A DNA stretch of 64,000 nt from Candidatus Dormiibacterota bacterium (GTDB lineage: Bacteria > Chloroflexota > Dormibacteria > Aeolococcales > Aeolococcaceae). Location: contig OY970355.1 in assembly GCA_963718525.1 (NCBI GenBank), positions 2,496,001 through 2,560,000 on the forward strand, given 5' to 3'. Position numbers and translations under genes: made by a program. Numbering within the stretch: position 1 is the stretch's first letter; every line of letters begins with the position of its first letter. The notes beneath the pieces are model-generated. The model was not told the DNA's origin, did no database searches, and saw nothing but the letters and a program-made list of their open reading frames with translations. Positions 1 through 64,000 of the stretch are shown piece by piece.

Positions 1-504
1 CGTCGCCGTGGAGACAACGACGCCATCTGCATCGAACGCTCCCAGCAGGTCGTCGAGGACATCCACGCGAAGGCGCACGACGTTGACGTCCCGGGCCCGA
101 ACCACGATCTCGTTGATGGCGAGCACCGGCGAGTCGGAGCCGTCGAGCGAGATCTCGAGCAGCGCGCGGCGCTGCGTGGTGTATTCGCCCGCGGCGAAGC
201 GGCTGATCGCCCGGGGCAGCGCGTCGATCTCGACGTCGTTGAGGAATCCGAGCCGGCCGCGATTCACGCCCACGACCGGGATACCTCTGGGAGCGGCCAG
301 CCGCGCGCCGTAGAGGAAGGTTCCGTCGCCTCCGAGGGTGACCAGGAGCGCGGTGCCCGAGCCGTGCTCGTCCATCGCAGCTTCGGGGTCGTCGAGTGCC
401 GTCCACGCGGTGTACCCGCATGCCTGCGCACGCGCGATCGCCGACTGCACCGCAACCTGTTCGCCTGGATGCAGCAGGAATCCGATGCTCGTTTTGGCGC
501 TCAT
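1..504 (-). CDS. nadK: NAD(+) kinase, 5' part (runs off the left edge)
   Basis: Not in the ORF track; translated by hand from ATG 504: MSAKTSIGFLLHPG...LLVTLGGDGTFLYGAR...PVVGVNRGRLGFLND. Contains the GGDGT and GxLGFL motifs. ATGA overlap with the tlyA stop. Confidence 0.93.
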   Translation of the reverse strand, partial: MSAKTSIGFLLHPGEQVAVQSAIARAQACGYTAWTALDDPEAAMDEHGSGTALLVTLGGDGTFLYGARLAAPRGIPVVGVNRGRLGFLNDVEIDALPRAISRFAAGEYTTQRRALLEISLDGSDSPVLAINEIVVRARDVNVVRLRVDVLDDLLGAFDADGVVVSTAT

Positions 505-1289
505 GGCTCAGCCACCGCCGGCGAATCCCTCCGGTTGAGCCGAGCTCCGACGAGCCATTCGCGGTTGCCCTTTGCCCCGCGCACCGGCGACGGGATCAGG
601 CCCTGGGCGACCGCACCGTAACTGGACTCGAGCCACGCGGCGAAGTCGCCGGCGGCGCGCTCGGCGGCGACTTCGTCGCGCACGATGCCACCCTTGCCGA
701 GCGCGTCGCGGCCCATCTCGAACTGCGGCTTGAAGAGGGCGATGAGTTCCGCTCCGCCGGGGGCGACGAGTTGGGTCACGGCCGGCATCACCACGCGCAG
801 CGAGATGAACGACAGGTCGAGGGTGATGAGGTCGGGCGGCGCACCCGGGACTGCCGTCAACGAGCGCAGGTTGGTCCGATCCATCACACGCACGCGTGGA
901 TCGGTCGCAAGACGCGGATCGAGCTGGCCGCGGCCGACGTCGACGGCATAGATCAACGCGGCCCCGCGACTGAGCAGCACGTCCGTGAAGCCGCCCGTCG
1001 ACGCGCCGGCGTCCAGGCACACCCGGCCGGCGCACTCGATGCCGAATGCGTCGAGTGCCGGATCCAGCTTGAGTCCACCCCTGCTGGCCCAGGGATGATC
1101 GCGTCCAAGCAGCCGGACCGCTGCGGACGCGCTAACGCGCTGATCGGCGCTCGTCGCCCGAAGGCCATCGACCTCGACGAGACCTGCGGCGATCAGGGCC
1201 TGGGCGCGCTCGCGACTGGGTGCGAGTCCGCGCGTCACGAGCTCGAGGTCAACCCGCCGGACCTGGGACACCGCCGTCATGGCTCCCAT
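501..1289 (-). CDS. tlyA: TlyA-family rRNA (cytidine-2'-O)-methyltransferase
   Basis: S4 domain (RVDLELVTRGLAPSRERAQALI), SRGGLKL, LDAGASTGGFTD, LFKPQFE, GAKGNRE. Start may be ATG 1280. Confidence 0.95.
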   Translation of the reverse strand: MGAMTAVSQVRRVDLELVTRGLAPSRERAQALIAAGLVEVDGLRATSADQRVSASAAVRLLGRDHPWASRGGLKLDPALDAFGIECAGRVCLDAGASTGGFTDVLLSRGAALIYAVDVGRGQLDPRLATDPRVRVMDRTNLRSLTAVPGAPPDLITLDLSFISLRVVMPAVTQLVAPGGAELIALFKPQFEMGRDALGKGGIVRDEVAAERAAGDFAAWLESSYGAVAQGLIPSPVRGAKGNREWLVGARLNRRDSPAVAEP

Positions 1290-1318
1290 CTATACCACAT
1301 CTCTGTGTATTCGCGCCG

Positions 1319-1660
1319 TCAGAAGGGTACGTCATCCGGGTCGATTCGGGGAAGTGTCGCGCGGACTCGCGGGGCGGCAACCGGTGCTGCGCCTCCCGCC
1401 GCCGGTGCAGCCGCGGCCTCGAGGGGCCGTTCGCCGAGTGCGCCACTGGCGCTGACCACAAGTTGATTCACGCGCTGCTCGGTGCGTTCGAGGAGTTGAG
1501 CACAGTGACGTGCGAGCACCACCCCGCGCTCGTACGCCCCGATCGCCTCCTCGAGCGGGATGCTTCCACCCTCGAGCTTCGCGATCACCGTGTCGAGCTC
1601 GGCCAGCGCCGCCTCGTAGGTCAATGCCGTGATCCCGTCCTCCGCCGAATTGACTGTCAT
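1319..1660 (-). CDS. xseB: Exodeoxyribonuclease VII small subunit with extended C-terminal tail ending DPDDVPF
   Basis: YEAALAELDTVIAKLEGGSIPLEEAIGAYERGVVLARHC...E core; overlaps the xseA stop. Confidence 0.95.
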   Translation of the reverse strand: MTVNSAEDGITALTYEAALAELDTVIAKLEGGSIPLEEAIGAYERGVVLARHCAQLLERTEQRVNQLVVSASGALGERPLEAAAAPAAGGAAPVAAPRVRATLPRIDPDDVPF

Positions 1661-2982
1661 TCGTCGCTCGACTCCGGTGCGGAATCGTACATCTGTTCGA
1701 CGGCGCGCGGCGAGTCCGGCTCGACCCGATCCACGGTGCTCTCCAGCGTGCCGCGCTGCAGGACGGTCCGCAGGCGCGCTCCCAGCGGCACCGTCGCCGC
1801 GTCGGTCAGGACGCGACCGTCGGCGTCCGAGGTGATCGAATACCCGCGCTCGAGGGTCCGCCTCGGAGACAGTGCCAGAAGCCGGGCGGAGCGGGTGGTC
1901 AGCGCGGCGCGGCGGGCCACCGTGACACGCGACGTTGTCTCGCGGAGCCGCTCCGCTGCTCGATGGAGGCGGAGCCGCTCGATCTCGACACGGCGCGACG
2001 GGTGAGCGACGGCGAAGCGAGACACCTGCTGATCGAGCTCTCGGCGCTTCAATGACGTCTCCTGCATCAACGCCTGACGCAGCCGGAGCGACGAAATCCG
2101 CACCCGATCACGGCGCACGCTCATCAGTCCGACGATGGCGAGCCCGAGACGCGCATGGCGGGCGGCGACGTCGTCGCGGAGCACTGCGACGTTCGGTGCG
2201 ACCAACTCCGCGGCAGCTGACGGCGTCGCTGCGCGGCGGTCGGCCGCGAGGTCGGCAACGGTTGTGTCGGTCTCGTGTCCCACGCCGCTGACCACCGGAA
2301 GCCGGGTCGTCCGGATCGCGCGCGCGAGCGGTTCACTGTTGAATGCGATCAGGTCCTCGAGCGATCCCCCGCCGCGGACGAGCAGGATCACGTCTGCGTC
2401 GCGCACCTGATCCGCGCGCTGGAGTGCGCGGATCAGCGTCTCCACGGCTCCTTCGCCCTGCACCGTGGCCGGCGACAGCACGACGCCGATGCACGGCGCA
2501 CGGCGTGCGATCACCGTGACCACATCGCGCAGGGCTGCGCCGTTGCGTGACGTGACCACAACGACCCGGCGAGGTAGCAGCGGCAGCGGTCGCTTGCGGC
2601 GCTCATCGAAAAGCCCTTCCGCGCTGAGGCGTTGCTTGAGCTGCTCGACGCCCAGCGCCAGCGCTCCGACGCCGCTGGGTTCGAGGCGGTCGACGTAGAG
2701 CTGATAGCGCCCCTGCTGCTCGTAGACCTGCACGGCACCATGCGCGACAATGGCCATGCCATCCTCGGGCCGGAACGGGATCTGCAGTGCGTTGGCTCGA
2801 AAGCACACGCACGATACCGACGCACGAGCGTCCTTGAGCGTGAAGTAGAGATGTCCTGACACGTGCGCCTTGAGGTTGCTCACCTCACCCTCGACGAGCA
2901 GGTCCTCCAGCTCCGGGCGAGCCGCGAGCGTGTCGCGCACCAGCACCGTCAGGTCGCTGACCGTGCAAACCGTTGCGGTCAC
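1657..2982 (-). CDS. xseA: Exodeoxyribonuclease VII large subunit
   Basis: OB fold (GEVSN..SGHLYFTLKD), RGGGSLEDL, GVGHETD, TPSAAAE, TLERGYS. Confidence 0.97.
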   Translation of the reverse strand: MTATVCTVSDLTVLVRDTLAARPELEDLLVEGEVSNLKAHVSGHLYFTLKDARASVSCVCFRANALQIPFRPEDGMAIVAHGAVQVYEQQGRYQLYVDRLEPSGVGALALGVEQLKQRLSAEGLFDERRKRPLPLLPRRVVVVTSRNGAALRDVVTVIARRAPCIGVVLSPATVQGEGAVETLIRALQRADQVRDADVILLVRGGGSLEDLIAFNSEPLARAIRTTRLPVVSGVGHETDTTVADLAADRRAATPSAAAELVAPNVAVLRDDVAARHARLGLAIVGLMSVRRDRVRISSLRLRQALMQETSLKRRELDQQVSRFAVAHPSRRVEIERLRLHRAAERLRETTSRVTVARRAALTTRSARLLALSPRRTLERGYSITSDADGRVLTDAATVPLGARLRTVLQRGTLESTVDRVEPDSPRAVEQMYDSAPESSDE

Positions 2983-3404
2983 AGGCGTTCTCGCGCGACA
3001 TGACCGAGGACGCCGTTGACGAATTGTGCCGCCTCATCGCCGGCGTATGCGCGTGCCAGCTCAATGGATTCATCGATCACCACTGCGACGGGCGTCGGCT
3101 CCATGTACAGCAACTCGAAGGCACCGAGACGCAGCACCGCTCGCTCGACCTTGCCGAGGTCGACGAGTGACCAGTGCTCCATCGCGTCCGACAGCGCCGC
3201 ATCGATCGCGTCGAGATGGTCGACACAACCGACGACGATCGTCCGCGCGAACGCGCGGACATCGGCTGTGGCGCGCAGGTCTTCGCCCTGATACCGCAGG
3301 GCGAAGTCGGGATCCTTCACAGTGCCCTCGATCTCGAACAGGACGCGGAGGGCCAGCTCACGACCACGACGCCGGCGCCCCGTGCCGGAGACGGCAGGGG
3401 TCAC
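2979..3404 (-). CDS. nusB: Transcription antitermination factor NusB
   Basis: RRRGRELALRVLFE...ERAVLRLG...VVIDESIELARAY...FVNGVL. Start placed at GTG 3404, overlapping the upstream stop; the ORF-track N-extension is spurious. Confidence 0.95.
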   Translation of the reverse strand: MTPAVSGTGRRRRGRELALRVLFEIEGTVKDPDFALRYQGEDLRATADVRAFARTIVVGCVDHLDAIDAALSDAMEHWSLVDLGKVERAVLRLGAFELLYMEPTPVAVVIDESIELARAYAGDEAAQFVNGVLGHVARERL

Positions 3405-3790
3405 GCGAATGCGACCTCGCTGACGAAGACGTTGACCTCCTCGACTCGCAACGCGAGCATGCGCTCGATGGCGTCTGCAACGCGCCGCTGCACCTCGGCG
3501 CCCACGACAGGGACGTTGCCCCCCAACTCCATCACCACGTAGAGGCTCAGGTGCAGGGCTTCGTCGCGCATCTCCACGCGCACGCCTCGATGGGCGTGCG
3601 AGCGGCGGACGATGCGATCGAACTGCTGGCCTCCAGGGTGGTACATCGCGTGGATCCCCGCGACCTGGAGGGCCGCGAACGCCGCGATGGACGCCACCAC
3701 CTCGTTGGCGACACGTGTGGTGCCGAGCTGGCGCCGGCCACTCATCGTCGGGCGCAGCTGGAGGCGATCGGGCTCGTGGACCTCGGTCAC
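3401..3790 (-). CDS. Asp23/Gls24-family (YqhY-like) protein
   Basis: G.TRVANEVVASIAAFAALQVAGI...GVRV...VQRRVADAIERMLAL.VEEVNVFV; usual efp-asp23-nusB context. Confidence 0.9.
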   Translation of the reverse strand: MTEVHEPDRLQLRPTMSGRRQLGTTRVANEVVASIAAFAALQVAGIHAMYHPGGQQFDRIVRRSHAHRGVRVEMRDEALHLSLYVVMELGGNVPVVGAEVQRRVADAIERMLALRVEEVNVFVSEVAFA

Positions 3791-4344
3791 GCTCGCTCCA
3801 CGTAGCGGCCGGTGCGCGTGTCGACCCGGATCTGATCGCCCTGGTTGACGAACAGGGGCACGTCCACTGCCAGACCGGTTTCCACGACCGCTGGCTTGAA
3901 TGATGCGTTGGCGGTGTCACCCTTGAAACCCGGCTCGCTCTCGGTCACCTCGAGCACGACCGACGTCGGCAGGTCGACCCCGAGGACGCGATCGTCGAAA
4001 CGCAAGAGGAACAGGTTGTCGTTCTCCTTGAGATAGTCGGTCGCGCTGCCCAGTTGCTCCGGGCTGAGCGTGATCTGGTCGAAGGTCGTGTTGTCCATCA
4101 CGACGTAATTGTCACCGTCCTTGTAGAGCAGCTGAGCCTCGGTGCGCTCGATGCGCACCCGGCCGAACTTCTCCTCGGGCCGGAACGTCTCGTCGGTGAC
4201 AGCGCCGGTCGTGACGTTGCGCAATTTGGCACGGATGACCGCCGTGCCGCGACCCTGCTTCATGTGCGAAAAATCGATGACCTCGAAGAGGTCGCCGTCG
4301 CGCTCGACGGTGGCGCCCGGGCGCAGGTCTGAGGCGGTGATCAT
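3787..4344 (-). CDS. efp: Elongation factor P (Arg32-type loop KQGRGT)
   Basis: DLRPG start, PGFKGDTA, KPAVVETG..V.VPLFV..GD.I.VDTRTG.Y..RA. Confidence 0.97.
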   Translation of the reverse strand: MITASDLRPGATVERDGDLFEVIDFSHMKQGRGTAVIRAKLRNVTTGAVTDETFRPEEKFGRVRIERTEAQLLYKDGDNYVVMDNTTFDQITLSPEQLGSATDYLKENDNLFLLRFDDRVLGVDLPTSVVLEVTESEPGFKGDTANASFKPAVVETGLAVDVPLFVNQGDQIRVDTRTGRYVERA

Positions 4345-4802
4345 GCAGTGCTCCCAAGTGTGGAACGGTCCTCGAGCAGCTTAGCCAGTCCCTCAACTGC
4401 GAGGACGTAGCCCTGTAACCCGAGGCCGGTGATGACCGCCACCGCTGCCTCGGCGGAGAGCGAGATGCGCCGAAAGGACTTTCGAGCCAGGATGTTCGAG
4501 AGGTGGACCTCGATGACCGGAGCGGCAAAGCCGCGGAGGGCATCGGCCAGGACCACGCTCGTGTGAGTCAATCCGCCCGGATTGATGATGCAACCATCAC
4601 TGTGCCCGCGCTCGGCCTCGAGGATGTCCACCATGGCACCCTCGTGGTTGGACTGTTCGCAGCGAACCGCGAGGCCGAGGGCGGCGGCTCGGACGGTGAC
4701 CGCCGCCTCGATCTCGGCCAGGGTGACGGTGCCGTAGACGTCCGGCTCTCGATCGCCCAGGCTGGCGAGATTAGGTCCGTTCAGGAGCAGTATCGAGGTC
4801 AT
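4341..4802 (-). CDS. aroQ: Type II 3-dehydroquinate dehydratase
   Basis: LNGPNL..LGDREPDVYG, QSNHEG, INPGGLTHTS, IEVHLSNI.AR..FR. Confidence 0.97.
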   Translation of the reverse strand: MTSILLLNGPNLASLGDREPDVYGTVTLAEIEAAVTVRAAALGLAVRCEQSNHEGAMVDILEAERGHSDGCIINPGGLTHTSVVLADALRGFAAPVIEVHLSNILARKSFRRISLSAEAAVAVITGLGLQGYVLAVEGLAKLLEDRSTLGSTA

Positions 4803-6379
4803 CGAGCCCGCACTGCTTCGAGCGCTTCGAGCACCTCAGCATCGGGAACGACCTGACCTGGGCGCGCGTGACCCTTGGCGTCGATAAGCACCCATCCAAG
4901 ACGATCGGCGGTTGTCTTCTTGTCCGCGCGCATGAAGCTCAGCACTCGCTGGGTGTCAAACGCGAGCGTCATGGGGAGCCCGCACCGGACGATCATCTCA
5001 TCCTGCCAGTCGATGTCTCCGGCCGGGCAGCCCAGCTTGCGAATGCTCAGCCTCCCGGCGACACGCATTCCCACGGCCACAGCCTCGCCGTGGAGCAGCG
5101 TTTCCCCAAGTCCGGCCGCCGCCTCGAACGCGTGGCCGGCCGTGTGTCCGTAGTTCAGGACCGCGCGACCACCGGCCTCGCGCTCGTCGCCCGAAACGAT
5201 GTCGGCCTTGATGCCGCAGCATTCGCGGACGGTTGCCGTCAGGGCATCGCGGTCACGCTTCATGAGGGTTTCGAGCCTGGAATCGAGATCGCGCGCGAGC
5301 GGCGTCCCGGTGATCATCGAGTACTTCACGATCTCCGCAAATGCCGAACGAAACGAGCGGTCGTCCTGCGTTGCGAGGACGTCCGGGTCGCAGATCACCG
5401 CGCGCGGTTGCCAGATCGCCCCTGCGAGATTCTTTCCGTGGGCGAGGTTGACGCCCGTCTTGCCCCCGATGGCGCTGTCGACCATCGCCAGCAGCGTTGT
5501 GGGGACGTTCACCCACGCGATCCCGCGAAGGTAGACAGCGGCGACGAATCCGGCGAGATCTCCCACCGTGCCGCCGCCGAGCGCCACGACACAGTCGTTG
5601 CGTTGCAGCCCAGCGGCTCCGAGCCGCTCGAGCATCTCGCCCGCGGCCGCCCACGTCTTGAGCGACTCCCCGCCGGTCAGCTCGAGCACGGTGGTGGCGA
5701 CGCCGGCGCTTCGCAATGATGCGACGAGCCTCTCGGCGACAGATGACACGGCCTGATCCGCGATCAGAGCCACCCGCGTCGCACCTCCCGGGACGTGGAG
5801 CACGACGTCGTCGAGGGCTCCGGGGCGAACTTCGATGTGGTAGCCGCGTTCTGCGAGGTTGACCCGGACGGTGCCTTCAAGCGCGGACAACACACGACTC
5901 GCCACGGCCGCGGGAGTGTCGTCGGCGTTGATGCGCACGTGAGCCGACTGATGCGCTCGAGCCCGGCTGCTGCGCAGCATCGGAATCCCGGACGCGGCGT
6001 CGCCGCCGAGCATCGGTCGATCCGCGCCATCACCGAGACGCTGGAACAACACCGCGTCGGGAGCATCCAGCCATACCACCGTGCAGAGCTCGGTCAGGAG
6101 TCGCCTCGCAGCCGGCTGGGCGATCAAGCCGCCACCGCAGGCGATGACGAGCGGACCCGGGCGGCGCAGCGCGCTCTCCAGCGCGGCGAGCTCGAGGTCG
6201 CGAAAACGCGGCTCGCCGTCGTTCGCGATGATCTTGCCCGGGGGGTGCCCGGTGCTGGACGCGATCTCCTCATCGAGGTCGACGCTGCTCCATCCCAGCC
6301 GTTCCGCGATCAGCGGCGCGATCGTGGTCTTGCCCGTTCCGGAAAGACCCACGAGCGCGATGCGGCGAACGGCGGTCAC
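4799..6379 (-). CDS. aroKB: Bifunctional shikimate kinase / 3-dehydroquinate synthase (AroK-AroB fusion)
   Basis: N-terminal GLSGTGKT, GEPRFRDLE, ACGGG; C-terminal GGGTVGDLAGF, PTTLLAMVDSAIGGKTG, LNYGHTAGHAFE, HGEAV. Start GTG 6379 overlaps the aroC stop. Confidence 0.95.
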   Translation of the reverse strand: MTAVRRIALVGLSGTGKTTIAPLIAERLGWSSVDLDEEIASSTGHPPGKIIANDGEPRFRDLELAALESALRRPGPLVIACGGGLIAQPAARRLLTELCTVVWLDAPDAVLFQRLGDGADRPMLGGDAASGIPMLRSSRARAHQSAHVRINADDTPAAVASRVLSALEGTVRVNLAERGYHIEVRPGALDDVVLHVPGGATRVALIADQAVSSVAERLVASLRSAGVATTVLELTGGESLKTWAAAGEMLERLGAAGLQRNDCVVALGGGTVGDLAGFVAAVYLRGIAWVNVPTTLLAMVDSAIGGKTGVNLAHGKNLAGAIWQPRAVICDPDVLATQDDRSFRSAFAEIVKYSMITGTPLARDLDSRLETLMKRDRDALTATVRECCGIKADIVSGDEREAGGRAVLNYGHTAGHAFEAAAGLGETLLHGEAVAVGMRVAGRLSIRKLGCPAGDIDWQDEMIVRCGLPMTLAFDTQRVLSFMRADKKTTADRLGWVLIDAKGHARPGQVVPDAEVLEALEAVRAR

Positions 6380-7533
6380 CGAAGCCGGCCGGCAGAGCGA
6401 CGATGAGCGCGCACGGCGCGGATCGTGTCGGCGAGGTTGTCGCCACCGAATTTCTCCATCGTCGCGGCGGCGAGGACCCATGCCAGCATCGCTTCGGCGA
6501 CGACCGCGCCCGCCGGCACGATGCAGATGTCGCTGCGCTCGTAGTGGGCGTTGATCTCCACGCCGGTGGCGATGTCCACGCTCCGCAAGGGGTGCAGCAG
6601 CGTGGAGATCGGCTTGAAATGGACCAGCACCCAGACCGGCTCGCCGTCGGTCACACCACCGGCCAGGCCTCCCTGCCGGTTGGTCAGATGATGGAAACCA
6701 TGCTCCGCGTCCCAACGCGGCACGTCGTGTACGGCGGAGCCCGGCGACCGCGCCGCGAGGGTCGCGGCACCCAGCTCCACGCCTTTCACGGACGGGATGC
6801 TGCACATCGCCTGGGCGATGAGCCCGTCGAGCCGCCGGTCCCAGTGCACGTAACTGCCAAGTCCGACTGGAACGTTCGCGGCCGACACGTATGCGGTACC
6901 ACCCAACGTGTTGCCGTTCTCGCGCGCCGCGTCGATTGCTGCCACCATCCGGCTTGACGCATCCTCGTCAGCGCAGCGAACCGGGGAGCGTTCGACCACA
7001 TCCCACGCCACCTCGCCCTCGGGCGCGTCGACGTGGACGTCGCCGATCCGGATCACGCACGAGTGGACGTCGATGCCGATCGCGGCCACGAGCGCGCGGC
7101 CCACCGCGCCGGCAGCCACCCGGGCGGCCGTCTCACGCGCGCTGGCTCGCTCGAGAACGTCGCGGGCATCGGTGAACCCGTACTTCAACACGCCGGCAAG
7201 GTCGGCATGGCCGGGGCGCACGCGCGTCACCCGCTTCGATTTGAATCCGCGCGCCTCCACCTGCATCGGCCCCTTCCAGTTCTCCCAGTCACGGTTGGGG
7301 ATCACGAGGGTGATCGGAGATCCAAGCGTCTTGCCACCGCGCACGCCGCTGACGATCTGCGCTGCGTCGTGCTCGATCTGCTGACGCTTGCCACGCCCAT
7401 GGCCACCCTGACGGCGACGCAGATCGGGATCGATGTCACGGGTCGCGTCGAGGGGCAGGCCAGCGGGAACCCCCTCGACGATCACCGTGAGCTGGGGGCC
7501 GTGCGACTCGCCGGCGGTCAGAAATCGAAGCAT
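6376..7533 (-). CDS. aroC: Chorismate synthase
   Basis: MLRFLTAGESHG, RPGHAD, ERASARETAARVAAG, KPISTL, ERSD.C.VPA. Confidence 0.98.
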   Translation of the reverse strand: MLRFLTAGESHGPQLTVIVEGVPAGLPLDATRDIDPDLRRRQGGHGRGKRQQIEHDAAQIVSGVRGGKTLGSPITLVIPNRDWENWKGPMQVEARGFKSKRVTRVRPGHADLAGVLKYGFTDARDVLERASARETAARVAAGAVGRALVAAIGIDVHSCVIRIGDVHVDAPEGEVAWDVVERSPVRCADEDASSRMVAAIDAARENGNTLGGTAYVSAANVPVGLGSYVHWDRRLDGLIAQAMCSIPSVKGVELGAATLAARSPGSAVHDVPRWDAEHGFHHLTNRQGGLAGGVTDGEPVWVLVHFKPISTLLHPLRSVDIATGVEINAHYERSDICIVPAGAVVAEAMLAWVLAAATMEKFGGDNLADTIRAVRAHRRSAGRLR

Positions 7534-7639
7534 CTGCAAGCGATTGTATTGACGGAAGCCTCGCGCCCCGATTGCTCAATGGCGCGTCCGCAGCCGTTTG
7601 TCCGTGTCGGGTCCTGACGGGCGGCCAACAGTGGACGGG

Positions 7640-7822
7640 ATGCGAGACGCGCGGCGCGACCGACAAACCTCCCTCGAGCATCTGCGCATCGCCCGGCTTC
7701 TCGACGCCCATGGCGACGTGATTGCGGCCATCTGCGCATACCGCGAGGTCATGCGAGAGGGGCCGGAGACGGCAGCCGCCGAGGCCTTGCTGCGGATTGC
7801 CGCCCTGGCGCGACGCGCCTGA
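7640..7822 (+). CDS. Small hypothetical protein (60 aa), single TPR-like helical hairpin
   Basis: Fills the gap between aroC and the PH-domain gene. HLRIARLLDAHGDVIAAICAYREV resembles a TPR unit; GC-rich third codon positions. Confidence 0.55.
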   Translation: MRDARRDRQTSLEHLRIARLLDAHGDVIAAICAYREVMREGPETAAAEALLRIAALARRA

Positions 7823-7841
7823 ACGCGGACCGGAGTCCGGC

Positions 7842-8360
7842 TCAGAGACCTGCAGGTCGTATGGGGCCGCCCGCCGAGGGTGCGTTCATGGCGGCCAGCA
7901 TCTCGTTGTAGAAGGTCTCGGCCTTGGGGATGCGATGGAGCACCTCAACGCCATCTCGCCCGGCGGACTCGATCTCGATGTCGCCGGCGCCGATCAGACG
8001 GTCGCCGAGCGGACGGTGAATCACCGTGTTCTGAATTCGGTCGAGTGGAATCGTTTCCGCCGTCCTCGAAAGGACTCCACCCTCCATGACGATCCGTCTG
8101 TCGGTGAGCAGATACGTGGCGAATCGCCAGCGCAGGACGCGGATGCCTGCCCAGAGCGCCGCTCCGACGATGAGCACGAGCACGACGACGGTCTTCACGG
8201 TGGTGATCGTGACCGAGCCGATCGTCGCGGGAAGCTTGGCGTTGAGCACGATCGCGACGACGATGACGACGACGGCTCCGAGGACGTGGCCGGCCAGCAC
8301 GGACCAGTGCTGGCGCACGAGCGCGATCGGATGCTCCCCCGGCATCAGCTGCGTCGGCAT
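7842..8360 (-). CDS. Membrane-flanked bacterial PH-domain (bPH_2-like) protein
   Basis: L.PGE..I...RQHW, two TM helices, then Y.LTDRRI....GVL.R....IPLDRIQ...RL.G.GDI.IESAG; GAGGTG SD upstream. Confidence 0.88.
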   Translation of the reverse strand: MPTQLMPGEHPIALVRQHWSVLAGHVLGAVVVIVVAIVLNAKLPATIGSVTITTVKTVVVLVLIVGAALWAGIRVLRWRFATYLLTDRRIVMEGGVLSRTAETIPLDRIQNTVIHRPLGDRLIGAGDIEIESAGRDGVEVLHRIPKAETFYNEMLAAMNAPSAGGPIRPAGL

Positions 8361-8395
8361 GGCCTCACCTCATCGAACCCCTGGACTCATGCGGG

Positions 8396-9151
8396 TCACG
8401 GACTGAGGTACAGGATGAGCGCTGCGCCCGCACAGAGGAACGGACCATAGGGTATCGGGTCTTTGAGGCCGCGCACGCGTGTCACCAGCAGGACCAGCGC
8501 CGTCGCGCCACCGATGAACACACCGGCGATGACGGCGTAGACGGCCCCGAGATTCGCGCCCGTCGGCCCCGCGCCCGTCACAGCCCCCACGAGCGCACCG
8601 AGCTTCGCGTCACCCAGACCGATGCTCCCCCTCGACACCAGGTTCTGTACGAAGAAGAAGGCACCCACACCCACGGCGCCGATGATCGAGCTGGTGACCG
8701 TCAGATGTGGCGACCACGCTGTCAGCACCACGGCGGCCACGATGCTCGGATACGTGACGACGTTGAGGATCAGGCGGTGCTTGAGGTCGAAGTCCACCAC
8801 GTGCACGAAGATCGCGATCCAGAGCAGGTGGATGAGCAGGCCCGGACCGAAGGGCTCGTGCGCCGCGAAGGCGCCGAATCCGATTGCTCCGAGCGCGGGT
8901 GAGAGCCAGCGTTCCAGCCACGTCCAGCCATAACGCTCGCCCGCCCAGGGGCGCGCCGGCGTGGGCTCCTCGCCGGCAGCCGCAGCTCGGCTCAGCTCGT
9001 CCGCCATGTCGCGCTCATATTCCAGGCGCTCCTGGTGCTCCTCATCCTGGAGCTTTTCGAACTTCTCGAGCGCGACTGCGAGCCAGCCGCATCCCAGGCC
9101 GACAACACCGCCGGCGACCGTGAGGCCGGCGATGACCAGCGGCGGATTCAC
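8396..9151 (-). CDS. A24 prepilin peptidase (PilD/ComC-like), lacking the Cys/Zn methylase domain
   Basis: Catalytic Asp motifs VDFDLKHRLI and IGLGDAKL, C-terminal IPYGPFL, multiple TM helices. Confidence 0.9.
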   Translation of the reverse strand: MNPPLVIAGLTVAGGVVGLGCGWLAVALEKFEKLQDEEHQERLEYERDMADELSRAAAAGEEPTPARPWAGERYGWTWLERWLSPALGAIGFGAFAAHEPFGPGLLIHLLWIAIFVHVVDFDLKHRLILNVVTYPSIVAAVVLTAWSPHLTVTSSIIGAVGVGAFFFVQNLVSRGSIGLGDAKLGALVGAVTGAGPTGANLGAVYAVIAGVFIGGATALVLLVTRVRGLKDPIPYGPFLCAGAALILYLSP

Positions 9152-9984
9152 GCCTCGACTGCCCGGAGCAACGCGTTCCGCACCGCGCCGGGTGGCGCCA
9201 TCCTTCCGGTCCAGATCTCGAAGCTCAGGAGGCCCTGTTGCAGCAGCATCTCGAGTCCGTCGCTCGCGCGATGACCGGTTTCCAGTGCTGCGGACACGAC
9301 GTCGACGGGGCGCGGGCCGTAGCGCAGGTCGACGACGGTGCAGCCCCGAGGGACTCCGCGCGGGTCGAAGGGCAGGTCATCAAGCCCAACCGGAGTCGCA
9401 TTGACGACGATTGCCGAATGCGCGCTCGTGGCAGCGATCGCGTCCCCGGCCCACGGGATGGTAGCGATATCACCAGAGTGCCGCAGCCGGGCCACGACGC
9501 TTTCGGCGGCCCCGTCCCGCCTCGCGGCGATGCGCAGCCTCAGGAGCGGAACACCGATGAGCGACAGGGCCACGGCTGCGGCGGCGCCGCCGGCACCGAG
9601 GAGGAGAGCCGTCGCACCCTGGCGCGGCCACATCGACGCGTGGCTCAGTGCCAGCTCGAAACCGTCGCTGTCGGTGGTGTACCCCACGAGCCGCCGCCCG
9701 CGCACCGTGATCGTGTTGACGACCCCGAGCGAGTCGGCGTCACCATCGAGGCGGTCGCATTTCGCCGCCATCACCGCTTTGTATGGCGTCGTGACGTTGC
9801 ACCCCGTGTAGCGCCCCTCGCGTAGCTCGGCGACGAACGCATCGATGTCCTCCGGGCGCAGGTCGCGCAGCTCATAGGTGCCCTCGACGCCGGTTGCCTG
9901 CATCGCGGCCTGGTGCATGACCGGGCTTGGCGACCGCGAGATGCCGGCGCCGACAAGGCACAGCCGGAGTGGGCGGGTGCTCAC
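9148..9984 (-). CDS. aroE: Shikimate dehydrogenase
   Basis: SRSP.MH, GCNVTTPYK, VNTI, G.TTDSDG, LGAGGAA, VNATPVG, DGLEMLLQQG. Confidence 0.95.
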   Translation of the reverse strand: MSTRPLRLCLVGAGISRSPSPVMHQAAMQATGVEGTYELRDLRPEDIDAFVAELREGRYTGCNVTTPYKAVMAAKCDRLDGDADSLGVVNTITVRGRRLVGYTTDSDGFELALSHASMWPRQGATALLLGAGGAAAAVALSLIGVPLLRLRIAARRDGAAESVVARLRHSGDIATIPWAGDAIAATSAHSAIVVNATPVGLDDLPFDPRGVPRGCTVVDLRYGPRPVDVVSAALETGHRASDGLEMLLQQGLLSFEIWTGRMAPPGAVRNALLRAVEA

Positions 9985-10442
9985 GGGGATGTGCGCGACG
10001 CCGCGATACGCCGGGCGTCGAGCCAGTTCTGGAGCAGCACAGCCGCCGCGACGGAATCGATCACCTCGCGCCGGCGCTTGCGCCGGACGCCGCTCTCGAT
10101 CAGTGCGCGCTCGGCGATGGTCGTCGTGAATCGCTCGTCCCAGAGCTCGATCTTCGCAGCGGTGCGCCGCGCCAGCTCGCCAGCGAAGGTCCGGGCCGCC
10201 GCGGCTGCTTCGCCCTCGCTACCGTCGAGGCGGCGGGGTAAACCGATGACGACTCGGTCCACCCGGCGATCCTCCATCTCGCGAGCGATTCGCGTCCACA
10301 GGGTTCGTGGCTCGTTGGGAATGGTCCCCACCGGGGAGGAGAGTGTGCACGTCTCATCTGAGACAGCTAGGCCGACACGTACCGAGCCGACGTCGATGCC
10401 GAGGACGCGCGAACGATTGGTACCGTCCCCGGACGGGATCAC
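9981..10442 (-). CDS. ruvX: YqgF/RuvX pre-16S rRNA nuclease / resolvase-like protein
   Basis: VLGIDVGSVRVGLAVSD, VVIGLP, WDERFTT, IDSVAAAVLLQ. Start GTG 10442 overlaps the upstream stop. Confidence 0.95.
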   Translation of the reverse strand: MIPSGDGTNRSRVLGIDVGSVRVGLAVSDETCTLSSPVGTIPNEPRTLWTRIAREMEDRRVDRVVIGLPRRLDGSEGEAAAAARTFAGELARRTAAKIELWDERFTTTIAERALIESGVRRKRRREVIDSVAAAVLLQNWLDARRIAASRTSP

Positions 10443-12160
10443 GGCGGCTTGGTGGAGATTGCGACGAAGTCCTCGACGATCTCGATCTGGGATGCTCGCA
10501 GGGGAAGATAGAAGAGCTGGAACGGCCATTCCGAGACCTTCACGCCCTGGACCTTGGCGACGTTGCTCTCCACGATCTTCTGGGCGTTCCCTGGATTGCG
10601 GCCGGTGAGCTGCGCTTTGAGGCCGTTGAGGTTGACGGTGGGCTGGCTGAACGCAGTCGCCGAGCACGCGAGGACCACAGTCCCGTTCACGTTCGCCTGG
10701 GTTACGGCACAGGGCGGCGTTGTCAAGCTGCCCTTGGCCAGCACGTCACCGGGTTTGACGAGCCTGTCGAGATCGGCGATGACGTCGTTGCGCACGGCGA
10801 TCGCGTCATAGATGGCGGCCTGTTCCGCGCCGGCGACCTGAATCTGGGTCGCGGCGAACTGCGCGTTCACAGCGGGGAGCGCCGGCTTCACGGAGAACGA
10901 GATCGCCTGCCCCCCGCCCGTCGGATCCTTGGCGACCGTCTTGCCCGCCGCCCTCGCCTGGAGATCGGTCCCGAGCTGGGAGGTGAGCTGCGTTTCGATC
11001 TGGGTGACCTGGGCCGTCCAGTTAGCGACGTCGGTTGCACTTGCCGCAGTGACCTGTTTCGGATCGGCACCGCCCGTGGCCGCGCTCTGGTTGGTCAGCG
11101 CGATGTGGATGCCCGGGCAGAGCACGCCGGGGCAGGGATCGCCCTGCCATGAGGTGAGGCTCCCGCTCGGAACATTGCCACTTGCCCCGGCCGTCAGGTC
11201 GGCATAGGGCGCCGTGGCGTTATACGGATGCCCGCTGCAGGCTCCAGTCGGCGGTGGATTGGCCGGCCCAATACAGATGAAGGTGCTCCGGGTGGGGGCG
11301 AACGTGATGGATTGGTCGGACGTCTGCACGTACGAGCTCGTGTTGTTGGTCGGCAGCTGAAACCCGATGTCGGAGGGGGCATCAGTCGAGAAGAGCACGG
11401 TCGCCCGCGCCGCCACCGCCGGGACCGTTGTGGTTCCAGTCGGAGTTGCCTGAAACTGCGATTGGGTCTGGCTCGCGACGATACCGGTGAGGACATGGTC
11501 CTGCTGGGTCGCCGCAGTCGGATTGGTGGTGCCCTGGATCGTCGAGTTCACCGACAGCGGCGTCGCTGCAATCGTGATGGTGAGCTTCGCGTTTGGCCCC
11601 AGCGCCATGAACAGGATGATGCCGAGGACGGCGACCGCGGCGCCGGCCACGTAGAGGAAGCGCCGGCGATCCCAGCCGCGCGAGGGCCGCGCGGGCGGTA
11701 TCTGGGTGATGACGCGGCGCGGCTCGAGCCGCGCAGTTGCCGGCGCGTGGGTCGGCGGGGTGAGCGTCGGAGGCGCCGGTGGGGGCGCCGGAGGCGGCTC
11801 CAGCACCGCGGCTGCGGCGGCTGCGCCGGCAGCCCCGGCTCCGGCGCCTCTGCTCAGGCCGGCACCACCGGTGCGTGGGCCGGCCAGCTCGATGCCACGC
11901 TCGAATGCCGGCACGGATCCGTAGACCTGCAGTCCATTGGCGCGAGCGAGCTGCTGGAGGCGCGGATCCTCGGTGACGATCGACGTCCGCCGGCCCGACT
12001 GATTGCTGAACTGAGCCAGCAGGCGGACGTTGAGGGGCGTCTGCAGGGCGCGATTGGAGCCCGGCACGACCAGTCCAACGTCGGGGTCGGCCGACGCGCG
12101 AACCCGATCGATGAGATCAACGATCTCGTCGTCGGCCCGGGCTATGAGAACAGCCGTCAT
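10439..12160 (-). CDS. Single-pass membrane protein: N-terminal alpha/beta domain, Pro/Ala linker, TM helix, large Thr-rich extracytoplasmic region resembling baseplate J/gp47-like proteins
   Basis: 573 aa. RRR then FLYVAGAAVAVLGIILFMALG TM. ATPTG....PAVAARATVLF, A...GASGNVPSGSL and V/LTN.SAATGG.D resemble baseplate-J-like signatures by eye. Six Cys in three close pairs. The CDS is solid; the family label is tentative. Confidence 0.75.
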   Translation of the reverse strand: MTAVLIARADDEIVDLIDRVRASADPDVGLVVPGSNRALQTPLNVRLLAQFSNQSGRRTSIVTEDPRLQQLARANGLQVYGSVPAFERGIELAGPRTGGAGLSRGAGAGAAGAAAAAAVLEPPPAPPPAPPTLTPPTHAPATARLEPRRVITQIPPARPSRGWDRRRFLYVAGAAVAVLGIILFMALGPNAKLTITIAATPLSVNSTIQGTTNPTAATQQDHVLTGIVASQTQSQFQATPTGTTTVPAVAARATVLFSTDAPSDIGFQLPTNNTSSYVQTSDQSITFAPTRSTFICIGPANPPPTGACSGHPYNATAPYADLTAGASGNVPSGSLTSWQGDPCPGVLCPGIHIALTNQSAATGGADPKQVTAASATDVANWTAQVTQIETQLTSQLGTDLQARAAGKTVAKDPTGGGQAISFSVKPALPAVNAQFAATQIQVAGAEQAAIYDAIAVRNDVIADLDRLVKPGDVLAKGSLTTPPCAVTQANVNGTVVLACSATAFSQPTVNLNGLKAQLTGRNPGNAQKIVESNVAKVQGVKVSEWPFQLFYLPLRASQIEIVEDFVAISTKPP

Positions 12161-12166
12161 CGGCGC

Positions 12167-13432
12167 CTATACCTTCATCGTCTTCAAAACGCGGCGCATG
12201 AGCCCGCCGAGGGGCTCGTCCGCGTCATCTTCCAGCGTCACAGCGTGACGCGCAAGCCCCATCGGGGTGACGTCCTGGCTCCCGACCAGGAGACCGGTCG
12301 TGTCGTACACGCCGGTGACGTCGCCCGGACCGAGGACCTTGACCGTCGGAGGGCGGGTGAACGGAACCGTGTCCGACCAGTCGAGGATTCGAAGTTGCTC
12401 GGCCACCTCGGGCAGCGCCGCGCCGCCGCCGGCGAGGCAGATCGAACCCGGGAGGGGGTCCGGTCCCGCGAGCTCTTCGAGGGTCAGCGCCACGCCTTGG
12501 GCGAGCACCTCCGCGGTGGGCGTCAGCGCTCGGCGGGCCATCGCGCTCTGCTCTGCCGCCAGGTGGCCCTCACTGTGCGCAACCTTGAAACGCTCCGCCT
12601 CATCGAGATCCATCGAGAGATCGGTCGCGAGACGCTTGGTGAACGAGCGGCCGCCGAGGGCGAACATCCTGGTGGCCTCGATGCCGCCCCGCCGGACCAC
12701 CGCGATGTCGGTGGTCCCGCCGCCGACGTCGACGAAGATGGCTCCCAACTCGTGGGACTCGGCTGACGCGCAGCCACGGGCCAGCGCGTACGGCTCGGCA
12801 ACCGTGGCCACGAGCTCGAGGTCGAGCTCCTGGGCGATGGCCTGCAGCGCGCCGATGTGCGTGAGCGGAGCGAACGTGTTGAACACAGTGATTTCGACGA
12901 CGTGGCCCTGGAAGTCCACCGGGTTGCTGACCGCGTAGCCGTCGATGCGCACCGAGGTGATCGTGCTGTGGACCAGCTTGACGTTCACCTCCTGCACGCC
13001 CAGGTCGTGCGACATCTGACGCACCGCTTCTCGCAGCGCTCGTCGCTGCACGGCCTGGAGCGCCGTTGCGAGATCAGCCTGGGTGATGCGGGCCTGTGGC
13101 TGAGGCCTCGGCATGGTCATGGTGGTGCTGAAGCCGCGGACCTGCTCCCCCGCGATACCGATGACGGCCTGACCGGGGATGGTCTCGCACATGTCCTCGG
13201 CTTCGGTGAGGGCGCGGTCGCAGTTGTCGATGACCGCCTGGAGATCCGCGACGGCGCCGGCCTGCATGTGCGTCTGTGCCTGACGCACCTTGCCGACCCC
13301 GAGCACGATGCCCTTGTCGTTCTCGCGTTTGACGATCAACGCCTTGACGAACTCGGTCCCGATGTCGAGGACCGTGTAATGGCTCTGGAACTCCTCACGC
13401 CGCTTCAGGAGCGCGAACTTGCGCTTGCCCAT
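12167..13432 (-). CDS. FtsA-like actin-fold ATPase (orphan; no ftsZ/ftsQ nearby)
   Basis: Phosphate-1 LDIGTEFVKA, SHS2/1C-like insert (IGIAGEQVRG...IT..DL), AEPYALA, phosphate-2 VDVGGGTTD, GG..FT..LA, AE..K, adenosine LAGGGAAL, C-terminal amphipathic LGGLMRRVLKTMKV. Confidence 0.88.
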   Translation of the reverse strand: MGKRKFALLKRREEFQSHYTVLDIGTEFVKALIVKRENDKGIVLGVGKVRQAQTHMQAGAVADLQAVIDNCDRALTEAEDMCETIPGQAVIGIAGEQVRGFSTTMTMPRPQPQARITQADLATALQAVQRRALREAVRQMSHDLGVQEVNVKLVHSTITSVRIDGYAVSNPVDFQGHVVEITVFNTFAPLTHIGALQAIAQELDLELVATVAEPYALARGCASAESHELGAIFVDVGGGTTDIAVVRRGGIEATRMFALGGRSFTKRLATDLSMDLDEAERFKVAHSEGHLAAEQSAMARRALTPTAEVLAQGVALTLEELAGPDPLPGSICLAGGGAALPEVAEQLRILDWSDTVPFTRPPTVKVLGPGDVTGVYDTTGLLVGSQDVTPMGLARHAVTLEDDADEPLGGLMRRVLKTMKV

Positions 13433-16038
13433 CAGGCGGCGCTTCCCATCGTCTCGGTGATGGTCTGACGAACCGCCGACACGGCGGCTTCCCGTTTGGC
13501 TGGGTCGCCAACCTTGCCCCGGCCGAGGTCGGGGCGTCCCCCGCCCTTGCCGCCGGTGATCGCCGCGGCACCGGTGACCAGCGTGCCGGCGTGGATGCCG
13601 GCGTCGAGGGCACGACCCCCGACCTTGATCACCAGCGTGGCTGGACCGAGCACCGCCGCGACCCCGTCGCCGTGGAGCCGGTCGGCGAGCAGGCGGTCGC
13701 CGGCCTGGGAGACGGATTCGGCGTCGACGTCGCCGTCGAGGAGGACGTGGGCGAAGGGGACACCGGCGACGTCCTCCACCACCGCGGCGTCGATGGGCGC
13801 CGTCGGTGGCGCGGCATGGCGCGCCTGGCCGACCTCCTTGGTCAGCTTCCGTACCTGGTCCTGCAGAGCGGCGACCCGTTCGGGGACCTCCTCCGGGCGG
13901 GTCTTGAGCGCCCGTGCCGTGGTCTGGAGCGCCGACCCGAGACGCCGCCAGCGCTCCTCGGCGCTTTCGCCCGCAACGAGCTCGATGCGACGGATGCCCT
14001 GACCGATGCTGCTCTCCGAGACGATGATCGCTGCGCCGACGTCACCACTCCGGCTCACATGGGTGCCGCCGCACAGCTCTCGCGACCAGCCCCCGAAGTC
14101 GACGACGCGAACGTCGGGCGAGTACGCCTCATCGATCAGCGCGATGGCCCCGCTGGCGCGCGCGTCCGCAAGCGGCATGAGCGCGACGGTTCGTGCAAGG
14201 TTGCGCCGGATGCCGTCATTGACCCGATGTTCGATCTCGCTCAGCTCCTCGGAGATCAATGGCCTCGAGAACGCGAAGTCGAACGTCGTGTGGTCCGGCC
14301 CGACGAACGAACCGCGCTGCACGACGCCCTCGCCCAGAACCTCGCGAAGGGCGCGATTCAGCAGATGCGTGGCGCTGTGGTGGCGCGCGATCCTGCCTCG
14401 ACGGATCTCGTCGACATGAGCGTGCACCGCCTGACCCGGTCGCAGCTCGCCTGCCTCGACGAGCACGTCGTGCGCCCGGGCATCACTGCCCGCGACCGGC
14501 TGGGTGTCCCGGACGACGCCACTCCCCCCGGGCCACGACAGCGTCCCGCTGTCCCCCACCTGGCCTCCGGCCTCGGCGTAGAAGGGCGAGACATCGAGCA
14601 GCACCGGGCCGGCTTCTCCTCTGCCGAGGAACTCGATCTGGTTGTCGAGCCCGATGCGCAGTACGGTGGCGTCCGCCTCCAGAACGTCGTAGCCGACGAA
14701 GCGGGTCGGCGGGAGGGCGTCAGCACCCGCAAAACCCACGCGGCGCGCTGACGCCTGTCCGCGCTCTCGCTGTTGCTGCATCGCGGTCTCGAATCCCCGG
14801 AGATCGACCGTGGCTCCGCGCTCGGCTGCCATCTCGACCGTTAACTCGATTGGGAGCCCGAAGGTGTCATAGAGACGGAACGCATCAGCGCCATCGATCG
14901 TCGCCGGATTTCTCGCGAGCAGCGCCGCGAGCCGTTCGGTGGCCGCATCGAGGGTCCTGGCAAAGCCCTCCTCTTCGATCTCCAGGGTTTCCCTGATCAG
15001 TCCACGGAACTCGACGAGCTCCGGATAGACGGCACCCATGACCCCGACGAGGTCGTCGGTACCGGCCGCGAGCCCACCGCTGAGCGCCACCCGCCGGCCG
15101 TGGACTGCCGCGCGCCGGATGAGCCTCCGGAGCACGTAACCGCGACCGTCATTCGAGGGGAGCACGCCGGCGCTGACCAGGAACCCCGCACCCCGAAGGT
15201 GGTCGGCGAGGACGTAGAGCGATCGTGTGAGCTCCGGGTCCGAGATCGGCTTGGTCGCGCGCGCACGAAAGCCGTCGACCAGCGGGGCGAAGTGGTCCGT
15301 GCCATACCCGGTGCGGTCGCCCTGGACGATCGCCACGATCCGGTCGAATCCCAGGCCGGTATCGACCGTCGGATTGGGCAGCGGCAGCCTCGACCCATCC
15401 GGCTGCTGATCGAACTCCATGAACACCAGGTTCCAGAACTCCTCGAAGCGGTCGCCCCCGCATTCATCCTGCGGGGTGCAGTCGGTCCGGCCGCAGGAGC
15501 ATGCGCCGCCCCAGTCGAAATACAGCTCGCTGTCGTACCCGGACGGTCCGGTCGGCCCGGCGGCCCACCAATTCTCGGTGAGGCGCGAGATGCGCTCCCG
15601 CGGCACGCCGATCTTCTCGACCCAAAGCCGCTCGGACTCGGTGTCATCGGGGTAGATGCTCGGCCAGAGGCGGTCAGGATCGAGCCCGAGGACCTCGGTT
15701 GAAAACTCCCACGCGTAATCGATGGCTCCCTCTTTGAAGTAGTGGCCAATCGACCAGTTGCCAAGCATCTCGAAAAACGTGTGATGCGTCGGGTCACCGA
15801 CAGATGCCATGTCGTCGTATTTCAGGCCTGCGCCACGAAAGCATTTCTGACAGGAGGCGAGGTCGCGCGACGGCGGCGTTCGCTGCCCCGTGATCCACGG
15901 TTTCAACGGCACCATTCCGGCCACGACGAAGAGAAGCGACGGATCGTCGTGGGGGACGAGCGGAAAGCTCGGGAGACGGTAGTGTCCGCGCTCCTCGAAG
16001 AAGCGAAGAAATCGCTCCCGGATCTCAGAGCTGAGCAC
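13432..16038 (-). CDS. alaS: Alanine--tRNA ligase
   Basis: EIRERFLRFFEERGH, DPSLLF..AGM, HHTFFEMLGNWS, EFWNLVFM, DTGLG, PFYAEAGGQVGD, HSATHLL, ELCGGTH, GGKGGG. Start GTG 16038 or TTG 16044. Confidence 0.98.
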   Translation of the reverse strand: MLSSEIRERFLRFFEERGHYRLPSFPLVPHDDPSLLFVVAGMVPLKPWITGQRTPPSRDLASCQKCFRGAGLKYDDMASVGDPTHHTFFEMLGNWSIGHYFKEGAIDYAWEFSTEVLGLDPDRLWPSIYPDDTESERLWVEKIGVPRERISRLTENWWAAGPTGPSGYDSELYFDWGGACSCGRTDCTPQDECGGDRFEEFWNLVFMEFDQQPDGSRLPLPNPTVDTGLGFDRIVAIVQGDRTGYGTDHFAPLVDGFRARATKPISDPELTRSLYVLADHLRGAGFLVSAGVLPSNDGRGYVLRRLIRRAAVHGRRVALSGGLAAGTDDLVGVMGAVYPELVEFRGLIRETLEIEEEGFARTLDAATERLAALLARNPATIDGADAFRLYDTFGLPIELTVEMAAERGATVDLRGFETAMQQQRERGQASARRVGFAGADALPPTRFVGYDVLEADATVLRIGLDNQIEFLGRGEAGPVLLDVSPFYAEAGGQVGDSGTLSWPGGSGVVRDTQPVAGSDARAHDVLVEAGELRPGQAVHAHVDEIRRGRIARHHSATHLLNRALREVLGEGVVQRGSFVGPDHTTFDFAFSRPLISEELSEIEHRVNDGIRRNLARTVALMPLADARASGAIALIDEAYSPDVRVVDFGGWSRELCGGTHVSRSGDVGAAIIVSESSIGQGIRRIELVAGESAEERWRRLGSALQTTARALKTRPEEVPERVAALQDQVRKLTKEVGQARHAAPPTAPIDAAVVEDVAGVPFAHVLLDGDVDAESVSQAGDRLLADRLHGDGVAAVLGPATLVIKVGGRALDAGIHAGTLVTGAAAITGGKGGGRPDLGRGKVGDPAKREAAVSAVRQTITETMGSAA

Positions 16039-16042
16039 GTGC

Positions 16043-16073
16043 AAAAGAATTCGACAGCAAGTTGTCGAATTCT
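16043..16073 (-). terminator. Perfect 11-bp inverted repeat with short U-tract: probable intrinsic terminator of sigF, or an operator at alaS
   Basis: Plus strand AGAATTCGACA(16046-56)-gcaagt-TGTCGAATTCT(16063-73); on the minus strand it is followed by TTT. Overlaps the sigF stop codon. Confidence 0.65.
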
Positions 16074-16890
16074 ACACGGGGGCCTCCGCCCCGAACTCCT
16101 TGCGAAGGTGTTCGACGGCAGCGCGCTGCAAACGCGACACGTGCATTTGTGAAATGCCGAGCCGTTTTGCGACCTCCGTTTGCGGGAGCTGTTCGACGAA
16201 GCGCAACGCGAGGATCTTGCGTTCGCGCGGAGTCAGGTGCGCCATCACCTGCTCCAGGACATCCTGCATCTCGACGCGTTCGAGGTTGTCGTCGGCGAGC
16301 CCGAGACGATCGCCGAGCGTGAGCGGCTCGTCGCCGCCACCGACCGGGCCGTCGAGGGAGATCGTGTGCTGCGCCGGCGCCACCTCCATGGCGGCGAGCA
16401 CCTGGTCCGGCTCGAGCCCGACCCGCGCGCCGATCTCCGCGACCGAGGGCGACCTGCCCAGCTCGTTCTGGAGCTGCTGCGTGGCGGCGTTCACCTTGGT
16501 CAGGTTCTCCTGGAGCCGGCGAGGGACTCGCACCGCCCAGGAGCGGTCGCGGAAGTGACGCCGGATCTCCCCGGCGATCGTTGGCGTCGCGAACGTGCTG
16601 AACTCGTTCTCGAGCGACGGGTCGAAGCGTTCGATCGCCTGGATCAGGCCGAGGAATCCGACCTGTTCGATGTCTTCAAGCGGTTCACCTCGATTGGCAA
16701 ATCGGCGCGCGATGTAGTGGACCAGGTCGCTGTTCAGCTCGACGAGCCGTTCGCGGATGCGAGGATCGCGGCTCTTGCTGAACTCGCGCAGCAGCCGCCG
16801 CATCTCGGCGCGCTCAGCCGTCTCGGCAGGCTTGGCAATGGTTCGCTCGCGGGTCGCCACGCCGTCGCCGCGACCCGGCGAGGAGGTCAC
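16072..16890 (-). CDS. RNA polymerase sigma factor, SigB/SigF/SigG family
   Basis: LVHYIARRFANRGEPLEDIEQVG..GL..AIERFDP, FATPTIAGEIRRHFRD..WAVRVPRRLQE, Q.EVA..LGISQMHVSRL. Confidence 0.95.
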   Translation of the reverse strand: MTSSPGRGDGVATRERTIAKPAETAERAEMRRLLREFSKSRDPRIRERLVELNSDLVHYIARRFANRGEPLEDIEQVGFLGLIQAIERFDPSLENEFSTFATPTIAGEIRRHFRDRSWAVRVPRRLQENLTKVNAATQQLQNELGRSPSVAEIGARVGLEPDQVLAAMEVAPAQHTISLDGPVGGGDEPLTLGDRLGLADDNLERVEMQDVLEQVMAHLTPRERKILALRFVEQLPQTEVAKRLGISQMHVSRLQRAAVEHLRKEFGAEAPV

Positions 16891-17321
16891 GACGCCTTGT
16901 ATTTGGTCAGCCGGACGCGCAGGCTCCCAGTTCGCTCGTCGACCCGATACGTGCTGTCGTCGACAAAGAGCCCCATCAGCCGGAGCGCCAGGTCGGTCGC
17001 GGCTACAAGCTCCTCTTCATGCCCGAGCCCGGCCTGCTCGGCGCGAGCTCTGAGCTCGGCCTCGCGGTTCACCGTGCTTCGGACGTTCACCTCGAGCCCG
17101 GTGTCACTCATCTTGAACACGATGCGAACCTGACCGGCGATCGACCCGGAGTGCTCGAGGCATCGGATGGCGTTCTCGCAGGCCTGCGCCACGGCGATGG
17201 TGAGGTCGTCGATGGCGTCCATGTCGAAGCCGGCAAGCGAACCGAACGCGCCGGCGGCGCGCTTGGCGACGAGGACGTGGGCGCGATCAGCCGGCAGCCG
17301 GATCTCGGAAACAGTTCCCAT
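16887..17321 (-). CDS. Anti-sigma factor, RsbW/UsfX-like HATPase fold with degenerate kinase motifs
   Basis: IRLPA....V......A......GF....IDDL.IAVAQACENAI, LFVDD..Y, VRLTKY; GTGA-coupled to the sigma gene. Start ATG 17321. Confidence 0.85.
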   Translation of the reverse strand: MGTVSEIRLPADRAHVLVAKRAAGAFGSLAGFDMDAIDDLTIAVAQACENAIRCLEHSGSIAGQVRIVFKMSDTGLEVNVRSTVNREAELRARAEQAGLGHEEELVAATDLALRLMGLFVDDSTYRVDERTGSLRVRLTKYKAS

Positions 17322-17333
17322 CGCGGTGTTCAC

Positions 17334-17360
17334 ATACCCCACCGCTGGAGCACCCAAACC
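17334..17360 (-). promoter_or_regulatory. SigF/SigB-type promoter GGTTT-N16-GGGTAT upstream of the anti-sigma/sigma operon
   Basis: Minus strand GGTTT gggtgctccagcggtg GGGTAT, then 12 nt to the ATG; matches the known SigF/SigB consensus. Confidence 0.75.
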
Positions 17361-17376
17361 GCGATGGGCGCCAGGC

Positions 17377-17583
17377 TCAGACGCCGGATGGCTCGGATGA
17401 GGGCATCGACGGCGCGCCGGTGGTCGCCGCGCGACCCTCATCGACGGCTCCGGCGATCTCGGCCTCCCACTCCCGTGCCTCGGCCTCCTCCCGGCGGCGT
17501 GCACGCACGCGCCAGAAGAACACAGCACCGGTCACGGCCGCGCCTGCGGCCATCAGCCCTTTCTTACCGAACGGAACGCGCAT
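17377..17583 (-). CDS. Small single-TM hypothetical protein (68 aa)
   Basis: GGAGG SD; KKGLMAAGAAVTGAVFFWRVR TM followed by a charged tail. Confidence 0.7.
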   Translation of the reverse strand: MRVPFGKKGLMAAGAAVTGAVFFWRVRARRREEAEAREWEAEIAGAVDEGRAATTGAPSMPSSEPSGV

Positions 17584-17614
17584 ACAGGAGCCTCCCGAAT
17601 TGCCGACTCGGTGA

Positions 17615-17878
17615 TTATGGCCCTCGGCGCCGGGCCGGCGCGAGAACGGCGCCGGTCACCTCGAAGAGCACGACACCGATGGCGTCGGCAACCGGATGGA
17701 GCGCTCCCAGGGGCGGTCCGCCGATCCGCGTGGCGATGGCGACCAGCTCGCCCGCGACCACGCCGGCTGCGGCGAGGACCAGCGCGAGCAGCAGCGAGCC
17801 CCGGCGCGGCACCACCAGGGCCGACACGGTGGTACCGATGAGGACGAAGAGAATCGCGAGGCCGAGCCCCGGGCTCAC
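17615..17878 (-). CDS. Small three-TM membrane protein (loosely GlsB/YeaQ-like)
   Basis: 87 aa, highly hydrophobic; GTGA overlap with the aspS stop. Confidence 0.7.
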   Translation of the reverse strand: MSPGLGLAILFVLIGTTVSALVVPRRGSLLLALVLAAAGVVAGELVAIATRIGGPPLGALHPVADAIGVVLFEVTGAVLAPARRRGP

Positions 17879-19659
17879 GGCGTCCGAGTGGCAGGGATGA
17901 TCGCGATCCCCAGTTCGCGAACCTGGGCGGGGTCGACGGGAGCGGGCGCGTCAGTCATCGGCTCCTGAGCCTGCTGGTTCTTGGGAAATGCGATCACGTC
18001 ACGGATGTTGTCGGTGCCGAGGCCTTCCATCACCATGCGATCGATGCCGCCCGCCCATCCGCCGTGCGGCGGCACACCGTATTCGAACGCCTCGAGCAGG
18101 AAACCGAACTTGCGCCTCGCCTCGTCGGCATCGATGCCCAGGGCGGCGAGAACGCGTTGCTGGATCGCAGGGTCGGTGATGCGGATGCTGCCGCTGCCGA
18201 TCTCACGCCCGTTGACGACCAGGTCGTACGCGCGAGAGCGCACCGCGAGCGGATCCGTCTCGAGCAGGTCGAGATCGTCCCTGTGGATCATCGTGAACGG
18301 GTGGTGCGCGGCAGTGATCTCGCCCGTCTCGTCGTTGCGTTCGAACATCGGAAACTCGGTCACCCAGAGCATGTCGACGCGAGCGTCGTCGTAGAGACCG
18401 CGTGTGCGGCCGAGATGGTTGCGCACAGCGCCGAGCGCGGCGTTGACCACGCCGGGGCGGTCGGCCACCATGAGCACGCAGTCGCCGGTCTCGGCGCCGG
18501 TAGCGGCCCCGATGGCATCGAGCTCCTCGGCGGTGAAGAACTTTGCGATTCCCCCCTGCCAGCCATCGGCTCGTTTCCAGAGATACGCCAGCCCGCGGCC
18601 TTTCGCCGCCCGCGCGACCTCGGTCAGCTGTCCTTCGATATCGCTGCGGCTCAGGTCCTCACCACCCTTGACGCAGATGCCCTTGACGATGCCCCCGGCG
18701 GCCACCGCCTCGGCGAACACGCGGAATCCCGATGTCCTCACGGAATCGGTGAGGTCGTGCAGGAGCAGCTCGAATCGCGTGTCGGGCTTGTCGACACCGT
18801 AGCTGTCCATCGCCCGCCGCCAGGTCATCCGCGGGAACGGCACGCCGAGCCGGCCCCCCCGGAAGTCGCACGCATGCCATGCGCTCGGAATCGCGTGCTC
18901 GAGCGCGGCATACACGTCGTCCTCGTCGGTGAACGACATCTCGATGTCGAGCTGGGTGAACTCCGGCTGGCGGTCGGCGCGCAGGTCCTCGTCGCGCATG
19001 CATCGCGCGAGCTGGAAGTACCTGTCGAACCCCGCCACCATGGAGAGCTGCTTGTAGAGCTGGGGTGACTGGGGCAGTGCGTAGAAGCTGCCGTGGTAGA
19101 GCCGGCTCGGCACGAGGTAATCGCGAGCCCCCTCCGGGGTCGCCCGGATCATCATCGGAGTCTCGATCTCCAGAAAGCCGATCTCCCCCATCGCGCGGCG
19201 CAGTTCTGCGCAGAACTTGGCGCGAGCGCGAAGGTTGCGTTGCAAGTGGGTGCGCCGAAGGTCGAGATAGCGATGGCGGAGCCGGAGCTGCTCCTCGACC
19301 TCGGTGTCCTCGTTGACGGGGAATGGCGGTGTCTTGGCGACCGCGAGGACTGTGCATGCCCTCGCTCGCAACTCGACCTCGCCGGTCTCGCGCTTGGGGT
19401 TGACGTTCTCCGGGGATCGCATCCTGATCTCGCCGTCGATGCGCAGCACCCATTCGAGCCGTGCCTCCCGAGCGGCCTGGTGTGCCTCGGGCGCTTCGTT
19501 CGGGTCGATGACCACCTGGAGGATGCCGGTGTGGTCGCGCAGGTCGATGAAGATGAGACCGCCATGGTCGCGCCGGCGGTCGACCCAGCCGAACGCAGTC
19601 GCAGCCTTCCCCGAGTCGGCGGCGCGCGGCGTGCCGCAATAGGTGCGGTCAGTGCTCAC
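17875..19659 (-). CDS. aspS: Aspartate--tRNA ligase (probably non-discriminating)
   Basis: RTYCG, GWVDRRRDHGGLIFIDLRD, TPEGARDY, YALPQSPQLYKQ, RDEDLRADRQPEFTQ, HHPFT, PPHGG.A.G.DR. Start GTG 19659. Confidence 0.97.
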   Translation of the reverse strand: MSTDRTYCGTPRAADSGKAATAFGWVDRRRDHGGLIFIDLRDHTGILQVVIDPNEAPEAHQAAREARLEWVLRIDGEIRMRSPENVNPKRETGEVELRARACTVLAVAKTPPFPVNEDTEVEEQLRLRHRYLDLRRTHLQRNLRARAKFCAELRRAMGEIGFLEIETPMMIRATPEGARDYLVPSRLYHGSFYALPQSPQLYKQLSMVAGFDRYFQLARCMRDEDLRADRQPEFTQLDIEMSFTDEDDVYAALEHAIPSAWHACDFRGGRLGVPFPRMTWRRAMDSYGVDKPDTRFELLLHDLTDSVRTSGFRVFAEAVAAGGIVKGICVKGGEDLSRSDIEGQLTEVARAAKGRGLAYLWKRADGWQGGIAKFFTAEELDAIGAATGAETGDCVLMVADRPGVVNAALGAVRNHLGRTRGLYDDARVDMLWVTEFPMFERNDETGEITAAHHPFTMIHRDDLDLLETDPLAVRSRAYDLVVNGREIGSGSIRITDPAIQQRVLAALGIDADEARRKFGFLLEAFEYGVPPHGGWAGGIDRMVMEGLGTDNIRDVIAFPKNQQAQEPMTDAPAPVDPAQVRELGIAIIPATRTP

Positions 19660-20926
19660 GAGTTCCTCCGAGAATGCGTATGACGACGTCGGCAAGCTCG
19701 CTGACGGGCACCGTCTGCTGGCTGCGCGCGTCGAGGTCACGAACCACCGCGCTGTCCGTCGCCACCTCGTTCTCGCCAACGATGACGGCAACTCGGGCGC
19801 CGATGCGGCCGGCGGCACGCAGCTTGCGATCCAGCCGCCGCTCGGCAACGTCGAGGACCGTACGGGCACGCGCGTCGCGCAGCAGTCGTGCCATGGCCGC
19901 GGCAGCCTCCTCCTGACCTGGCTCGACCGAGCAGACGAGCACGTCCACGGCAGACGGCGGCGCCGGGACGGTGCCGAGGCTCCGGGCGACCATCAGGATC
20001 CGTTCCACCCCGAGCGCGTAGCCGGTGGCCGGGGTCGCCGGGAGGCCGAGCAACCCGGCCAGGCCGTCGTAGCGACCGCCTCCGCCGAGTGAGCTCTGTG
20101 CGCCCTGGAGCACGTCGTGCCAGAACTCGAAGACCGTGTGGCTGTAGTAGTCGAGCCCGCGCACCAACCGGTCGTTGCGGACCGCATCGATGCCGGCGGC
20201 CTCGAGATCGCGCTGCACCGCGGTGAGATGCTCGCGGCTCTCGGGACCGAGCACCTCCCAGAGAATCGGCGCCCCGGCGACCAGCCCGGCGTCGCGCTTG
20301 CAGTCGAGCAGCCGGAGTGGATTGGTGTGCAGGCGGCGGCGGCAGTCATCGCAGAGCGACGCCTCCAGCGGCGTGTAGTAGGCGACCAGTGCCTCCCGGT
20401 ATCGAGCGCGCTCCTCGGGGCTGCCCAGTGAGTTGACCTGGAGGTTGATGCCGGTGATGCCGAGCGCCCGGAAGAACCGCCACGCCACCTCGATGATCTC
20501 GGCGTCCAGCGCCGGCGTGCCTTCGCCGATGCACTCGATGCCGACCTGGGTGAACTGATGCTGACGGCCCGCCTGGGGGCGCTCGGCGCGAAAGAACGGG
20601 CCTGCGTACTGGACCCGCACGGGCCGGACCTCCTGGTCGAGGTGGGCGCTCAGCACGGCGCGGAGCGCTCCGGCGGTTCCCTCGGGCCGCAGTGTCAGCG
20701 ACCGTCCGCCTCGATCCTGGAACGTGAACATCTGCTTCTCGACGATGTCAGTCTCCTCGCCCACGCCGCGGCTGAACAACTCGGTCGCCTCGATGATGGG
20801 CGTCTCGATTGGACGGTAGCCAAAGGATTCAGCGACCGTCCGGTGCGTATCCAGGAGCCAATGTCGCGCCGCAAACTCATCCGGAAGGATGTCGCGGGTT
20901 CCTTTTGGTGCTGCGATCTCAGGCAT
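19649..20926 (-). CDS. hisS: Histidine--tRNA ligase
   Basis: PKGTRDILP, LTLRPEGTA, FRAERPQAGR, LVRGLDYY, GGGRYDGL, G.ERI. Confidence 0.98.
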   Translation of the reverse strand: MPEIAAPKGTRDILPDEFAARHWLLDTHRTVAESFGYRPIETPIIEATELFSRGVGEETDIVEKQMFTFQDRGGRSLTLRPEGTAGALRAVLSAHLDQEVRPVRVQYAGPFFRAERPQAGRQHQFTQVGIECIGEGTPALDAEIIEVAWRFFRALGITGINLQVNSLGSPEERARYREALVAYYTPLEASLCDDCRRRLHTNPLRLLDCKRDAGLVAGAPILWEVLGPESREHLTAVQRDLEAAGIDAVRNDRLVRGLDYYSHTVFEFWHDVLQGAQSSLGGGGRYDGLAGLLGLPATPATGYALGVERILMVARSLGTVPAPPSAVDVLVCSVEPGQEEAAAAMARLLRDARARTVLDVAERRLDRKLRAAGRIGARVAVIVGENEVATDSAVVRDLDARSQQTVPVSELADVVIRILGGTREH

Positions 20927-20976
20927 TGGCGTCCGAGTGTACGGGCTAGCGGCTGCAACGAAACCTCGTGCCCGGC

Positions 20977-21342
20977 TCAGCCGATGCGTTCACGAAATCG
21001 CGCGGCGTTGTGGGGATTGTCGAAGGCGACGGTCGGGACGAAGTCGTCCCCGAGGCCATGCAGCTGCCGAAGCGTCGCCTCGCAGCGCGCCGCCAGAACC
21101 CGCGGCCCGCAATCCTGGCAGCCGTCGAGCGAACGCGCGTTGACCAACACCTGGGGGCCGTGCTCCAGGCCGACCACGAGGGCGCAGCCCGCCGCGGTGA
21201 TCACGAGCGCATCACGCCGTCTCCCCGCCACGCCGATGCGAAGCGATGCGTTGGTTTCCGACTCGAGCAGCTCCGCCGTCGCCAGTTCGAGCATCCGGAT
21301 CCGGGCCGGCCTGTCCACAGGACAAGTGTTGCGAGCGCGCAC
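20977..21342 (-). CDS. Hypothetical protein with CQDC motif (start uncertain: 21294, 21318 or 21342)
   Basis: Fills the rel-hisS gap on the operon strand; strongly GC-rich third codon positions from ATG 21294; no family recognised. Confidence 0.6.
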   Translation of the reverse strand: MRARNTCPVDRPARIRMLELATAELLESETNASLRIGVAGRRRDALVITAAGCALVVGLEHGPQVLVNARSLDGCQDCGPRVLAARCEATLRQLHGLGDDFVPTVAFDNPHNAARFRERIG

Positions 21343-21363
21343 GACACGTGGTTGTCGCGCCGT

Positions 21364-23496
21364 TCACACCGTGTCGCGCGCCACCGTGTGGACGTCGCGA
21401 ACCGACTCGAGTCGCTCGAGCAGTCGGCTCAACTGCGACAGGTTCTGGATCTCGACGATCGTGCTGATCACGGCGGTCTTGTCGTCGTAGACCTGCACAT
21501 CAGCACCGCTCAGGTTGATCTTCGATTCGGCGATCACGGCGGCGATGTCCCGGAGCAGCCCGGTGCGGTCCCACGCCTCGATCTTGATGCTGACCGGGTA
21601 CACCTGGCGAGCACCGGTCTCCCACTCGACGTCGACGATGCGCTCCACGTCGCCGGCGTTGCGCACGTTCACGCAGTCGGCGCGATGCACCGTGACGCCC
21701 TTGCCTCGCGTCACGTAGCCGCGAATCGCATCACCGGCGACCGGTTTGCAGCAGTGCGCGAGCGTGGTCAGCATGTCGACGTGTCCGTGCACGCGTACCG
21801 TGCCGGTGGGCGCCGGCGTGCTGGTGAGCGGAATGCCGAGGATCCGATCGTCGTCGGTCTGCTGCTCGTCTGCGCCGAACTTCAGCACCGCGCTCCGCGC
21901 GCTGATGTCGCCGTACCCGATCGCCGCGACGAAGTCGTCGACGGATGCCACCTTGAATTCCTGGGCAAGGTCGAGGAGCTGATCGTCCTTGACACCACTC
22001 AGGGACATCTGGCGGAGGCGCCGGAACTCCTTGTCCAGCATCTCCCGGCCCTTCTGAATGTTCTCGTCGCGGCGTTCGCGCTTGAACCATTGACGAATCT
22101 TCTCGCGCGCGCTCGACGTCTTGACGAAGTTCAGCCAGTCGCGCGACGGCCCGTGCGGTGCCTTGGTGGTGAGCACCTCCACGATCTCGCCGTTCTCGAG
22201 GCGGTGGTCGAGCGGCACCATCCGGCCGTTGACCTTTGCGCCGATGCAGCTGTGTCCGACATCGGTGTGGATGCGATATGCGAAGTCCACCGGCGTCGAC
22301 CCCTGCGGCAGCGAGCGCACGTCGCCGCGTGGCGTGAACACGAAGACCTCATCCTGGAAGATGTCGACCTTGACGGTGTTGACGAAGGCCTCGGCGTCGA
22401 GCACCTCCTTCTGCCAGTCCATCAACAGGCGCAGCCATGTGAAGCGCTCGTCGATGCGCGCGCCGTCCGGGCCGCCCTTGTAGCGCCAGTGCGCGGCGAC
22501 GCCGTACTCCGAGGTCTCGTGCATCTCCTGGGTGCGGATCTGCACTTCCATCGGCTCGCCGGTATGGGACAGCACCGTCGTGTGCAACGACTGATAGCCG
22601 TTGCCTTTGGGCATCGCGATGTAGTCCTTGAAACGGCCCGGCAGCGGCTTCCAGAGGGAATGCACGACACCGAGCGCGCCGTAGCAGTCCTTGATCGAGT
22701 CCACGAGCACGCGGATGGCGATGATGTCGTAGATCTCGCCGAATTCCTTCTGGCCGCGGATCATCTTCTCGTGGATGCTGTACGTGTGCTTGGTACGGCC
22801 TGCGATCTCCGCCTGCATGCCCAGCGGTGCGAACTCGCGGCCCAGGATCTCGGTGACGTCGCGCACGAACGCGTCCCGCTGCTCCCGGCTGCTGGCGAGC
22901 CGGCTTTCGATCAGGTGATAGTTGTCAGGGTCAAGCTGCACGAATGCGAGGTCTTCGAGTTCGCCCTTGATCTCCCAGATGCCGAGCCGATGCGCGAGTG
23001 GCGCGTAGATGTCCAGGGTCTCGCGGCTGATGCGGAGCCGGCGCTCGGCGGTGTGGCCGTTGATCGTGCGCATGTTGTGGAGTTGATCGCCGAGCTTGAT
23101 GAGCACGACGCGCACGTCCTCAGCCATCGCGACGAGCATCTTTCGGATGTTCTCGGCCTGGTGCTCCTCGGCACTGCGCACGTGGATCTTGCCGAGCTTG
23201 GTCACCCCGTCGACGAGCTTCGCAACCTGGTCGCCGAACAGGCTTCGCACCTCTTCGCGGGTGACCTCCGTGTCCTCGACGGTGTCGTGCAGCAGCGCGG
23301 CCATGAGCGTTTCCGGGTCGAGTCGCAGGTCGGCGAGGATGCCTGCCACCGCCAGGGGATGCTCGATGTACGCCTCGCCTGTCAGCCTCGCCTGGCCGGT
23401 GTGTGCGCGGTCAGCGACGTCGAAGGCGCGGCGGATGGCATGTTGATCCTCCGCCGGGAGGTAGTCGACGCGAGCCATGAGGTCGGTGAGGGGCAC
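21364..23496 (-). CDS. relA: Bifunctional (p)ppGpp synthetase/hydrolase Rel (RelA/SpoT)
   Basis: HD motif (LLHDTVED), RFKDYIAMPK.NGYQSLHT, EVQIRT, TGS (TPVDFAY..HT), CCKPVAGD and ACT domains. Confidence 0.97.
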   Translation of the reverse strand: MPLTDLMARVDYLPAEDQHAIRRAFDVADRAHTGQARLTGEAYIEHPLAVAGILADLRLDPETLMAALLHDTVEDTEVTREEVRSLFGDQVAKLVDGVTKLGKIHVRSAEEHQAENIRKMLVAMAEDVRVVLIKLGDQLHNMRTINGHTAERRLRISRETLDIYAPLAHRLGIWEIKGELEDLAFVQLDPDNYHLIESRLASSREQRDAFVRDVTEILGREFAPLGMQAEIAGRTKHTYSIHEKMIRGQKEFGEIYDIIAIRVLVDSIKDCYGALGVVHSLWKPLPGRFKDYIAMPKGNGYQSLHTTVLSHTGEPMEVQIRTQEMHETSEYGVAAHWRYKGGPDGARIDERFTWLRLLMDWQKEVLDAEAFVNTVKVDIFQDEVFVFTPRGDVRSLPQGSTPVDFAYRIHTDVGHSCIGAKVNGRMVPLDHRLENGEIVEVLTTKAPHGPSRDWLNFVKTSSAREKIRQWFKRERRDENIQKGREMLDKEFRRLRQMSLSGVKDDQLLDLAQEFKVASVDDFVAAIGYGDISARSAVLKFGADEQQTDDDRILGIPLTSTPAPTGTVRVHGHVDMLTTLAHCCKPVAGDAIRGYVTRGKGVTVHRADCVNVRNAGDVERIVDVEWETGARQVYPVSIKIEAWDRTGLLRDIAAVIAESKINLSGADVQVYDDKTAVISTIVEIQNLSQLSRLLERLESVRDVHTVARDTV

Positions 23497-23579
23497 AGCC
23501 TTTATGAGTGTAGAGCCAGAGCGGTTCGATCAAACACGATGTAACGAGAGTATGTGCAACGAGTGAATTCAAGCGACCG

Positions 23580-23640
23580 ATTGCTAGCGGCAATGGGACG
23601 CGAAGCTGTTTGGAGGGACTGACCCGGTAGACTGACCGCG
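23580..23640 (+). promoter_or_regulatory. Candidate LysR box (T-N11-A palindrome) plus -10 element 7 nt before the sat ATG
   Basis: ATTGC-tagcg-GCAAT at 23580-23594; TAGACT at 23628-23633; no SD before ATG 23641. Confidence 0.45.
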
Positions 23641-24843
23641 ATGACCCTGGAATCAAGCGAGCCCCGAGTGGCAGAGAACGAGGCAGCCCTCGTCACGCCG
23701 CTCGGGGGGGCGCTTGTTGACCTGCTGATGACGCCAGACGAGCTTGCCGACCTCAGCGCGCGCGCCGAGGACCTCATCTCCCTGCGCGTTTCGGAGACGG
23801 CGTCGGCCGATCTCGCGTTGCTCGGCAGCGGCGCGTACTCGCCGCTCAGCGGCTTCCAGGGCAGCAGCGACTACGCGAGCGTCGTCGAGCATGCACAGCT
23901 GAGTGACGGAACGCCGTGGACGCTGCCGATCACGCTGCCCGCCGGTGATCAGGCGCGAACCCTGCAGGAAGGCGCGGTCGTCGCCCTGCGCGACGAGGAC
24001 GGTCGTCTCCTCGGCGCCCTCACCGTGACCGAGATCTTCGATCGCGACCTGGAGACGGAGGCGCGCGAGGTGTACCGGACCAACGATCAGGCGCATCCCG
24101 GTGTCGCCGCGCTGTTCGCACAGGGACCGACGGTGGTCGCCGGCCCGGTGCGGGTTGCGGCGCAGGCGCCGGGTGATGTTCCGTCGACGCCGGCGGAGAC
24201 GCGCGCTGCGCTCGCCGATCGGGGCTGGTCGACGGTCGTGGGATTCCAGACTCGCAACCCCGTGCATCGCGCTCACGAGTACCTCACCAAGGTCGCGCTC
24301 GAGCAGGTCGACGGGCTGCTGCTCCAGCCCCTCTCCGGTGTCACCAAGGGTGATGACGTGCCGTTCGACGTCCGCATGCAGTGCTACCAGGTGTTGCTCA
24401 ACGGGTATTACCCGCCGAATCGCGTGGTGCTGGGAGTCTTCCCCGGTGCGATGCGCTATGCCGGACCTCGAGAAGCCATCTACCACGGTCAGGTTCGCCG
24501 GAACTATGGATGCTCGCATTTCATCATCGGACGCGATGCGGCCGGCGTCGGCAACTACTACGGCACCTATGACGCCCAGACGCTCTACGACGAGCTCGGC
24601 GGCGCGGAGCGTCTCGGCTTCGCCGCCTACAAGTTCGAGCACTCCTTCTACTGCCGGGCGTGCGAGAGCATGGCGAGCACCAAGACCTGCCCTCACGGCG
24701 CGGACGACCGCGTGATCCTGAGCGGTACTCGAGTTCGCGAGATGCTCACGCGTGGTGATCCGATCCCTCACGAGTTCACCAGGCCCGAAGTCGCGGAGAT
24801 CCTCCGCGCCGCCTACGCTGTCGCGGCCGCGATCCCTGGATGA
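23641..24843 (+). CDS. sat: Sulfate adenylyltransferase (ATP sulfurylase, Sat type)
   Basis: [57 protein letters not shown]...P.EF.RPEV. Confidence 0.97.
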
Positions 24844-25382
24844 GCGGGCTCACCATCTGGTTCACCGGTCTGTCCGGGGCCGGCAAATCCACGATCGGAC
24901 AGCGAGTTGCGACCGAGCTCCGCGATCGCGGTCTGCAAGTTGAGGTGCTCGACGGCGACGAAGTGCGTCAGACCCTCAGCGCGGGACTGGGATTCAGCAA
25001 AGAAGATCGCGACATCAACATCCGGCGCATTGGATTCGTCGCCGAGCTGCTCACTCGCAACGGGGTCGTCGCCATCACTGCCGCCATCTCACCGTACAAG
25101 GACACGCGTGCCGAGGTGCGCCGGCGCATCGGCCGGTTCGTCGAGGTCTACGTTCGCTGTTCCATCGACGTGCTCTCCGAGCGCGACATCAAGGGGCTGT
25201 ACAAGCGGGCGCTCGCGGGAGAGATCGAGCACTTCACCGGCGTCTCGGATCCATACGAGGCACCTGACGCACCGGATGTGATCGTTGACAGTGGCACCCA
25301 GACGGTTGACGAGTCGGTCGCTGCCGTGATCGCCGCCGTCGAAGCAAGCGGCCTCCTTCCAATCCCGGCGCCTCGCGGCTAA
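24840..25382 (+). CDS. cysC: Adenylyl-sulfate kinase
   Basis: [53 protein letters not shown]. Confidence 0.97.
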
Positions 25383-25389
25383 CGCCGCG

Positions 25390-26310
25390 ATGCGTACGGC
25401 GCAGTCGCGTCCCCGGCATCCGCGGCCCCGGATCACGCTCGACCAGCTGCACACCTTTCTCGCTGTCGCTGAGCGCGAGCACGTCACCGCGGCAGCCGAA
25501 GCGCTCGGCCTTTCCCAGGGATCGGTCAGCGGCGTGGTGCGCCGTCTCGAAGCCACCCTCGGCCTTCCCCTGCTCCAGCGGGTCGGTCGGAATGTGCAGC
25601 TCACCGACGTCGGCCGCGCGCTGCGTCAGCTCGCCGTCCGCGTGCTCGAGGACGTCGGCCAGATCGAGGAGTTGCGTGCGGGCTATCTCGCCTTCGAGCG
25701 CGGTGAGCTCACCGTCGCCGCAGGACGCGTCATGGGCGCGCATCGACTGTCGGGCTGGCTCGCACCCTTTGTTGCCGAGCATCCGGAGATCAACGTACGG
25801 CTTGCGCTCGCGCCGATGCGCTCGCTGGTCACCATGCTCATCGAAGGCCGGGCCGACATCATTCTCGCCGGGGCATCAGTGCGCGAACCTGGCATCGAGA
25901 CGGTCGTGCTTGAACACACCGAGCTGGTCACCCTGGTCGCCGCCCATCATCCGCTGGCGTCGAGCCGGACCGCCGTTCGCGACCTGGTGACCCATCGTCA
26001 TCTTGCTCACGAGCGTGGCAGCGCCACGGAGGCACTTGCCGCCCACGCGCTCGGCACCCACGTCGACCCCGAGAACACGCTCGAGCTCGAGGAGGGTGCG
26101 CTCCATGCGGCGCTCCTCGCCGGGCTCGGGTTCGCCGCCATGCCACGCTCTGTTGTGGAGCAGGACATCGCGGAGGGCCGGCTCGTGGTCATCCCGCTCC
26201 CCGGGCGCACCGTCTCTCAGTCGTTTGCCGCCGCACGACGCCGCGACCTGCACACGCCGGCCGTCGAGGCGTTCTGGGCGCACCTCAAGCGGATCGCCGT
26301 CAAACCCTGA
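25390..26310 (+). CDS. LysR-family transcriptional regulator (CysL/CmpR-like)
   Basis: TLDQL..F.AVA....VTAAAEALGLSQ..VS..VRRLE..LG..L..RVGR...LT..G; ERGSAT; AGLG.A..PR. Confidence 0.92.
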   Translation: MRTAQSRPRHPRPRITLDQLHTFLAVAEREHVTAAAEALGLSQGSVSGVVRRLEATLGLPLLQRVGRNVQLTDVGRALRQLAVRVLEDVGQIEELRAGYLAFERGELTVAAGRVMGAHRLSGWLAPFVAEHPEINVRLALAPMRSLVTMLIEGRADIILAGASVREPGIETVVLEHTELVTLVAAHHPLASSRTAVRDLVTHRHLAHERGSATEALAAHALGTHVDPENTLELEEGALHAALLAGLGFAAMPRSVVEQDIAEGRLVVIPLPGRTVSQSFAAARRRDLHTPAVEAFWAHLKRIAVKP

Positions 26311-26320
26311 GCGGCCCGCC

Positions 26321-27766
26321 TCAATAGGAGCGGGCGAGCAGCGCGTAGAAGTCGGTGGGCTCACCACAGGCGATGCACGGGGCACCGTTCGCCGCGCGAT
26401 CGGCACGCAGGACGCGGACCGTCAATGCATGCACCGCGTTCTTGACCGCAATTTCGCAAGCTTCCGTGTTGCACATCGGCGCCGTCGCGAACACCGGTCG
26501 CTCGGCGAATGCGGCGATCAATTCCTCGAGGCTGGCAACCTCGACACTGCGCTCGTCACGGCGCTGGCGAGCGCGTTCGAAGATGGCGCGCTGCGACGCC
26601 TCGAGCAGGCTGGGGAGCTGTGCCGCCAGTCCAGACAGCGGGACGGTCTCCTGGGAGCCGTCGACACGATGCACGAGGGTGACATTGCCGCCGGCGAGGT
26701 CCTTGGCTCCCACGACGATCCGCAGCGGTACGCCGCGCAGTTCCCAGTGCGCGTATTTCTCTCCAGGACGCACCCCATCGCGGCGATCGACACGCAGTCG
26801 GATTCCTGCAGGGCACTCGCGTTCCAGACGTGCTGCGGCCTCCTCCACCACGACGGCAGCCGCCTCGTCGTTGCTGCGGGTGATCGGCACGACCACAACC
26901 TGCACCGGTGCCACCTTGGGCGGAAGGATCAGGCCCATGTCGTCGCCGTGGGCCATGATCACGGCGCCGACAGTCCGTGCCGACAGCCCCCACGAGGTCT
27001 GAAACGGATGCTGCCGCTGGTTGTCGCGATCGCTGTACGCAATGTCATACGCGCGAGTGAAGTTCTGACCGAGGTGGTGCGACGTCCCTGATTGCAACGC
27101 CCATCCGTCGGCCATCATCGCCTCGATGCTGACCGTGTAGCGGGCGCCGGGAAACTTCTCCGACTCCGTCTTGCGCCCCTTGATCACTGGGATTGCCAGC
27201 CAGTCCTCGGTGAGCTCCCGATAGCAGTCGAGCATGGTGTCCACCTCGTCAGCCGCCTCACTGTCGAGCTGATGGAATGTGTGCCCCTCCTGCCACAGGA
27301 ACTCGGTGGTGCGCAGGAAGAGTCGCGTGCGGTGCTCCCAACGCACGACGTTGCACCACTGGTTGATCTTCACGGGCAGGTCGCGCCAAGAATGAATCCA
27401 GCCCGCATACATGGAGCAGATGATCGTCTCGCTCGTCGGACGCACGGCAAGCCGCTCCTCGAGCTCCTTGCCACCTCCGCGTGTGACCCACGCAACCTGA
27501 GGGTCGAAGCCCTCCACGTGGTCCGCCTCCTTCTGCAGATATGACTCCGGTATGAAGAGCGGGAAGTACATGTTCTCGTGACCGGTGCGCTTGATCATGT
27601 CGTCGAGCGCGCGCTGGATGTTCTCCCACAAGGCGTAGCCGTACGGACGGATCACCATGCAACCGCGCACCGGAGAATAGTCGGCAAGCTCGGCACGACG
27701 GACCACATCCGTATACCAGCGGTCGAAATCCTCGCTCTGCGCAGTGATGCGCTTCTCGTCGGCCAT
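26321..27766 (-). CDS. proS: Proline--tRNA ligase, archaeal/eukaryote-like type
   Basis: DFDRWY.DVV..AELADY..VRGC, RPTSET, FLRTTEFLWQEGHT, QSGTSHHLGQNF, C-terminal ARSY. Start ATG 27766. Confidence 0.97.
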   Translation of the reverse strand: MADEKRITAQSEDFDRWYTDVVRRAELADYSPVRGCMVIRPYGYALWENIQRALDDMIKRTGHENMYFPLFIPESYLQKEADHVEGFDPQVAWVTRGGGKELEERLAVRPTSETIICSMYAGWIHSWRDLPVKINQWCNVVRWEHRTRLFLRTTEFLWQEGHTFHQLDSEAADEVDTMLDCYRELTEDWLAIPVIKGRKTESEKFPGARYTVSIEAMMADGWALQSGTSHHLGQNFTRAYDIAYSDRDNQRQHPFQTSWGLSARTVGAVIMAHGDDMGLILPPKVAPVQVVVVPITRSNDEAAAVVVEEAAARLERECPAGIRLRVDRRDGVRPGEKYAHWELRGVPLRIVVGAKDLAGGNVTLVHRVDGSQETVPLSGLAAQLPSLLEASQRAIFERARQRRDERSVEVASLEELIAAFAERPVFATAPMCNTEACEIAVKNAVHALTVRVLRADRAANGAPCIACGEPTDFYALLARSY

Positions 27767-27777
27767 GGCCGAGCAGT

Positions 27778-28947
27778 CTACGTGAGGACGCCCTCGCGCT
27801 CGCTCAAACCGACGGGCAGCGGCTTGCCTTCGGCGATCAACCGGGCGTCCTCCTCGGCGATTTCGTGCAATTCGCCGAGCAGCGCGCTGACGAGCTCGCC
27901 CTCGGGCAGCGTCGAAACCACCTTGCCGTTGCGGTACAGAATGCCCTTCTGGCGGCCGCCGGCGATGCCGATGTCGGCGTGCATGCCTTCGCCCGGGCCG
28001 TTGACGACACACCCCATGACCGACACCGTGATGGTGCGCTTCACACCCTCGAGCGCCTTGGACACCTGCGCGACCATCGGCATCATGTCGATCTCGAGCC
28101 GGCCGCACGTCGGGCACGCAACCAGGTTGGGTCCGTCACCGCGCTCCTGGAGATTGGCGAGGATCTGGCGTGCGACCCGCACCTCCTCCTCGGGAGAACC
28201 GACCAGCGAGACCCGGATGGTGTCACCGATGCCCTCGGCGAGCAGCAGGCCGATGCCGAGTGCGCTCTTGATGCTCCCAGTGTCCACTGGGCCCGCCTCG
28301 GTGAGCCCGAGATGCAGCGGGTAGCGGTTGCCGAGGGCGACGAAGGCACGATTCGCCGCGAGGTTGGTGAGCACGTCGCTTGCCTTGAGGGAAACCTTGA
28401 TGTCACGGAAGTCGAGCTCCTCGAGCACGCGGATGTGGCTCAAGGCGGCCGCTACCATGTTCTGAGCGGTCTCGTCGATCGATCCGCCCCGGCCGCGGGT
28501 CAGCTCCTTGCGCTGGGGGATGCTGCCGGCGTTGACCCCGATGCGGATCGGCACGTTGCGCGCCTTGGCCTCGCGGGCGATGTCGGCGACCTTGGCACTG
28601 TCGGTGATGTTGCCCGGGTTGAGGCGGAGGCAGTGCACCCCGGCCTCGAGCGCGAGCAGCGCGAGCGGCGCGTCGTAGTGAATGTCGGCGACAACCGGGA
28701 TCGGCGACTCGCGCACGATCTCGTGCAGTGCTGCCGCGGCCTCGCGCGTGTCGCAGGTCACGCGGATGACGTCGGCACCCGCCTGCGCCGCGCGCTGGAT
28801 CTGGGCGATGGTTGCCCGCGCATCCTCGGTCTGGGTCTTGGTCATCGTCTGCACCGCGATCGGTGCAGCACCGCCGATGACCACCGTGCCGACGCGAACC
28901 GGGACGGTGGGACGACGCGCCTTGACCGGCGAACCCCCTTCGGTCAT
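27778..28947 (-). CDS. ispG: HMBPP synthase (flavodoxin/ferredoxin-dependent)
   Basis: VQTMT.T.T, VADIHYD, RLNPGNI, IRIGVNAGS, PLHLGLTEAG, GIGDTIRVSL, CPTCGR, MGCVVNGPGE. Confidence 0.98.
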   Translation of the reverse strand: MTEGGSPVKARRPTVPVRVGTVVIGGAAPIAVQTMTKTQTEDARATIAQIQRAAQAGADVIRVTCDTREAAAALHEIVRESPIPVVADIHYDAPLALLALEAGVHCLRLNPGNITDSAKVADIAREAKARNVPIRIGVNAGSIPQRKELTRGRGGSIDETAQNMVAAALSHIRVLEELDFRDIKVSLKASDVLTNLAANRAFVALGNRYPLHLGLTEAGPVDTGSIKSALGIGLLLAEGIGDTIRVSLVGSPEEEVRVARQILANLQERGDGPNLVACPTCGRLEIDMMPMVAQVSKALEGVKRTITVSVMGCVVNGPGEGMHADIGIAGGRQKGILYRNGKVVSTLPEGELVSALLGELHEIAEEDARLIAEGKPLPVGLSEREGVLT

Positions 28948-30236
28948 AGCCTGCTCACGTCTCCGATGGTGACATACACGGCAAAGACGACGATGACCGC
29001 CAGGCCGACCGCGGTGATCGCCGCCTCGACCTTGGGATTAAGCCGCCGCCGGCGCACCGATTCGATAGCGATGAACAGCAGCTTGCCGCCGTCCAGGAAC
29101 GGGATCGGCAGCATGTTGACGAAGCCGAGGTTGAGGCTGATGAACCCGATCCACCAGAGCAGGCCGTTCGGTCCCAGGAATCCGTTGTTGGTGGCGACGG
29201 CGGTCTCCTGCGCGATCCCTACGGGGCCGGTGAAGCCCTGCGGTCCGTTGACCCCGCCCTGGGGTGGATGCACGATGAGGCCATAGATCCCCGTGACCTC
29301 CCCCCAGACGAACCCGGGGATCGCGCTGAACCCGGTCGCGATCGCGGCCGGCGGGCTCTCCCCGTCGAAGCCCGGGACGACACCCATGATCCAGCCGGCC
29401 CGGATCGCGTTGTTGGTCGCGTAGCCATCCGTGATCCCGGAAACCGTGACGTTGGTGAAGTGCTTCGCCGCCGAGCCGTCCTCGTTCTCGAGGTAGCCGC
29501 TGATGGTGACCGGCGCGCCGCCGCCAAGCAGCTGCGCCGGGTCGCCCGGCTGGACTGCTGCGCCGTTGATGGACGTCACCGCGAGGCCTCCGACAGGGAG
29601 CTTGCCGCCCGCGATCGTCGATTGGTTGTCGAGGATGTTGGAGATCGTCAGCGTCGGCGTCAGGGTGGTTGTGTGAACGCTGCCGTCCGAGGCACGGAAG
29701 ACCACCGTCAGCGGATGTCCCTGACTGGCGGTCGTCGCGTTGTGGAGGTCGGTCGTGACGTGAGCCAGGCTGTCCTGGCGGATGACGTGACCGTCGATCG
29801 CGAGGATGGTGTCGCCGGACGTCAGCCCCGCCGCCCCTGCCGCCGCATGCTGGGCGTACGCGTATGGCGTGGGTTGCATGTCGACGATCGCGAAGATCAG
29901 GCCGCCGAAGATGAAGTTGACGATGATGCCGGCCGAGACCGTCGCAAACCGCTTCGGACGTGATGCTCGGTAGAAGTTGCGGTCTCCGGCGTCGCTTTCG
30001 CCGGTGAGCCCGAGCATCCCAGCCATCCGCACGAAGCCGCCGGCCGGGATCGCGCGGATCGCGTAGAGGGTCTCTCCGACGGTCCGTGAGTAGAGCTTCG
30101 GGCCGAAGCCGATCGCGAACTCCTCCACCTTGATGCCGGACAGCTTGCCGACTGCGAAATGTCCGAACTCGTGCACGGTGATCACGGAGACGAGCACGAG
30201 GATGAATGCGCCCGCGTAGATGAGGAACTGGATCAT
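28944..30236 (-). CDS. rseP: RseP/M50 site-2 intramembrane zinc protease with PDZ-like domain
   Basis: VHEFGHF, FAIGFGP, IPAGGFVRM, GPVGI, N.LPIPFLDGG. Start ATG 30236. Confidence 0.93.
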   Translation of the reverse strand: MIQFLIYAGAFILVLVSVITVHEFGHFAVGKLSGIKVEEFAIGFGPKLYSRTVGETLYAIRAIPAGGFVRMAGMLGLTGESDAGDRNFYRASRPKRFATVSAGIIVNFIFGGLIFAIVDMQPTPYAYAQHAAAGAAGLTSGDTILAIDGHVIRQDSLAHVTTDLHNATTASQGHPLTVVFRASDGSVHTTTLTPTLTISNILDNQSTIAGGKLPVGGLAVTSINGAAVQPGDPAQLLGGGAPVTISGYLENEDGSAAKHFTNVTVSGITDGYATNNAIRAGWIMGVVPGFDGESPPAAIATGFSAIPGFVWGEVTGIYGLIVHPPQGGVNGPQGFTGPVGIAQETAVATNNGFLGPNGLLWWIGFISLNLGFVNMLPIPFLDGGKLLFIAIESVRRRRLNPKVEAAITAVGLAVIVVFAVYVTIGDVSRL

Positions 30237-31393
30237 CGCGCCGCCATCGCTCCCGCGGTGCTGGCACGCACGAACCCGCGTGCCCACGCGTCCGCGGCGA
30301 GCACGCCGTCGAGCGTGGAGGCGTCGCCTCCGGCGAAGCCGGCGAGGGCGCCGCTCACCAGGGGTACGATCTCGTCGAAGCGGCACTGGCCGGCGGTGAA
30401 CGCCAGCACGGCCTCCTCGTTCGCCGCGTTGAAGATGCACGGGGCGAGGCCTCCACGCTCCCCGCTCGCACGGGCGAGCGCGACGGCTGGAAAGCGCGCG
30501 TCGTCCACAGGAAGGAATTCCAGTGGTGACACTTCACGGAGGTCGAGGTGCGGACCTACGCCGGGGAGACGCTCACCGTCAGCCAGGGCGAGGGCGATGG
30601 GCACGCGCATGTCCGGGACGCCCATCTGCGCAATCAGTGCGCCGTCCTGGAATTCGACCCAGCTGTGCACGATGCTCGTCGGGTGGATCGCGACATCGAT
30701 TGCCGCGTACGGGGTGTCGAAGAGGAAGTGCGCCTCGATGATCTCGAGCCCCTTGTTCATCATCGTGGCCGAGTCGATGGTGACCTTCGGTCCCATGTTC
30801 CACGTCGGGTGGGCGAGCGCCTCGTCTGGTGTGATCGTCGCGAACGTATCGAGCGAACGCCGGAGGAATGGGCCGCCGCTTGCGGTGAGCACCAGCCGCG
30901 ACACCGACGCGGGATCCTCACCGCGGAGGCATTGCCACAGCGCGGAATGCTCGCTGTCGATGGGCACGATGCGCGCTCCCCTGGCCGCCGCTCGAGCTTG
31001 CACCAGCTCGCCCGCCATGACCAGGACTTCCTTGGTCGCCGTCGCCACGTTCGCGCCGGCGTCGATCGCCGCGAGCGTCGGCCGGAGTGCCGCGGCGCCC
31101 GTGATCGCGACGCAGACCACATCGGCGGGCATTGCCGCAATCTCGCACGCCGCATCCATGCCAATGGCGCAGCCTTCGGGGAGCTCGCCTCCGGGGTCGC
31201 CATGCACGAGCGCCGTGCGTGCCACACGGAAACGGCTCGCGACCGCAGCCAGTGCTGCACCATCACTCCCGGCGACGGCGCCAACCAGCTCGAAACGATC
31301 AGGGAACCTGGCGATCACGTCACACGCCTGACGCCCGATCGACCCGGTCGCGCCAAGCAGAACGACGCGTCGGCGGGGCGTGGTGTGGGTCAC
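30233..31393 (-). CDS. dxr: 1-deoxy-D-xylulose-5-phosphate reductoisomerase
   Basis: LGATGSIG, P.DSEHSA..QC, LTASGGPF, HPTWNMG.KVTIDSATMMNKGLE, NAANE. Start GTG 31393. Confidence 0.97.
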   Translation of the reverse strand: MTHTTPRRRVVLLGATGSIGRQACDVIARFPDRFELVGAVAGSDGAALAAVASRFRVARTALVHGDPGGELPEGCAIGMDAACEIAAMPADVVCVAITGAAALRPTLAAIDAGANVATATKEVLVMAGELVQARAAARGARIVPIDSEHSALWQCLRGEDPASVSRLVLTASGGPFLRRSLDTFATITPDEALAHPTWNMGPKVTIDSATMMNKGLEIIEAHFLFDTPYAAIDVAIHPTSIVHSWVEFQDGALIAQMGVPDMRVPIALALADGERLPGVGPHLDLREVSPLEFLPVDDARFPAVALARASGERGGLAPCIFNAANEEAVLAFTAGQCRFDEIVPLVSGALAGFAGGDASTLDGVLAADAWARGFVRASTAGAMAAR

Positions 31394-31451
31394 TGGTGCG
31401 CAGATACCTCGGTACGCAGTAGAGCAGAACACGCCACCGCTTTCACCCGGG

Positions 31452-32261
31452 TTACGGGAATGCGATCAGCTTCAGGTAGCAATATACGACTGGAGCGAGC
31501 AGAACAAGGCTATCCGCACGATCGAGAATGCCGCCGTGCCCCGGGATCAGCGTCCCTGAGTCCTTGACGCCGGCCTCGCGTTTGATCGCCGATTCGACGA
31601 GGTCTCCGCCCTGCGCGGCGACGGCCATCAGGGCTCCCAGCCCCGCGCCGAGCGGCACGCTGATCCCGATCAACCACGGGCCGGCGATCGCACCCACGAG
31701 CACCGAGGCGATCGCCCCGGCGACCGCGCCCTCGACCGACTTCCGGGGAGAGATCGAGCGGAAGAACGGATGCCGGCCGATCGCGCTGCCCACGAAGTAG
31801 GCTGCCGTGTCCCCGATCACCGCGCCCGCGAGGGCGACCGCGACCAGACGAAACCCCAGATGGTTCTGGTCCGGCACGTGCCAACGATAGATCGCGACCC
31901 AGAACCCGAGGCAGAGGCCGACGTACGTCGCCCCGCCAACAGCGAGCGCCCATCCCGCGAAGAGCTGCCGGCTCCCGAGCCCGGCGAGCAACCCGATCAC
32001 GACCGCTGCGGCGAAGGCCCAGTCCGTCGCCATGTCCGACGCGGGCACAACGAAACGAATGCCCAGCCAGAGGCTCAGTGGGAGGATCAGCCAGGCGGGT
32101 GGCGTCGGACCCATCCGGCCGAGGAGCCCGCGGAGCTCCCACGCCCCGATCACCGCTCCGGCGCCGACGATGGTGGCGACCCCCGGCGTGCCGATCCAGA
32201 GTGCGGCGGCGATGATCGCGACGAGCACCACCCCCGACGCCACCCTCAGGGCGAGGTTCAT
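31452..32261 (-). CDS. cdsA: Phosphatidate cytidylyltransferase
   Basis: DTAAYFVG..IGRH, ISPRKS.EG, GDLVES.IKR..GVKDSG..IPGHGG.LDR.DS. Start ATG 32261. Confidence 0.96.
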   Translation of the reverse strand: MNLALRVASGVVLVAIIAAALWIGTPGVATIVGAGAVIGAWELRGLLGRMGPTPPAWLILPLSLWLGIRFVVPASDMATDWAFAAAVVIGLLAGLGSRQLFAGWALAVGGATYVGLCLGFWVAIYRWHVPDQNHLGFRLVAVALAGAVIGDTAAYFVGSAIGRHPFFRSISPRKSVEGAVAGAIASVLVGAIAGPWLIGISVPLGAGLGALMAVAAQGGDLVESAIKREAGVKDSGTLIPGHGGILDRADSLVLLAPVVYCYLKLIAFP

Positions 32262-33052
32262 TCCGCCCGGCTGGCGTTCTGGACGGAGCCGGCGTGCGCG
32301 GGGACGCGCTCGACGCCTTCGGGGATGGCGCCGAACTTGCGCTCGCGACTCGAAAAGTCGGAGAGCGCCTCGTGAATCGCCGTCTCGCCGAAATCCGGCC
32401 ACAGCGTGTCGGTGACATACAGCTCGGCGTAGGCCGCCTGCCAGAGGAGGAAGTTGCTGATTCGGAGCTCCCCAGCGGTCCGCACGATGAGGTCCGGGTC
32501 CGGAAGACCTCGTGTGTAGAGCGCGTCACTGATGGCCGGCTCGTCGATCGCGGCGAGGTCGATGCCGGTAGAGGCGAGCTCACGGATCGCGTCCACGATC
32601 TCGCGCCTCCCCCCGTAGTTGATGGCGACGTTGAGAATGGCCGCGGTATCGCCCGCGGTGATCGCCTCGGCCTGGGCGACCTTCGCCTGCAGCGATTCGC
32701 TGAGCCGGGCGCGGTCGCCGATGACGCGGATCTGCACTCCGTTCTCATGGAGCTCGCCGACCTCGCGGTCGATGGTCTCTCCGAAGAGTCGCATCAGGGC
32801 CGTCACCTCACCGCGTGGCCGCTGCCAGTTCTCGGTGCTGAACGCATAGAGGGTGAGGATGTGCACCCCGGCCTGGTGACAGGCCTCCATCACCGGACGG
32901 ATCGCTCGCACCCCCGCTCGATGGCCGGCCACGCGGGGGAGGTGGCGCTGCCTGGCCCAGCGTCCATTGCCGTCCATGATGATGCCGACATGCCGCGGAA
33001 GGTCGGCCCTTGCGGGGAGCGGGATCGCGGCGGGATCGGGTGGGCGCTGCAT
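32258..33052 (-). CDS. uppS: cis-Prenyltransferase (undecaprenyl/polyprenyl diphosphate synthase)
   Basis: HVGIIMDGNGRWA, YAFSTENW.RP, NYGGR.EI, PDLI.RT.GE.RISNFLLWQ.AYAE, R.R.FG. Confidence 0.97.
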   Translation of the reverse strand: MQRPPDPAAIPLPARADLPRHVGIIMDGNGRWARQRHLPRVAGHRAGVRAIRPVMEACHQAGVHILTLYAFSTENWQRPRGEVTALMRLFGETIDREVGELHENGVQIRVIGDRARLSESLQAKVAQAEAITAGDTAAILNVAINYGGRREIVDAIRELASTGIDLAAIDEPAISDALYTRGLPDPDLIVRTAGELRISNFLLWQAAYAELYVTDTLWPDFGETAIHEALSDFSSRERKFGAIPEGVERVPAHAGSVQNASRAE

Positions 33053-33110
33053 TGTGGGGCTCGGGGTCAGAACGCCACGAAGGCATCAGCCGTTTCGGCG
33101 CCGGTCTCCG

Positions 33111-33704
33111 TCAGACCTCGAGGATCTCAGCCTCCTTCCGCTGGGTGGCGTCGTCGATCCTGGCGATGAACTGGTCAGTGATCTTCTGCACGTCGACCAG
33201 TTTGGAAGCCACCTCGTCCTTGCTGATATGGCCATCCTTCTCGACGCGGCGGAGATGGTCCACCTCATCCCGGCGGATGTTACGCACGGCCACGCGCGCC
33301 TCCTCCGCTTTGCGATGGATCACCTTGACGAGATCCTTGCGCCGCTCCTCCGTCAGCTGGGGGATCGCGACCCGAATCACCTGGCCGTCGTTGCTCGGGT
33401 TGAGCCCGAGGTCGCTCTTCTGGATTGCCTTCTCGATCGCGCCCAGCGAGCTGCGGTCGTACGGTTGGATCACGAGCATGCTGGCCTCGGGAACGCTGAT
33501 GCCTGCAATTGTCTGGAGTGGCGTGGCTGATCCGTAGTAGTCGACGTGAAGCCGTTCCAGCAACGCCGGCGACGCGCGACCGGTGCGCACCGTCATCAGC
33601 TCTCGATGCAGGGCGTCGACGCTCTTCTCCATGCGCAGGTTGGCGTCGGCGAGGCGCAGTGCGATCTGTTGCTCGGGGTCGTCCTGTTTGTCGCGGTCGG
33701 TCAC
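33111..33704 (-). CDS. frr: Ribosome recycling factor
   Basis: MEKS...[48 protein letters not shown]. Start GTG 33704. Confidence 0.97.
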
Positions 33705-34489
33705 TCGGCGTCGCCCTCCCCGTCCACTCGGGTCCCGATCTGCTCGCCGAGGATCACCCGCTCGATATTGCCCTGGGTGAACAGGTCGAAGACGATGATC
33801 GGCATCCGATTGTCCATGCAGAGCGTCACCGCGGTGCTGTCCATGATGGCGAGCCCGCGATTGAGCACCTCCAGGTACGTCAGCTTCGGCAGCCGCGTGG
33901 CGGTGGTGACCTTGTTGGGATCGGCGCTGTAGATGCCGTCGACCTTGGTGGCTTTCAGCAGCACGTCGGCGCCGATCTCGACGGCGCGAAGCGCCGCGGT
34001 CGTGTCGGTCGTGAAGAACGGGTTCCCGGTCCCCGCCGCGAGGATGACGAGGCGTCCTTTCTCGAGGTGCCTGATGGCGCGCCTCGGGATGAACGGCTCC
34101 GCGACCTGTGACATGGCGATCGCGCTCTGCAGCCGGCAGTCGATGCCGAATTGCTCGATGGCGTCGCGGAGCGCGAGCGCATTGATCACCGTCGCCAGCA
34201 TCCCCATGTAATCGGCTGTCACCCGGTCGATGCCGTGCTGGGCGGCCTCGGTGCCGCGCACGATGTTGCCGCCGCCGACGACGATGGCGACCTGCACGCC
34301 GCGCTCGACGATGTGGGTCAGCTGCTCGGCGATATGCCGCGCGGCGCCGTAGTCGATGCCGTACCCGGCGGTGCCGAGCATTGCCTCGCCGCCGAGCTTG
34401 AGGATGACGCGTGCGAACACCGGCCGGCGCCCGTCGGCGGCACGTGCCTCCACCGCGGCGAGCTCCACCTTGCCGGTTCCGAGGCTCAC
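33701..34489 (-). CDS. pyrH: UMP kinase
   Basis: [51 protein letters not shown]. Confidence 0.97.
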
Positions 34490-35127
34490 TCGGACGGCGG
34501 CGCGGTGGCGCCGTCGCTCTCGGTGCTCTCGCTGCCCACGGCAAAGCGGGCGAATCTCGCAACAGTGATGTTCTCGCCGAGCTTGGCGATTGCCTCCGTC
34601 ACCAGGTCGCCGACCTTCTTCTTGTCGTCCTTGATCCAGGGCTGCTCGAGCAGGCAGATCTGCGAATAGAAGGAGTCGAGCTTGCCGGTGAGGATCTTCT
34701 CGACAATGTTCTCAGGCTTGCCCTGCACCTGCTCGCGATAGACGGCGCGCTCGCGTTCGACGATCTCCGCGGGGACATCCTCGCGCCGCACGTATTGCGG
34801 CGCCATGCCGACGACCTGGAGCGCGAGGGTGTGGGCGAGGTCCTTGAAGTCGTCCGTCTTGGCGACGAAGTCCAACTCGCAGTTGAGCTCGATGAGCGCG
34901 CCCTGCTTGGCGATGCCGCCGGAATGGTGGATGTACGAATCGACGATGCCCTCGTTGGTGCTGCGTCCTGCTTTCGCGGCCGCTCGGGAGAATCCCTTGG
35001 CGCGCAGCCAGTCCTCGGCCCTGTCCATGTCGCCGTCGCACTCAACCAGAGCTCGCTTGCAGTCCATCATGCCCGCGCCGGTGCGCTCGCGCAGGGCCTT
35101 GACCATCGCTGCTGTGACCTCTGCCAT
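34486..35127 (-). CDS. tsf: Elongation factor Ts (short type)
   Basis: [44 protein letters not shown]...RF.RF. Confidence 0.97.
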
Positions 35128-36032
35128 CAGCTCGTCGCCTCCCCTGCGGCAACCGGTGCACCGGTCGCCGCCGGATCCTCGGCGGCAGCCGTAGCAGCCG
35201 AGGCAGCCTGCTCAGCCGCGATGGCGTCCGCATGTGCAGCGGCCGCTGCCGCCTGCTCGGCGGCGACGACCGCGGCTGCTTCAGCCGCAGCTGCGGCTTC
35301 GCGATCGCGCTTCTCGGCCTCCTGCCGTTCCTGCAACTCGCGCTCGCTGAACTGCTGCAGACCCTCGGCGATCGCCTTGCCGACTTCGCTCACAATCAGC
35401 CGGCAGCTGCGCATGGCATCGTCATTGCCGGGAATCACCACCTGGATGGGATCAGGGTCGCAGTTCGTGTCGACGATGGCCACGATCGGGATGTTCAGCT
35501 TGTTGGCCTCGGTGACCGCAATGTGTTCCTTCTTGCAGTCGATGACGAAGACCGCTCCAGGGAGGCGCTTCATGTCCGCCATCCCCGCGAAGTTGTTCTC
35601 GAGGCGCTCGAGGTCGTCCTTTGCGTCGTTGGCCTCCTTGCCGCTCATCCGCTCGAAGTCACCGCGCTGCTGCATGACGCGAAGCTCTGCCAGGCGGCGC
35701 AACCGGCGTTGGATGACCTGGAAGTTGGTGAGCATCCCGCCCATCCAGCGGTGGGTGACGTAGGCCTGCCCGGTGTTGTGGCAGACCTCCTCGATGACGT
35801 CCTGCGCCTGCTTCTTGGTACCGACGAAGAGGACCTTCTGGCCGCTCCCGACGATATCTCGCAGGTACTCGCAGGCGACATCGAGCTGCTTCTGGGTTTG
35901 CTCGAGGTCGATGATGTGGATCCCGTTTCGCGCCGTGAAGATGTACGGGCGCATCCGGGGGTTCCAGCGGCTGGTCTGATGGCCGAAATGGACTCCGGCC
36001 TCGAGCAGCTGACGCAGTGTTACTGCCGGCAT
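35127..36032 (-). CDS. rpsB: 30S ribosomal protein S2 with Ala-rich C-terminal extension
   Basis: LLEAGVHFGHQT.RWNP.M, LFVGTKKQA, RW.GGMLTNF, DTNCDPD, PGNDDA. Start ATG 36032 with AGGAG SD. Confidence 0.98.
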   Translation of the reverse strand: MPAVTLRQLLEAGVHFGHQTSRWNPRMRPYIFTARNGIHIIDLEQTQKQLDVACEYLRDIVGSGQKVLFVGTKKQAQDVIEEVCHNTGQAYVTHRWMGGMLTNFQVIQRRLRRLAELRVMQQRGDFERMSGKEANDAKDDLERLENNFAGMADMKRLPGAVFVIDCKKEHIAVTEANKLNIPIVAIVDTNCDPDPIQVVIPGNDDAMRSCRLIVSEVGKAIAEGLQQFSERELQERQEAEKRDREAAAAAEAAAVVAAEQAAAAAAHADAIAAEQAASAATAAAEDPAATGAPVAAGEATS

Positions 36033-36142
36033 GGGCGGTCGCTCCTGTTGGGGTGGTGTGGTGCCTCCGTCCGGGGTGAACCGCGGCGGCGACCCGGGGG
36101 CACCGGGCACCCGCCGGCCGCGTGAAACCGGACGTGTGAGAT
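36033..36142 (-). promoter_or_regulatory. Structured rpsB 5' leader (S2 leader / t44-like) with an extended -10 promoter just upstream
   Basis: Long hairpin CGTCCGG...CCGGACG with a GGGTGC bulge complementary to downstream GCACC (pseudoknot); ACACG and CGGAGG flanks; TGG-TACACT at 36149-36157. Confidence 0.7.
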
Positions 36143-36190
36143 GACCCGAGTGTACCAGCCCCGCCGGCTCCCCACACCTGGGGCACGGCG

Positions 36191-37642
36191 TCAGAGCACG
36201 TAGCGGCGAAGGTCCTGGTTTCGGACCAGGTCGCCGAGGCGCTCGCCGACGTATGCGGCGTCGATGACCACGGTTGTCCCCGCGAGCTCCTCGGCCCCGA
36301 ATGAGATCTCCTCGAGGACCTTCTCCATGATGGTGAACAGGCGGCGCGCTCCGAGGTTCTCGTCCTCCTCGTTGAAGCGATGAGCCTGAGCCGCGAGCTC
36401 GCGAATGCCCTCGGGGGTGAAGTCCAGCGAGACGCGTTCGGTCCCAAGCAGCGCCGCGTACTGCCGCGTCAGCGCATTGCCGGGCTCGGTGAGGATCCGG
36501 ACGAGGTCGTCCTCGCTGAGCGGTTTCAGCTCGACGCGGATCGGAAAGCGCCCCTGGAATTCCGGGATCAGGTCACTGGGCCGCGCCGCCGTGAAGGCTC
36601 CCGCGGCGATGAACAGGACGTGGTCGGTTCGGACCGGGCCGTATCTGGTGTGCACGGTCGATCCCTCGAGGATCGGAAGCAGGTCACGCTGCACACCCTC
36701 ACCGCTCACGTCTGGTCCGCGGTCGGATGCCGGGCCGCAGATCTTGTCGACCTCGTCGATGAACACGATCCCCAACTCCTCGACCACGTGGATCGCGTCG
36801 TCATAGACACGATCCATGTCGATGAGGCGGTCGGTCTCCTCGTCGATGAGGACCTGGCGGGCATCCGCGACGGTCATGAGCTTCTTCCGCTTGCGTGGCG
36901 GTGCAAGCTGTGAAAAGAAGTCGGACAGGGAGACGCCGACCTCCTCGAGCCCGGTCCCGGTGAACCCCTCGAAGGCGGGTTGAAAGGGCTCGTCGACCTC
37001 GATCTCGACGGTCGCGTCCTCCAGCGCTCCCGCCGCGAGCCGGCGCGCGATCCGGCCGCGCCGGGCACGAGCCCGGCAAGTCGCAGCGGTCGTGTTCGCT
37101 TCGCCGCCGGCATCGTTCGTCGGGGATGGCGATGCACGCTGGCGCTCGTTTCCCTCGTGCAGTGTCTCGACCAAGCGCGCATCGGCGAGGACTCGCGCGC
37201 GGGGTTCGACCTCGGCGACGCGGTCCTCGTGCAACTCCGTGATGGTCTGCTCGAGGAGATCGCGAAGGATCAACTCGACGTCGCGACCGACGTAGCCAAC
37301 TTCGGTGAACTTGGTCGCCTCCACCTTGATGAACGGCGACTCGGTCAGACGAGCCACCCGCCTTGCGATCTCGGTCTTGCCAACGCCGGTCGGCCCGATC
37401 ATCAGAATGTTCTTGGGGAGAACCTCGTCGCGCATGTCGTCGGGGAGCATGCGGCGTCGTACCCGGTTGCGCAGCGCGATCGCGACCGATCGCTTCGCCT
37501 CGTGCTGCCCGATGATGTACTCGTCGAGACGGCGCACCACCTCGACGGGACGAAGCGTCTCGCCCGCGACCGCCTCGATCAGGTCGTGGGGTCGTTCGTC
37601 GATCTCGTCCGGGCCCTGCTCCACGGCTGCGGCGCTGGTCAC
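36191..37642 (-). CDS. hslU: HslUV protease ATPase subunit
   Basis: [78 protein letters not shown]. Confidence 0.97.
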
Positions 37643-38217
37643 GCCAGGACGGGTGCGGCGGCACCGGGCGCCGCGAGCGCAAGGGTTTCGACGGTGATGT
37701 TGTCGTTCGTGTAGATGCAGAGGCGAGCTGCGATGAGCAGGGCTCGCCGCGCGATGTCCTCAGCGCCGAGGTCGGTGCTTTCGAGCAGCGCGGCCGCGGC
37801 CGCGTGTGCGTACGGTCCCCCGCTGCCGATCGCCACCACACCGTCGCCGTCGTCGGGTTCGATGACCTCGCCGTCGCCGCTCAGGAGCAGGATCCGGTTG
37901 GCGTCAGCCACGATGAGCATCGCTTCGAGACGGCGCAGGTACTTGTCGGTGCGCCACTCTTTGCTGAGACCGATGGCCGCCCGCACCAGGTTGCCCTGGT
38001 GCTTGTCGAGGTGCTGCTCGAACTTGTCGAACAGTGTCAGCGCATCGGCAACGGCCCCTGCGAATCCGCACACGATCTGGCCGTGGAACAGCCGCCGCAC
38101 CTTCGAGGCACGCGCTTTCATCACGATGTCCCCCACGGTCACCTGGCCATCGCCGGCCACTGCCACCGTTCCACCGCGCTGCACCGCCACGACGGTCGTC
38201 GCGTGCGCGCCGGTCAT
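37639..38217 (-). CDS. hslV: HslUV protease peptidase subunit
   Basis: [50 protein letters not shown]. Start ATG 38217. Confidence 0.97.
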
Positions 38218-40535
38218 ACGGGGGCGGCCTTGGGCGGCCGGTACTTGCAGGCTGGATACCCGGAGCAGCTCACGAAGGGGCCGTATCGACCCTTGCGCGT
38301 GACCAGGGGCTTGCCGCATTCGGGACAGTCCTCCCCGGTGGGCTCGGGTGCAGGACCGGCCGCGCGGGTCCCAGGCGCACCGGGTTGTATGTACTTGCAA
38401 TCGGGGTAGCCGGTGCACCCGATGAACGTCCCCCGCCTGCCGCTCCGCCGCCGGAGCGGTTTGCCGCATTGGGGACACACGCCCAGTTCCTCGGTCTGCG
38501 CAGCGTCAGCCTCGCCGTTGGCGGCCGCTCGGTCGTCCTTGATGTACGTGCAGCTGGGATACCCCGAGCATCCGACGAACGGCCCGCGCCTGCCCTGGCG
38601 GGTGACCAGCGGCTTCTCACAGCGCGGACACATCTCGCCGGTCGCCACTGCCTCACTGGTTTTGCGGTCCTTGATGTACTTGCAGTCCGGGAACCGGGAA
38701 CATCCGACGAACTCTCCGAACTTCCCCTCGCGGACGACGAGACGCCCGATCTCGCACTCCGGGCATTCCTCACCGGTTTCGCGTGCCGGGACGCGGACGC
38801 GCTCCATTGACCGTTCGGCGCGCTCGAGGGTTGCGGCGAAGGGCTCGTACCATTCGCGGACGGTCGGCTCGTAGGCACGCGTGCCCTCCTCGACGGAGTC
38901 GAGCCGCTTCTCGAGGTCGGCGGTGAACGCGACATCGACGATATCGGGGAAGTTCTGGCGCAGGACGGCATCGACGGTCTTGCCGAGCTCGGTCGGATGC
39001 AGACGCCGCTCCAGCTGACGCACGTACTGGCGCTCCTGGATGACCTCGAGGGTCGCGGCATATGTCGACGGGCGACCGATGCCACGCTCCTCGAGCTCCT
39101 TGATCAGGGTTGCCTCCGTGAAGCGAGGCGGCGGCTGGGTGAAATGCTGCTCCGCAGCGATCTCGAGGCACTTGAGCTCCTCGCGCTCGGCGAGCGCCGG
39201 GAGAGTCATGTCCTTGTCCTTGTCCTCGTCGCGCTTCCACACCTTCTGGAAGCCCTCGAACGTGATCAGTGAGCCCGATGCCCGGAACACGTAGTCCGCC
39301 GCGTCGATCATCGCCGTGGTGTTGAGGTATCTGGCAGGGCTCATCTGACTCGCGACGAAGCGTCGCCAGATGAGGTCGTACACCTTCAACTGTCCCGGCG
39401 ACAGGCTTGCGCTGACGGAATCAGGGGTGCGGTTCACGTCGGTCGGCCGGATCGCCTCGTGTGCGTCCTGAACATTCACTGCCGCCTTCCGGCGCACGGC
39501 TCCGGTGCCGACGTAGTCCTTGCCGAATGCCGTCGTGATGTGCTTTGCCGCGTCATCACGAGCTGCGTCGCTGATGCGGATCGAGTCGGTGCGCATGTAC
39601 GTGATCAGGCCAGTGGAACCGGCACTGCCGAGCTCGATGCCCTCGTACAGCTCCTGGGCGATGCTCATCGTCCGCTTGGGCGACATCCGCAGCCGCGAGC
39701 TCGCGTCCTGCTGCAGCGTGCTGGTCGTGTGTGGCGGCAACGGCCGGCGCGTCGTCTCCTTGACGTCGATCGAACGCACCACGAAGACCGGCGTGCGCTC
39801 CGTGACTGCACCCTTGGCGTCGAGCCCGAGCGCGGCGATGACCTCGGCGGCCTCGGCCCCGGTCCCGAGCTCCAGCTTCTCGCGCTCTGCCGCGTCGGTG
39901 TCGCCGCGCCTGCCGACCAGTCGCGCGCTGAACGGGTTGCTGCCATCTTTAGCAAGAAGAGCATCGATCGTCCACGATTCGACGGGAACGAACGCGTCGA
40001 TCTCTGTTTCGCGGTCGACGACAAGGCGCACCGCGACCGACTGCACCCGTCCGGCCGAGAGGCCGGCGCGAACCTTGCGCCAGAGCAGCGGTGAGAGCCG
40101 GTATCCCACCAGGCGGTCGATGACCCTGCGGGCCTCCTGCGCAGCGACCAGCGAACGGTCGATCTTGCGTGGATGCGCAAGCGCCGCATCGACGGCCAGC
40201 TTGGTGATCTCGTGGAAGACGATCCGGTCGGGGTCGTTCAGTCCGAGCGCCTCGGCGAGGTGCCAGGCGATGGCCTCCCCTTCGCGATCAGGGTCCGCCG
40301 CGAGAAGCGTCGACGACGCCTTCTTGACGGCGGCGCGGAGATCGCGAATCTGCTTCTCCTTGCCCTTGATGAGCTCGTACTGGGGGGTGAACCCGTCCTC
40401 GACGTCGACACCCATCTTCGACTTGGGGAGATCTCGGACGTGCCCCATCGAGGCGAGCACGATGTACTCGGATCCGAGAAAACGGGCGAGGGTTCTCGCC
40501 TTGCTGGGCGACTCGACGATGATCAGACGTGACAC
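38214..40535 (-). CDS. topA: DNA topoisomerase I with four C-terminal zinc ribbons
   Basis: [60 protein letters not shown]; four CPxC...CSxYPxC repeats. Confidence 0.98.
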
Positions 40536-40566
40536 TTCTGGACTTCCTATGGGGCTCTGGCGCCGG

Positions 40567-41457
40567 TTATACGGTACGGGCCACGAGGCCTCCGGGCAGG
40601 GACATTACGGCTCCGGCAAGCTCCAGCGCACCCAGCCGGCTCGCGACGAGAGCCGGGGAGAGCCCGAGTGCGAGCCCGACCTGATCCGGGTGGACCGGTT
40701 GCGTTCCCATGCGTGCCAGTATCTCCCGCAGCGGTGGGCTGAAACGCTCGAGGCCGCTGCCGGCTTTTGCGGAGAGAGCGTCGAGACCGGTCGTAGGCGC
40801 TGCCGAGCGAAGCTCGGGGACGGCCTCGAAGAGATCGGCGATTGCCAGAAATGGCCGAGCCCCGTCACGGATCAGCAGGTTGGTGCCGGTGCTCTGGCGC
40901 GAACGGATCGATCCGGGGACCGCAAGCACCTCACGGCCGAGATCTGCGGCCCAGCGCGCCGTGCTCAAGGCGCCACTGCGCTCGGTCGCCTCGACGACGA
41001 CGACGGCATCGGCGAGCGCCGCGATGATGCGGTTGCGTTTGGGGAAGTTGTATTTGAAAGGAGGCGTTCCGGCCGGCTCCTCGGTCAACAGGCACCCGGA
41101 GGCGACGATTCGCAAGCGAAGTCCCGCATGCCGTGGCGGATAGCAGACGTCGACACCGCAACCGAGCACTGCGACGGTCGATCCGCCGGCATCGAGCGCG
41201 CCCGTGTGTGCCGCGGCGTCGATGCCCAATGCCATGCCGCTGACCACCTGGATACCCGCAGACCCCAGCTCGCGAGCGATCGAGGCCGCGATCTCGGCGC
41301 CGGCAAATGTCGCGCGGCGCGAACCGACGATCGCAACCGCGGGTGTCGTCGCGCCGATGCTGCCAAGCTGCCAGAGCCCTCGCGGTGGTGACTCGAGGTG
41401 CCGGAGGCGCGCCGGCCACTCTGGCGAACCTGCATCGACCCAGCGCGGCTCGATCAT
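40567..41457 (-). CDS. dprA: DNA-processing protein DprA (short; no N-terminal SAM domain)
   Basis: VAIVGSR, VSGMALGIDAAAH, FP.RNRIIA, VVVEA..RSGAL.TA, VPG.I.S..S.GTN.LIR.GA; C-terminal winged helix. Confidence 0.95.
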   Translation of the reverse strand: MIEPRWVDAGSPEWPARLRHLESPPRGLWQLGSIGATTPAVAIVGSRRATFAGAEIAASIARELGSAGIQVVSGMALGIDAAAHTGALDAGGSTVAVLGCGVDVCYPPRHAGLRLRIVASGCLLTEEPAGTPPFKYNFPKRNRIIAALADAVVVVEATERSGALSTARWAADLGREVLAVPGSIRSRQSTGTNLLIRDGARPFLAIADLFEAVPELRSAAPTTGLDALSAKAGSGLERFSPPLREILARMGTQPVHPDQVGLALGLSPALVASRLGALELAGAVMSLPGGLVARTV

Positions 41458-42950
41458 CCGGCCATCTCGATTCGGTAGTGCAGAGCTTCGGCGAGCGCAT
41501 CCTCGCCCACCCGTTCCTCACCCGCAAGATCGGAGATGGTTCGTGCGACGCGCAGGACCCGAAAGAACCCCCGCGCGCTCAGATGGAGGCGTTCGCCCGA
41601 CAGCGCGAGCAGGCGACGCGCTGGCGGTGTAGCCCGCGCTGCGGCGAGGATCTCGCGCCCGTTCAGCGCGGCATTGCCGTGCCCGGCGCCCTCGCCCCGG
41701 CGATGGCGGGCGTCGTCGACGCGGCCGCGCACTGCCGCAGACGGCTCCTCGTCGACGCCATCGAAGATGTCGCGATATTCCTGGCGCGGAACCGAGACGA
41801 CCAGATCGATACGGTCCTTGATGGGTCCGCTGATCTTGTTGTTGTAGGCAGTGAGCTGGCGAGGATCGCAGGTGCATCCCTGTGCGTCGCCCAGATGCCC
41901 GCACGGGCACGGGTTCGACGCGCCGATGAGCATGAAGTCGGCCGGATATGTGACCGCGGCACGAGCACGTGCCACCGTGACTGAGTGCTCCTCGAGGGGC
42001 TGCCGGAGTGCCTCGAGGTGCTGCCGGGAGAACTCACAGAGCTCGTCGAGAAACAGGACTCCGTGGTTGGCGAGGCTGATCTCGCCAGGCTGGGCGAGGC
42101 CGGTGCCTCCGCCGACCAGGCCGGCGCGGGAGATGCTGTGATGCGGTGCCCTAAACGGCGGTCGCAGCGTGGTTGGCGGGCGTTCGCGCAAGCTGCCGCG
42201 CAGCGAGTAGATGGCCGCAACCTCGAGCGCCGCGTCCGGCGTGAGGTCGGGAAGCAGCGACGGGAAGGTCCGGGCGAGCATCGTTTTACCGGCTCCGGGC
42301 GGGCCGGTCATCAGCAGGTTATGGCCGCCCGCAGCGGCGATCTCGAGTGCTCGTTTCGCATGGCCTTGACCGCGAACGGCGGCCAGGTCCGGCTCAGAGG
42401 CCGGCAACGGGGGCGACGCATCGCGCACCCCGGCGACAAGTGGACCATCGCCACGCAGATATTCGACGCACGCCTGCAGCGACGCGGCGCCGAGGACCTC
42501 GACACCGTCGGCGAGCGCCGCTTCGGGGGCATTCTCCACCGGGACGATGAGACGCCTGGTTCCCGCGGCGGCGAGACATCGGGCCATCGGGAGCACGCCG
42601 GTGATCGGGCGCACCGAACCGTCCAGCGCGAGCTCTCCGAGAAAGGCGAGACCATCCAGCCGTATCGATGAGTCCCCGGCACGAAGCACGGCGATGGCGA
42701 TCGCCAGGTCGAACCCGGTCCCCTCTTTGGGCAGCTCCGCGGGAGCGAGATTGACGGTGACCCGGTGCTGTGGAAACTTGAACCCGGCGTTGCGGATCGC
42801 CGGTTTGACCCGTTCGCGAGCCTCCTGGATCGCGCGGTCGGTGAGACCGACGATCGTGAATGCCGGCAGGCCGTTGGCGATATCGGCCTCCACGGTCACC
42901 GGCACGCCCGCAAGACCTCGGGTTGCGCAACTGATAGCGAACGCAATCAC
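41454..42950 (-). CDS. comM: ComM/YifB Mg-chelatase-like AAA+ helicase
   Basis: GLP.F.IVGL.D.AI.EARERV, NLAPA.LPK.G..FDL, GPPGAGKTMLA, RAPHH, PGEISLA..GVLFLDE, NPCPCG, LSARG..R.LRVARTI.DL. Start GTG 42950. Confidence 0.95.
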   Translation of the reverse strand: MIAFAISCATRGLAGVPVTVEADIANGLPAFTIVGLTDRAIQEARERVKPAIRNAGFKFPQHRVTVNLAPAELPKEGTGFDLAIAIAVLRAGDSSIRLDGLAFLGELALDGSVRPITGVLPMARCLAAAGTRRLIVPVENAPEAALADGVEVLGAASLQACVEYLRGDGPLVAGVRDASPPLPASEPDLAAVRGQGHAKRALEIAAAGGHNLLMTGPPGAGKTMLARTFPSLLPDLTPDAALEVAAIYSLRGSLRERPPTTLRPPFRAPHHSISRAGLVGGGTGLAQPGEISLANHGVLFLDELCEFSRQHLEALRQPLEEHSVTVARARAAVTYPADFMLIGASNPCPCGHLGDAQGCTCDPRQLTAYNNKISGPIKDRIDLVVSVPRQEYRDIFDGVDEEPSAAVRGRVDDARHRRGEGAGHGNAALNGREILAAARATPPARRLLALSGERLHLSARGFFRVLRVARTISDLAGEERVGEDALAEALHYRIEMAG

Positions 42951-43056
42951 ACAACGCAGTATAACAAGACAAAGGGTCCGAGGCGCCATCCGGCCGTTGA
43001 AGCTTCGGCAAGACTGAGGAGACTCAGCGCTGGTGCCCTCTCGTATCGTCCGGTGC

Positions 43057-44292
43057 ATGCGAAGGACGAGGACCAGCGCGCAACCCATCGCGACCACAAG
43101 GACGCCGCCCGCCTTCTCACGCGATCCAAAATTCGAGGTCCTTGCCGAATCGTGTACGCGGTTCGTCTCCGGCCATGGACGCCGTTCCGCCGATGAGCTG
43201 CTCGCCACCATCCCGCCCGGAACCGAGATCGACTACTACGGCATCGGCGGGGCTGTCACCGAGCTCGAGCAGGAGGTCGCGTCGCTGCTCGCCAAACAGG
43301 CGGCACTGTTCTTCCCCACGGGGACTATGGCGCAGCAGGTGACCCTCCGCGTTCATGCGGATCGACGCTCGACCCGGAGCATCGCGTTTCATCCCGCGTG
43401 CCATATGGAAACCAACGAGGAACGCGGCTACGAGCGGCTCCACGGCCTGTTCGGCGTTCCCGTCGGACCAGGCGACGAGCCGCTCTCGGCCGCAAGCCTC
43501 GCTCAGGTGCACGAGCCGATCGCGGCCCTGCTGCTCGAGCTGCCGCAACGAGCGCTCGGCGGCACGCTGCCGTCCTGGACCGAGCTCGTCGCGCAGGTCG
43601 GGTGGGCACGTGACCGGGGCGCCGCGGTCCACATGGACGGAGCCCGGCTTTGGGACGCCGGCCCGTATTACAGGGCCAGGCACCGCAAGTCGATCGCGGA
43701 CATCGCGGGATTGTTCGACACCGTCTACGTTTCCTTCTACAAAGGACTCGGCGGCATCGCCGGCTGCTGTGTCGCGGGCGACGCCGACGTGATCGACGAA
43801 CTGTCGGTCTGGCGAACCCGTCACGGCGGCCGCGCCTTCGGGCTGTGGCCCTATGCGGCGTCGGCGCTCGCAGCGCTGCGCCTGCGCCTCCCACGCATGA
43901 CGGCGTACTACGGCCACGCTCTCGCGATCGCGGAGGCGGTTCGCGGCCTTCCCGGGGTCGAGGTCCTCCCCTCTCCCGTGCAGAGCCCGATGATGCACCT
44001 GCGTTTTGCAGTTGAGCTCGAGCCACTTCGCGAACGGGTCGCCGAGATCGCCTTGACCGATAAGGTGATGACCTTCGCCCGACCGTGGGCATCACTGGGT
44101 CCAAAGCTGCAGGAGTTCGAACTCCATGTCGGCGATGCGACGCTCGAACTCAGCCCGGAGGAAATTCGCGATCTCTTCGCGCGTCTGACCGGCGTGGCTC
44201 CACGGCGCGCAGCTGGCGCCGCGCGGCGCAGGACCGCCTCACGGCGTCAGCTCAATGGTGTCCCGCGGGGTCGAGGGACCGGCCGGTCTTGA
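43057..44292 (+). CDS. PLP-dependent low-specificity threonine aldolase-like enzyme (beta-eliminating lyase family)
   Basis: D.YG.GG....LE.EVA.LL, FFPTGTMAQ, VHMDGARLW, VSFYKGLGG. Start ATG 43057. Confidence 0.88.
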   Translation: MRRTRTSAQPIATTRTPPAFSRDPKFEVLAESCTRFVSGHGRRSADELLATIPPGTEIDYYGIGGAVTELEQEVASLLAKQAALFFPTGTMAQQVTLRVHADRRSTRSIAFHPACHMETNEERGYERLHGLFGVPVGPGDEPLSAASLAQVHEPIAALLLELPQRALGGTLPSWTELVAQVGWARDRGAAVHMDGARLWDAGPYYRARHRKSIADIAGLFDTVYVSFYKGLGGIAGCCVAGDADVIDELSVWRTRHGGRAFGLWPYAASALAALRLRLPRMTAYYGHALAIAEAVRGLPGVEVLPSPVQSPMMHLRFAVELEPLRERVAEIALTDKVMTFARPWASLGPKLQEFELHVGDATLELSPEEIRDLFARLTGVAPRRAAGAARRRTASRRQLNGVPRGRGTGRS

Positions 44293-44336
44293 GCAGTGTC
44301 CTGGGGCCGGCTGAGCAGATCGCCTGCGGTGACAGG

Positions 44337-44780
44337 TCAGCCGTCCTGGACGGCGTCTCTGATGTGCTCGGTCCTGGTCACCGTCATCGCCCCGTCCATC
44401 ATCAGGCCGATGACGTCGATGCGGCAGGGCTGCTTCTGGCGGTGCGTCTGGGCGCGATAGAGCTCCAGCAGCATGCGCAGCTTTCGCTGCTTGCGCTCGT
44501 CGACGGCTTCCTCCGGCGTCCCGAATCCGACGCCGCGGCGCGCCTTGACCTCGATGAGCACGAGGGTCTCCCCTTCCTCGGCGACGATGTCGATCTGGCC
44601 GAGGCGGCTGCGCCAGTCGCGAGCGAGGATGCGGAAGCCCTGTTCCTTGAGGTACGTCAGCGCGGCGACCTCGCCCGCATGACCCACGCGGTCCTTGAGG
44701 GGGCGGGCCGGAGGAAGTTGCTCGGGGGTTCTCGACCCCCGGCTACGCTCCGCCGTCGCTCTCGGAGGCTGCGACGGCAA
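44337..44780 (-). CDS. yraN: YraN-family (UPF0102) PD-(D/E)XK nuclease
   Basis: G..GE..A..YL...G.RIL...W....GQIDIVA...LV.IEVKAR, P.EAV...KQ, CRIDVI. True start may lie downstream of 44780. Confidence 0.92.
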
Positions 44781-45282
44781 CCTCGGCTTCGTCTGTCTCG
44801 GCGGTCACCTCGGCCGTCTCGATATCGTCGGCCGTCAGGTCGCCAGGGGTCTCGTCACGCTCGTCGGGTTCGACGTCTGCCTCGGTCACCGCGTCCGGCT
44901 CGGCACGAAGCAGGGTCATCTCGGAGCCGCCGATCGGCTGACGCCGCTCGCGAATACGGGCGTGACGGCCGACTTTCTCGCGCAGGTAGAACAGCTTTGC
45001 CCTGCGCACCTGGCCATGACGCAGCACCTCGATCTTGTCGATTCGAGGAGCGTGAACGAGGAATGTCCGCTCGACGCCGACGCCGTGGGCGATGCGACGC
45101 ACGGTGAAGCTGGTGGCGAGCCCGACCTTGCCCTTGAGCGCAATCACGACGCCCTCAAACACCTGGATGCGCTCGCGGGTCCCTTCCACCACCTTGACGT
45201 GCACGCGCACCGTATCGCCTGCACGCAGGATGGGGACTTGCTGTTTTTCCTGCTCGCGTTTGAGCAGATCGATGACATTCAC
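44743..45282 (-). CDS. rplS: 50S ribosomal protein L19 with acidic C-terminal extension
   Basis: [50 protein letters not shown]. Confidence 0.97.
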
Positions 45283-45989
45283 GTTGTTCCTCCGGGCCTT
45301 GAGGCAGACCGTAGCAGATCGGGGCGACGCAGCCCGGTCCGTCTTGTACTTTCATCGCGACGCCACGCGGCAATGGCGGCGTGATTGCCTTCGCGCAGCA
45401 CCGCTGGGACCGAGCGTCCCTCGAAGTCGGCGGGGCGTGTATACAGCGGTGCTTCGAAGCCGCCCTCGGCACCTTCCGAAAAGGTCTCATCGCCAAGCGA
45501 TTCCGGCGAACCGACGACGCCGGGCACCAGCCGAGCGGTGGCTTCGATGACCGCCATCGCCGCGACCTCACCGCCGCTCAGCACGTAGTCGCCGACCGAC
45601 AGCTCCTCGCCGATCTCGTCGCGCGCGCGCTGGTCGACGCCCTGATAGCGACCGCAGACAAGGAGAATCGCGCGCTCCGCCGCAAGCTCGCGGGCGACTC
45701 GTTGATCGAATTGACGCCCCTGTGGCGACAGCAGGATGCACCGGATCCCGGGCTCCTTTTCGCGCAACTCGCGCACCGCGCGTATCAGCGGTTCCGGCTT
45801 GAACACCATGCCCGCGCCTCCGCCGAACGGGATGTCGTCGACCTGGCGATGCCGGCCTTCGCTGTGGGTGCGGAGGTCATGCACAGCCAACTCCACATCG
45901 CCGGCCGCGAGCGCACGGCCGACCACACCGATGCCGAGCGGTCCTGGGAACACCTCGGGAAAGATCGACAGCACATGGAAGCGGATCAC
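45279..45989 (-). CDS. trmD: tRNA (guanine-N1)-methyltransferase
   Basis: [53 protein letters not shown]. Start GTG 45989. Confidence 0.96.
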
Positions 45990-46510
45990 ACCGTCTCCTC
46001 GAGCCACGGCGCAACCGTGATGGTGCCCGCGTCGACATCGATCGCCATCACGTAATCCCGCGCCATCGGCAGGCGCTGCACGGCGCTTTCGTCGCGGATG
46101 ACCAGCACGTCGTTGCCCACGCCGGCCTCGATATCCTCGACGATGCCGACATCGGCCCCGGTGGTGTCGAGCACACGCAGGCCGATGAGTTGCCACACGA
46201 ACCACTCGCCGTCCGAGAGCTGACGCGCGGCGTCGACATCAACACACAGGTACTCGCCGCGGAGCAGCGCGGCATCGGACGCGGACGTGATCTCCTCGAA
46301 GCTGAGGAGCACAGCGTTGCCGGAACCGGGCCGAGCCGCGCGCACCGTGAAGGATCTCGAACCGTCCTCGGTCTCGAGCTTCGTCCCAGGCGTGAAACGG
46401 CTTGGATCGCCGCCGATCGGCTCAGCCCGGACCTCGCCGCGCACGCCGTGCGCGCGAAGTACCTGCGCAGCGCGCAGCCTGGCCGGTGCGAGTGGGCGGC
46501 CTCCGCTCAC
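45986..46510 (-). CDS. rimM: Ribosome maturation factor RimM
   Basis: AHGVRGEV, A..LRG..L, E.F..QLIGL.V, NDVLV; between khpA and trmD. Confidence 0.94.
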   Translation of the reverse strand: MSGGRPLAPARLRAAQVLRAHGVRGEVRAEPIGGDPSRFTPGTKLETEDGSRSFTVRAARPGSGNAVLLSFEEITSASDAALLRGEYLCVDVDAARQLSDGEWFVWQLIGLRVLDTTGADVGIVEDIEAGVGNDVLVIRDESAVQRLPMARDYVMAIDVDAGTITVAPWLEETV

Positions 46511-46752
46511 CGTATGTCCTTCAACTCCACCTGCACGCGCTGGTGATGACGCAGACCGGCGGCGCGGACCACCGCACGAACAGCTTCGATGTTCCGCCCC
46601 GTCTTGCCGATGAGCTTGCCCATGTCCTCTTCAGCGACGTTCAGGGTGACGATGGTGCTCCGGCCGCGTGGGCGCGAGTCCACGGTGACGGCAGCGGGCT
46701 TCGAGACGATTCGCTCGGCGATGAATCGTGTGAGGTCGGCGTAGTCGGTCAT
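46507..46752 (-). CDS. khpA: KH-domain RNA-binding protein KhpA/YlqC
   Basis: [24 protein letters not shown]; rpsP-khpA-rimM context. Confidence 0.93.
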
Positions 46753-47378
46753 TCCGCTGCGCCCTCTGCGACGGCGGGTCCTGTCGCCGCGGGGACCCCT
46801 CCTGCGGCTGGCTCCTCGGCGACGGCGGGTCCTGTCGTCGCGGGGACCCCTCCCCGCCGCGCTTCTGGCGCGTCGGGGCTGCCCCCCGCAACGCCACCCG
46901 CCTCGTTCGGTGCAGCGGCGTCGGATACTGCGGACGTCTCATCGCCCGATTGCGCCGCATCGACAGGCTCAGCTACCGCTGGCTCCGCAGTGGCGCGCTC
47001 ATTTGCGGCTGCGGTGGGTGTTGTGTCCTCTGCTGCCTCTGGGGTTGGCTCCGCGGCAGCGGTGTTGTTTGCGGCAGCTTTTGCAGGAGCTTCGGGCTCG
47101 GCGGGTTCGGGACGGGGGGTGATCTTGAAGGGGCGTGCGGCGAGAATGCCTTCCTTGACGAGCAGCTGGCGGGCGCTGTCGCTCGGGCGTGCGCCGCGGC
47201 GCAGCCAGAGTTGCACGCGGTCCGCGTCGATGCTCACCACAGCCGGATTGGGCAGCGGGTCGTAGAAGCCGATCGACTCGATGAATCTGCCGTCGCGTGG
47301 GCTGCGCGAATCCGCAACCACCAGCCGGTACACCGGGCGCTTGGTGGTGCCCATTCGCTTCAACCTGATCTTGACCAA
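46749..47378 (-). CDS. rpsP: 30S ribosomal protein S16 with long Ala/Pro/Glu-rich tail
   Basis: [37 protein letters not shown]; TTG start. Confidence 0.97.
46768..46853. repeat. Two 35-bp direct repeats (51-bp period, 1 mismatch) in the S16 tail
   Basis: gcgacggcgggtcctgtcg(c/t)cgcggggacccctcc at 46768-46802 and 46819-46853; encodes GGVPA(T/A)TGPAVAE twice. Confidence 0.85.
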
Positions 47379-47391
47379 TGTCGTGCTCCTT

Positions 47392-48774
47392 TCAGAAACC
47401 TGCTTGTCCGAGTTGGGTTGGATCGATGTTCTTCAGCTGTCTGAGCATGCGAGCCTTGCCTCGCACGCCCTTGGTGCCCTTGCCGCCGAGGCTCTTGAAC
47501 ATGCTCTGCATCTGTTCAAAACCCTTGAGCAGGCGATTGACGTCGGCGATCGTCGTTCCGCTGCCTGAGGCAATTCGCTTGCGACGGGCGCCCTTGATGA
47601 TCTCGGGGTGACGGCGCTCCTGGGCGGTCATCGAGAGCACGATCGCCTCCATGCGGCCGAGGTCCTGCTCGGAGGGCATGGCCGCGCCCGCCTGCTGCAC
47701 GAGCTTGCGACCACCGGGCAGCATGCCGAGCACGCCTTCCAGCGAGCCCATGCCACGCAACTGACGCAGTTGCGCGAGCCAGTCGTCCATGGTCAGACGC
47801 CCTGCGAAGGAGCGCTCGACCATCTCCTCGGCGTTCTTCTGGTCGAACTGCTCCTGGGCCCGTTCGACGAGGGTCAGGACATCGCCCATGCCGAGAATCC
47901 GTGACGCCATCCGGTCGGGCGCGAACGCCTCGAGGTCCGAGACCTTCTCGCCGGTGCCGGTGTACATGATCGGCTTGCCGATGGTTTCGCGCATCGACAA
48001 CGCGGCTCCGCCGCGTGCGTCGCCGTCGAGCTTGGTGAGGATCACGCCGTCGACGTGGACTGCGTCATCGAATCCTTTGGCGACGTTCACCGCCTCCTGA
48101 CCGGTCATCGCATCGACGGCGAGGATCACTTCGTGAACCGTCGTGGCCTTGCGGATGTCGCGCAGCTCATCGAGCAAGGGTTCGTCGATCTGCAGTCGGC
48201 CCGCGGTGTCGATGATGACAACGTCGCAATTGAGCCTTGCGGCTTCCGCAACGCCGCGCGCGGCAAGCTGCGCAACCTTGGCCTTCCCCTCTGGGATCGT
48301 GACCGGGATCTGATTGTCCAGTCCCAGCTTCTGGAGCTGTTGCACTGCCGCCGGGCGAGTGATATCGGCTGCGACCAGCATCGGGCGGTGCCCGTCGCGC
48401 CGGATTGCCAGGGCGAGCTTGGCGGCGGTGGTCGTCTTCCCCGAGCCCTGCAGGCCAACCAGCATGATCACCGTCGGCGGGTGTGGCTGGTATTGAATCT
48501 TGCGCTGCTCCCCGCCGAGCAACGCGACAAGCTCGTCGTTGACGATCTTGACGATCTGCTGTCCGGGAGTCAGCGACTCAAGCACGTCGCTACCGATGGC
48601 ACGCTCTCGAATCCGGTCGACGAATGAGCGAGCGATACGGAAGTTGACGTCGGCTTCGAGCAGTGCCACGCGAACCTCGCGCAACCCCACCTCGACGTCC
48701 TCCTTGGTCAGACGGCCGCGGCCCGAGAATCGGCGGAGCGCCGCGGCGAGTCGATCACTCAGGGCTTCGAACAT
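47392..48774 (-). CDS. ffh: Signal recognition particle protein Ffh
   Basis: [54 protein letters not shown]. Confidence 0.98.
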
Positions 48775-48775
48775 G

Positions 48776-49096
48776 TCAGGCGGTCACCGCTGACGTCGAC
48801 AGGCGTGCACGCAGGTCGGTCTCGATGTGATCACGCCGGTCGAGCTCGGCCGCGTGACCGAGCCGATCCTCGAAGTGCTCGAGCTGGGCGAGGGCGCGAC
48901 GGACGAGATCGTGGGCGCCGCTGCGCGTGCAGCTGAAATGCTCGGCGAGCTCGGTGAACGACCAATCCTCGTGGAGGTGCAGCCGGCAGGCCTCGCGCTG
49001 GTGGTCGGTGAGCACGGCGCCATAGACGTCAAGCAGCCGCTCCTGCCACACGCGTGACGTGAGCGGCTGCGAGGTGGATCGATGTGTCAAGGGCAA
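48776..49096 (-). CDS. ylxM: YlxM/UPF0122 HTH protein
   Basis: LLDVYG.VLT.HQR......ED.S..ELAE....TR...HD..RRA...LE.FE.RLG; immediately upstream of ffh. Confidence 0.9.
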   Translation of the reverse strand: MPLTHRSTSQPLTSRVWQERLLDVYGAVLTDHQREACRLHLHEDWSFTELAEHFSCTRSGAHDLVRRALAQLEHFEDRLGHAAELDRRDHIETDLRARLSTSAVTA

Positions 49097-49111
49097 GACC
49101 TTGACATGCTA
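49085..49111 (-). promoter_or_regulatory. Perfect 8-6-8 inverted repeat over the ylxM start, next to a -10-like TAGCAT
   Basis: TGTCAAGG(49085-92)-gcaaga-CCTTGACA(49099-106); minus-strand TAGCAT at 49106-49111. Confidence 0.6.
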
Positions 49112-49159
49112 CAGGATCCGGGCGAATCGGCCTCCTGGAGGCTCACACTGTCGACGCTG

Positions 49160-50575
49160 CTACGCAGTGGCACGCTCCTCCACCCGGGTCGCCGGTTGTG
49201 TTGCAGCCACCCGCTTGCGGGCTGGGATGACCGCTGCCGCGAGCGCTCCGACGGCAACCACCGCGCCGCCGACGGTGACGGCGGGGGTCAGCCCCGCGAC
49301 GAACGTCGCGCCCGAAGCGTACCCACCCCAGTGGGCGAAGATCGAAGCCAGCACGGTCACGCCGAGGACGCCGCCCAGCTCGCGGATGGCGTTGTTCGCC
49401 CCGGAGGCCTTGCCCTCCTCACGAGCGCTCACCGAGCTCAGCACGACATTCGCCACCGGTGCGAAGAACATGCCCATGCCGATGCCGCTGAGGATGAACG
49501 GCACGATGAATGCCGAATACGGAACGGTTGGGGTGATCACATGGCCGATCCAGATCAACCCGGTCGCCTGGAGCGCCAGCCCGATCGCCATCAGCGTGCG
49601 GCCGTTGATGCGGTCGGAGAGTGCACCCGCGGTGGGCGCGACGATGATCGGCATCGCCGTCCACGGAAGGATGCGCAAACCCGCGCCCAATGGGGAGAGG
49701 CCCTGCACGGTCTGGAAGAACTGCGCGAGCAGGAAGACGCTGCCGAACATCCCGAAGAACATGAACAGCGACGCGGCGTTTGCGCCGCTGAACGTCCGGT
49801 TGTTGAAGTAGCGGATGGGCAGCATCGGCGCACTCGAGCGGAGCTCGTAGATGACGAACATCACCATGAGTCCGATGCCGAGGGCAAGTGTCCCGAGGAT
49901 CTCGGGGCTCGTCCAACCCTGCTGGTTGGCGCGGACCAATCCCCAGACGATCGCGAAGAGACCGCCGCTGGCGATCACCAGACCGCCGAGGTCGAGACGG
50001 TTGTCGGCGCCGTGTGTCTCGTTCAAGCGAACCCTCGCGAGCGGGGCAAGCAGCAGGCCGATCGGCACGTTGACCCAGAAGATCCAGTGCCACGAGATGC
50101 CCTGAACGATCGCGCCTCCGACGATCGGTCCGACCGCGACGGCCAGACCGCCGATGCCTCCCCACGCGCCGAGCGCGACGCCGCGGCGATTCGCGGGTAC
50201 CCCAGCGCTCAGGATAGTTAGCGTCAATGGTGTCACCATCGCGGCGCCCGCCCCCTGCACGGCACGGGCGACGATCAGCATGGTCGGGCTCGACGCGAGC
50301 GCGGACGCCGCGGAGCCGAGCGTGAACACGGCAAGGCCGATCGAGAAGATGCGCCGCCTGCCGAAGCGATCACCGAGCGCGGCGCCGGTGAGCAACAGCA
50401 CCGCAAACGTCAGCGTGTACGCGTTGATCGTCCACTCCAGCTGCTGCAGGTTCGCGTTGAGATCGTGACGGATCACCGGCAACGCCGTGGTCACGACCAG
50501 GTTGTCGAGGGTGACCATAAACAGGGCGACCGAGGTGATCGCGAATGTCCAGATGACCTGGGACCGTCGAGCCAT
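49160..50575 (-). CDS. DHA2 (EmrB/QacA-type) 14-TM MFS efflux transporter
   Basis: [52 protein letters not shown]; AGGAGG SD. Confidence 0.94.
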   Translation of the reverse strand: MARRSQVIWTFAITSVALFMVTLDNLVVTTALPVIRHDLNANLQQLEWTINAYTLTFAVLLLTGAALGDRFGRRRIFSIGLAVFTLGSAASALASSPTMLIVARAVQGAGAAMVTPLTLTILSAGVPANRRGVALGAWGGIGGLAVAVGPIVGGAIVQGISWHWIFWVNVPIGLLLAPLARVRLNETHGADNRLDLGGLVIASGGLFAIVWGLVRANQQGWTSPEILGTLALGIGLMVMFVIYELRSSAPMLPIRYFNNRTFSGANAASLFMFFGMFGSVFLLAQFFQTVQGLSPLGAGLRILPWTAMPIIVAPTAGALSDRINGRTLMAIGLALQATGLIWIGHVITPTVPYSAFIVPFILSGIGMGMFFAPVANVVLSSVSAREEGKASGANNAIRELGGVLGVTVLASIFAHWGGYASGATFVAGLTPAVTVGGAVVAVGALAAAVIPARKRVAATQPATRVEERATA

Positions 50576-50608
50576 GATTCGTTCCTCCTTGACTGACCTG
50601 TGAGCTTC

Positions 50609-50631
50609 TAGTGATTACTCACTAACGTCAA
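50609..50631 (-). promoter_or_regulatory. TetR operator in the MFS promoter, adjacent to a -35 TTGACG
   Basis: Palindrome TAGTGATTACTCACTA (50609-24), nearly identical to the site at 51239-51254. Confidence 0.75.
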
Positions 50632-50653
50632 CAGACAAAAAAAATGCGGCCAC

Positions 50654-51226
50654 TTAAACGCCCAACTTCGCGTTCATGGCGCAGCCCTCGATGAGCCGCA
50701 TCGCCCATGCTTCCGGCTCGTCGATCTGCCCCATCATCGCGAGGACGTTGAGCAGCATTCCCTGAGCGAAGAAGAAGCTGAGGCGCGCCGAGTTGAGTCC
50801 GGTCAGCTCTCCCGCCACGCGCACGAGATGGCCGAATCCCTCGGCGACGACTGCGCGAATTGCCGGGTCGTCGCAGGCCGCATACGACTGCAGCTGGGCG
50901 CGCAATTTGAGCGGGCTGCGACGGATCTCGTCGAGGTACGCCTCCCCCATCGCTGTGAGCAACGCATCGCCTTCGAGTCCGCTCGCGGCGCGCTGGAAGA
51001 GCATCTCGGTATCCGCAAAGCAGCGCTTGATCGTGGCTATGATGAGGTCGCGCTTGGTGCCGAACAACCGGAACAGGTACGGCTGCGAGATGCCGGCCAT
51101 GCGGGCGATCACATCGGTGGATGCGCCCTCGTAGCCGCGCTCGGCGAAGACGATCACCGCGGCTTCGAGAATCTGCTCACGGCGCTCGGGGGCGGTCAGG
51201 CGTTCGACGGTGGCTGTGGGGGTCAC
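50654..51226 (-). CDS. TetR/AcrR-family transcriptional regulator
   Basis: RREQILEAA..VFAERGY.G.ST..IA..AGISQPYLFRLFGTK.DL. Confidence 0.95.
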   Translation of the reverse strand: MTPTATVERLTAPERREQILEAAVIVFAERGYEGASTDVIARMAGISQPYLFRLFGTKRDLIIATIKRCFADTEMLFQRAASGLEGDALLTAMGEAYLDEIRRSPLKLRAQLQSYAACDDPAIRAVVAEGFGHLVRVAGELTGLNSARLSFFFAQGMLLNVLAMMGQIDEPEAWAMRLIEGCAMNAKLGV

Positions 51227-51234
51227 GCCTCAGT

Positions 51235-51263
51235 ATGGTAGTGAGTACTCACCACCATGTCAA
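51235..51263 (-). promoter_or_regulatory. sigma70-type promoter (TTGACA-17-TACCAT) of tetR overlapped by a 24-bp operator palindrome
   Basis: ATGGTAGTGAGTACTCACCACCAT at 51235-58; -35 at 51258-63; -10 at 51235-40; GTG start 8 nt further on. Confidence 0.82.
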
Positions 51264-52210
51264 GGGGTTGAGCCGAAGATCGTGTCCAGGTAGGCGGCCG
51301 GGTCGAAGACGTTGAGATCGTCGAGCTCCTCCCCCAGCCCCACGAGCTTGACGGGGATCTTCAGCTGCTCTTCGACGGCCAGGAGCGTCCCGCCCCTGGC
51401 AGTTCCGTCCAGCTTCGTGATCACGAGCCCCGTCAGCTTGGTCGTCTCGTGGAACGCGAGCGCCTGGCGCATCGCGTTCATCCCAGTGGTCGCGTCCACG
51501 ACGAGGAGCACCTCGTGTGGAGCCTCGGGGATCAGCCGCTCCACCACTCGGCGGATCTTGCCGAGCTCGGCCATGAGATTCACCTTGGTGTGGAGGCGGC
51601 CCGCGGTGTCGACAAGGACCACGTCGACCCGGCGCGCCTCGGCAGCCTGTATGGCGTCGAAGACCACCGCGCCGGGGTCGGCGCCGGGCTGGTGGGCGAC
51701 CACGTCCGTCCCGGCACGATCCGCCCACACGCGCATCTGGTCAATCGCCGCAGCCCGATACGTGTCAGCCGCGGCGATGAGCGAGGTGCGGCCCTCCTCG
51801 CGCAACCGGTACGCCAGCTTCCCGATCGTGGTCGTCTTGCCGCTTCCGTTGACGCCGACCACGAGGACGACGCTCGGCACGCTGCTGAGGTGAAGCGAGC
51901 GGTCGTAGGTGTTCATCACCGAGAGAATCTCCGCCTTGAGGGCGGCGATCGCGGCCGTGGAGTCGGCCAGCTTCTCGCGGCGCGCTCGCTGGCGCAATGC
52001 TGCGGTCAGACGCTCCGCGAGCTCGACGCCGCAGTCGGCGGCGATGAGCACCTCGGTGAGCTCCTCGTAGAAGGCGTCATCGAGCTTCCGGCCCGGGGCG
52101 GCGAGCCCGTGCATCTCAGCGCTGAAGGCATTCGACGCCTTGTCCATTCGGCCGGAGACGCGACGCCACCAGGCGCTGCGCCTGATCGGGGCGACGACGT
52201 CGTCAGGCAT
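51260..52210 (-). CDS. ftsY: SRP receptor FtsY (short, NG domain only)
   Basis: LIAADCG, GVNGSGKTTTIGKLA, DTYRAAA, DTAGRLHTK.NLM.EL, TKLDGTARGG, GLGE..DDL. Confidence 0.97.
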   Translation of the reverse strand: MPDDVVAPIRRSAWWRRVSGRMDKASNAFSAEMHGLAAPGRKLDDAFYEELTEVLIAADCGVELAERLTAALRQRARREKLADSTAAIAALKAEILSVMNTYDRSLHLSSVPSVVLVVGVNGSGKTTTIGKLAYRLREEGRTSLIAAADTYRAAAIDQMRVWADRAGTDVVAHQPGADPGAVVFDAIQAAEARRVDVVLVDTAGRLHTKVNLMAELGKIRRVVERLIPEAPHEVLLVVDATTGMNAMRQALAFHETTKLTGLVITKLDGTARGGTLLAVEEQLKIPVKLVGLGEELDDLNVFDPAAYLDTIFGSTP

Positions 52211-52234
52211 CGCGCGGGTCAGCCATCGCGCCGG

Positions 52235-55200
52235 TCACCCGGCGACTCGATGCAGCGCGGCGGTCGGGGCGCCGACGTTCGACGCCTCGTCGAAGCGCAC
52301 TCCCAACACCGAGCTGGTGCCGTCGGCGTCGATGGTCACGCCCCAGAGCGCGTCAGCGGCGGCCATGGTGATGTGGTTGTGGGTGACCACGAGGAATTGC
52401 TGCTTGGCGCCGAGGCGGCGCAACAGCCTCGTGAAGCGGAGCACGTTGCTGTCGTCCAGGGCTGCATCGACCTCGTCGAAGACGTAGAAGGGGCTCGGGT
52501 TCACCTGCTGGAGGGCGAGCACGACAGCGAGCGCGGTCAACGCTCGCTCGCCACCGCTCAGCAGCCGAAGTGGCGTCTGGCGCTTTCCGGGGGGTTGGGC
52601 AAGGATCTCGACACCTGGGCGGCGCTCAGCCACCGACGGTGCGCCACCGTCGACGTCGAGCACGGGCGGCTCCGGCTGCTCGAGCCGCAGAGTCGCACGG
52701 CCGCCCGGGAACAGCTCCGCGTAGAGCTCCTGGAAGTGGAACGATACGGCTCCGAAAACTGTGTCGAAGCGCTGCTCGATCTCGCGTTCGAGGTGTCGGG
52801 CCAGAGCGCGCAGCGCGGCAGCCGCGCCGGCCAGGTCATCCCGCTGCACAGCGATCATGCCGACGCGCGCGCTGAGTACCTCGTGCTGCTCGGGCGCGAG
52901 CGCGTTGACAGCGCCGAGCCCGGCGATCCGGCGCTCGAGCCGCACGATCTCGCGCTCGGCACGCTCCGCGGCCGCAGGGTCGAGCTCCACGGAATCGTCG
53001 TCGCTCGAGTCGCGAACCGCGTCGGCGTGCTCGGCGACGGCGATCTCGCAGACGCTGACCTCCTGCTCGGCGGCATGGAGCTCGTCGGTGGCCCGGGCGA
53101 CGGCGACCGCCACCTCCGCGTGCTCAGCATCGAGCGCGCGAACTGCGAGCTCGAGCTCAGGGATCGGCAGCGCGACCAGGTCGAGCTCGTCCTGCGCGGC
53201 GGCTTGCTCGATCGCCGCTCGCGAAGCCTCGCCCCGCCCCTGGAGTCCGTGCACGATTGCAGCGAGCGCGTCGCCCTCCGCGATGAGCCGTCGCGTCTCC
53301 GCCGCGGCGAGACGGGATCGTGCGGCGTCGAGCGCGCGCCGTGCAGCCTCGCGCCGCTCCTCGACATGAGCGCCCTCCGCCTTTGCCCTGGAGAGCACGA
53401 GCTCAGCCGCTTCCGCGGCGAGCCTGGCGGTATCGGCGGCGGCGCGTACCTGCCGGGAGTGCGCCTCGGTCGCGCCCAACGTCGCCTCGAGCCCGACCAG
53501 GCGCTCGCCTGCCGCCGCAAACTCGCGCTCCGCTCGTGACTGCGCCTCGGTCGCCGCGTCCGCTTCGGCTCGTCGGGTCACCACGGTCGCCGCCGAGCGT
53601 TCCGCCTGCGCCACCGCGGCGTCGAGCGCTTGCCGGGCGCCGCCCGCCACCGCCGCCGCAGACGCTTCCGCGGCACGAGCCGAGCGATCGGCCTCCACCG
53701 CGACCGACAGCGCCTGGTCCAGATCGTTGAGCCGGTCGCGAGCGTTGGCGGCGGTCACCACCGCGGCCGCCTCGGCGCGCTCCGCCTGCTCGGCTGCGGC
53801 TGCCGCCGAGCGCTCCTCACGGGCCAAGTCGAGCGTGTCGACCGCGCGTCCACCACGCAGCCCCGACGGCGAGATCACCGTTCCGTCCGCGAGCACGGCC
53901 AGCGACGCCCCGTGCCCGAAGGCGGCGAGCGCCAGCTCGAGGTCTGGGGCGACCCACACGCCGCGAAGAAGATGGCTCACCGCGCCTCGTGCTGCCGGCG
54001 TCGCCGCGACGGCGCGGGACAGGAGGATATACGGCGCCGGGGGTGGCTGCTCGGTGACCGAATCGAGGTTGGCGCGGATCAGGCGCTCGCGCGGACCTTC
54101 GGGGTCGAGGTGGGTTGCGCTGGCCACCACGTCGTCAACCAGCCATGCGCCGAGGCTCTCCTCGAGGGCGGCCGCCACGGCGCCTGCGAGCGCATCGTCA
54201 GTGATCTGGAGACAGTCGACGAGACGGCGAGCCTGGAGGGAGCCGGCGGCCACGGCTCGTGCGATGCCGCCATCTGCGGCGCTGCCGCTGAGCCGCCCAC
54301 GAGCTGCGGCAAGCGCTGCCAGAGCCAGGCGGGCCTCCCCGGCGGCCTCCGCGACGGCACGGTCGGCTGCGTTGACCGCCTCCCATGCCGCATCGACGGC
54401 AGCCCGCGTGTCTCCGACCTTCGCGGCAGTCTCGGCGGCTCGCTGGGCAGCGTCACGGGCTGCAACGTTGTACGCCGCCAGCGCCGCGCCGAGCTCAGTG
54501 ATGTGCGCTGCAGCCGTCTCGGATTCGACGACAAGTGCTTGCACTGCCGCTGCGGCCAGCTCTGCGCGTGCGGTCGCCGCCCGCGCGTCCGCGCCCGAGC
54601 TGGCTCGGTCGTGTTGGGCGGCCGCGAGACCGGCGGCCGCAGCAGCGAACCGCTGGTCCTCGATCTCGGCCTCGGCTGCCGCCTCAGTGGCCACCAGGCG
54701 CAACGGCGCCGCCTCGCGCTCAAGCACCTCCCAGGTGCGCTGCTCGTCGCCGGCCTCGATACCGGCAAGCGCAGCCGCAGCCGCCTGCACCTCAGGAAGC
54801 GTCGCGTCGACGTCCGCAACCGCGACACCGCGTTGCGAGACCGCAGAACGGAGCCGGTCGGCGAATCGACGTTGCAGCCCTTCCCCACGTTCGACCTGAA
54901 TCCGGGCGTCCTCGAGGCGGCGAGCCGCCGCGTCGCGAGCCTCCCGAACAGCCTCGAGGCTGCGGCGAGCAGCATCCGACCGATGGGCGAACGCGGCGTC
55001 TACCTCTGCGGCGGCCTCGCACCGTCCCAGCGCCTGCTCCAGGCGCCGGCGCGCGAGCTTGAGACTTGCCCTCGCCGCGCGCCATTCCTCATGGGCGAGG
55101 CTGCCGCGCAACTCCGTCAGACGGAGACTCATCGCCCCGAGCTCAATCGCCGCGACCGACTGCTCGCTCAACTCGGCGAGCCGGGGAGTCGCGTCCTCGA

Positions 55201-55786
55201 GCAGATCGGTGAGCCGCCGGACGATGACGTCAACCCCATCCAGCCGGTGCGCCGCCTCTTCGCAGGCCGCTCGCAACGCGCGTACGCCCGCCGCCTGTTC
55301 GACCAGGGTCCGGCGCTGTGCGGGGGTCGCTTCGATGATGCCGTCGATATCGTTCTGCACCACGACGGCATAGCCGTTCTGGGTGAGTCCCGTGCCCCCG
55401 AGCAACCGTTCGAGATCTCGCAGTCGCGCGTGCTCGCCGTTGATGCGGAACTCGGTGTCGCGATCGCCGCGGGCAACCCGCCGGCTGACCGAGACCTCGG
55501 GGTCCTCGGAGGGCAGCGTGCCCTCCTCGTTGTCGATGACCAGCTCGACCTGGGCGAGTCCCATGCGCTGACGCCCGCCGCCACCCGCGTAGATGACCTC
55601 GTCCATGCGCTGTCCACGAAGCTCGCGGGCGTTGGTCTCGCCGAGCGCCCAGCGCACGGCGTCGACCAGGTTGCTCTTACCGCTGCCGTTAGGCCCGACG
55701 ATGGCGGTGATGCCGGGGTCGAAGATCACCTCGCTGCGCGCCGCGAAGGTCTTGAACCCGGACAGGGTGATCCGCCGGAGCCTCAT
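52235..55786 (-). CDS. smc: Chromosome segregation protein SMC
   Basis: [18 protein letters not shown]-loop VVQ, central hinge, [18 protein letters not shown]. Confidence 0.95.
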
Positions 55787-55865
55787 CCGGGCGATTGTCC
55801 ATGCGGGGAGCGCAGCACGTCAACATCTTGCGCCACGCTGATCTCCCGGCCACAAGATCTGGTGC

Positions 55866-56984
55866 TCATGTCGCGGCGGGCGGGGTGCTGCCACCGCCGC
55901 GACCCCGGCCGCCCCGACGGCCGCGCCGCCGGCGCGGCGCCGGTGCGGAGGCCTCGGCCTTGGGTGGAGGGGGCGCCTGCTGCCGTCCCACGAGCGCCTC
56001 GGCGGCGTGGCGCAGCGCCGACAGGAGGCTTCTGCTCCGCCGCGGGGTCGCGACCTCAGGCGTCGCTCCAGACACGTCGACTGGGCGTGCCCCGGACCGC
56101 CCTCGTCGCCGCCGTGGCGTCGCCCCGCGATCGGCGGCGACCTCGGCGACGCGGCGGCGCACCCGTGCAGGTTCCGACGCCACGGTCTTGGCGGCATCGC
56201 GCGCTGCCCCGACTGCGGCGGCCGCACCTCCGCGGCTCGTCTTCGTGAGCTTGTCGAGAGCGTCGTGCGCGGCCGCCTGCTCGGCGGCCTGCTTGGTCGG
56301 ACCGCGCCCCGTGCCGCCGACACGCTCGCCGAGCAGCACCTCGGCGGTGTACTCGCGCTTGTGCCCGGGACCGCCCGTGGCGATGACCCGATAATGGGGA
56401 GTGTCGCCGGTGCGATCCTGCGACGCCTGCTGGAGCTGGCCCTTGAAGTTCTCGTCGCTCCACTCAGCGAGGTCGCCGATGTTCTGGAGAAACACCTTCG
56501 TGGCCGCTCGGTAGCCCTGGTCGAGGAAGATCGCGCCGATCATCGCCTCGAAGGCGTTGGCCAGCAGCGATGGCAGCTTGCGCGCCCCGGTCTTGACGGC
56601 TCCCCGCCCCATCAGCAGTGTCTCGCCGAGCTCCAGACGCTCGCCGAGGCGGGCCAGCGACGTCGTGTTGACGAGCGCCGCGCGGAGCTGGGTCAACTGG
56701 CCCTCGTCGTAGGTGGGGAACCGCCGGAACAGGTACTCGCCGACTACCAGCTCGAGGACGGCGTCGCCGAGGTACTCGAGTCGCTCGTTATCGTGCCCGG
56801 GACCGGCCGGCTCGCCGTGCTCGTTGTTCCACGAAGCGTGGGTCATCGCCTCGCGAAGCAACTCCTGCTTGCGGAACTGGATACCGATCCGCTTCTGGAG
56901 GTCGCGCAGGCGCTCGAGCTCCGCATCGCCGAGCGGCGACGGCGTCTGTTTCGGCGCCGGCAGCTGTTTGGGGGCCGGCGCCAT
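55866..56984 (-). CDS. rnc: Ribonuclease III with a ~125-aa basic, disordered C-terminal extension
   Basis: A.TH.S, NERLEYLGDAVL, EGQLT.LRA.LV, FEA.IGAIFLD, dsRBD (K..LQ...Q..., GP.H, G.G.TK..AEQ.AA). Start ATG 56984. Confidence 0.96.
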   Translation of the reverse strand: MAPAPKQLPAPKQTPSPLGDAELERLRDLQKRIGIQFRKQELLREAMTHASWNNEHGEPAGPGHDNERLEYLGDAVLELVVGEYLFRRFPTYDEGQLTQLRAALVNTTSLARLGERLELGETLLMGRGAVKTGARKLPSLLANAFEAMIGAIFLDQGYRAATKVFLQNIGDLAEWSDENFKGQLQQASQDRTGDTPHYRVIATGGPGHKREYTAEVLLGERVGGTGRGPTKQAAEQAAAHDALDKLTKTSRGGAAAAVGAARDAAKTVASEPARVRRRVAEVAADRGATPRRRRGRSGARPVDVSGATPEVATPRRSRSLLSALRHAAEALVGRQQAPPPPKAEASAPAPRRRRGRRGGRGRGGGSTPPAAT

Positions 56985-57007
56985 GGCTGGAGCCTGAGCC
57001 GGAGGGG

Positions 57008-57256
57008 CTAGGTTGTCGCCCCCACCTTCTCCTGGATGTAATCCCAGGCCTGAGCCACTGTCCCGATCTTCTCCGCGTCCTCGTCGGAGATCTCCATCTG
57101 GTACTCCTCCTCGAACGCCATGATCAACTCGACCAGGTCGAGTGAGTCCGCGTTCAGGTCCTCCACGAACGACGCCTCCGGCGTCACCTGCTCGGTCTCC
57201 ACGCCGAGTTGATCGGCGACGATCGCCTTGAACCGGTCGAAGGTTAGATCTGGCAT
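57008..57256 (-). CDS. acpP: Acyl carrier protein
   Basis: IVADQLGV....[26 protein letters not shown]. Start ATG 57256. Confidence 0.97.
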
Positions 57257-57415
57257 CAGGCGTTCCTTGTGATGGTGTGGCTGCGGCAGGTGCCGCATCA
57301 GTCTCGGGCGAAACGATAGCGTCAGAAGCGGGGGGGCGCCACGCAAATGGCCCGGAAGCGCCGTCGATGATGCGTTCCGATGGGCCGTCGGTATTGGTTG
57401 GGGGGCCGGCGTCAC

Positions 57416-58174
57416 TCACGCCGCGAGACCGCCGTCGACGTGCAGCACGTGGCCGGTGATGTACGCCGACTCTGGCAGGACGAGGAATGCGATCGCTGCG
57501 GCGACTTCGTCTGCGGTCCCCATGCGGCCCTTGGGGATGGTCGCGATCGCTCCTGCCTGGAGGGCCTCGCCGAGCGACGTGGTCATCTCGGTCTCGATGA
57601 AACCGGGAGCGACCGCGTTGACGGTGATGTCCCTACTCGCCACCTCGCGTGCCAGCGACTTGGTGAGCCCGATCAGGCCCGCCTTGGCCGCCGCATAGTT
57701 GGACTGCCCGGCGTTGCCGATGACCCCGGAGACGCTGGACACGTTGACGATGCGCCCGAATCGCTGGCGCAGCATGGGCCGCAGGGCGGCGCGGCAGATG
57801 TGAAATGCCGCGGTGAGATCGACGGCGATCACCGCGTCCCAGTCTTCGTCCGTCAGGCGCACGGCCAGGTTGTCCCGGGCGATGCCGGCGTTGTTGACGA
57901 CGATGTCGAGACCGCCAAGTGCCTGCACCGTCTGATCCACGAGCCGGGCGGCTGCTTTGGGGTCGGCGAGGTCGGCGCCCAGTGCGACGGCGCTCACCTT
58001 GTGCTCGACCTGGAGTGCGGCGACCACTGCTTCAGCGTTGTCCGGATGAGCCGAATAGCCAATCGCCACGGACGCACCGGCTCGTGCCAGCGCAATCGCG
58101 GTTGCCTTCCCGATGCCCCGCGACGCACCGGTGACCAGCGCACGCCGTCCTTCCAGCGCGCGGGTCTCGCTCAC
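57416..58174 (-). CDS. fabG: 3-oxoacyl-ACP reductase
   Basis: VTGASRGIG, VNNAGI, GN.GQ.NYAAAKAG, NAVAPGFI.T, ITG..L.VDGG. Start GTG 58174. Confidence 0.96.
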   Translation of the reverse strand: MSETRALEGRRALVTGASRGIGKATAIALARAGASVAIGYSAHPDNAEAVVAALQVEHKVSAVALGADLADPKAAARLVDQTVQALGGLDIVVNNAGIARDNLAVRLTDEDWDAVIAVDLTAAFHICRAALRPMLRQRFGRIVNVSSVSGVIGNAGQSNYAAAKAGLIGLTKSLAREVASRDITVNAVAPGFIETEMTTSLGEALQAGAIATIPKGRMGTADEVAAAIAFLVLPESAYITGHVLHVDGGLAA

Positions 58175-59094
58175 CCGGCGACCGCCGCGCTGTCGAGCCG
58201 TGCCGCCGCGTCGATCGTGCTCACCGACAGCGCGCGCACGCTGGGCACGATTCGCCGGGCGAGTCCGCTGAGCACGTTGCCGGGGCCGACCTCGACGAGC
58301 GTCTCGGCGCCGAGCTCCACGAGCCGGTGCACACAGTCGATCCACCGCACCGGTGACGTGAGCTGCGCGCGCAGTCGATCACGCAGCTCGCCCGCGGTAT
58401 GGACGTCGCGGCCATCCACATTGCAGACGACCGGGGGACTCGGATCGGTGATCACCACGCCCTCCAGCGCCGATTCAAACGCCGCGGCCGCCAATGTCAT
58501 CAGCGGCGAGTGAAATGCGCCGCTCACACTGAGCGGGACTGCGCGTCTCGCGCCATTCGCGAGGGCACGTTGTGACGCCGCGTCGACCCCCGCCGCCGAG
58601 CCGCTGATCACCAGCTGCCCGGGCGCATTGTGATTGGCGATCACCACGATCTCGCCGGTTGCGCGCTGTGCCTCGTCGCATGCCGCGATCGCACCCGCAA
58701 CATCGATACCGATCAACGCGCACATGGTGCCATCGCGCATTGCTGCCATGGCTCTCCCGCGCTCGATGACAAGTCGCATCGCGTCGGCGGGCTGGAGCGC
58801 GTTCGCGGCCACCGCCGCGGCGTACTCGCCGACGCTGTGTCCCGCCACCGCGACGACATCGAGGTCATCAGGCAGGGTGCTGCGCAGCGCGCACTCGACG
58901 ACGAGCAGCGCCGGCTGGGCGATCTCGGTAGGACGGAGTTGCGTCGCATCGCCCGCAAGCGCCGTTTTCAGATCCAGCCCGGACAACTCCGCAACGGCGA
59001 GCATTTCGACGGCGATTGGGAGATCCGTCAGCCCATCCGCCATACCGGCGGCTTGGCTGCCCTGTCCGGGAAAGCAGAGTGCGACTCGGGCCAA
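58171..59094 (-). CDS. fabD: Malonyl-CoA:ACP transacylase
   Basis: FPGQGSQ, AQPA, GHSVGEY, AN.N...Q.VISG, VSGAFHS.LM, QL..PVRW, EVGPG.VL. Confidence 0.97.
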   Translation of the reverse strand: MARVALCFPGQGSQAAGMADGLTDLPIAVEMLAVAELSGLDLKTALAGDATQLRPTEIAQPALLVVECALRSTLPDDLDVVAVAGHSVGEYAAAVAANALQPADAMRLVIERGRAMAAMRDGTMCALIGIDVAGAIAACDEAQRATGEIVVIANHNAPGQLVISGSAAGVDAASQRALANGARRAVPLSVSGAFHSPLMTLAAAAFESALEGVVITDPSPPVVCNVDGRDVHTAGELRDRLRAQLTSPVRWIDCVHRLVELGAETLVEVGPGNVLSGLARRIVPSVRALSVSTIDAAARLDSAAVAG

Positions 59095-59106
59095 CAGGAC
59101 CGATGG

Positions 59107-59283
59107 TTACTCAGTGACCGACACTTCGCGGCCGTGATAGTAGCCGCAGTTCGGACAGACGCGGTGAGGGATTCGCGGCTGGCGGCAGCGCGGGCAGGGC
59201 GACAGCGTCGGCATTTCCAGGGCGTGGTGGGAGCGCCGAAAGTCGCGGCGGCGCTTTGAGATCTTTTGCTTGGGAAGCGGCAT
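59107..59283 (-). CDS. rpmF: 50S ribosomal protein L32 (zinc-ribbon type)
   Basis: Not in the ORF track (58 aa); translated by hand: MPLPKQKISKRRRDFRRSHHALEMPTLSPCPRCRQPRIPHRVCPNCGYYHGREVSVTE. Confidence 0.96.
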   Translation of the reverse strand: MPLPKQKISKRRRDFRRSHHALEMPTLSPCPRCRQPRIPHRVCPNCGYYHGREVSVTE

Positions 59284-59377
59284 GCTCGGTTTCTCCGGGG
59301 ACCGCGCACACGCACGGCGGCGCGGCCAATGGGTGCGGTCAGTATAGCGGTGCGTCCAATGCGGGCGACCCGAGACG

Positions 59378-59914
59378 CTATTCCCGCTCCCGGCGTTTCC
59401 GCCGCGATCCAGTCTCGGAGGGAAGGGCGTCGATGCCCTTGCGAACAGTGGTTGCCGCTCGCATCAACTGGTCCTCGAGGCGAAGCATGACGTCGCGGGC
59501 GTATGCATCGGCCTCGCTGCACGTCTTGGCGGCGCGCTCCTCGGCATCGGCCAGCACGGTCCGGGCATGCGCTCGAGCCTGCTCGGCAATTTCGTGATCC
59601 CCCACCATGACCGCTGCTCGGGCCCCGGCTTCATCGACGATGCGAGCGGCCTCGGCCTCGGCGCGGGAAAGGATCCGCTCCGCCTCCTGCTCGGCTTCAA
59701 TCAGGACGCGGCGCTGGTCCTCGAGCAGATGGCGAGCCTGCATCAACTCGTCGGGAAGGCCGAGCCTGGTGCGATCGATGAGTTCCAGCACCTCGTCCTC
59801 GTTGACGACCACACCGGCGGTGAACGGCACGCGCCGTCCCGTGCTCACCAGTTCCTCGAGTTGATCGACGAGGTCGATCACCGTGGGTTCGGCGTTCTCG
59901 GGCGGATTGGTCAC
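59378..59914 (-). CDS. Conserved coiled-coil protein downstream of coaD (SepIVA/DivIVA-like)
   Basis: LVDQLEELV..G.RVPFT..VVV...E.L.LID..R..LP.EL.QA, then coiled coil with EAD.YA; conserved coaD-X-rpmF position. Confidence 0.8.
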   Translation of the reverse strand: MTNPPENAEPTVIDLVDQLEELVSTGRRVPFTAGVVVNEDEVLELIDRTRLGLPDELMQARHLLEDQRRVLIEAEQEAERILSRAEAEAARIVDEAGARAAVMVGDHEIAEQARAHARTVLADAEERAAKTCSEADAYARDVMLRLEDQLMRAATTVRKGIDALPSETGSRRKRRERE

Positions 59915-60423
59915 GTGGATCGCGCCTCATGTCGGCGGTGTTCCGCGAAGCGTCGCTGCATGGCTTCGACACTCACCGGCGGTGCCATCTCGCTGACGTT
60001 GCCGCCGAGGTGGCACACCTCCTTGATCAACGACGAGGAGATGAACACGTTGGAGAACGACGTCATGAGAAAGACCGTGTTCACGGCGGGGTTGAGGCGA
60101 CGGTTCATCAGCGCCATCTGGAACTCCGACTCGAAGTCGCTGATGACCCGGAGCCCGCGCACGATCGCGATCGCGCCCGTGGCCGCGGCGAAATCGACGG
60201 TGAGGCCGTTGAAGGTGGTCACCTCGATGTGCGCCCGCGATTCAAGGGTTGCATGGATCATGTCGACTCGTTCGGCGGCGGTGAACAGCGGCGTCTTGCC
60301 CGGGTTCTCCAGCACCCCGACCACCACCTTGTCGAAGATCGCGGCGGCGCGGTCCAGGATGTCGAGGTGTCCGAAGGTCACCGGATCGAAGCTGCCGGGG
60401 TAAACGGCGATGCGCTCGCTCAC
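59911..60423 (-). CDS. coaD: Phosphopantetheine adenylyltransferase
   Basis: AVYPGSFDPVTFGHLDI, RGLR..SDFE.E.QMA..NR, ISSS..KE. Start GTG 60423. Confidence 0.97.
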   Translation of the reverse strand: MSERIAVYPGSFDPVTFGHLDILDRAAAIFDKVVVGVLENPGKTPLFTAAERVDMIHATLESRAHIEVTTFNGLTVDFAAATGAIAIVRGLRVISDFESEFQMALMNRRLNPAVNTVFLMTSFSNVFISSSLIKEVCHLGGNVSEMAPPVSVEAMQRRFAEHRRHEARST

Positions 60424-61025
60424 GCTGTTCCGTCCGATGGTGCAGCGGTTCGCTGCAGGAAGCTGATGGTGGTCAGGCCGTAACGCGCCTCGCGAAACCG
60501 TGTGAGCCTGCCGATCTGCTCGGGGATGTCGCGGGCGCGGTGATGTTCGCACACGACAAGACGCGGTGGAGCCGTTCCGAGCAATTCGAGGACGCTGTCC
60601 AGCTCAGGGTCCCGGTATGGGGCGTCCACGTAACAGAGATCGGCCAGGGCGGTTTGCTCCGCCGCCCCACGGAGCCAGCGCCGGACCTCCGCGCCCACCA
60701 GCGTGCAGCGGTCGCGGCAGCCGAAGCGTTCGGCGGTCTTCGCGATCAACGCCAGCGCCTCGCGATGACGTTCGACGAAGGTGACGGAGGCCGCTCCGCG
60801 TGACAACGCTTCGAAGCCCAGCGTTCCGGCGCCGGCGTACAGGTCGATCATGCGCGCGCCCACGACGGTCGGCCCGAGAATGTCGAACAACGATTGGCGG
60901 ACCATCGCCCGCGTGGGCCGTACCTCGCGTCCGGAGGGGGTGGCGACCACGCGCCCCCGCCACTCCCCTGCGGTGATCCTGGTCTGAGCCACCCGCGGTG
61001 TTGCGCTCTTCAGGCGAGGAGGCAT
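60420..61025 (-). CDS. rsmD: 16S rRNA m2G966 methyltransferase RsmD
   Basis: RI.AG.WRGR, VRPT, DLYAG.G.LG.EALSRGA, DAPY, EH, YG.T. Confidence 0.93.
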   Translation of the reverse strand: MPPRLKSATPRVAQTRITAGEWRGRVVATPSGREVRPTRAMVRQSLFDILGPTVVGARMIDLYAGAGTLGFEALSRGAASVTFVERHREALALIAKTAERFGCRDRCTLVGAEVRRWLRGAAEQTALADLCYVDAPYRDPELDSVLELLGTAPPRLVVCEHHRARDIPEQIGRLTRFREARYGLTTISFLQRTAAPSDGTA

Positions 61026-61046
61026 GGAGCCACGAGCCGGCGCTCG

Positions 61047-63134
61047 CTAGTCAATATCGAAGACCGCACGGTAGCCGTTCATCGCCTCTGACAACGGTTG
61101 CCACGCGGCGAGGTCCGGGTCGTTGTCCAACCACGCGAGCGCAGCCTGACGGGCACGCCGTCCGAGCGCCACGTCGAGGAGGTCGGCCGCGAGCATCTCG
61201 GGAAGGCCGTGCTGGCGCAGACCGACCAACTGCCCCGGTCCGCGGAGCTGGAGATCCAGCTCGGCGAGCTCAAAGCCGCTATCGGTCGAGGCGACGGCCG
61301 CGAGGCGCTTCGACCCCTCCTCGTCGATACCGCCTTCGAAAAGCAGGCAGTACGACTGGTGCTGGTCCCGCCCCACGCGACCGCGAAATTGATGCAGCTG
61401 CGCCAAACCGAAGCGCTCCGCACCCTCGATGACCATGATCGTCGCGTTGGGAACGTCGACGCCGACCTCGACCACGCTCGTGGCGACGAGCACGTCGGCG
61501 TCACCCCGCACGAAGCGTTCCATCCGCTCGGTTTTCTCTCGTGCGGGCATGCGGCCGTGGAGCAGTTCGACGCGCAGATCGGGAAAGACTGTGGTGCTGA
61601 GACGCTCGTACTCGGCGGTGGCGCTTCGTGCGCCGAGCTTGTCCGATTCCTCGATGAGTGGACAGATGACGAACGCCTGGCGCCCCTTGCGCACCTCGTT
61701 CCTGACGAAGTCGTATGCCTGCTGGCGTGCCTCTGGTAGGACGACCCGGGTCACAACCGGATGCCGGCCGGGGGGCATCTCACGCAGTTCGCTCAGGTCG
61801 ACGTCCCCGTAGAGCGTGTTCGACAGTGAGCGCGGGATCGGGGTCGCGGTCATTGCAAGATAGTTCGGCATGGCTCCCGACGTCTGGCGCAGACGTCGCC
61901 GCTGGGCCACCCCGAAACGATGCTGCTCGTCGACCACGACGAGGCCCAGGTTCACCATCGCGACGTCGTCCTCGATGAGTGCGTGAGTCCCGACGATGAG
62001 CGAGTCGTGGCCGCCCGCCAGGCCGGCGAGAATCTCCCGGCGCGCCGCCGCGGATGTGCTGCCCACCAGCAGCCGGGGCGGGAGACCATGCTGAGACAGC
62101 AACTTGTCGAGGGTGGCGTGATGCTGCCGCGCGAGGATCTCCGTCGGCGCCATCACCGCGGTCTGGAAACCGGCGTGGTGGGTCATGAGCGCGGCGAGCG
62201 CCGCCACCACCGTCTTTCCGCTCCCGACGTCACCCTGGAGCAGCCGGTTCATCGGACCGGGCGCGGCGAGGTCGGTGAGGATCTCGTGCCCGGCGACACG
62301 CTGCCCGTCGGTGAGCTTGAACGGCAGCGTCGCGACAAACTTCCGTGCCACCTCGATGTCGTAGCCGACGATCACGCCCGGTCCGCTCATCCGCCGCCGG
62401 CGCGCGCGCTCCGCGGCGACCTGGAGCAGGAACAGCTCCTCAAAGGCGATCCGCTCGCGGGCTTGCGCAGCGGTCGCGAGACTGTCCGGCACGTGCACTT
62501 GATAGATCGCCTCGGCGATCGACATCAGCCCCTCGGACTCACGGACTGACGGGGGCAGGCGATCGGGCAGCTGGGTCGCGAAGCCGAGCAGCGGCTCGAT
62601 GTGCGAGCGCAGGAAGCGTGACGTGATGCCCTGGGTCTCGGGGTAGACGGGTGCGAGTGCTCCAACGTGGCGCTGATCCCGCCCCGCGCGCTCGAACACG
62701 GGGCTGCGAAAGCTCAGCCCGGTCCTCGACATCTCGACCTTGCCGCTGAGCATCAGCTCCATTCCCGGTTTCAACTGACGCATGAGGAACGGCTGGTTGA
62801 ACCACACCGCCGTCGCAACGCCGCCGCTCTCGTCCTCGAGCGTCGCCTCGATCAGCGGCACCTTCTTGTACGGGCTCTTTCGCGCGCTCACGTTGCGAAT
62901 CGTGACGTGCGCGGTCTGCACCGTCCCGGTCTCCAGCATCCGCAGCGGGACCGTTTCCCGCGTGTCCTCGTAGCGCCGCGGAAGGTGGAACAGGAGGTCA
63001 CGAATGGTGGTGAGCCCCAGCTTCTGGAGGCGCTGCGCCTGGCGCGGTCCGACGCCCGTGATGCGAGATACCGGGAGGTCGAGCTCGATGGGCACATGGT
63101 CCGACGTCACGACCGAAAACGGTTGCAGACTCAC
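61047..63134 (-). CDS. recG: ATP-dependent DNA helicase RecG
   Basis: GVGP, PRRYED, MNRLLQGDVGSGKT, DEQHRFGV.QR, MTATPIPR, QLHQ.RGRVGR, DLQLRGPG. Start may be GTG 63095. Confidence 0.97.
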   Translation of the reverse strand: MSLQPFSVVTSDHVPIELDLPVSRITGVGPRQAQRLQKLGLTTIRDLLFHLPRRYEDTRETVPLRMLETGTVQTAHVTIRNVSARKSPYKKVPLIEATLEDESGGVATAVWFNQPFLMRQLKPGMELMLSGKVEMSRTGLSFRSPVFERAGRDQRHVGALAPVYPETQGITSRFLRSHIEPLLGFATQLPDRLPPSVRESEGLMSIAEAIYQVHVPDSLATAAQARERIAFEELFLLQVAAERARRRRMSGPGVIVGYDIEVARKFVATLPFKLTDGQRVAGHEILTDLAAPGPMNRLLQGDVGSGKTVVAALAALMTHHAGFQTAVMAPTEILARQHHATLDKLLSQHGLPPRLLVGSTSAAARREILAGLAGGHDSLIVGTHALIEDDVAMVNLGLVVVDEQHRFGVAQRRRLRQTSGAMPNYLAMTATPIPRSLSNTLYGDVDLSELREMPPGRHPVVTRVVLPEARQQAYDFVRNEVRKGRQAFVICPLIEESDKLGARSATAEYERLSTTVFPDLRVELLHGRMPAREKTERMERFVRGDADVLVATSVVEVGVDVPNATIMVIEGAERFGLAQLHQFRGRVGRDQHQSYCLLFEGGIDEEGSKRLAAVASTDSGFELAELDLQLRGPGQLVGLRQHGLPEMLAADLLDVALGRRARQAALAWLDNDPDLAAWQPLSEAMNGYRAVFDID

Positions 63135-63163
63135 AGCCGGTCCATCGTCTCAGGCCGGCCCGA

Positions 63164-64000
63164 TCAGTCCGCGCCGAGGCAGGCAACTCCGAGACCACCA
63201 GGCCCGCTGTACGCGCCGACGACGGGACCGATCCGGCCCAGCACCGCCGTGACGTTCGAGACCGCCGTCCCCAACCGCGCCTCGAGCTCTCCCATCGATT
63301 CGGAGGCAGCCGCATGAAACTCGGCCAGACTGCGCAGCGGTGCGCGGGCGCGAACCTGCTCGACAATCATGTCGATGCCCTTCGACAGGCTGCGCGGCCT
63401 GGCGAGTGGGACGACCTCGCCGTCGCGCACTGCGATCAACGGTTTGACGTTGAGCAGGCCGCCGACGAATGCCTGCGCGCGCCCGATGCGCCCGCCCCGG
63501 TGCAGGTAGGTGAGCGTGTCGAGCAGGACCAGGATGGTCACCTTGCTGCGCCGGCGCGTCGCCTTGTCCGCGACGGCTGTTGCTGTGTCGCCCGCCTTGA
63601 TGTCGTCGATCGCCGCGCGCACGAGGAGTTGCAGCCCACCGCTCACGCTTTCGGTGTCCACGAGGTGGATCCGAGCCGGGTCGAACTCCTGGGCCGCGAG
63701 TGCCGCCGACTGCAGCGTGCCACTCAGCTTGGTCGAAATATGCAGCCCGACAACCTCGTCCTGCGGATCGGCCAGCAACGTCCTGTACAGCGAGGCGAAG
63801 GCGTCGGGCGACGGCTGCGACGTCGTCGGATGCACGTCGCTGCGCTGGAGTTTCGCGTAGAACTCATCCGCGTCGATATCCACACCATCGCGGTATTGCT
63901 CCTCGCCGAAACGGACGATGAGGGGCACGACATGAACACCCAGGGCCTGCGCATCCGACGGAGCGATATCGGACGTGCTGTCGGTGACCAGGTGGATCAA
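63164..64000 (-). CDS. DegV-family fatty-acid-binding protein (FakB-like); start at the window edge
   Basis: VTDSTSD, VPL.V, PTTSQPS, IS.KLSGT, L.YL.RGGRIG, NVKP, GP. Confidence 0.93.
   Translation of the reverse strand: MIHLVTDSTSDIAPSDAQALGVHVVPLIVRFGEEQYRDGVDIDADEFYAKLQRSDVHPTTSQPSPDAFASLYRTLLADPQDEVVGLHISTKLSGTLQSAALAAQEFDPARIHLVDTESVSGGLQLLVRAAIDDIKAGDTATAVADKATRRRSKVTILVLLDTLTYLHRGGRIGRAQAFVGGLLNVKPLIAVRDGEVVPLARPRSLSKGIDMIVEQVRARAPLRSLAEFHAAASESMGELEARLGTAVSNVTAVLGRIGPVVGAYSGPGGLGVACLGAD

Follow-up and report, generated by a model that had tools for sequence, protein, structure and literature searches.

What do an FtsA-like ATPase and a membrane protein do together when their genes are sandwiched between the housekeeping genes alaS and ruvX of a soil bacterium? 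A preliminary description of the window, by which we mean the whole 64-kb stretch of DNA analysed (genome positions 2.496-2.560 Mb), had suggested an actin-plus-ring module for division, envelope assembly or pilus/DNA uptake, and our literature search found no paper describing the pair. The pair is conserved and unstudied, being common to many Chloroflexota and to most sampled ultra-small CPR bacteria. The explanation that we favour overall, with somewhat more confidence than an even chance, is a two-protein module that would join the cytoplasm to the outer face of the cell membrane.

The locus and its distribution

The genes form a minus-strand run in the order alaS, ATPase, partner and ruvX, in which every junction is translationally coupled as judged from the ORF list and from the junctions read directly:

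13432..16044, minus strand: alaS (alanyl-tRNA synthetase), upstream gene; Pfam tRNA-synt_2c, E 2.2e-151
12167..13432, minus strand: FtsA-superfamily actin-like ATPase, 421 aa, clade 'X'; PF14450, E 6.7e-14
10439..12160, minus strand: bitopic membrane partner, 573 aa, N-in/C-out; AF2 model pLDDT 79
9981..10442, minus strand: ruvX (YqgF), downstream gene; PF03652, E 8e-42

The alaS stop overlaps the ATPase start (TGATG), 6 nt separate the ATPase stop TAG from the ATG of the partner, and the partner stop overlaps the GTG start of ruvX (GTGA), all at the coordinates given in the preliminary description. Its account of the surroundings is borne out as well. The flanking genes (hisS, aspS, a sigma factor pair, alaS, ruvX, aroE, an A24 peptidase, bPH_2, aroC and aroK-aroB) are all housekeeping, with no phage genes among them, and a sigma factor and a HATPase_c_2 protein are encoded just upstream of alaS. 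The prepilin peptidase (A24) three genes downstream is present at 8396-9151 and is part of the shikimate gene run. The window holds no ftsZ, ftsQ or dcw genes; the genome carries its ftsZ, canonical ftsA and mraY at positions 15-31 kb. A search of the source genome for mltG gave no match.

The block of alaS, ATPase, partner and ruvX recurs in Chloroflexota, Dormibacteria included, and in Patescibacteria, and the conservation of the pair, which the preliminary description had proposed to profile, is extensive. Among 151 sampled Chloroflexota genomes the partner occurs in 99 and the ATPase in 42, always with the partner (42/42) and in 41 of the 42 adjoining it on the same strand; among 201 Patescibacteria the partner occurs in 192 and the ATPase in 120, again always with the partner (120/120). 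The partner is thus present in 291 of 352 sampled genomes from two phyla, and the ATPase was never found without it (162 of 162 co-occur). At 80 named loci from Saccharibacteria, CPR2, Berkelbacteria, Chloroflexia and Thermomicrobiales, an ATPase homologue lies directly upstream of the partner in every case, with ruvX downstream at 68 and alaS upstream at 61; at the Chloroflexota loci, for which 1.5-kb flanks only were considered, a full-length ATPase was seen at 19 of 29 and ruvX at 28 of 29.

The reverse dependence does not hold. At E<=1e-60, 57 of the 99 partner-positive Chloroflexota genomes have no ATPase, and five of them, searched to E 1e-8, yielded only FtsA-like matches of 50-78 bits. 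The N-terminal domain of the partner is retained at 20 of 23 ATPase-less loci and must therefore have a use beyond binding the ATPase. Seven CPR loci instead carry, between alaS and ruvX, a fusion protein of 716-783 aa with Baseplate_J at about residues 420-590 and no N-domain; its first ~350 residues align with the ATPase profile at an hhalign probability of 98.5% (E 2.8e-15), with the insert lost and the DIGT and DVGGGTTD motifs degenerate. Many Chloroflexota thus retain the partner alone and some CPR lineages carry a degenerate fused actin-like domain; the partner makes up the core of the system, to which the ATPase is an accessory. With mraY taken as a marker of peptidoglycan, its presence does not track that of the partner from family to family: the partner occurs without mraY in f13 (partner 4/4, mraY 0/4) and f20 (7/7, 1/7), and mraY without the partner in f7, f17 (0/10, 10/10) and f24 (0/6, 6/6). 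Envelope-related neighbours were seen in other lineages, namely YceG/mltG next after ruvX at locus L157 and a sortase next after the fused gene at locus L162.

The two proteins

The ATPase contains the following elements:

13355..13366, minus strand: phosphate-1 motif DIGT, residues 23-26; D23, G25 and T26 invariant in 28 sequences
12707..12730, minus strand: phosphate-2 motif DVGGGTTD, residues 235-242; D235, G237-G239, T240 and D242 invariant
12419..12436, minus strand: adenosine motif LAGGGA, residues 333-338; G335-G337 invariant
12170..12211, minus strand: C-terminal amphipathic basic tail, residues 408-421, probable membrane-targeting helix; hydrophobic moment, pattern clade-wide

These three actin-fold motifs, the FtsA-type insert (after GIAGE in the clade alignment) and the amphipathic C-terminal helix had all been recognised earlier, and the motifs and the tail are kept in 28 of 28 clade members. 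The tail (LGGLMRRVLKTMKV) has a hydrophobic moment of 0.57 against a shuffled mean of 0.34. For the window protein this is unusual only to a moderate degree, with 9% of shuffles matching it; in 17 of 28 relatives the moment is matched by at most 5% of shuffles.

The ATPase obtains 107.3 bits with the FtsA model TIGR01174, below its cut-off of 175.85, and 35 bits with the PilM model TIGR01175, whose cut-off is 133; PF11104 (PilM_2) matches with E 7.5e-9. Among solved proteins the closest is FtsA 7q6f (E 1.5e-25, residues 14-289), with 7q6i also matched, and PilM matches over the C-terminal half only. In the phylogeny called for by the preliminary description, all 28 sequences form their own clade X (SH-aLRT 95, stem length 2.19) apart from FtsA, PilM and MreB and not nested in canonical FtsA; long branches set clade X and FtsA apart, and PilM is a clade of its own (support 100). 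The window ATPase is a distinct FtsA paralogue, because the canonical ftsA of the genome (401 bits) adjoins ftsZ about 2.5 Mb away from the pair. In all five genomes checked, a canonical ftsA (321-415 bits) lies elsewhere and the paralogue (97-114 bits) at the partner locus.

The partner is laid out as previously described, from a cytoplasmic N-domain to a Thr-rich, beta-rich ectodomain:

11891..12160, minus strand: cytoplasmic N-domain, residues 1-90, four beta-alpha units in a STAS-like arrangement; AF2 pLDDT 93.9
11669..11878, minus strand: disordered Pro/Ala-rich linker, residues 95-164; pLDDT <50
11603..11668, minus strand: DRRR, then a single TM helix, residues 165-186; AF2 model helix 165-186
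10442..11593, minus strand: extracytoplasmic domain, residues 190-573, Thr-rich, three Cys pairs; AF2 and Foldseek
11057..11434, minus strand: Baseplate-J-type beta-barrel core, residues 243-368; 8kea_b, Z 12.3

The linker aligns poorly and varies in length among homologues, and the DRRR/TM segment fits the twin-arginine signal model TIGR01409 (20.1 bits, cut-off 16.7). The ectodomain is modelled confidently as beta-rich over residues 190-567, with 12.2% Thr and Cys pairs 296/308, 343/348 and 484/499. Its baseplate-J-like character, first proposed from motifs, is supported by fold and by family: every one of the top eight Foldseek matches in the PDB is a baseplate entry (E 6e-6 to 3e-4), 43 BFVD matches reach E<=1e-3, and the barrel core superposes on 8kea_b at an rmsd of 2.9 A over 102 residues, with 23 chains at Z>=8 and, after 8kea_b, matches to phiCD508, phi812, diffocin, a Streptomyces contractile injection system, Mu and P1. 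Good superposition on baseplate proteins is limited to the barrel (~100-125 residues), the whole-ectodomain rmsd being >28 A. Pfam gives no match on the window partner itself because it is too diverged; of 17 distant relatives, however, 14 match PF04865, ten of them above the cut-off, in the barrel region. The partner has 149 close homologues and 2519 representative clusters at E<=1e-3. For the N-domain the best fold match (Z 7.7) is at noise level, STAS and anti-sigma-antagonist folds recur among the best, and Pfam finds no STAS match.

A predicted interface

The preliminary description had proposed to model the ATPase together with the partner N-domain, and the prediction supports binding: three runs gave ipSAE values of 0.79, 0.81 and 0.80, and the best of three controls gave 0.00; the partner pLDDT was at least 87 and the runs had at least 95% of contacts in common. 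The score is the model's own confidence and no measurement; in calibration, 58 of the 80 solved complexes attained the mark, as did 2 of the 110 mismatched pairs, counts that are only rough here because our own alignments were used. Most predicted N-domain contacts fall in one segment of the ATPase:

12473..12664, minus strand: ATPase segment 257-320, most predicted N-domain contacts; complex prediction

The predicted contacts in this segment are residues 257-259, 263, 266-267, 305-306, 309, 312-313, 316-317 and 320, of which V309, G313 and L316 are nearly invariant in the 28-sequence alignment, and the predicted docking residues of the N-domain are 12-14, 17-18, 41-44, 46-47, 50-51 and 67. 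These 14 N-domain positions lose conservation where the ATPase is absent: their entropy is 1.41 bits in 24 ATPase-positive lineages versus 2.36 in 20 ATPase-negative ones, compared with 1.99 and 2.14 bits at the other 76 positions. The contrast was reached by 4 of 20000 permutations of position labels, related sequences not being independent, and it is weaker (0.87 versus 0.50) with only the 10 Chloroflexota ATPase-positive sequences. We consider it quite probable that the ATPase and the partner physically work together.

Proposed module, alternatives and known systems

In the proposed module, a dedicated FtsA paralogue with intact nucleotide-binding motifs would probably sit on the membrane via its C-terminal amphipathic helix and probably polymerise like FtsA. 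Its second-half surface (257-320) is predicted to dock the partner N-domain through the conserved D-E-I and S/T-x-x-N-x-K/R-L-L motifs of the latter, a prediction with which the fusion and the conservation pattern agree. The flexible linker and the one TM helix tie the N-domain to an ectodomain apparently derived from Baseplate_J, the wedge protein of phages and contractile injection systems, and through this docking and tie the ATPase would place, gather or regulate the ectodomain at the outside surface of the membrane. In Chloroflexota and CPR bacteria the module is likely to serve a housekeeping purpose, whether in growth of the envelope, in division or in surface assembly; that this is specifically envelope or division housekeeping we hold to be an even bet. 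Of the earlier proposal, the trans-envelope pairing is thus supported, whereas its pilus or DNA-uptake option finds no support.

The other readings compete for the same evidence. A second divisome FtsA acting with FtsZ, the partner being a late-divisome bitopic protein like FtsN or FtsQ, is rather unlikely, even though the closest solved sequence is FtsA with PilM matching the C-terminal half only, and although the ATPase has the FtsA-like insert and tail; the N-domain moreover persists where the paralogue is lost and might in those cases turn to canonical FtsA. All five genomes checked nevertheless retain a canonical ftsA beside ftsZ, the pair is never at the ftsZ/mraY region of the source genome, long branches split clade X from FtsA, and in the fused CPR forms the insert is missing and the DIGT and DVGGGTTD motifs are degenerate. 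We think it improbable that the partner is a self-sufficient envelope or sensor protein whose STAS-like N-domain signals to others, e.g. anti-sigma kinases, with the ATPase as a lineage-specific add-on. The ATPase-less Chloroflexota partners with their mostly kept N-domain, the recurring STAS and anti-sigma-antagonist folds, and the sigma factor and HATPase_c_2 protein upstream of alaS would suit it; however, the STAS match is at noise level, the ATPase never occurs without the partner, and, where both proteins exist, the fusion, the predicted interface and its conservation by lineage speak for a real coupling.

A role in type IV pili or competence, in which the ATPase would be a platform protein of the PilM type and the partner an aligner resembling PilN, is very improbable. 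The A24 peptidase and the PilM_2 match would fit, and published abstracts describe CPR bacteria as dependent on type IV pili, but the PilM model stays far below its cut-off, a search of the source genome found no PilM (the best match, at 43 bits, is its own FtsA) and its T2SSE-family ATPases lie at least 490 kb from the window. Two CPR genomes (Saccharimonadia, CPR2) hold true PilM (152-204 bits) at other loci, PilM forms its separate clade, alaS and ruvX are fixed neighbours across the 80 loci, and the A24 peptidase belongs to the shikimate run. The decaying prophage remnant that the preliminary description had named as a danger to its reading, i.e. a left-over prophage or contractile-injection baseplate gene with an accidental pairing, has a negligible probability: its sole attraction is fold and Pfam kinship to Baseplate_J, and it is contradicted by the housekeeping flanks, an intact frame with TM anchor and cytoplasmic domain, and a fixed housekeeping position across two phyla, with no other PF04865 match in the source genome and no PHROG match for the partner.

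The membrane-spanning module that we favour resembles several known systems. Like FtsA-FtsN, it pairs an actin-fold ATPase having an FtsA-type insert and amphipathic tail with a membrane protein that spans the membrane once and has its N-terminus in the cytoplasm. In FtsA, the IA/IC groove is bound by FtsN and subdomain 2B by FtsZ; contacts are predicted here in the second half of the ATPase, which unlike FtsA forms a separate clade, scores under the FtsA cut-off and coexists with true FtsA; the partner, unlike FtsN, offers a folded 90-residue domain and not a short peptide, and a Baseplate_J-like and not a SPOR ectodomain. RodZ binds domain II of the actin homologue MreB and runs from a globular N-domain of ~85 residues in the cytoplasm, through a linker and a single TM helix, to an outer domain rich in beta structure. 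The partner shares this outline, including a predicted binding to an actin homologue, but its N-domain is alpha/beta and not helix-turn-helix, the ATPase is FtsA-like and, by the tree, no MreB, and the two pairs have no sequence relationship. PilM, of the same FtsA superfamily, binds the N-terminus of the bitopic PilN, and GspL of type II secretion is a single protein that unites a cytoplasmic domain of degenerate actin-like type with a TM helix and an outer domain, much as the fused CPR forms combine a degenerate actin-like part with an outer domain; the low PilM score, the true CPR PilM genes elsewhere and a locus free of pilus or secretion genes set the pair apart from both. With the Baseplate_J (PF04865) wedge proteins, which we take to include P2 gpJ, Mu gp47, T4 gp6 and T6SS TssF, the partner shares the beta-barrel core; unlike them it is membrane-anchored with a cytoplasmic domain, has no baseplate, sheath or tube genes in its flanks, and is housekeeping and not mobile. 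The same barrel (PF21110, Z 8.0-8.2) occurs in Streptomyces GlxA, a copper oxidase, and PF21110 matches 3 of 17 partner relatives and one CPR partner; GlxA, like the partner, is a membrane-anchored extracytoplasmic protein, from which the partner differs in having no oxidase domain.

Gene order and identity of the actin-fold ATPase

The ATPase and its membrane partner lie between alaS and ruvX, and the surrounding region is organized as follows (window positions):

7842-8360, minus strand, bPH_2 protein
8396-9151, minus strand, A24 prepilin-type peptidase
9981-10442, minus strand, ruvX (ORF)
10439-12160, minus strand, partner, 573 aa (ORF)
12167-13432, minus strand, actin-fold ATPase, 421 aa (ORF)
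13432-16044, minus strand, alaS (ORF)
16072-17528, same strand as alaS and directly upstream of it, sigma-70 family factor and HATPase_c_2 (RsbW-like) protein

The tight coupling of these genes, which the preliminary description had read from their junctions, is confirmed in the sequence: alaS and the ATPase gene share TGATG, the ATPase and partner genes are separated as TAG, 6 nt and ATG, and the partner gene overlaps ruvX in GTGA. After ruvX follow aroE, the A24 peptidase, bPH_2, aroC and aroK-aroB, all on the minus strand, and beyond alaS on the upstream side lie the sigma-70 family factor, the HATPase_c_2 protein, aspS and hisS. The place directly after ruvX is occupied by aroE in the window's genome (9148-10442) and by mltG (5887-6885) in the CPR locus L157. 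Of three sequencing runs, one, a soil metatranscriptome, contains a 254-nt contig that matches 10634-10887 within the partner gene with a single mismatch, and its pieces on the ATPase gene are more diverged; these are RNA-library contigs, which do not show transcription.

The ATPase matches the FtsA model PF14450 with an E-value of 6.7e-14, and the models of PilM, MreB and EutJ match more weakly. The motifs DIGT, DVGGGTTD and LAGGGA, on which its assignment to the actin fold had been based, are all present and are invariant in 28/28 members of its clade. The closest solved sequence is FtsA (7q6f/7q6i, E 1.5e-25), and the alignment with 7q6f covers ATPase residues 14-289 across the 1C/SHS2 insert region; the SHS2_FTSA model PF02491 gave no match. 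With the FtsA equivalog model TIGR01174 the ATPase reaches 107.3 bits, below the cut-off of 175.85 and with 3-260 of the 371 profile positions matched, and other members of the clade, from CPR and Chloroflexia, lie in a similar range (104-128 bits). A separate, true ftsA with 401 bits is the direct neighbour of ftsZ in this genome (15486-17778), with mraY at 31 kb, and these three genes lie approximately 2.5 Mb away from the window (2496001-2560000). The same arrangement was found in four other genomes, one each of Saccharimonadia, CPR2, Berkelbacteria and Chloroflexia, in which a canonical FtsA of 321-415 bits is encoded away from the partner locus and a paralogue of 97-114 bits sits at it.

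A tree was calculated from 28 paralogues, 5 FtsA, 4 PilM and 4 MreB sequences with MreB as outgroup (IQ-TREE, short search). The paralogues form one clade (28/28, SH-aLRT 95, stem 2.19), and FtsA (5/5, support 91) and PilM (support 100) also form single clades; the tree gives no supported branching order for the three and carries a long-branch warning. The ATPase is thus placed outside canonical FtsA by its own clade, by a score below the FtsA cut-off and by its location away from ftsZ, as the preliminary description had suspected. It is 38-50% identical to the members from CPR, Chloroflexia and other Chloroflexota outside Dormibacteria, with one outlier at 34%. The C-terminal tail, proposed earlier to be amphipathic and also basic in character, holds as a pattern that is kept across the clade and is clearer in 17/28 relatives, but the hydrophobic moment of the window protein itself is only moderately unusual. 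With the PilM model TIGR01175 the ATPase scores 35.4 bits against a cut-off of 133, its neighbours are alaS and the partner rather than pilN and pilO, and a profile search of the window's genome found no PilM. The only MreB-like gene of this genome is itself divergent (L003:1066-2064, corresponding to G000:C1:1880757-1881755; 213.8 bits against the MreB cut-off of 293).

Distribution of the pair

Genomes of two phyla were sampled, namely 151 of Chloroflexota and 201 of Patescibacteria. The source names of close homologues point to Candidatus Dormibacteria for the window. In the genome collection used, Dormibacteria ranks as a class, and its phylum also takes in Chloroflexia and Thermomicrobiales records; the tallies include three unpublished genomes (G038, G145 and G307), on which alone no claim rests. 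Among Chloroflexota, the partner is encoded in 99/151 genomes, including 16/16 of the window's own class, and the ATPase clade in 42/151 (E<=1e-60), all 42 of which contain the partner; in 41 of these the two genes are adjacent on the same strand, and in the remaining genome they are split over two contigs. Among Patescibacteria, the partner was found in 192/201 genomes and the ATPase in 120/201, again always together with the partner. The ATPase never occurred alone (162/162 ATPase-positive genomes have the partner), so the phylogenetic profiling called for in the preliminary description returned a pair that is kept in both sampled phyla with one-sided co-occurrence. The constant element is the partner and not the ATPase, and because it is the more widespread of the two it appears to be the core part. 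The partner profile collected 2519 representative clusters when the threshold was E<=1e-3; at E<=1e-10 the number was 936.

The gene order is conserved as well. In 80 named loci, fetched with a CPR-derived pattern (an alignment of six low-GC relatives), an ATPase homologue of 39-51% identity lies directly upstream of the partner in every case, followed by ruvX downstream in 68/80 and preceded by alaS in 61/80, several of the misses being contig ends. Chloroflexota loci retrieved with 1.5-kb flanks contained a full-length ATPase in 19/29 and ruvX in 28/29. One 535-aa partner homologue, P0103, carries PF03652 (RuvX), either as a fusion or as overlapping genes merged by gene calling. Large genomes (4.4-7.2 Mb) of one Chloroflexota family, f22, contain 4-10 partner paralogues, many of them 800-1100 aa long and in tandem arrays (e.g., G075:C8:143056-157310 and G111:C1:2334786-2349307), and only one copy lies beside the ATPase. 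The range of the pair may be wider than Chloroflexota and Patescibacteria. Two loci titled accordingly, L068 ('Candidatus Babeliales') and L114 ('Candidatus Eisenbacteria'), were rejected as examples; their genomes group with Patescibacteria and Chloroflexota, respectively, and the titles therefore look like binning or naming artefacts. The distribution agrees with the sister relationship of CPR and Chloroflexota-Dormibacterota proposed in a preprint (10.1101/2020.07.15.205187).

Architecture of the partner and predicted contact with the ATPase

The window partner matches no Pfam and no PHROG family, and its profile found nothing significant among the sequences of solved structures (best E 1.1). 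In its AlphaFold model (pLDDT 79), residues 1-90 fold into an N-domain, 95-164 are a disordered stretch of Pro/Ala, 165-186 form a helix following DRRR, and 190-567 make up a confidently modelled ectodomain. By the positive-inside rule and the extracytoplasmic Cys pairs, the topology of the partner is N-in/C-out. The twin-arginine signal model TIGR01409 scores 20.1 bits at residues 164-186 (cut-off 16.7), and Tat might export the ectodomain, which is folded and contains Cys residues, leaving the helix in place as an uncleaved anchor. On the same subject, DRRRFLY precedes the TM helix (window 11603-11680, residues 161-186), the Rieske TAT-signal model PF10399 matches weakly in 7/33 close relatives, tatC is present in the genome, and CPR partners have KK/KR in place of RR.

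The preliminary description had called the ectodomain baseplate-J-like, and structure comparison by Foldseek and VIA bears out the β-barrel fold. All eight PDB hits of the partner at E<=1e-3 are phage, diffocin or related baseplate entries (E 6e-6 to 3e-4), and of the 43 hits at this threshold among predicted viral structures (BFVD), nearly all named ones are baseplate J or wedge proteins. Following re-alignment with VIA, 23 chains reached Z>=8, and residues 243-368 superimposed on a cyanophage baseplate chain with Z 12.3 and an rmsd of 2.9 Å over 102 residues. Alignments extended to the C-terminus of the partner exist only at an rmsd above 28 Å, so the arrangement of domains differs from that in baseplate proteins. 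The Baseplate_J model PF04865 does not match the window protein and matches 1/33 close relatives, as opposed to 14/17 distant relatives (E<=0.01, 10 of these above 21.1 bits), some of which carry the NCBI label 'baseplate J/gp47 family protein'; the matches in the distant relatives indicate that the family is related and that the window member has diverged too far for the model. No second PF04865 match was found in the genome, and the flanks, which hold tRNA synthetases, the sigma factor, ruvX and shikimate genes, contain no other baseplate genes (gp25-like, hub, sheath or tube). Compared with Baseplate_J proteins, the ectodomain is a diverged, membrane-anchored offshoot with no other baseplate part in its flanks. 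A prophage remnant was considered as well and is contradicted by genomic context, conservation and architecture.

The N-domain modelled alone (pLDDT 93.9) shows four beta-alpha units. It has no Pfam match and no Foldseek hit at E<=1e-3, and its best VIA score (Z 7.7) is of the size obtained when a model has no true match. Entries of STAS type come up repeatedly among the best, and we assign no family since STAS-like and other beta-alpha folds are tied at this score. A link to partner switching through the nearby sigma-70 and HATPase_c_2 genes (16072-17528) is conceivable, the fold match being at noise level, and no STAS gene adjoins these two genes.

Structure prediction of the ATPase together with partner residues 1-95, proposed earlier as a check of the pair, gave ipSAE values of 0.79, 0.81 and 0.80, whereas the best of three controls reached 0.00; the partner pLDDT was 87 or higher, and the runs had 95% or more of their contacts in common. 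In calibration, the mark for a complex was reached by 58/80 solved and 2/110 mismatched pairs, counts that apply only roughly here because custom alignments were used. We know of no similar complex, and a memorised solved structure is therefore an unlikely source of the prediction. The predicted contacts fall on the best-kept residues of the N-domain (E12-I13, T41-N44, R46-L47) and of the ATPase (E96, G145, V309, G313, L316). In Chloroflexota lineages that lack the ATPase, the N-domain is still present in 20/23 partners. The 14 contact positions have an entropy of 2.36 bits in these lineages versus 1.41 in 24 ATPase-positive lineages, whereas the other 76 N-domain positions change little (2.14 versus 1.99 bits), suggesting that the predicted interface erodes in lineages that lack the ATPase. 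This contrast was matched by 4/20000 label permutations, a kind of test that is inflated by relatedness, and it was weaker when only the 10 ATPase-positive sequences from Chloroflexota were used (0.87 versus 0.50). In lineages without the ATPase, the N-domain may act together with canonical FtsA or with some other protein.

Seven CPR genomes contain a single protein of 716-783 aa in the space between alaS and ruvX, with a TM helix at approximately 346-413 that precedes a Baseplate_J match (approximately residues 420-590). Its N-terminal region corresponds to the ATPase profile and not to the N-domain (hhalign 98.5%, E 2.8e-15, 234 columns); the FtsA-type insert is gone, and DIGT and DVGGGTTD are degenerate. 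Judging from these degenerate motifs, the basic job of the module seems not to depend on ATP turnover, whose role looks regulatory. A sortase gene is next in one of the fused-form loci and YceG/mltG in another.

Function and relation to known actin modules

The pair is conserved and translationally coupled within a housekeeping operon, the nucleotide site of the ATPase is intact and of actin type, and a baseplate-type barrel lies outside the membrane. It is a real, ancient and uncharacterised module of an actin and a bitopic partner. By analogy with FtsA, the ATPase would bind the membrane and polymerise, and it would grip the partner via the N-domain, by which the ectodomain could be positioned or regulated. 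The process served would be envelope growth, division or surface assembly.

A strictly divisomal role is the main alternative. A simple peptidoglycan role is counted against, as mraY showed no clean co-variation with the partner across Chloroflexota families and YceG/mltG (PF02618) has no match anywhere in the window's genome (single contig, completeness estimate 88.9%). A role in pili or DNA uptake had been suggested by the prepilin peptidase close to the pair; however, this peptidase and bPH_2 are embedded in the aroE...aroC-aroK-aroB run. Since no PilM was found and the T2SSE-family ATPases of the genome lie far off (3.05 Mb; 0.35 Mb), the peptidase does not belong to a local pilus cluster. 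PilM moreover forms a distinct clade and is encoded at other loci or not found, so that a pilus role is unlikely. Returning to the actin-plus-partner module, a bolder reading sees in it a vertically inherited, ancient envelope machine that predates the split of Chloroflexota (with Dormibacteria) and CPR. An actin of the FtsA/PilM class, the third dedicated one, would control a baseplate wedge protein adopted by the cell and arranged as an ordered array or ring outside the membrane, and the machine would be near-indispensable in tiny CPR genomes. The module would be a molecular shared character for the sister relationship of CPR and Chloroflexota; alternatively, the phage baseplate-J fold could descend from this cellular system. 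We consider this reading quite possible but lean slightly against it.

The genomes of Patescibacteria are approximately 1 Mb in size and contain little that is dispensable, and the cell biology of these bacteria is almost unknown. The module occurs in 192/201 of those sampled and in many Chloroflexota, including uncultured Dormibacteria. Genetic tools for Saccharibacteria are now available (PMC10633639), which makes the function of the pair directly testable. The main text of this Southlakia Tn-seq paper does not mention FtsA, baseplate or RuvX, and its Tables S1/S2 may list both orthologues and whether they are essential (PMC10633639). In the accessible portions of the literature on baseplate J, FtsA-type actins and CPR/Chloroflexota, no description of the pair was found, and no paper was found that links 'baseplate J' with FtsA. 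New here are the control-backed prediction of the interface, its apparent lineage-specific decay, the one-sided co-occurrence counts and the partner as constant element.

Actin homologues that grip single-pass membrane partners serve cell division (FtsA), pili (PilM) and wall growth (MreB-RodZ). The pair would add a further system of this kind, with a new cytoplasmic adaptor domain and an unusual outer domain borrowed from phage-tail baseplates. The ATPase differs from FtsA in score, tree position and gene location, and from PilM in score, neighbours and tree position. In the architecture of its partner, the module would work like FtsA-FtsN, PilM-PilN or MreB-RodZ, and the fused CPR forms would work like GspL.
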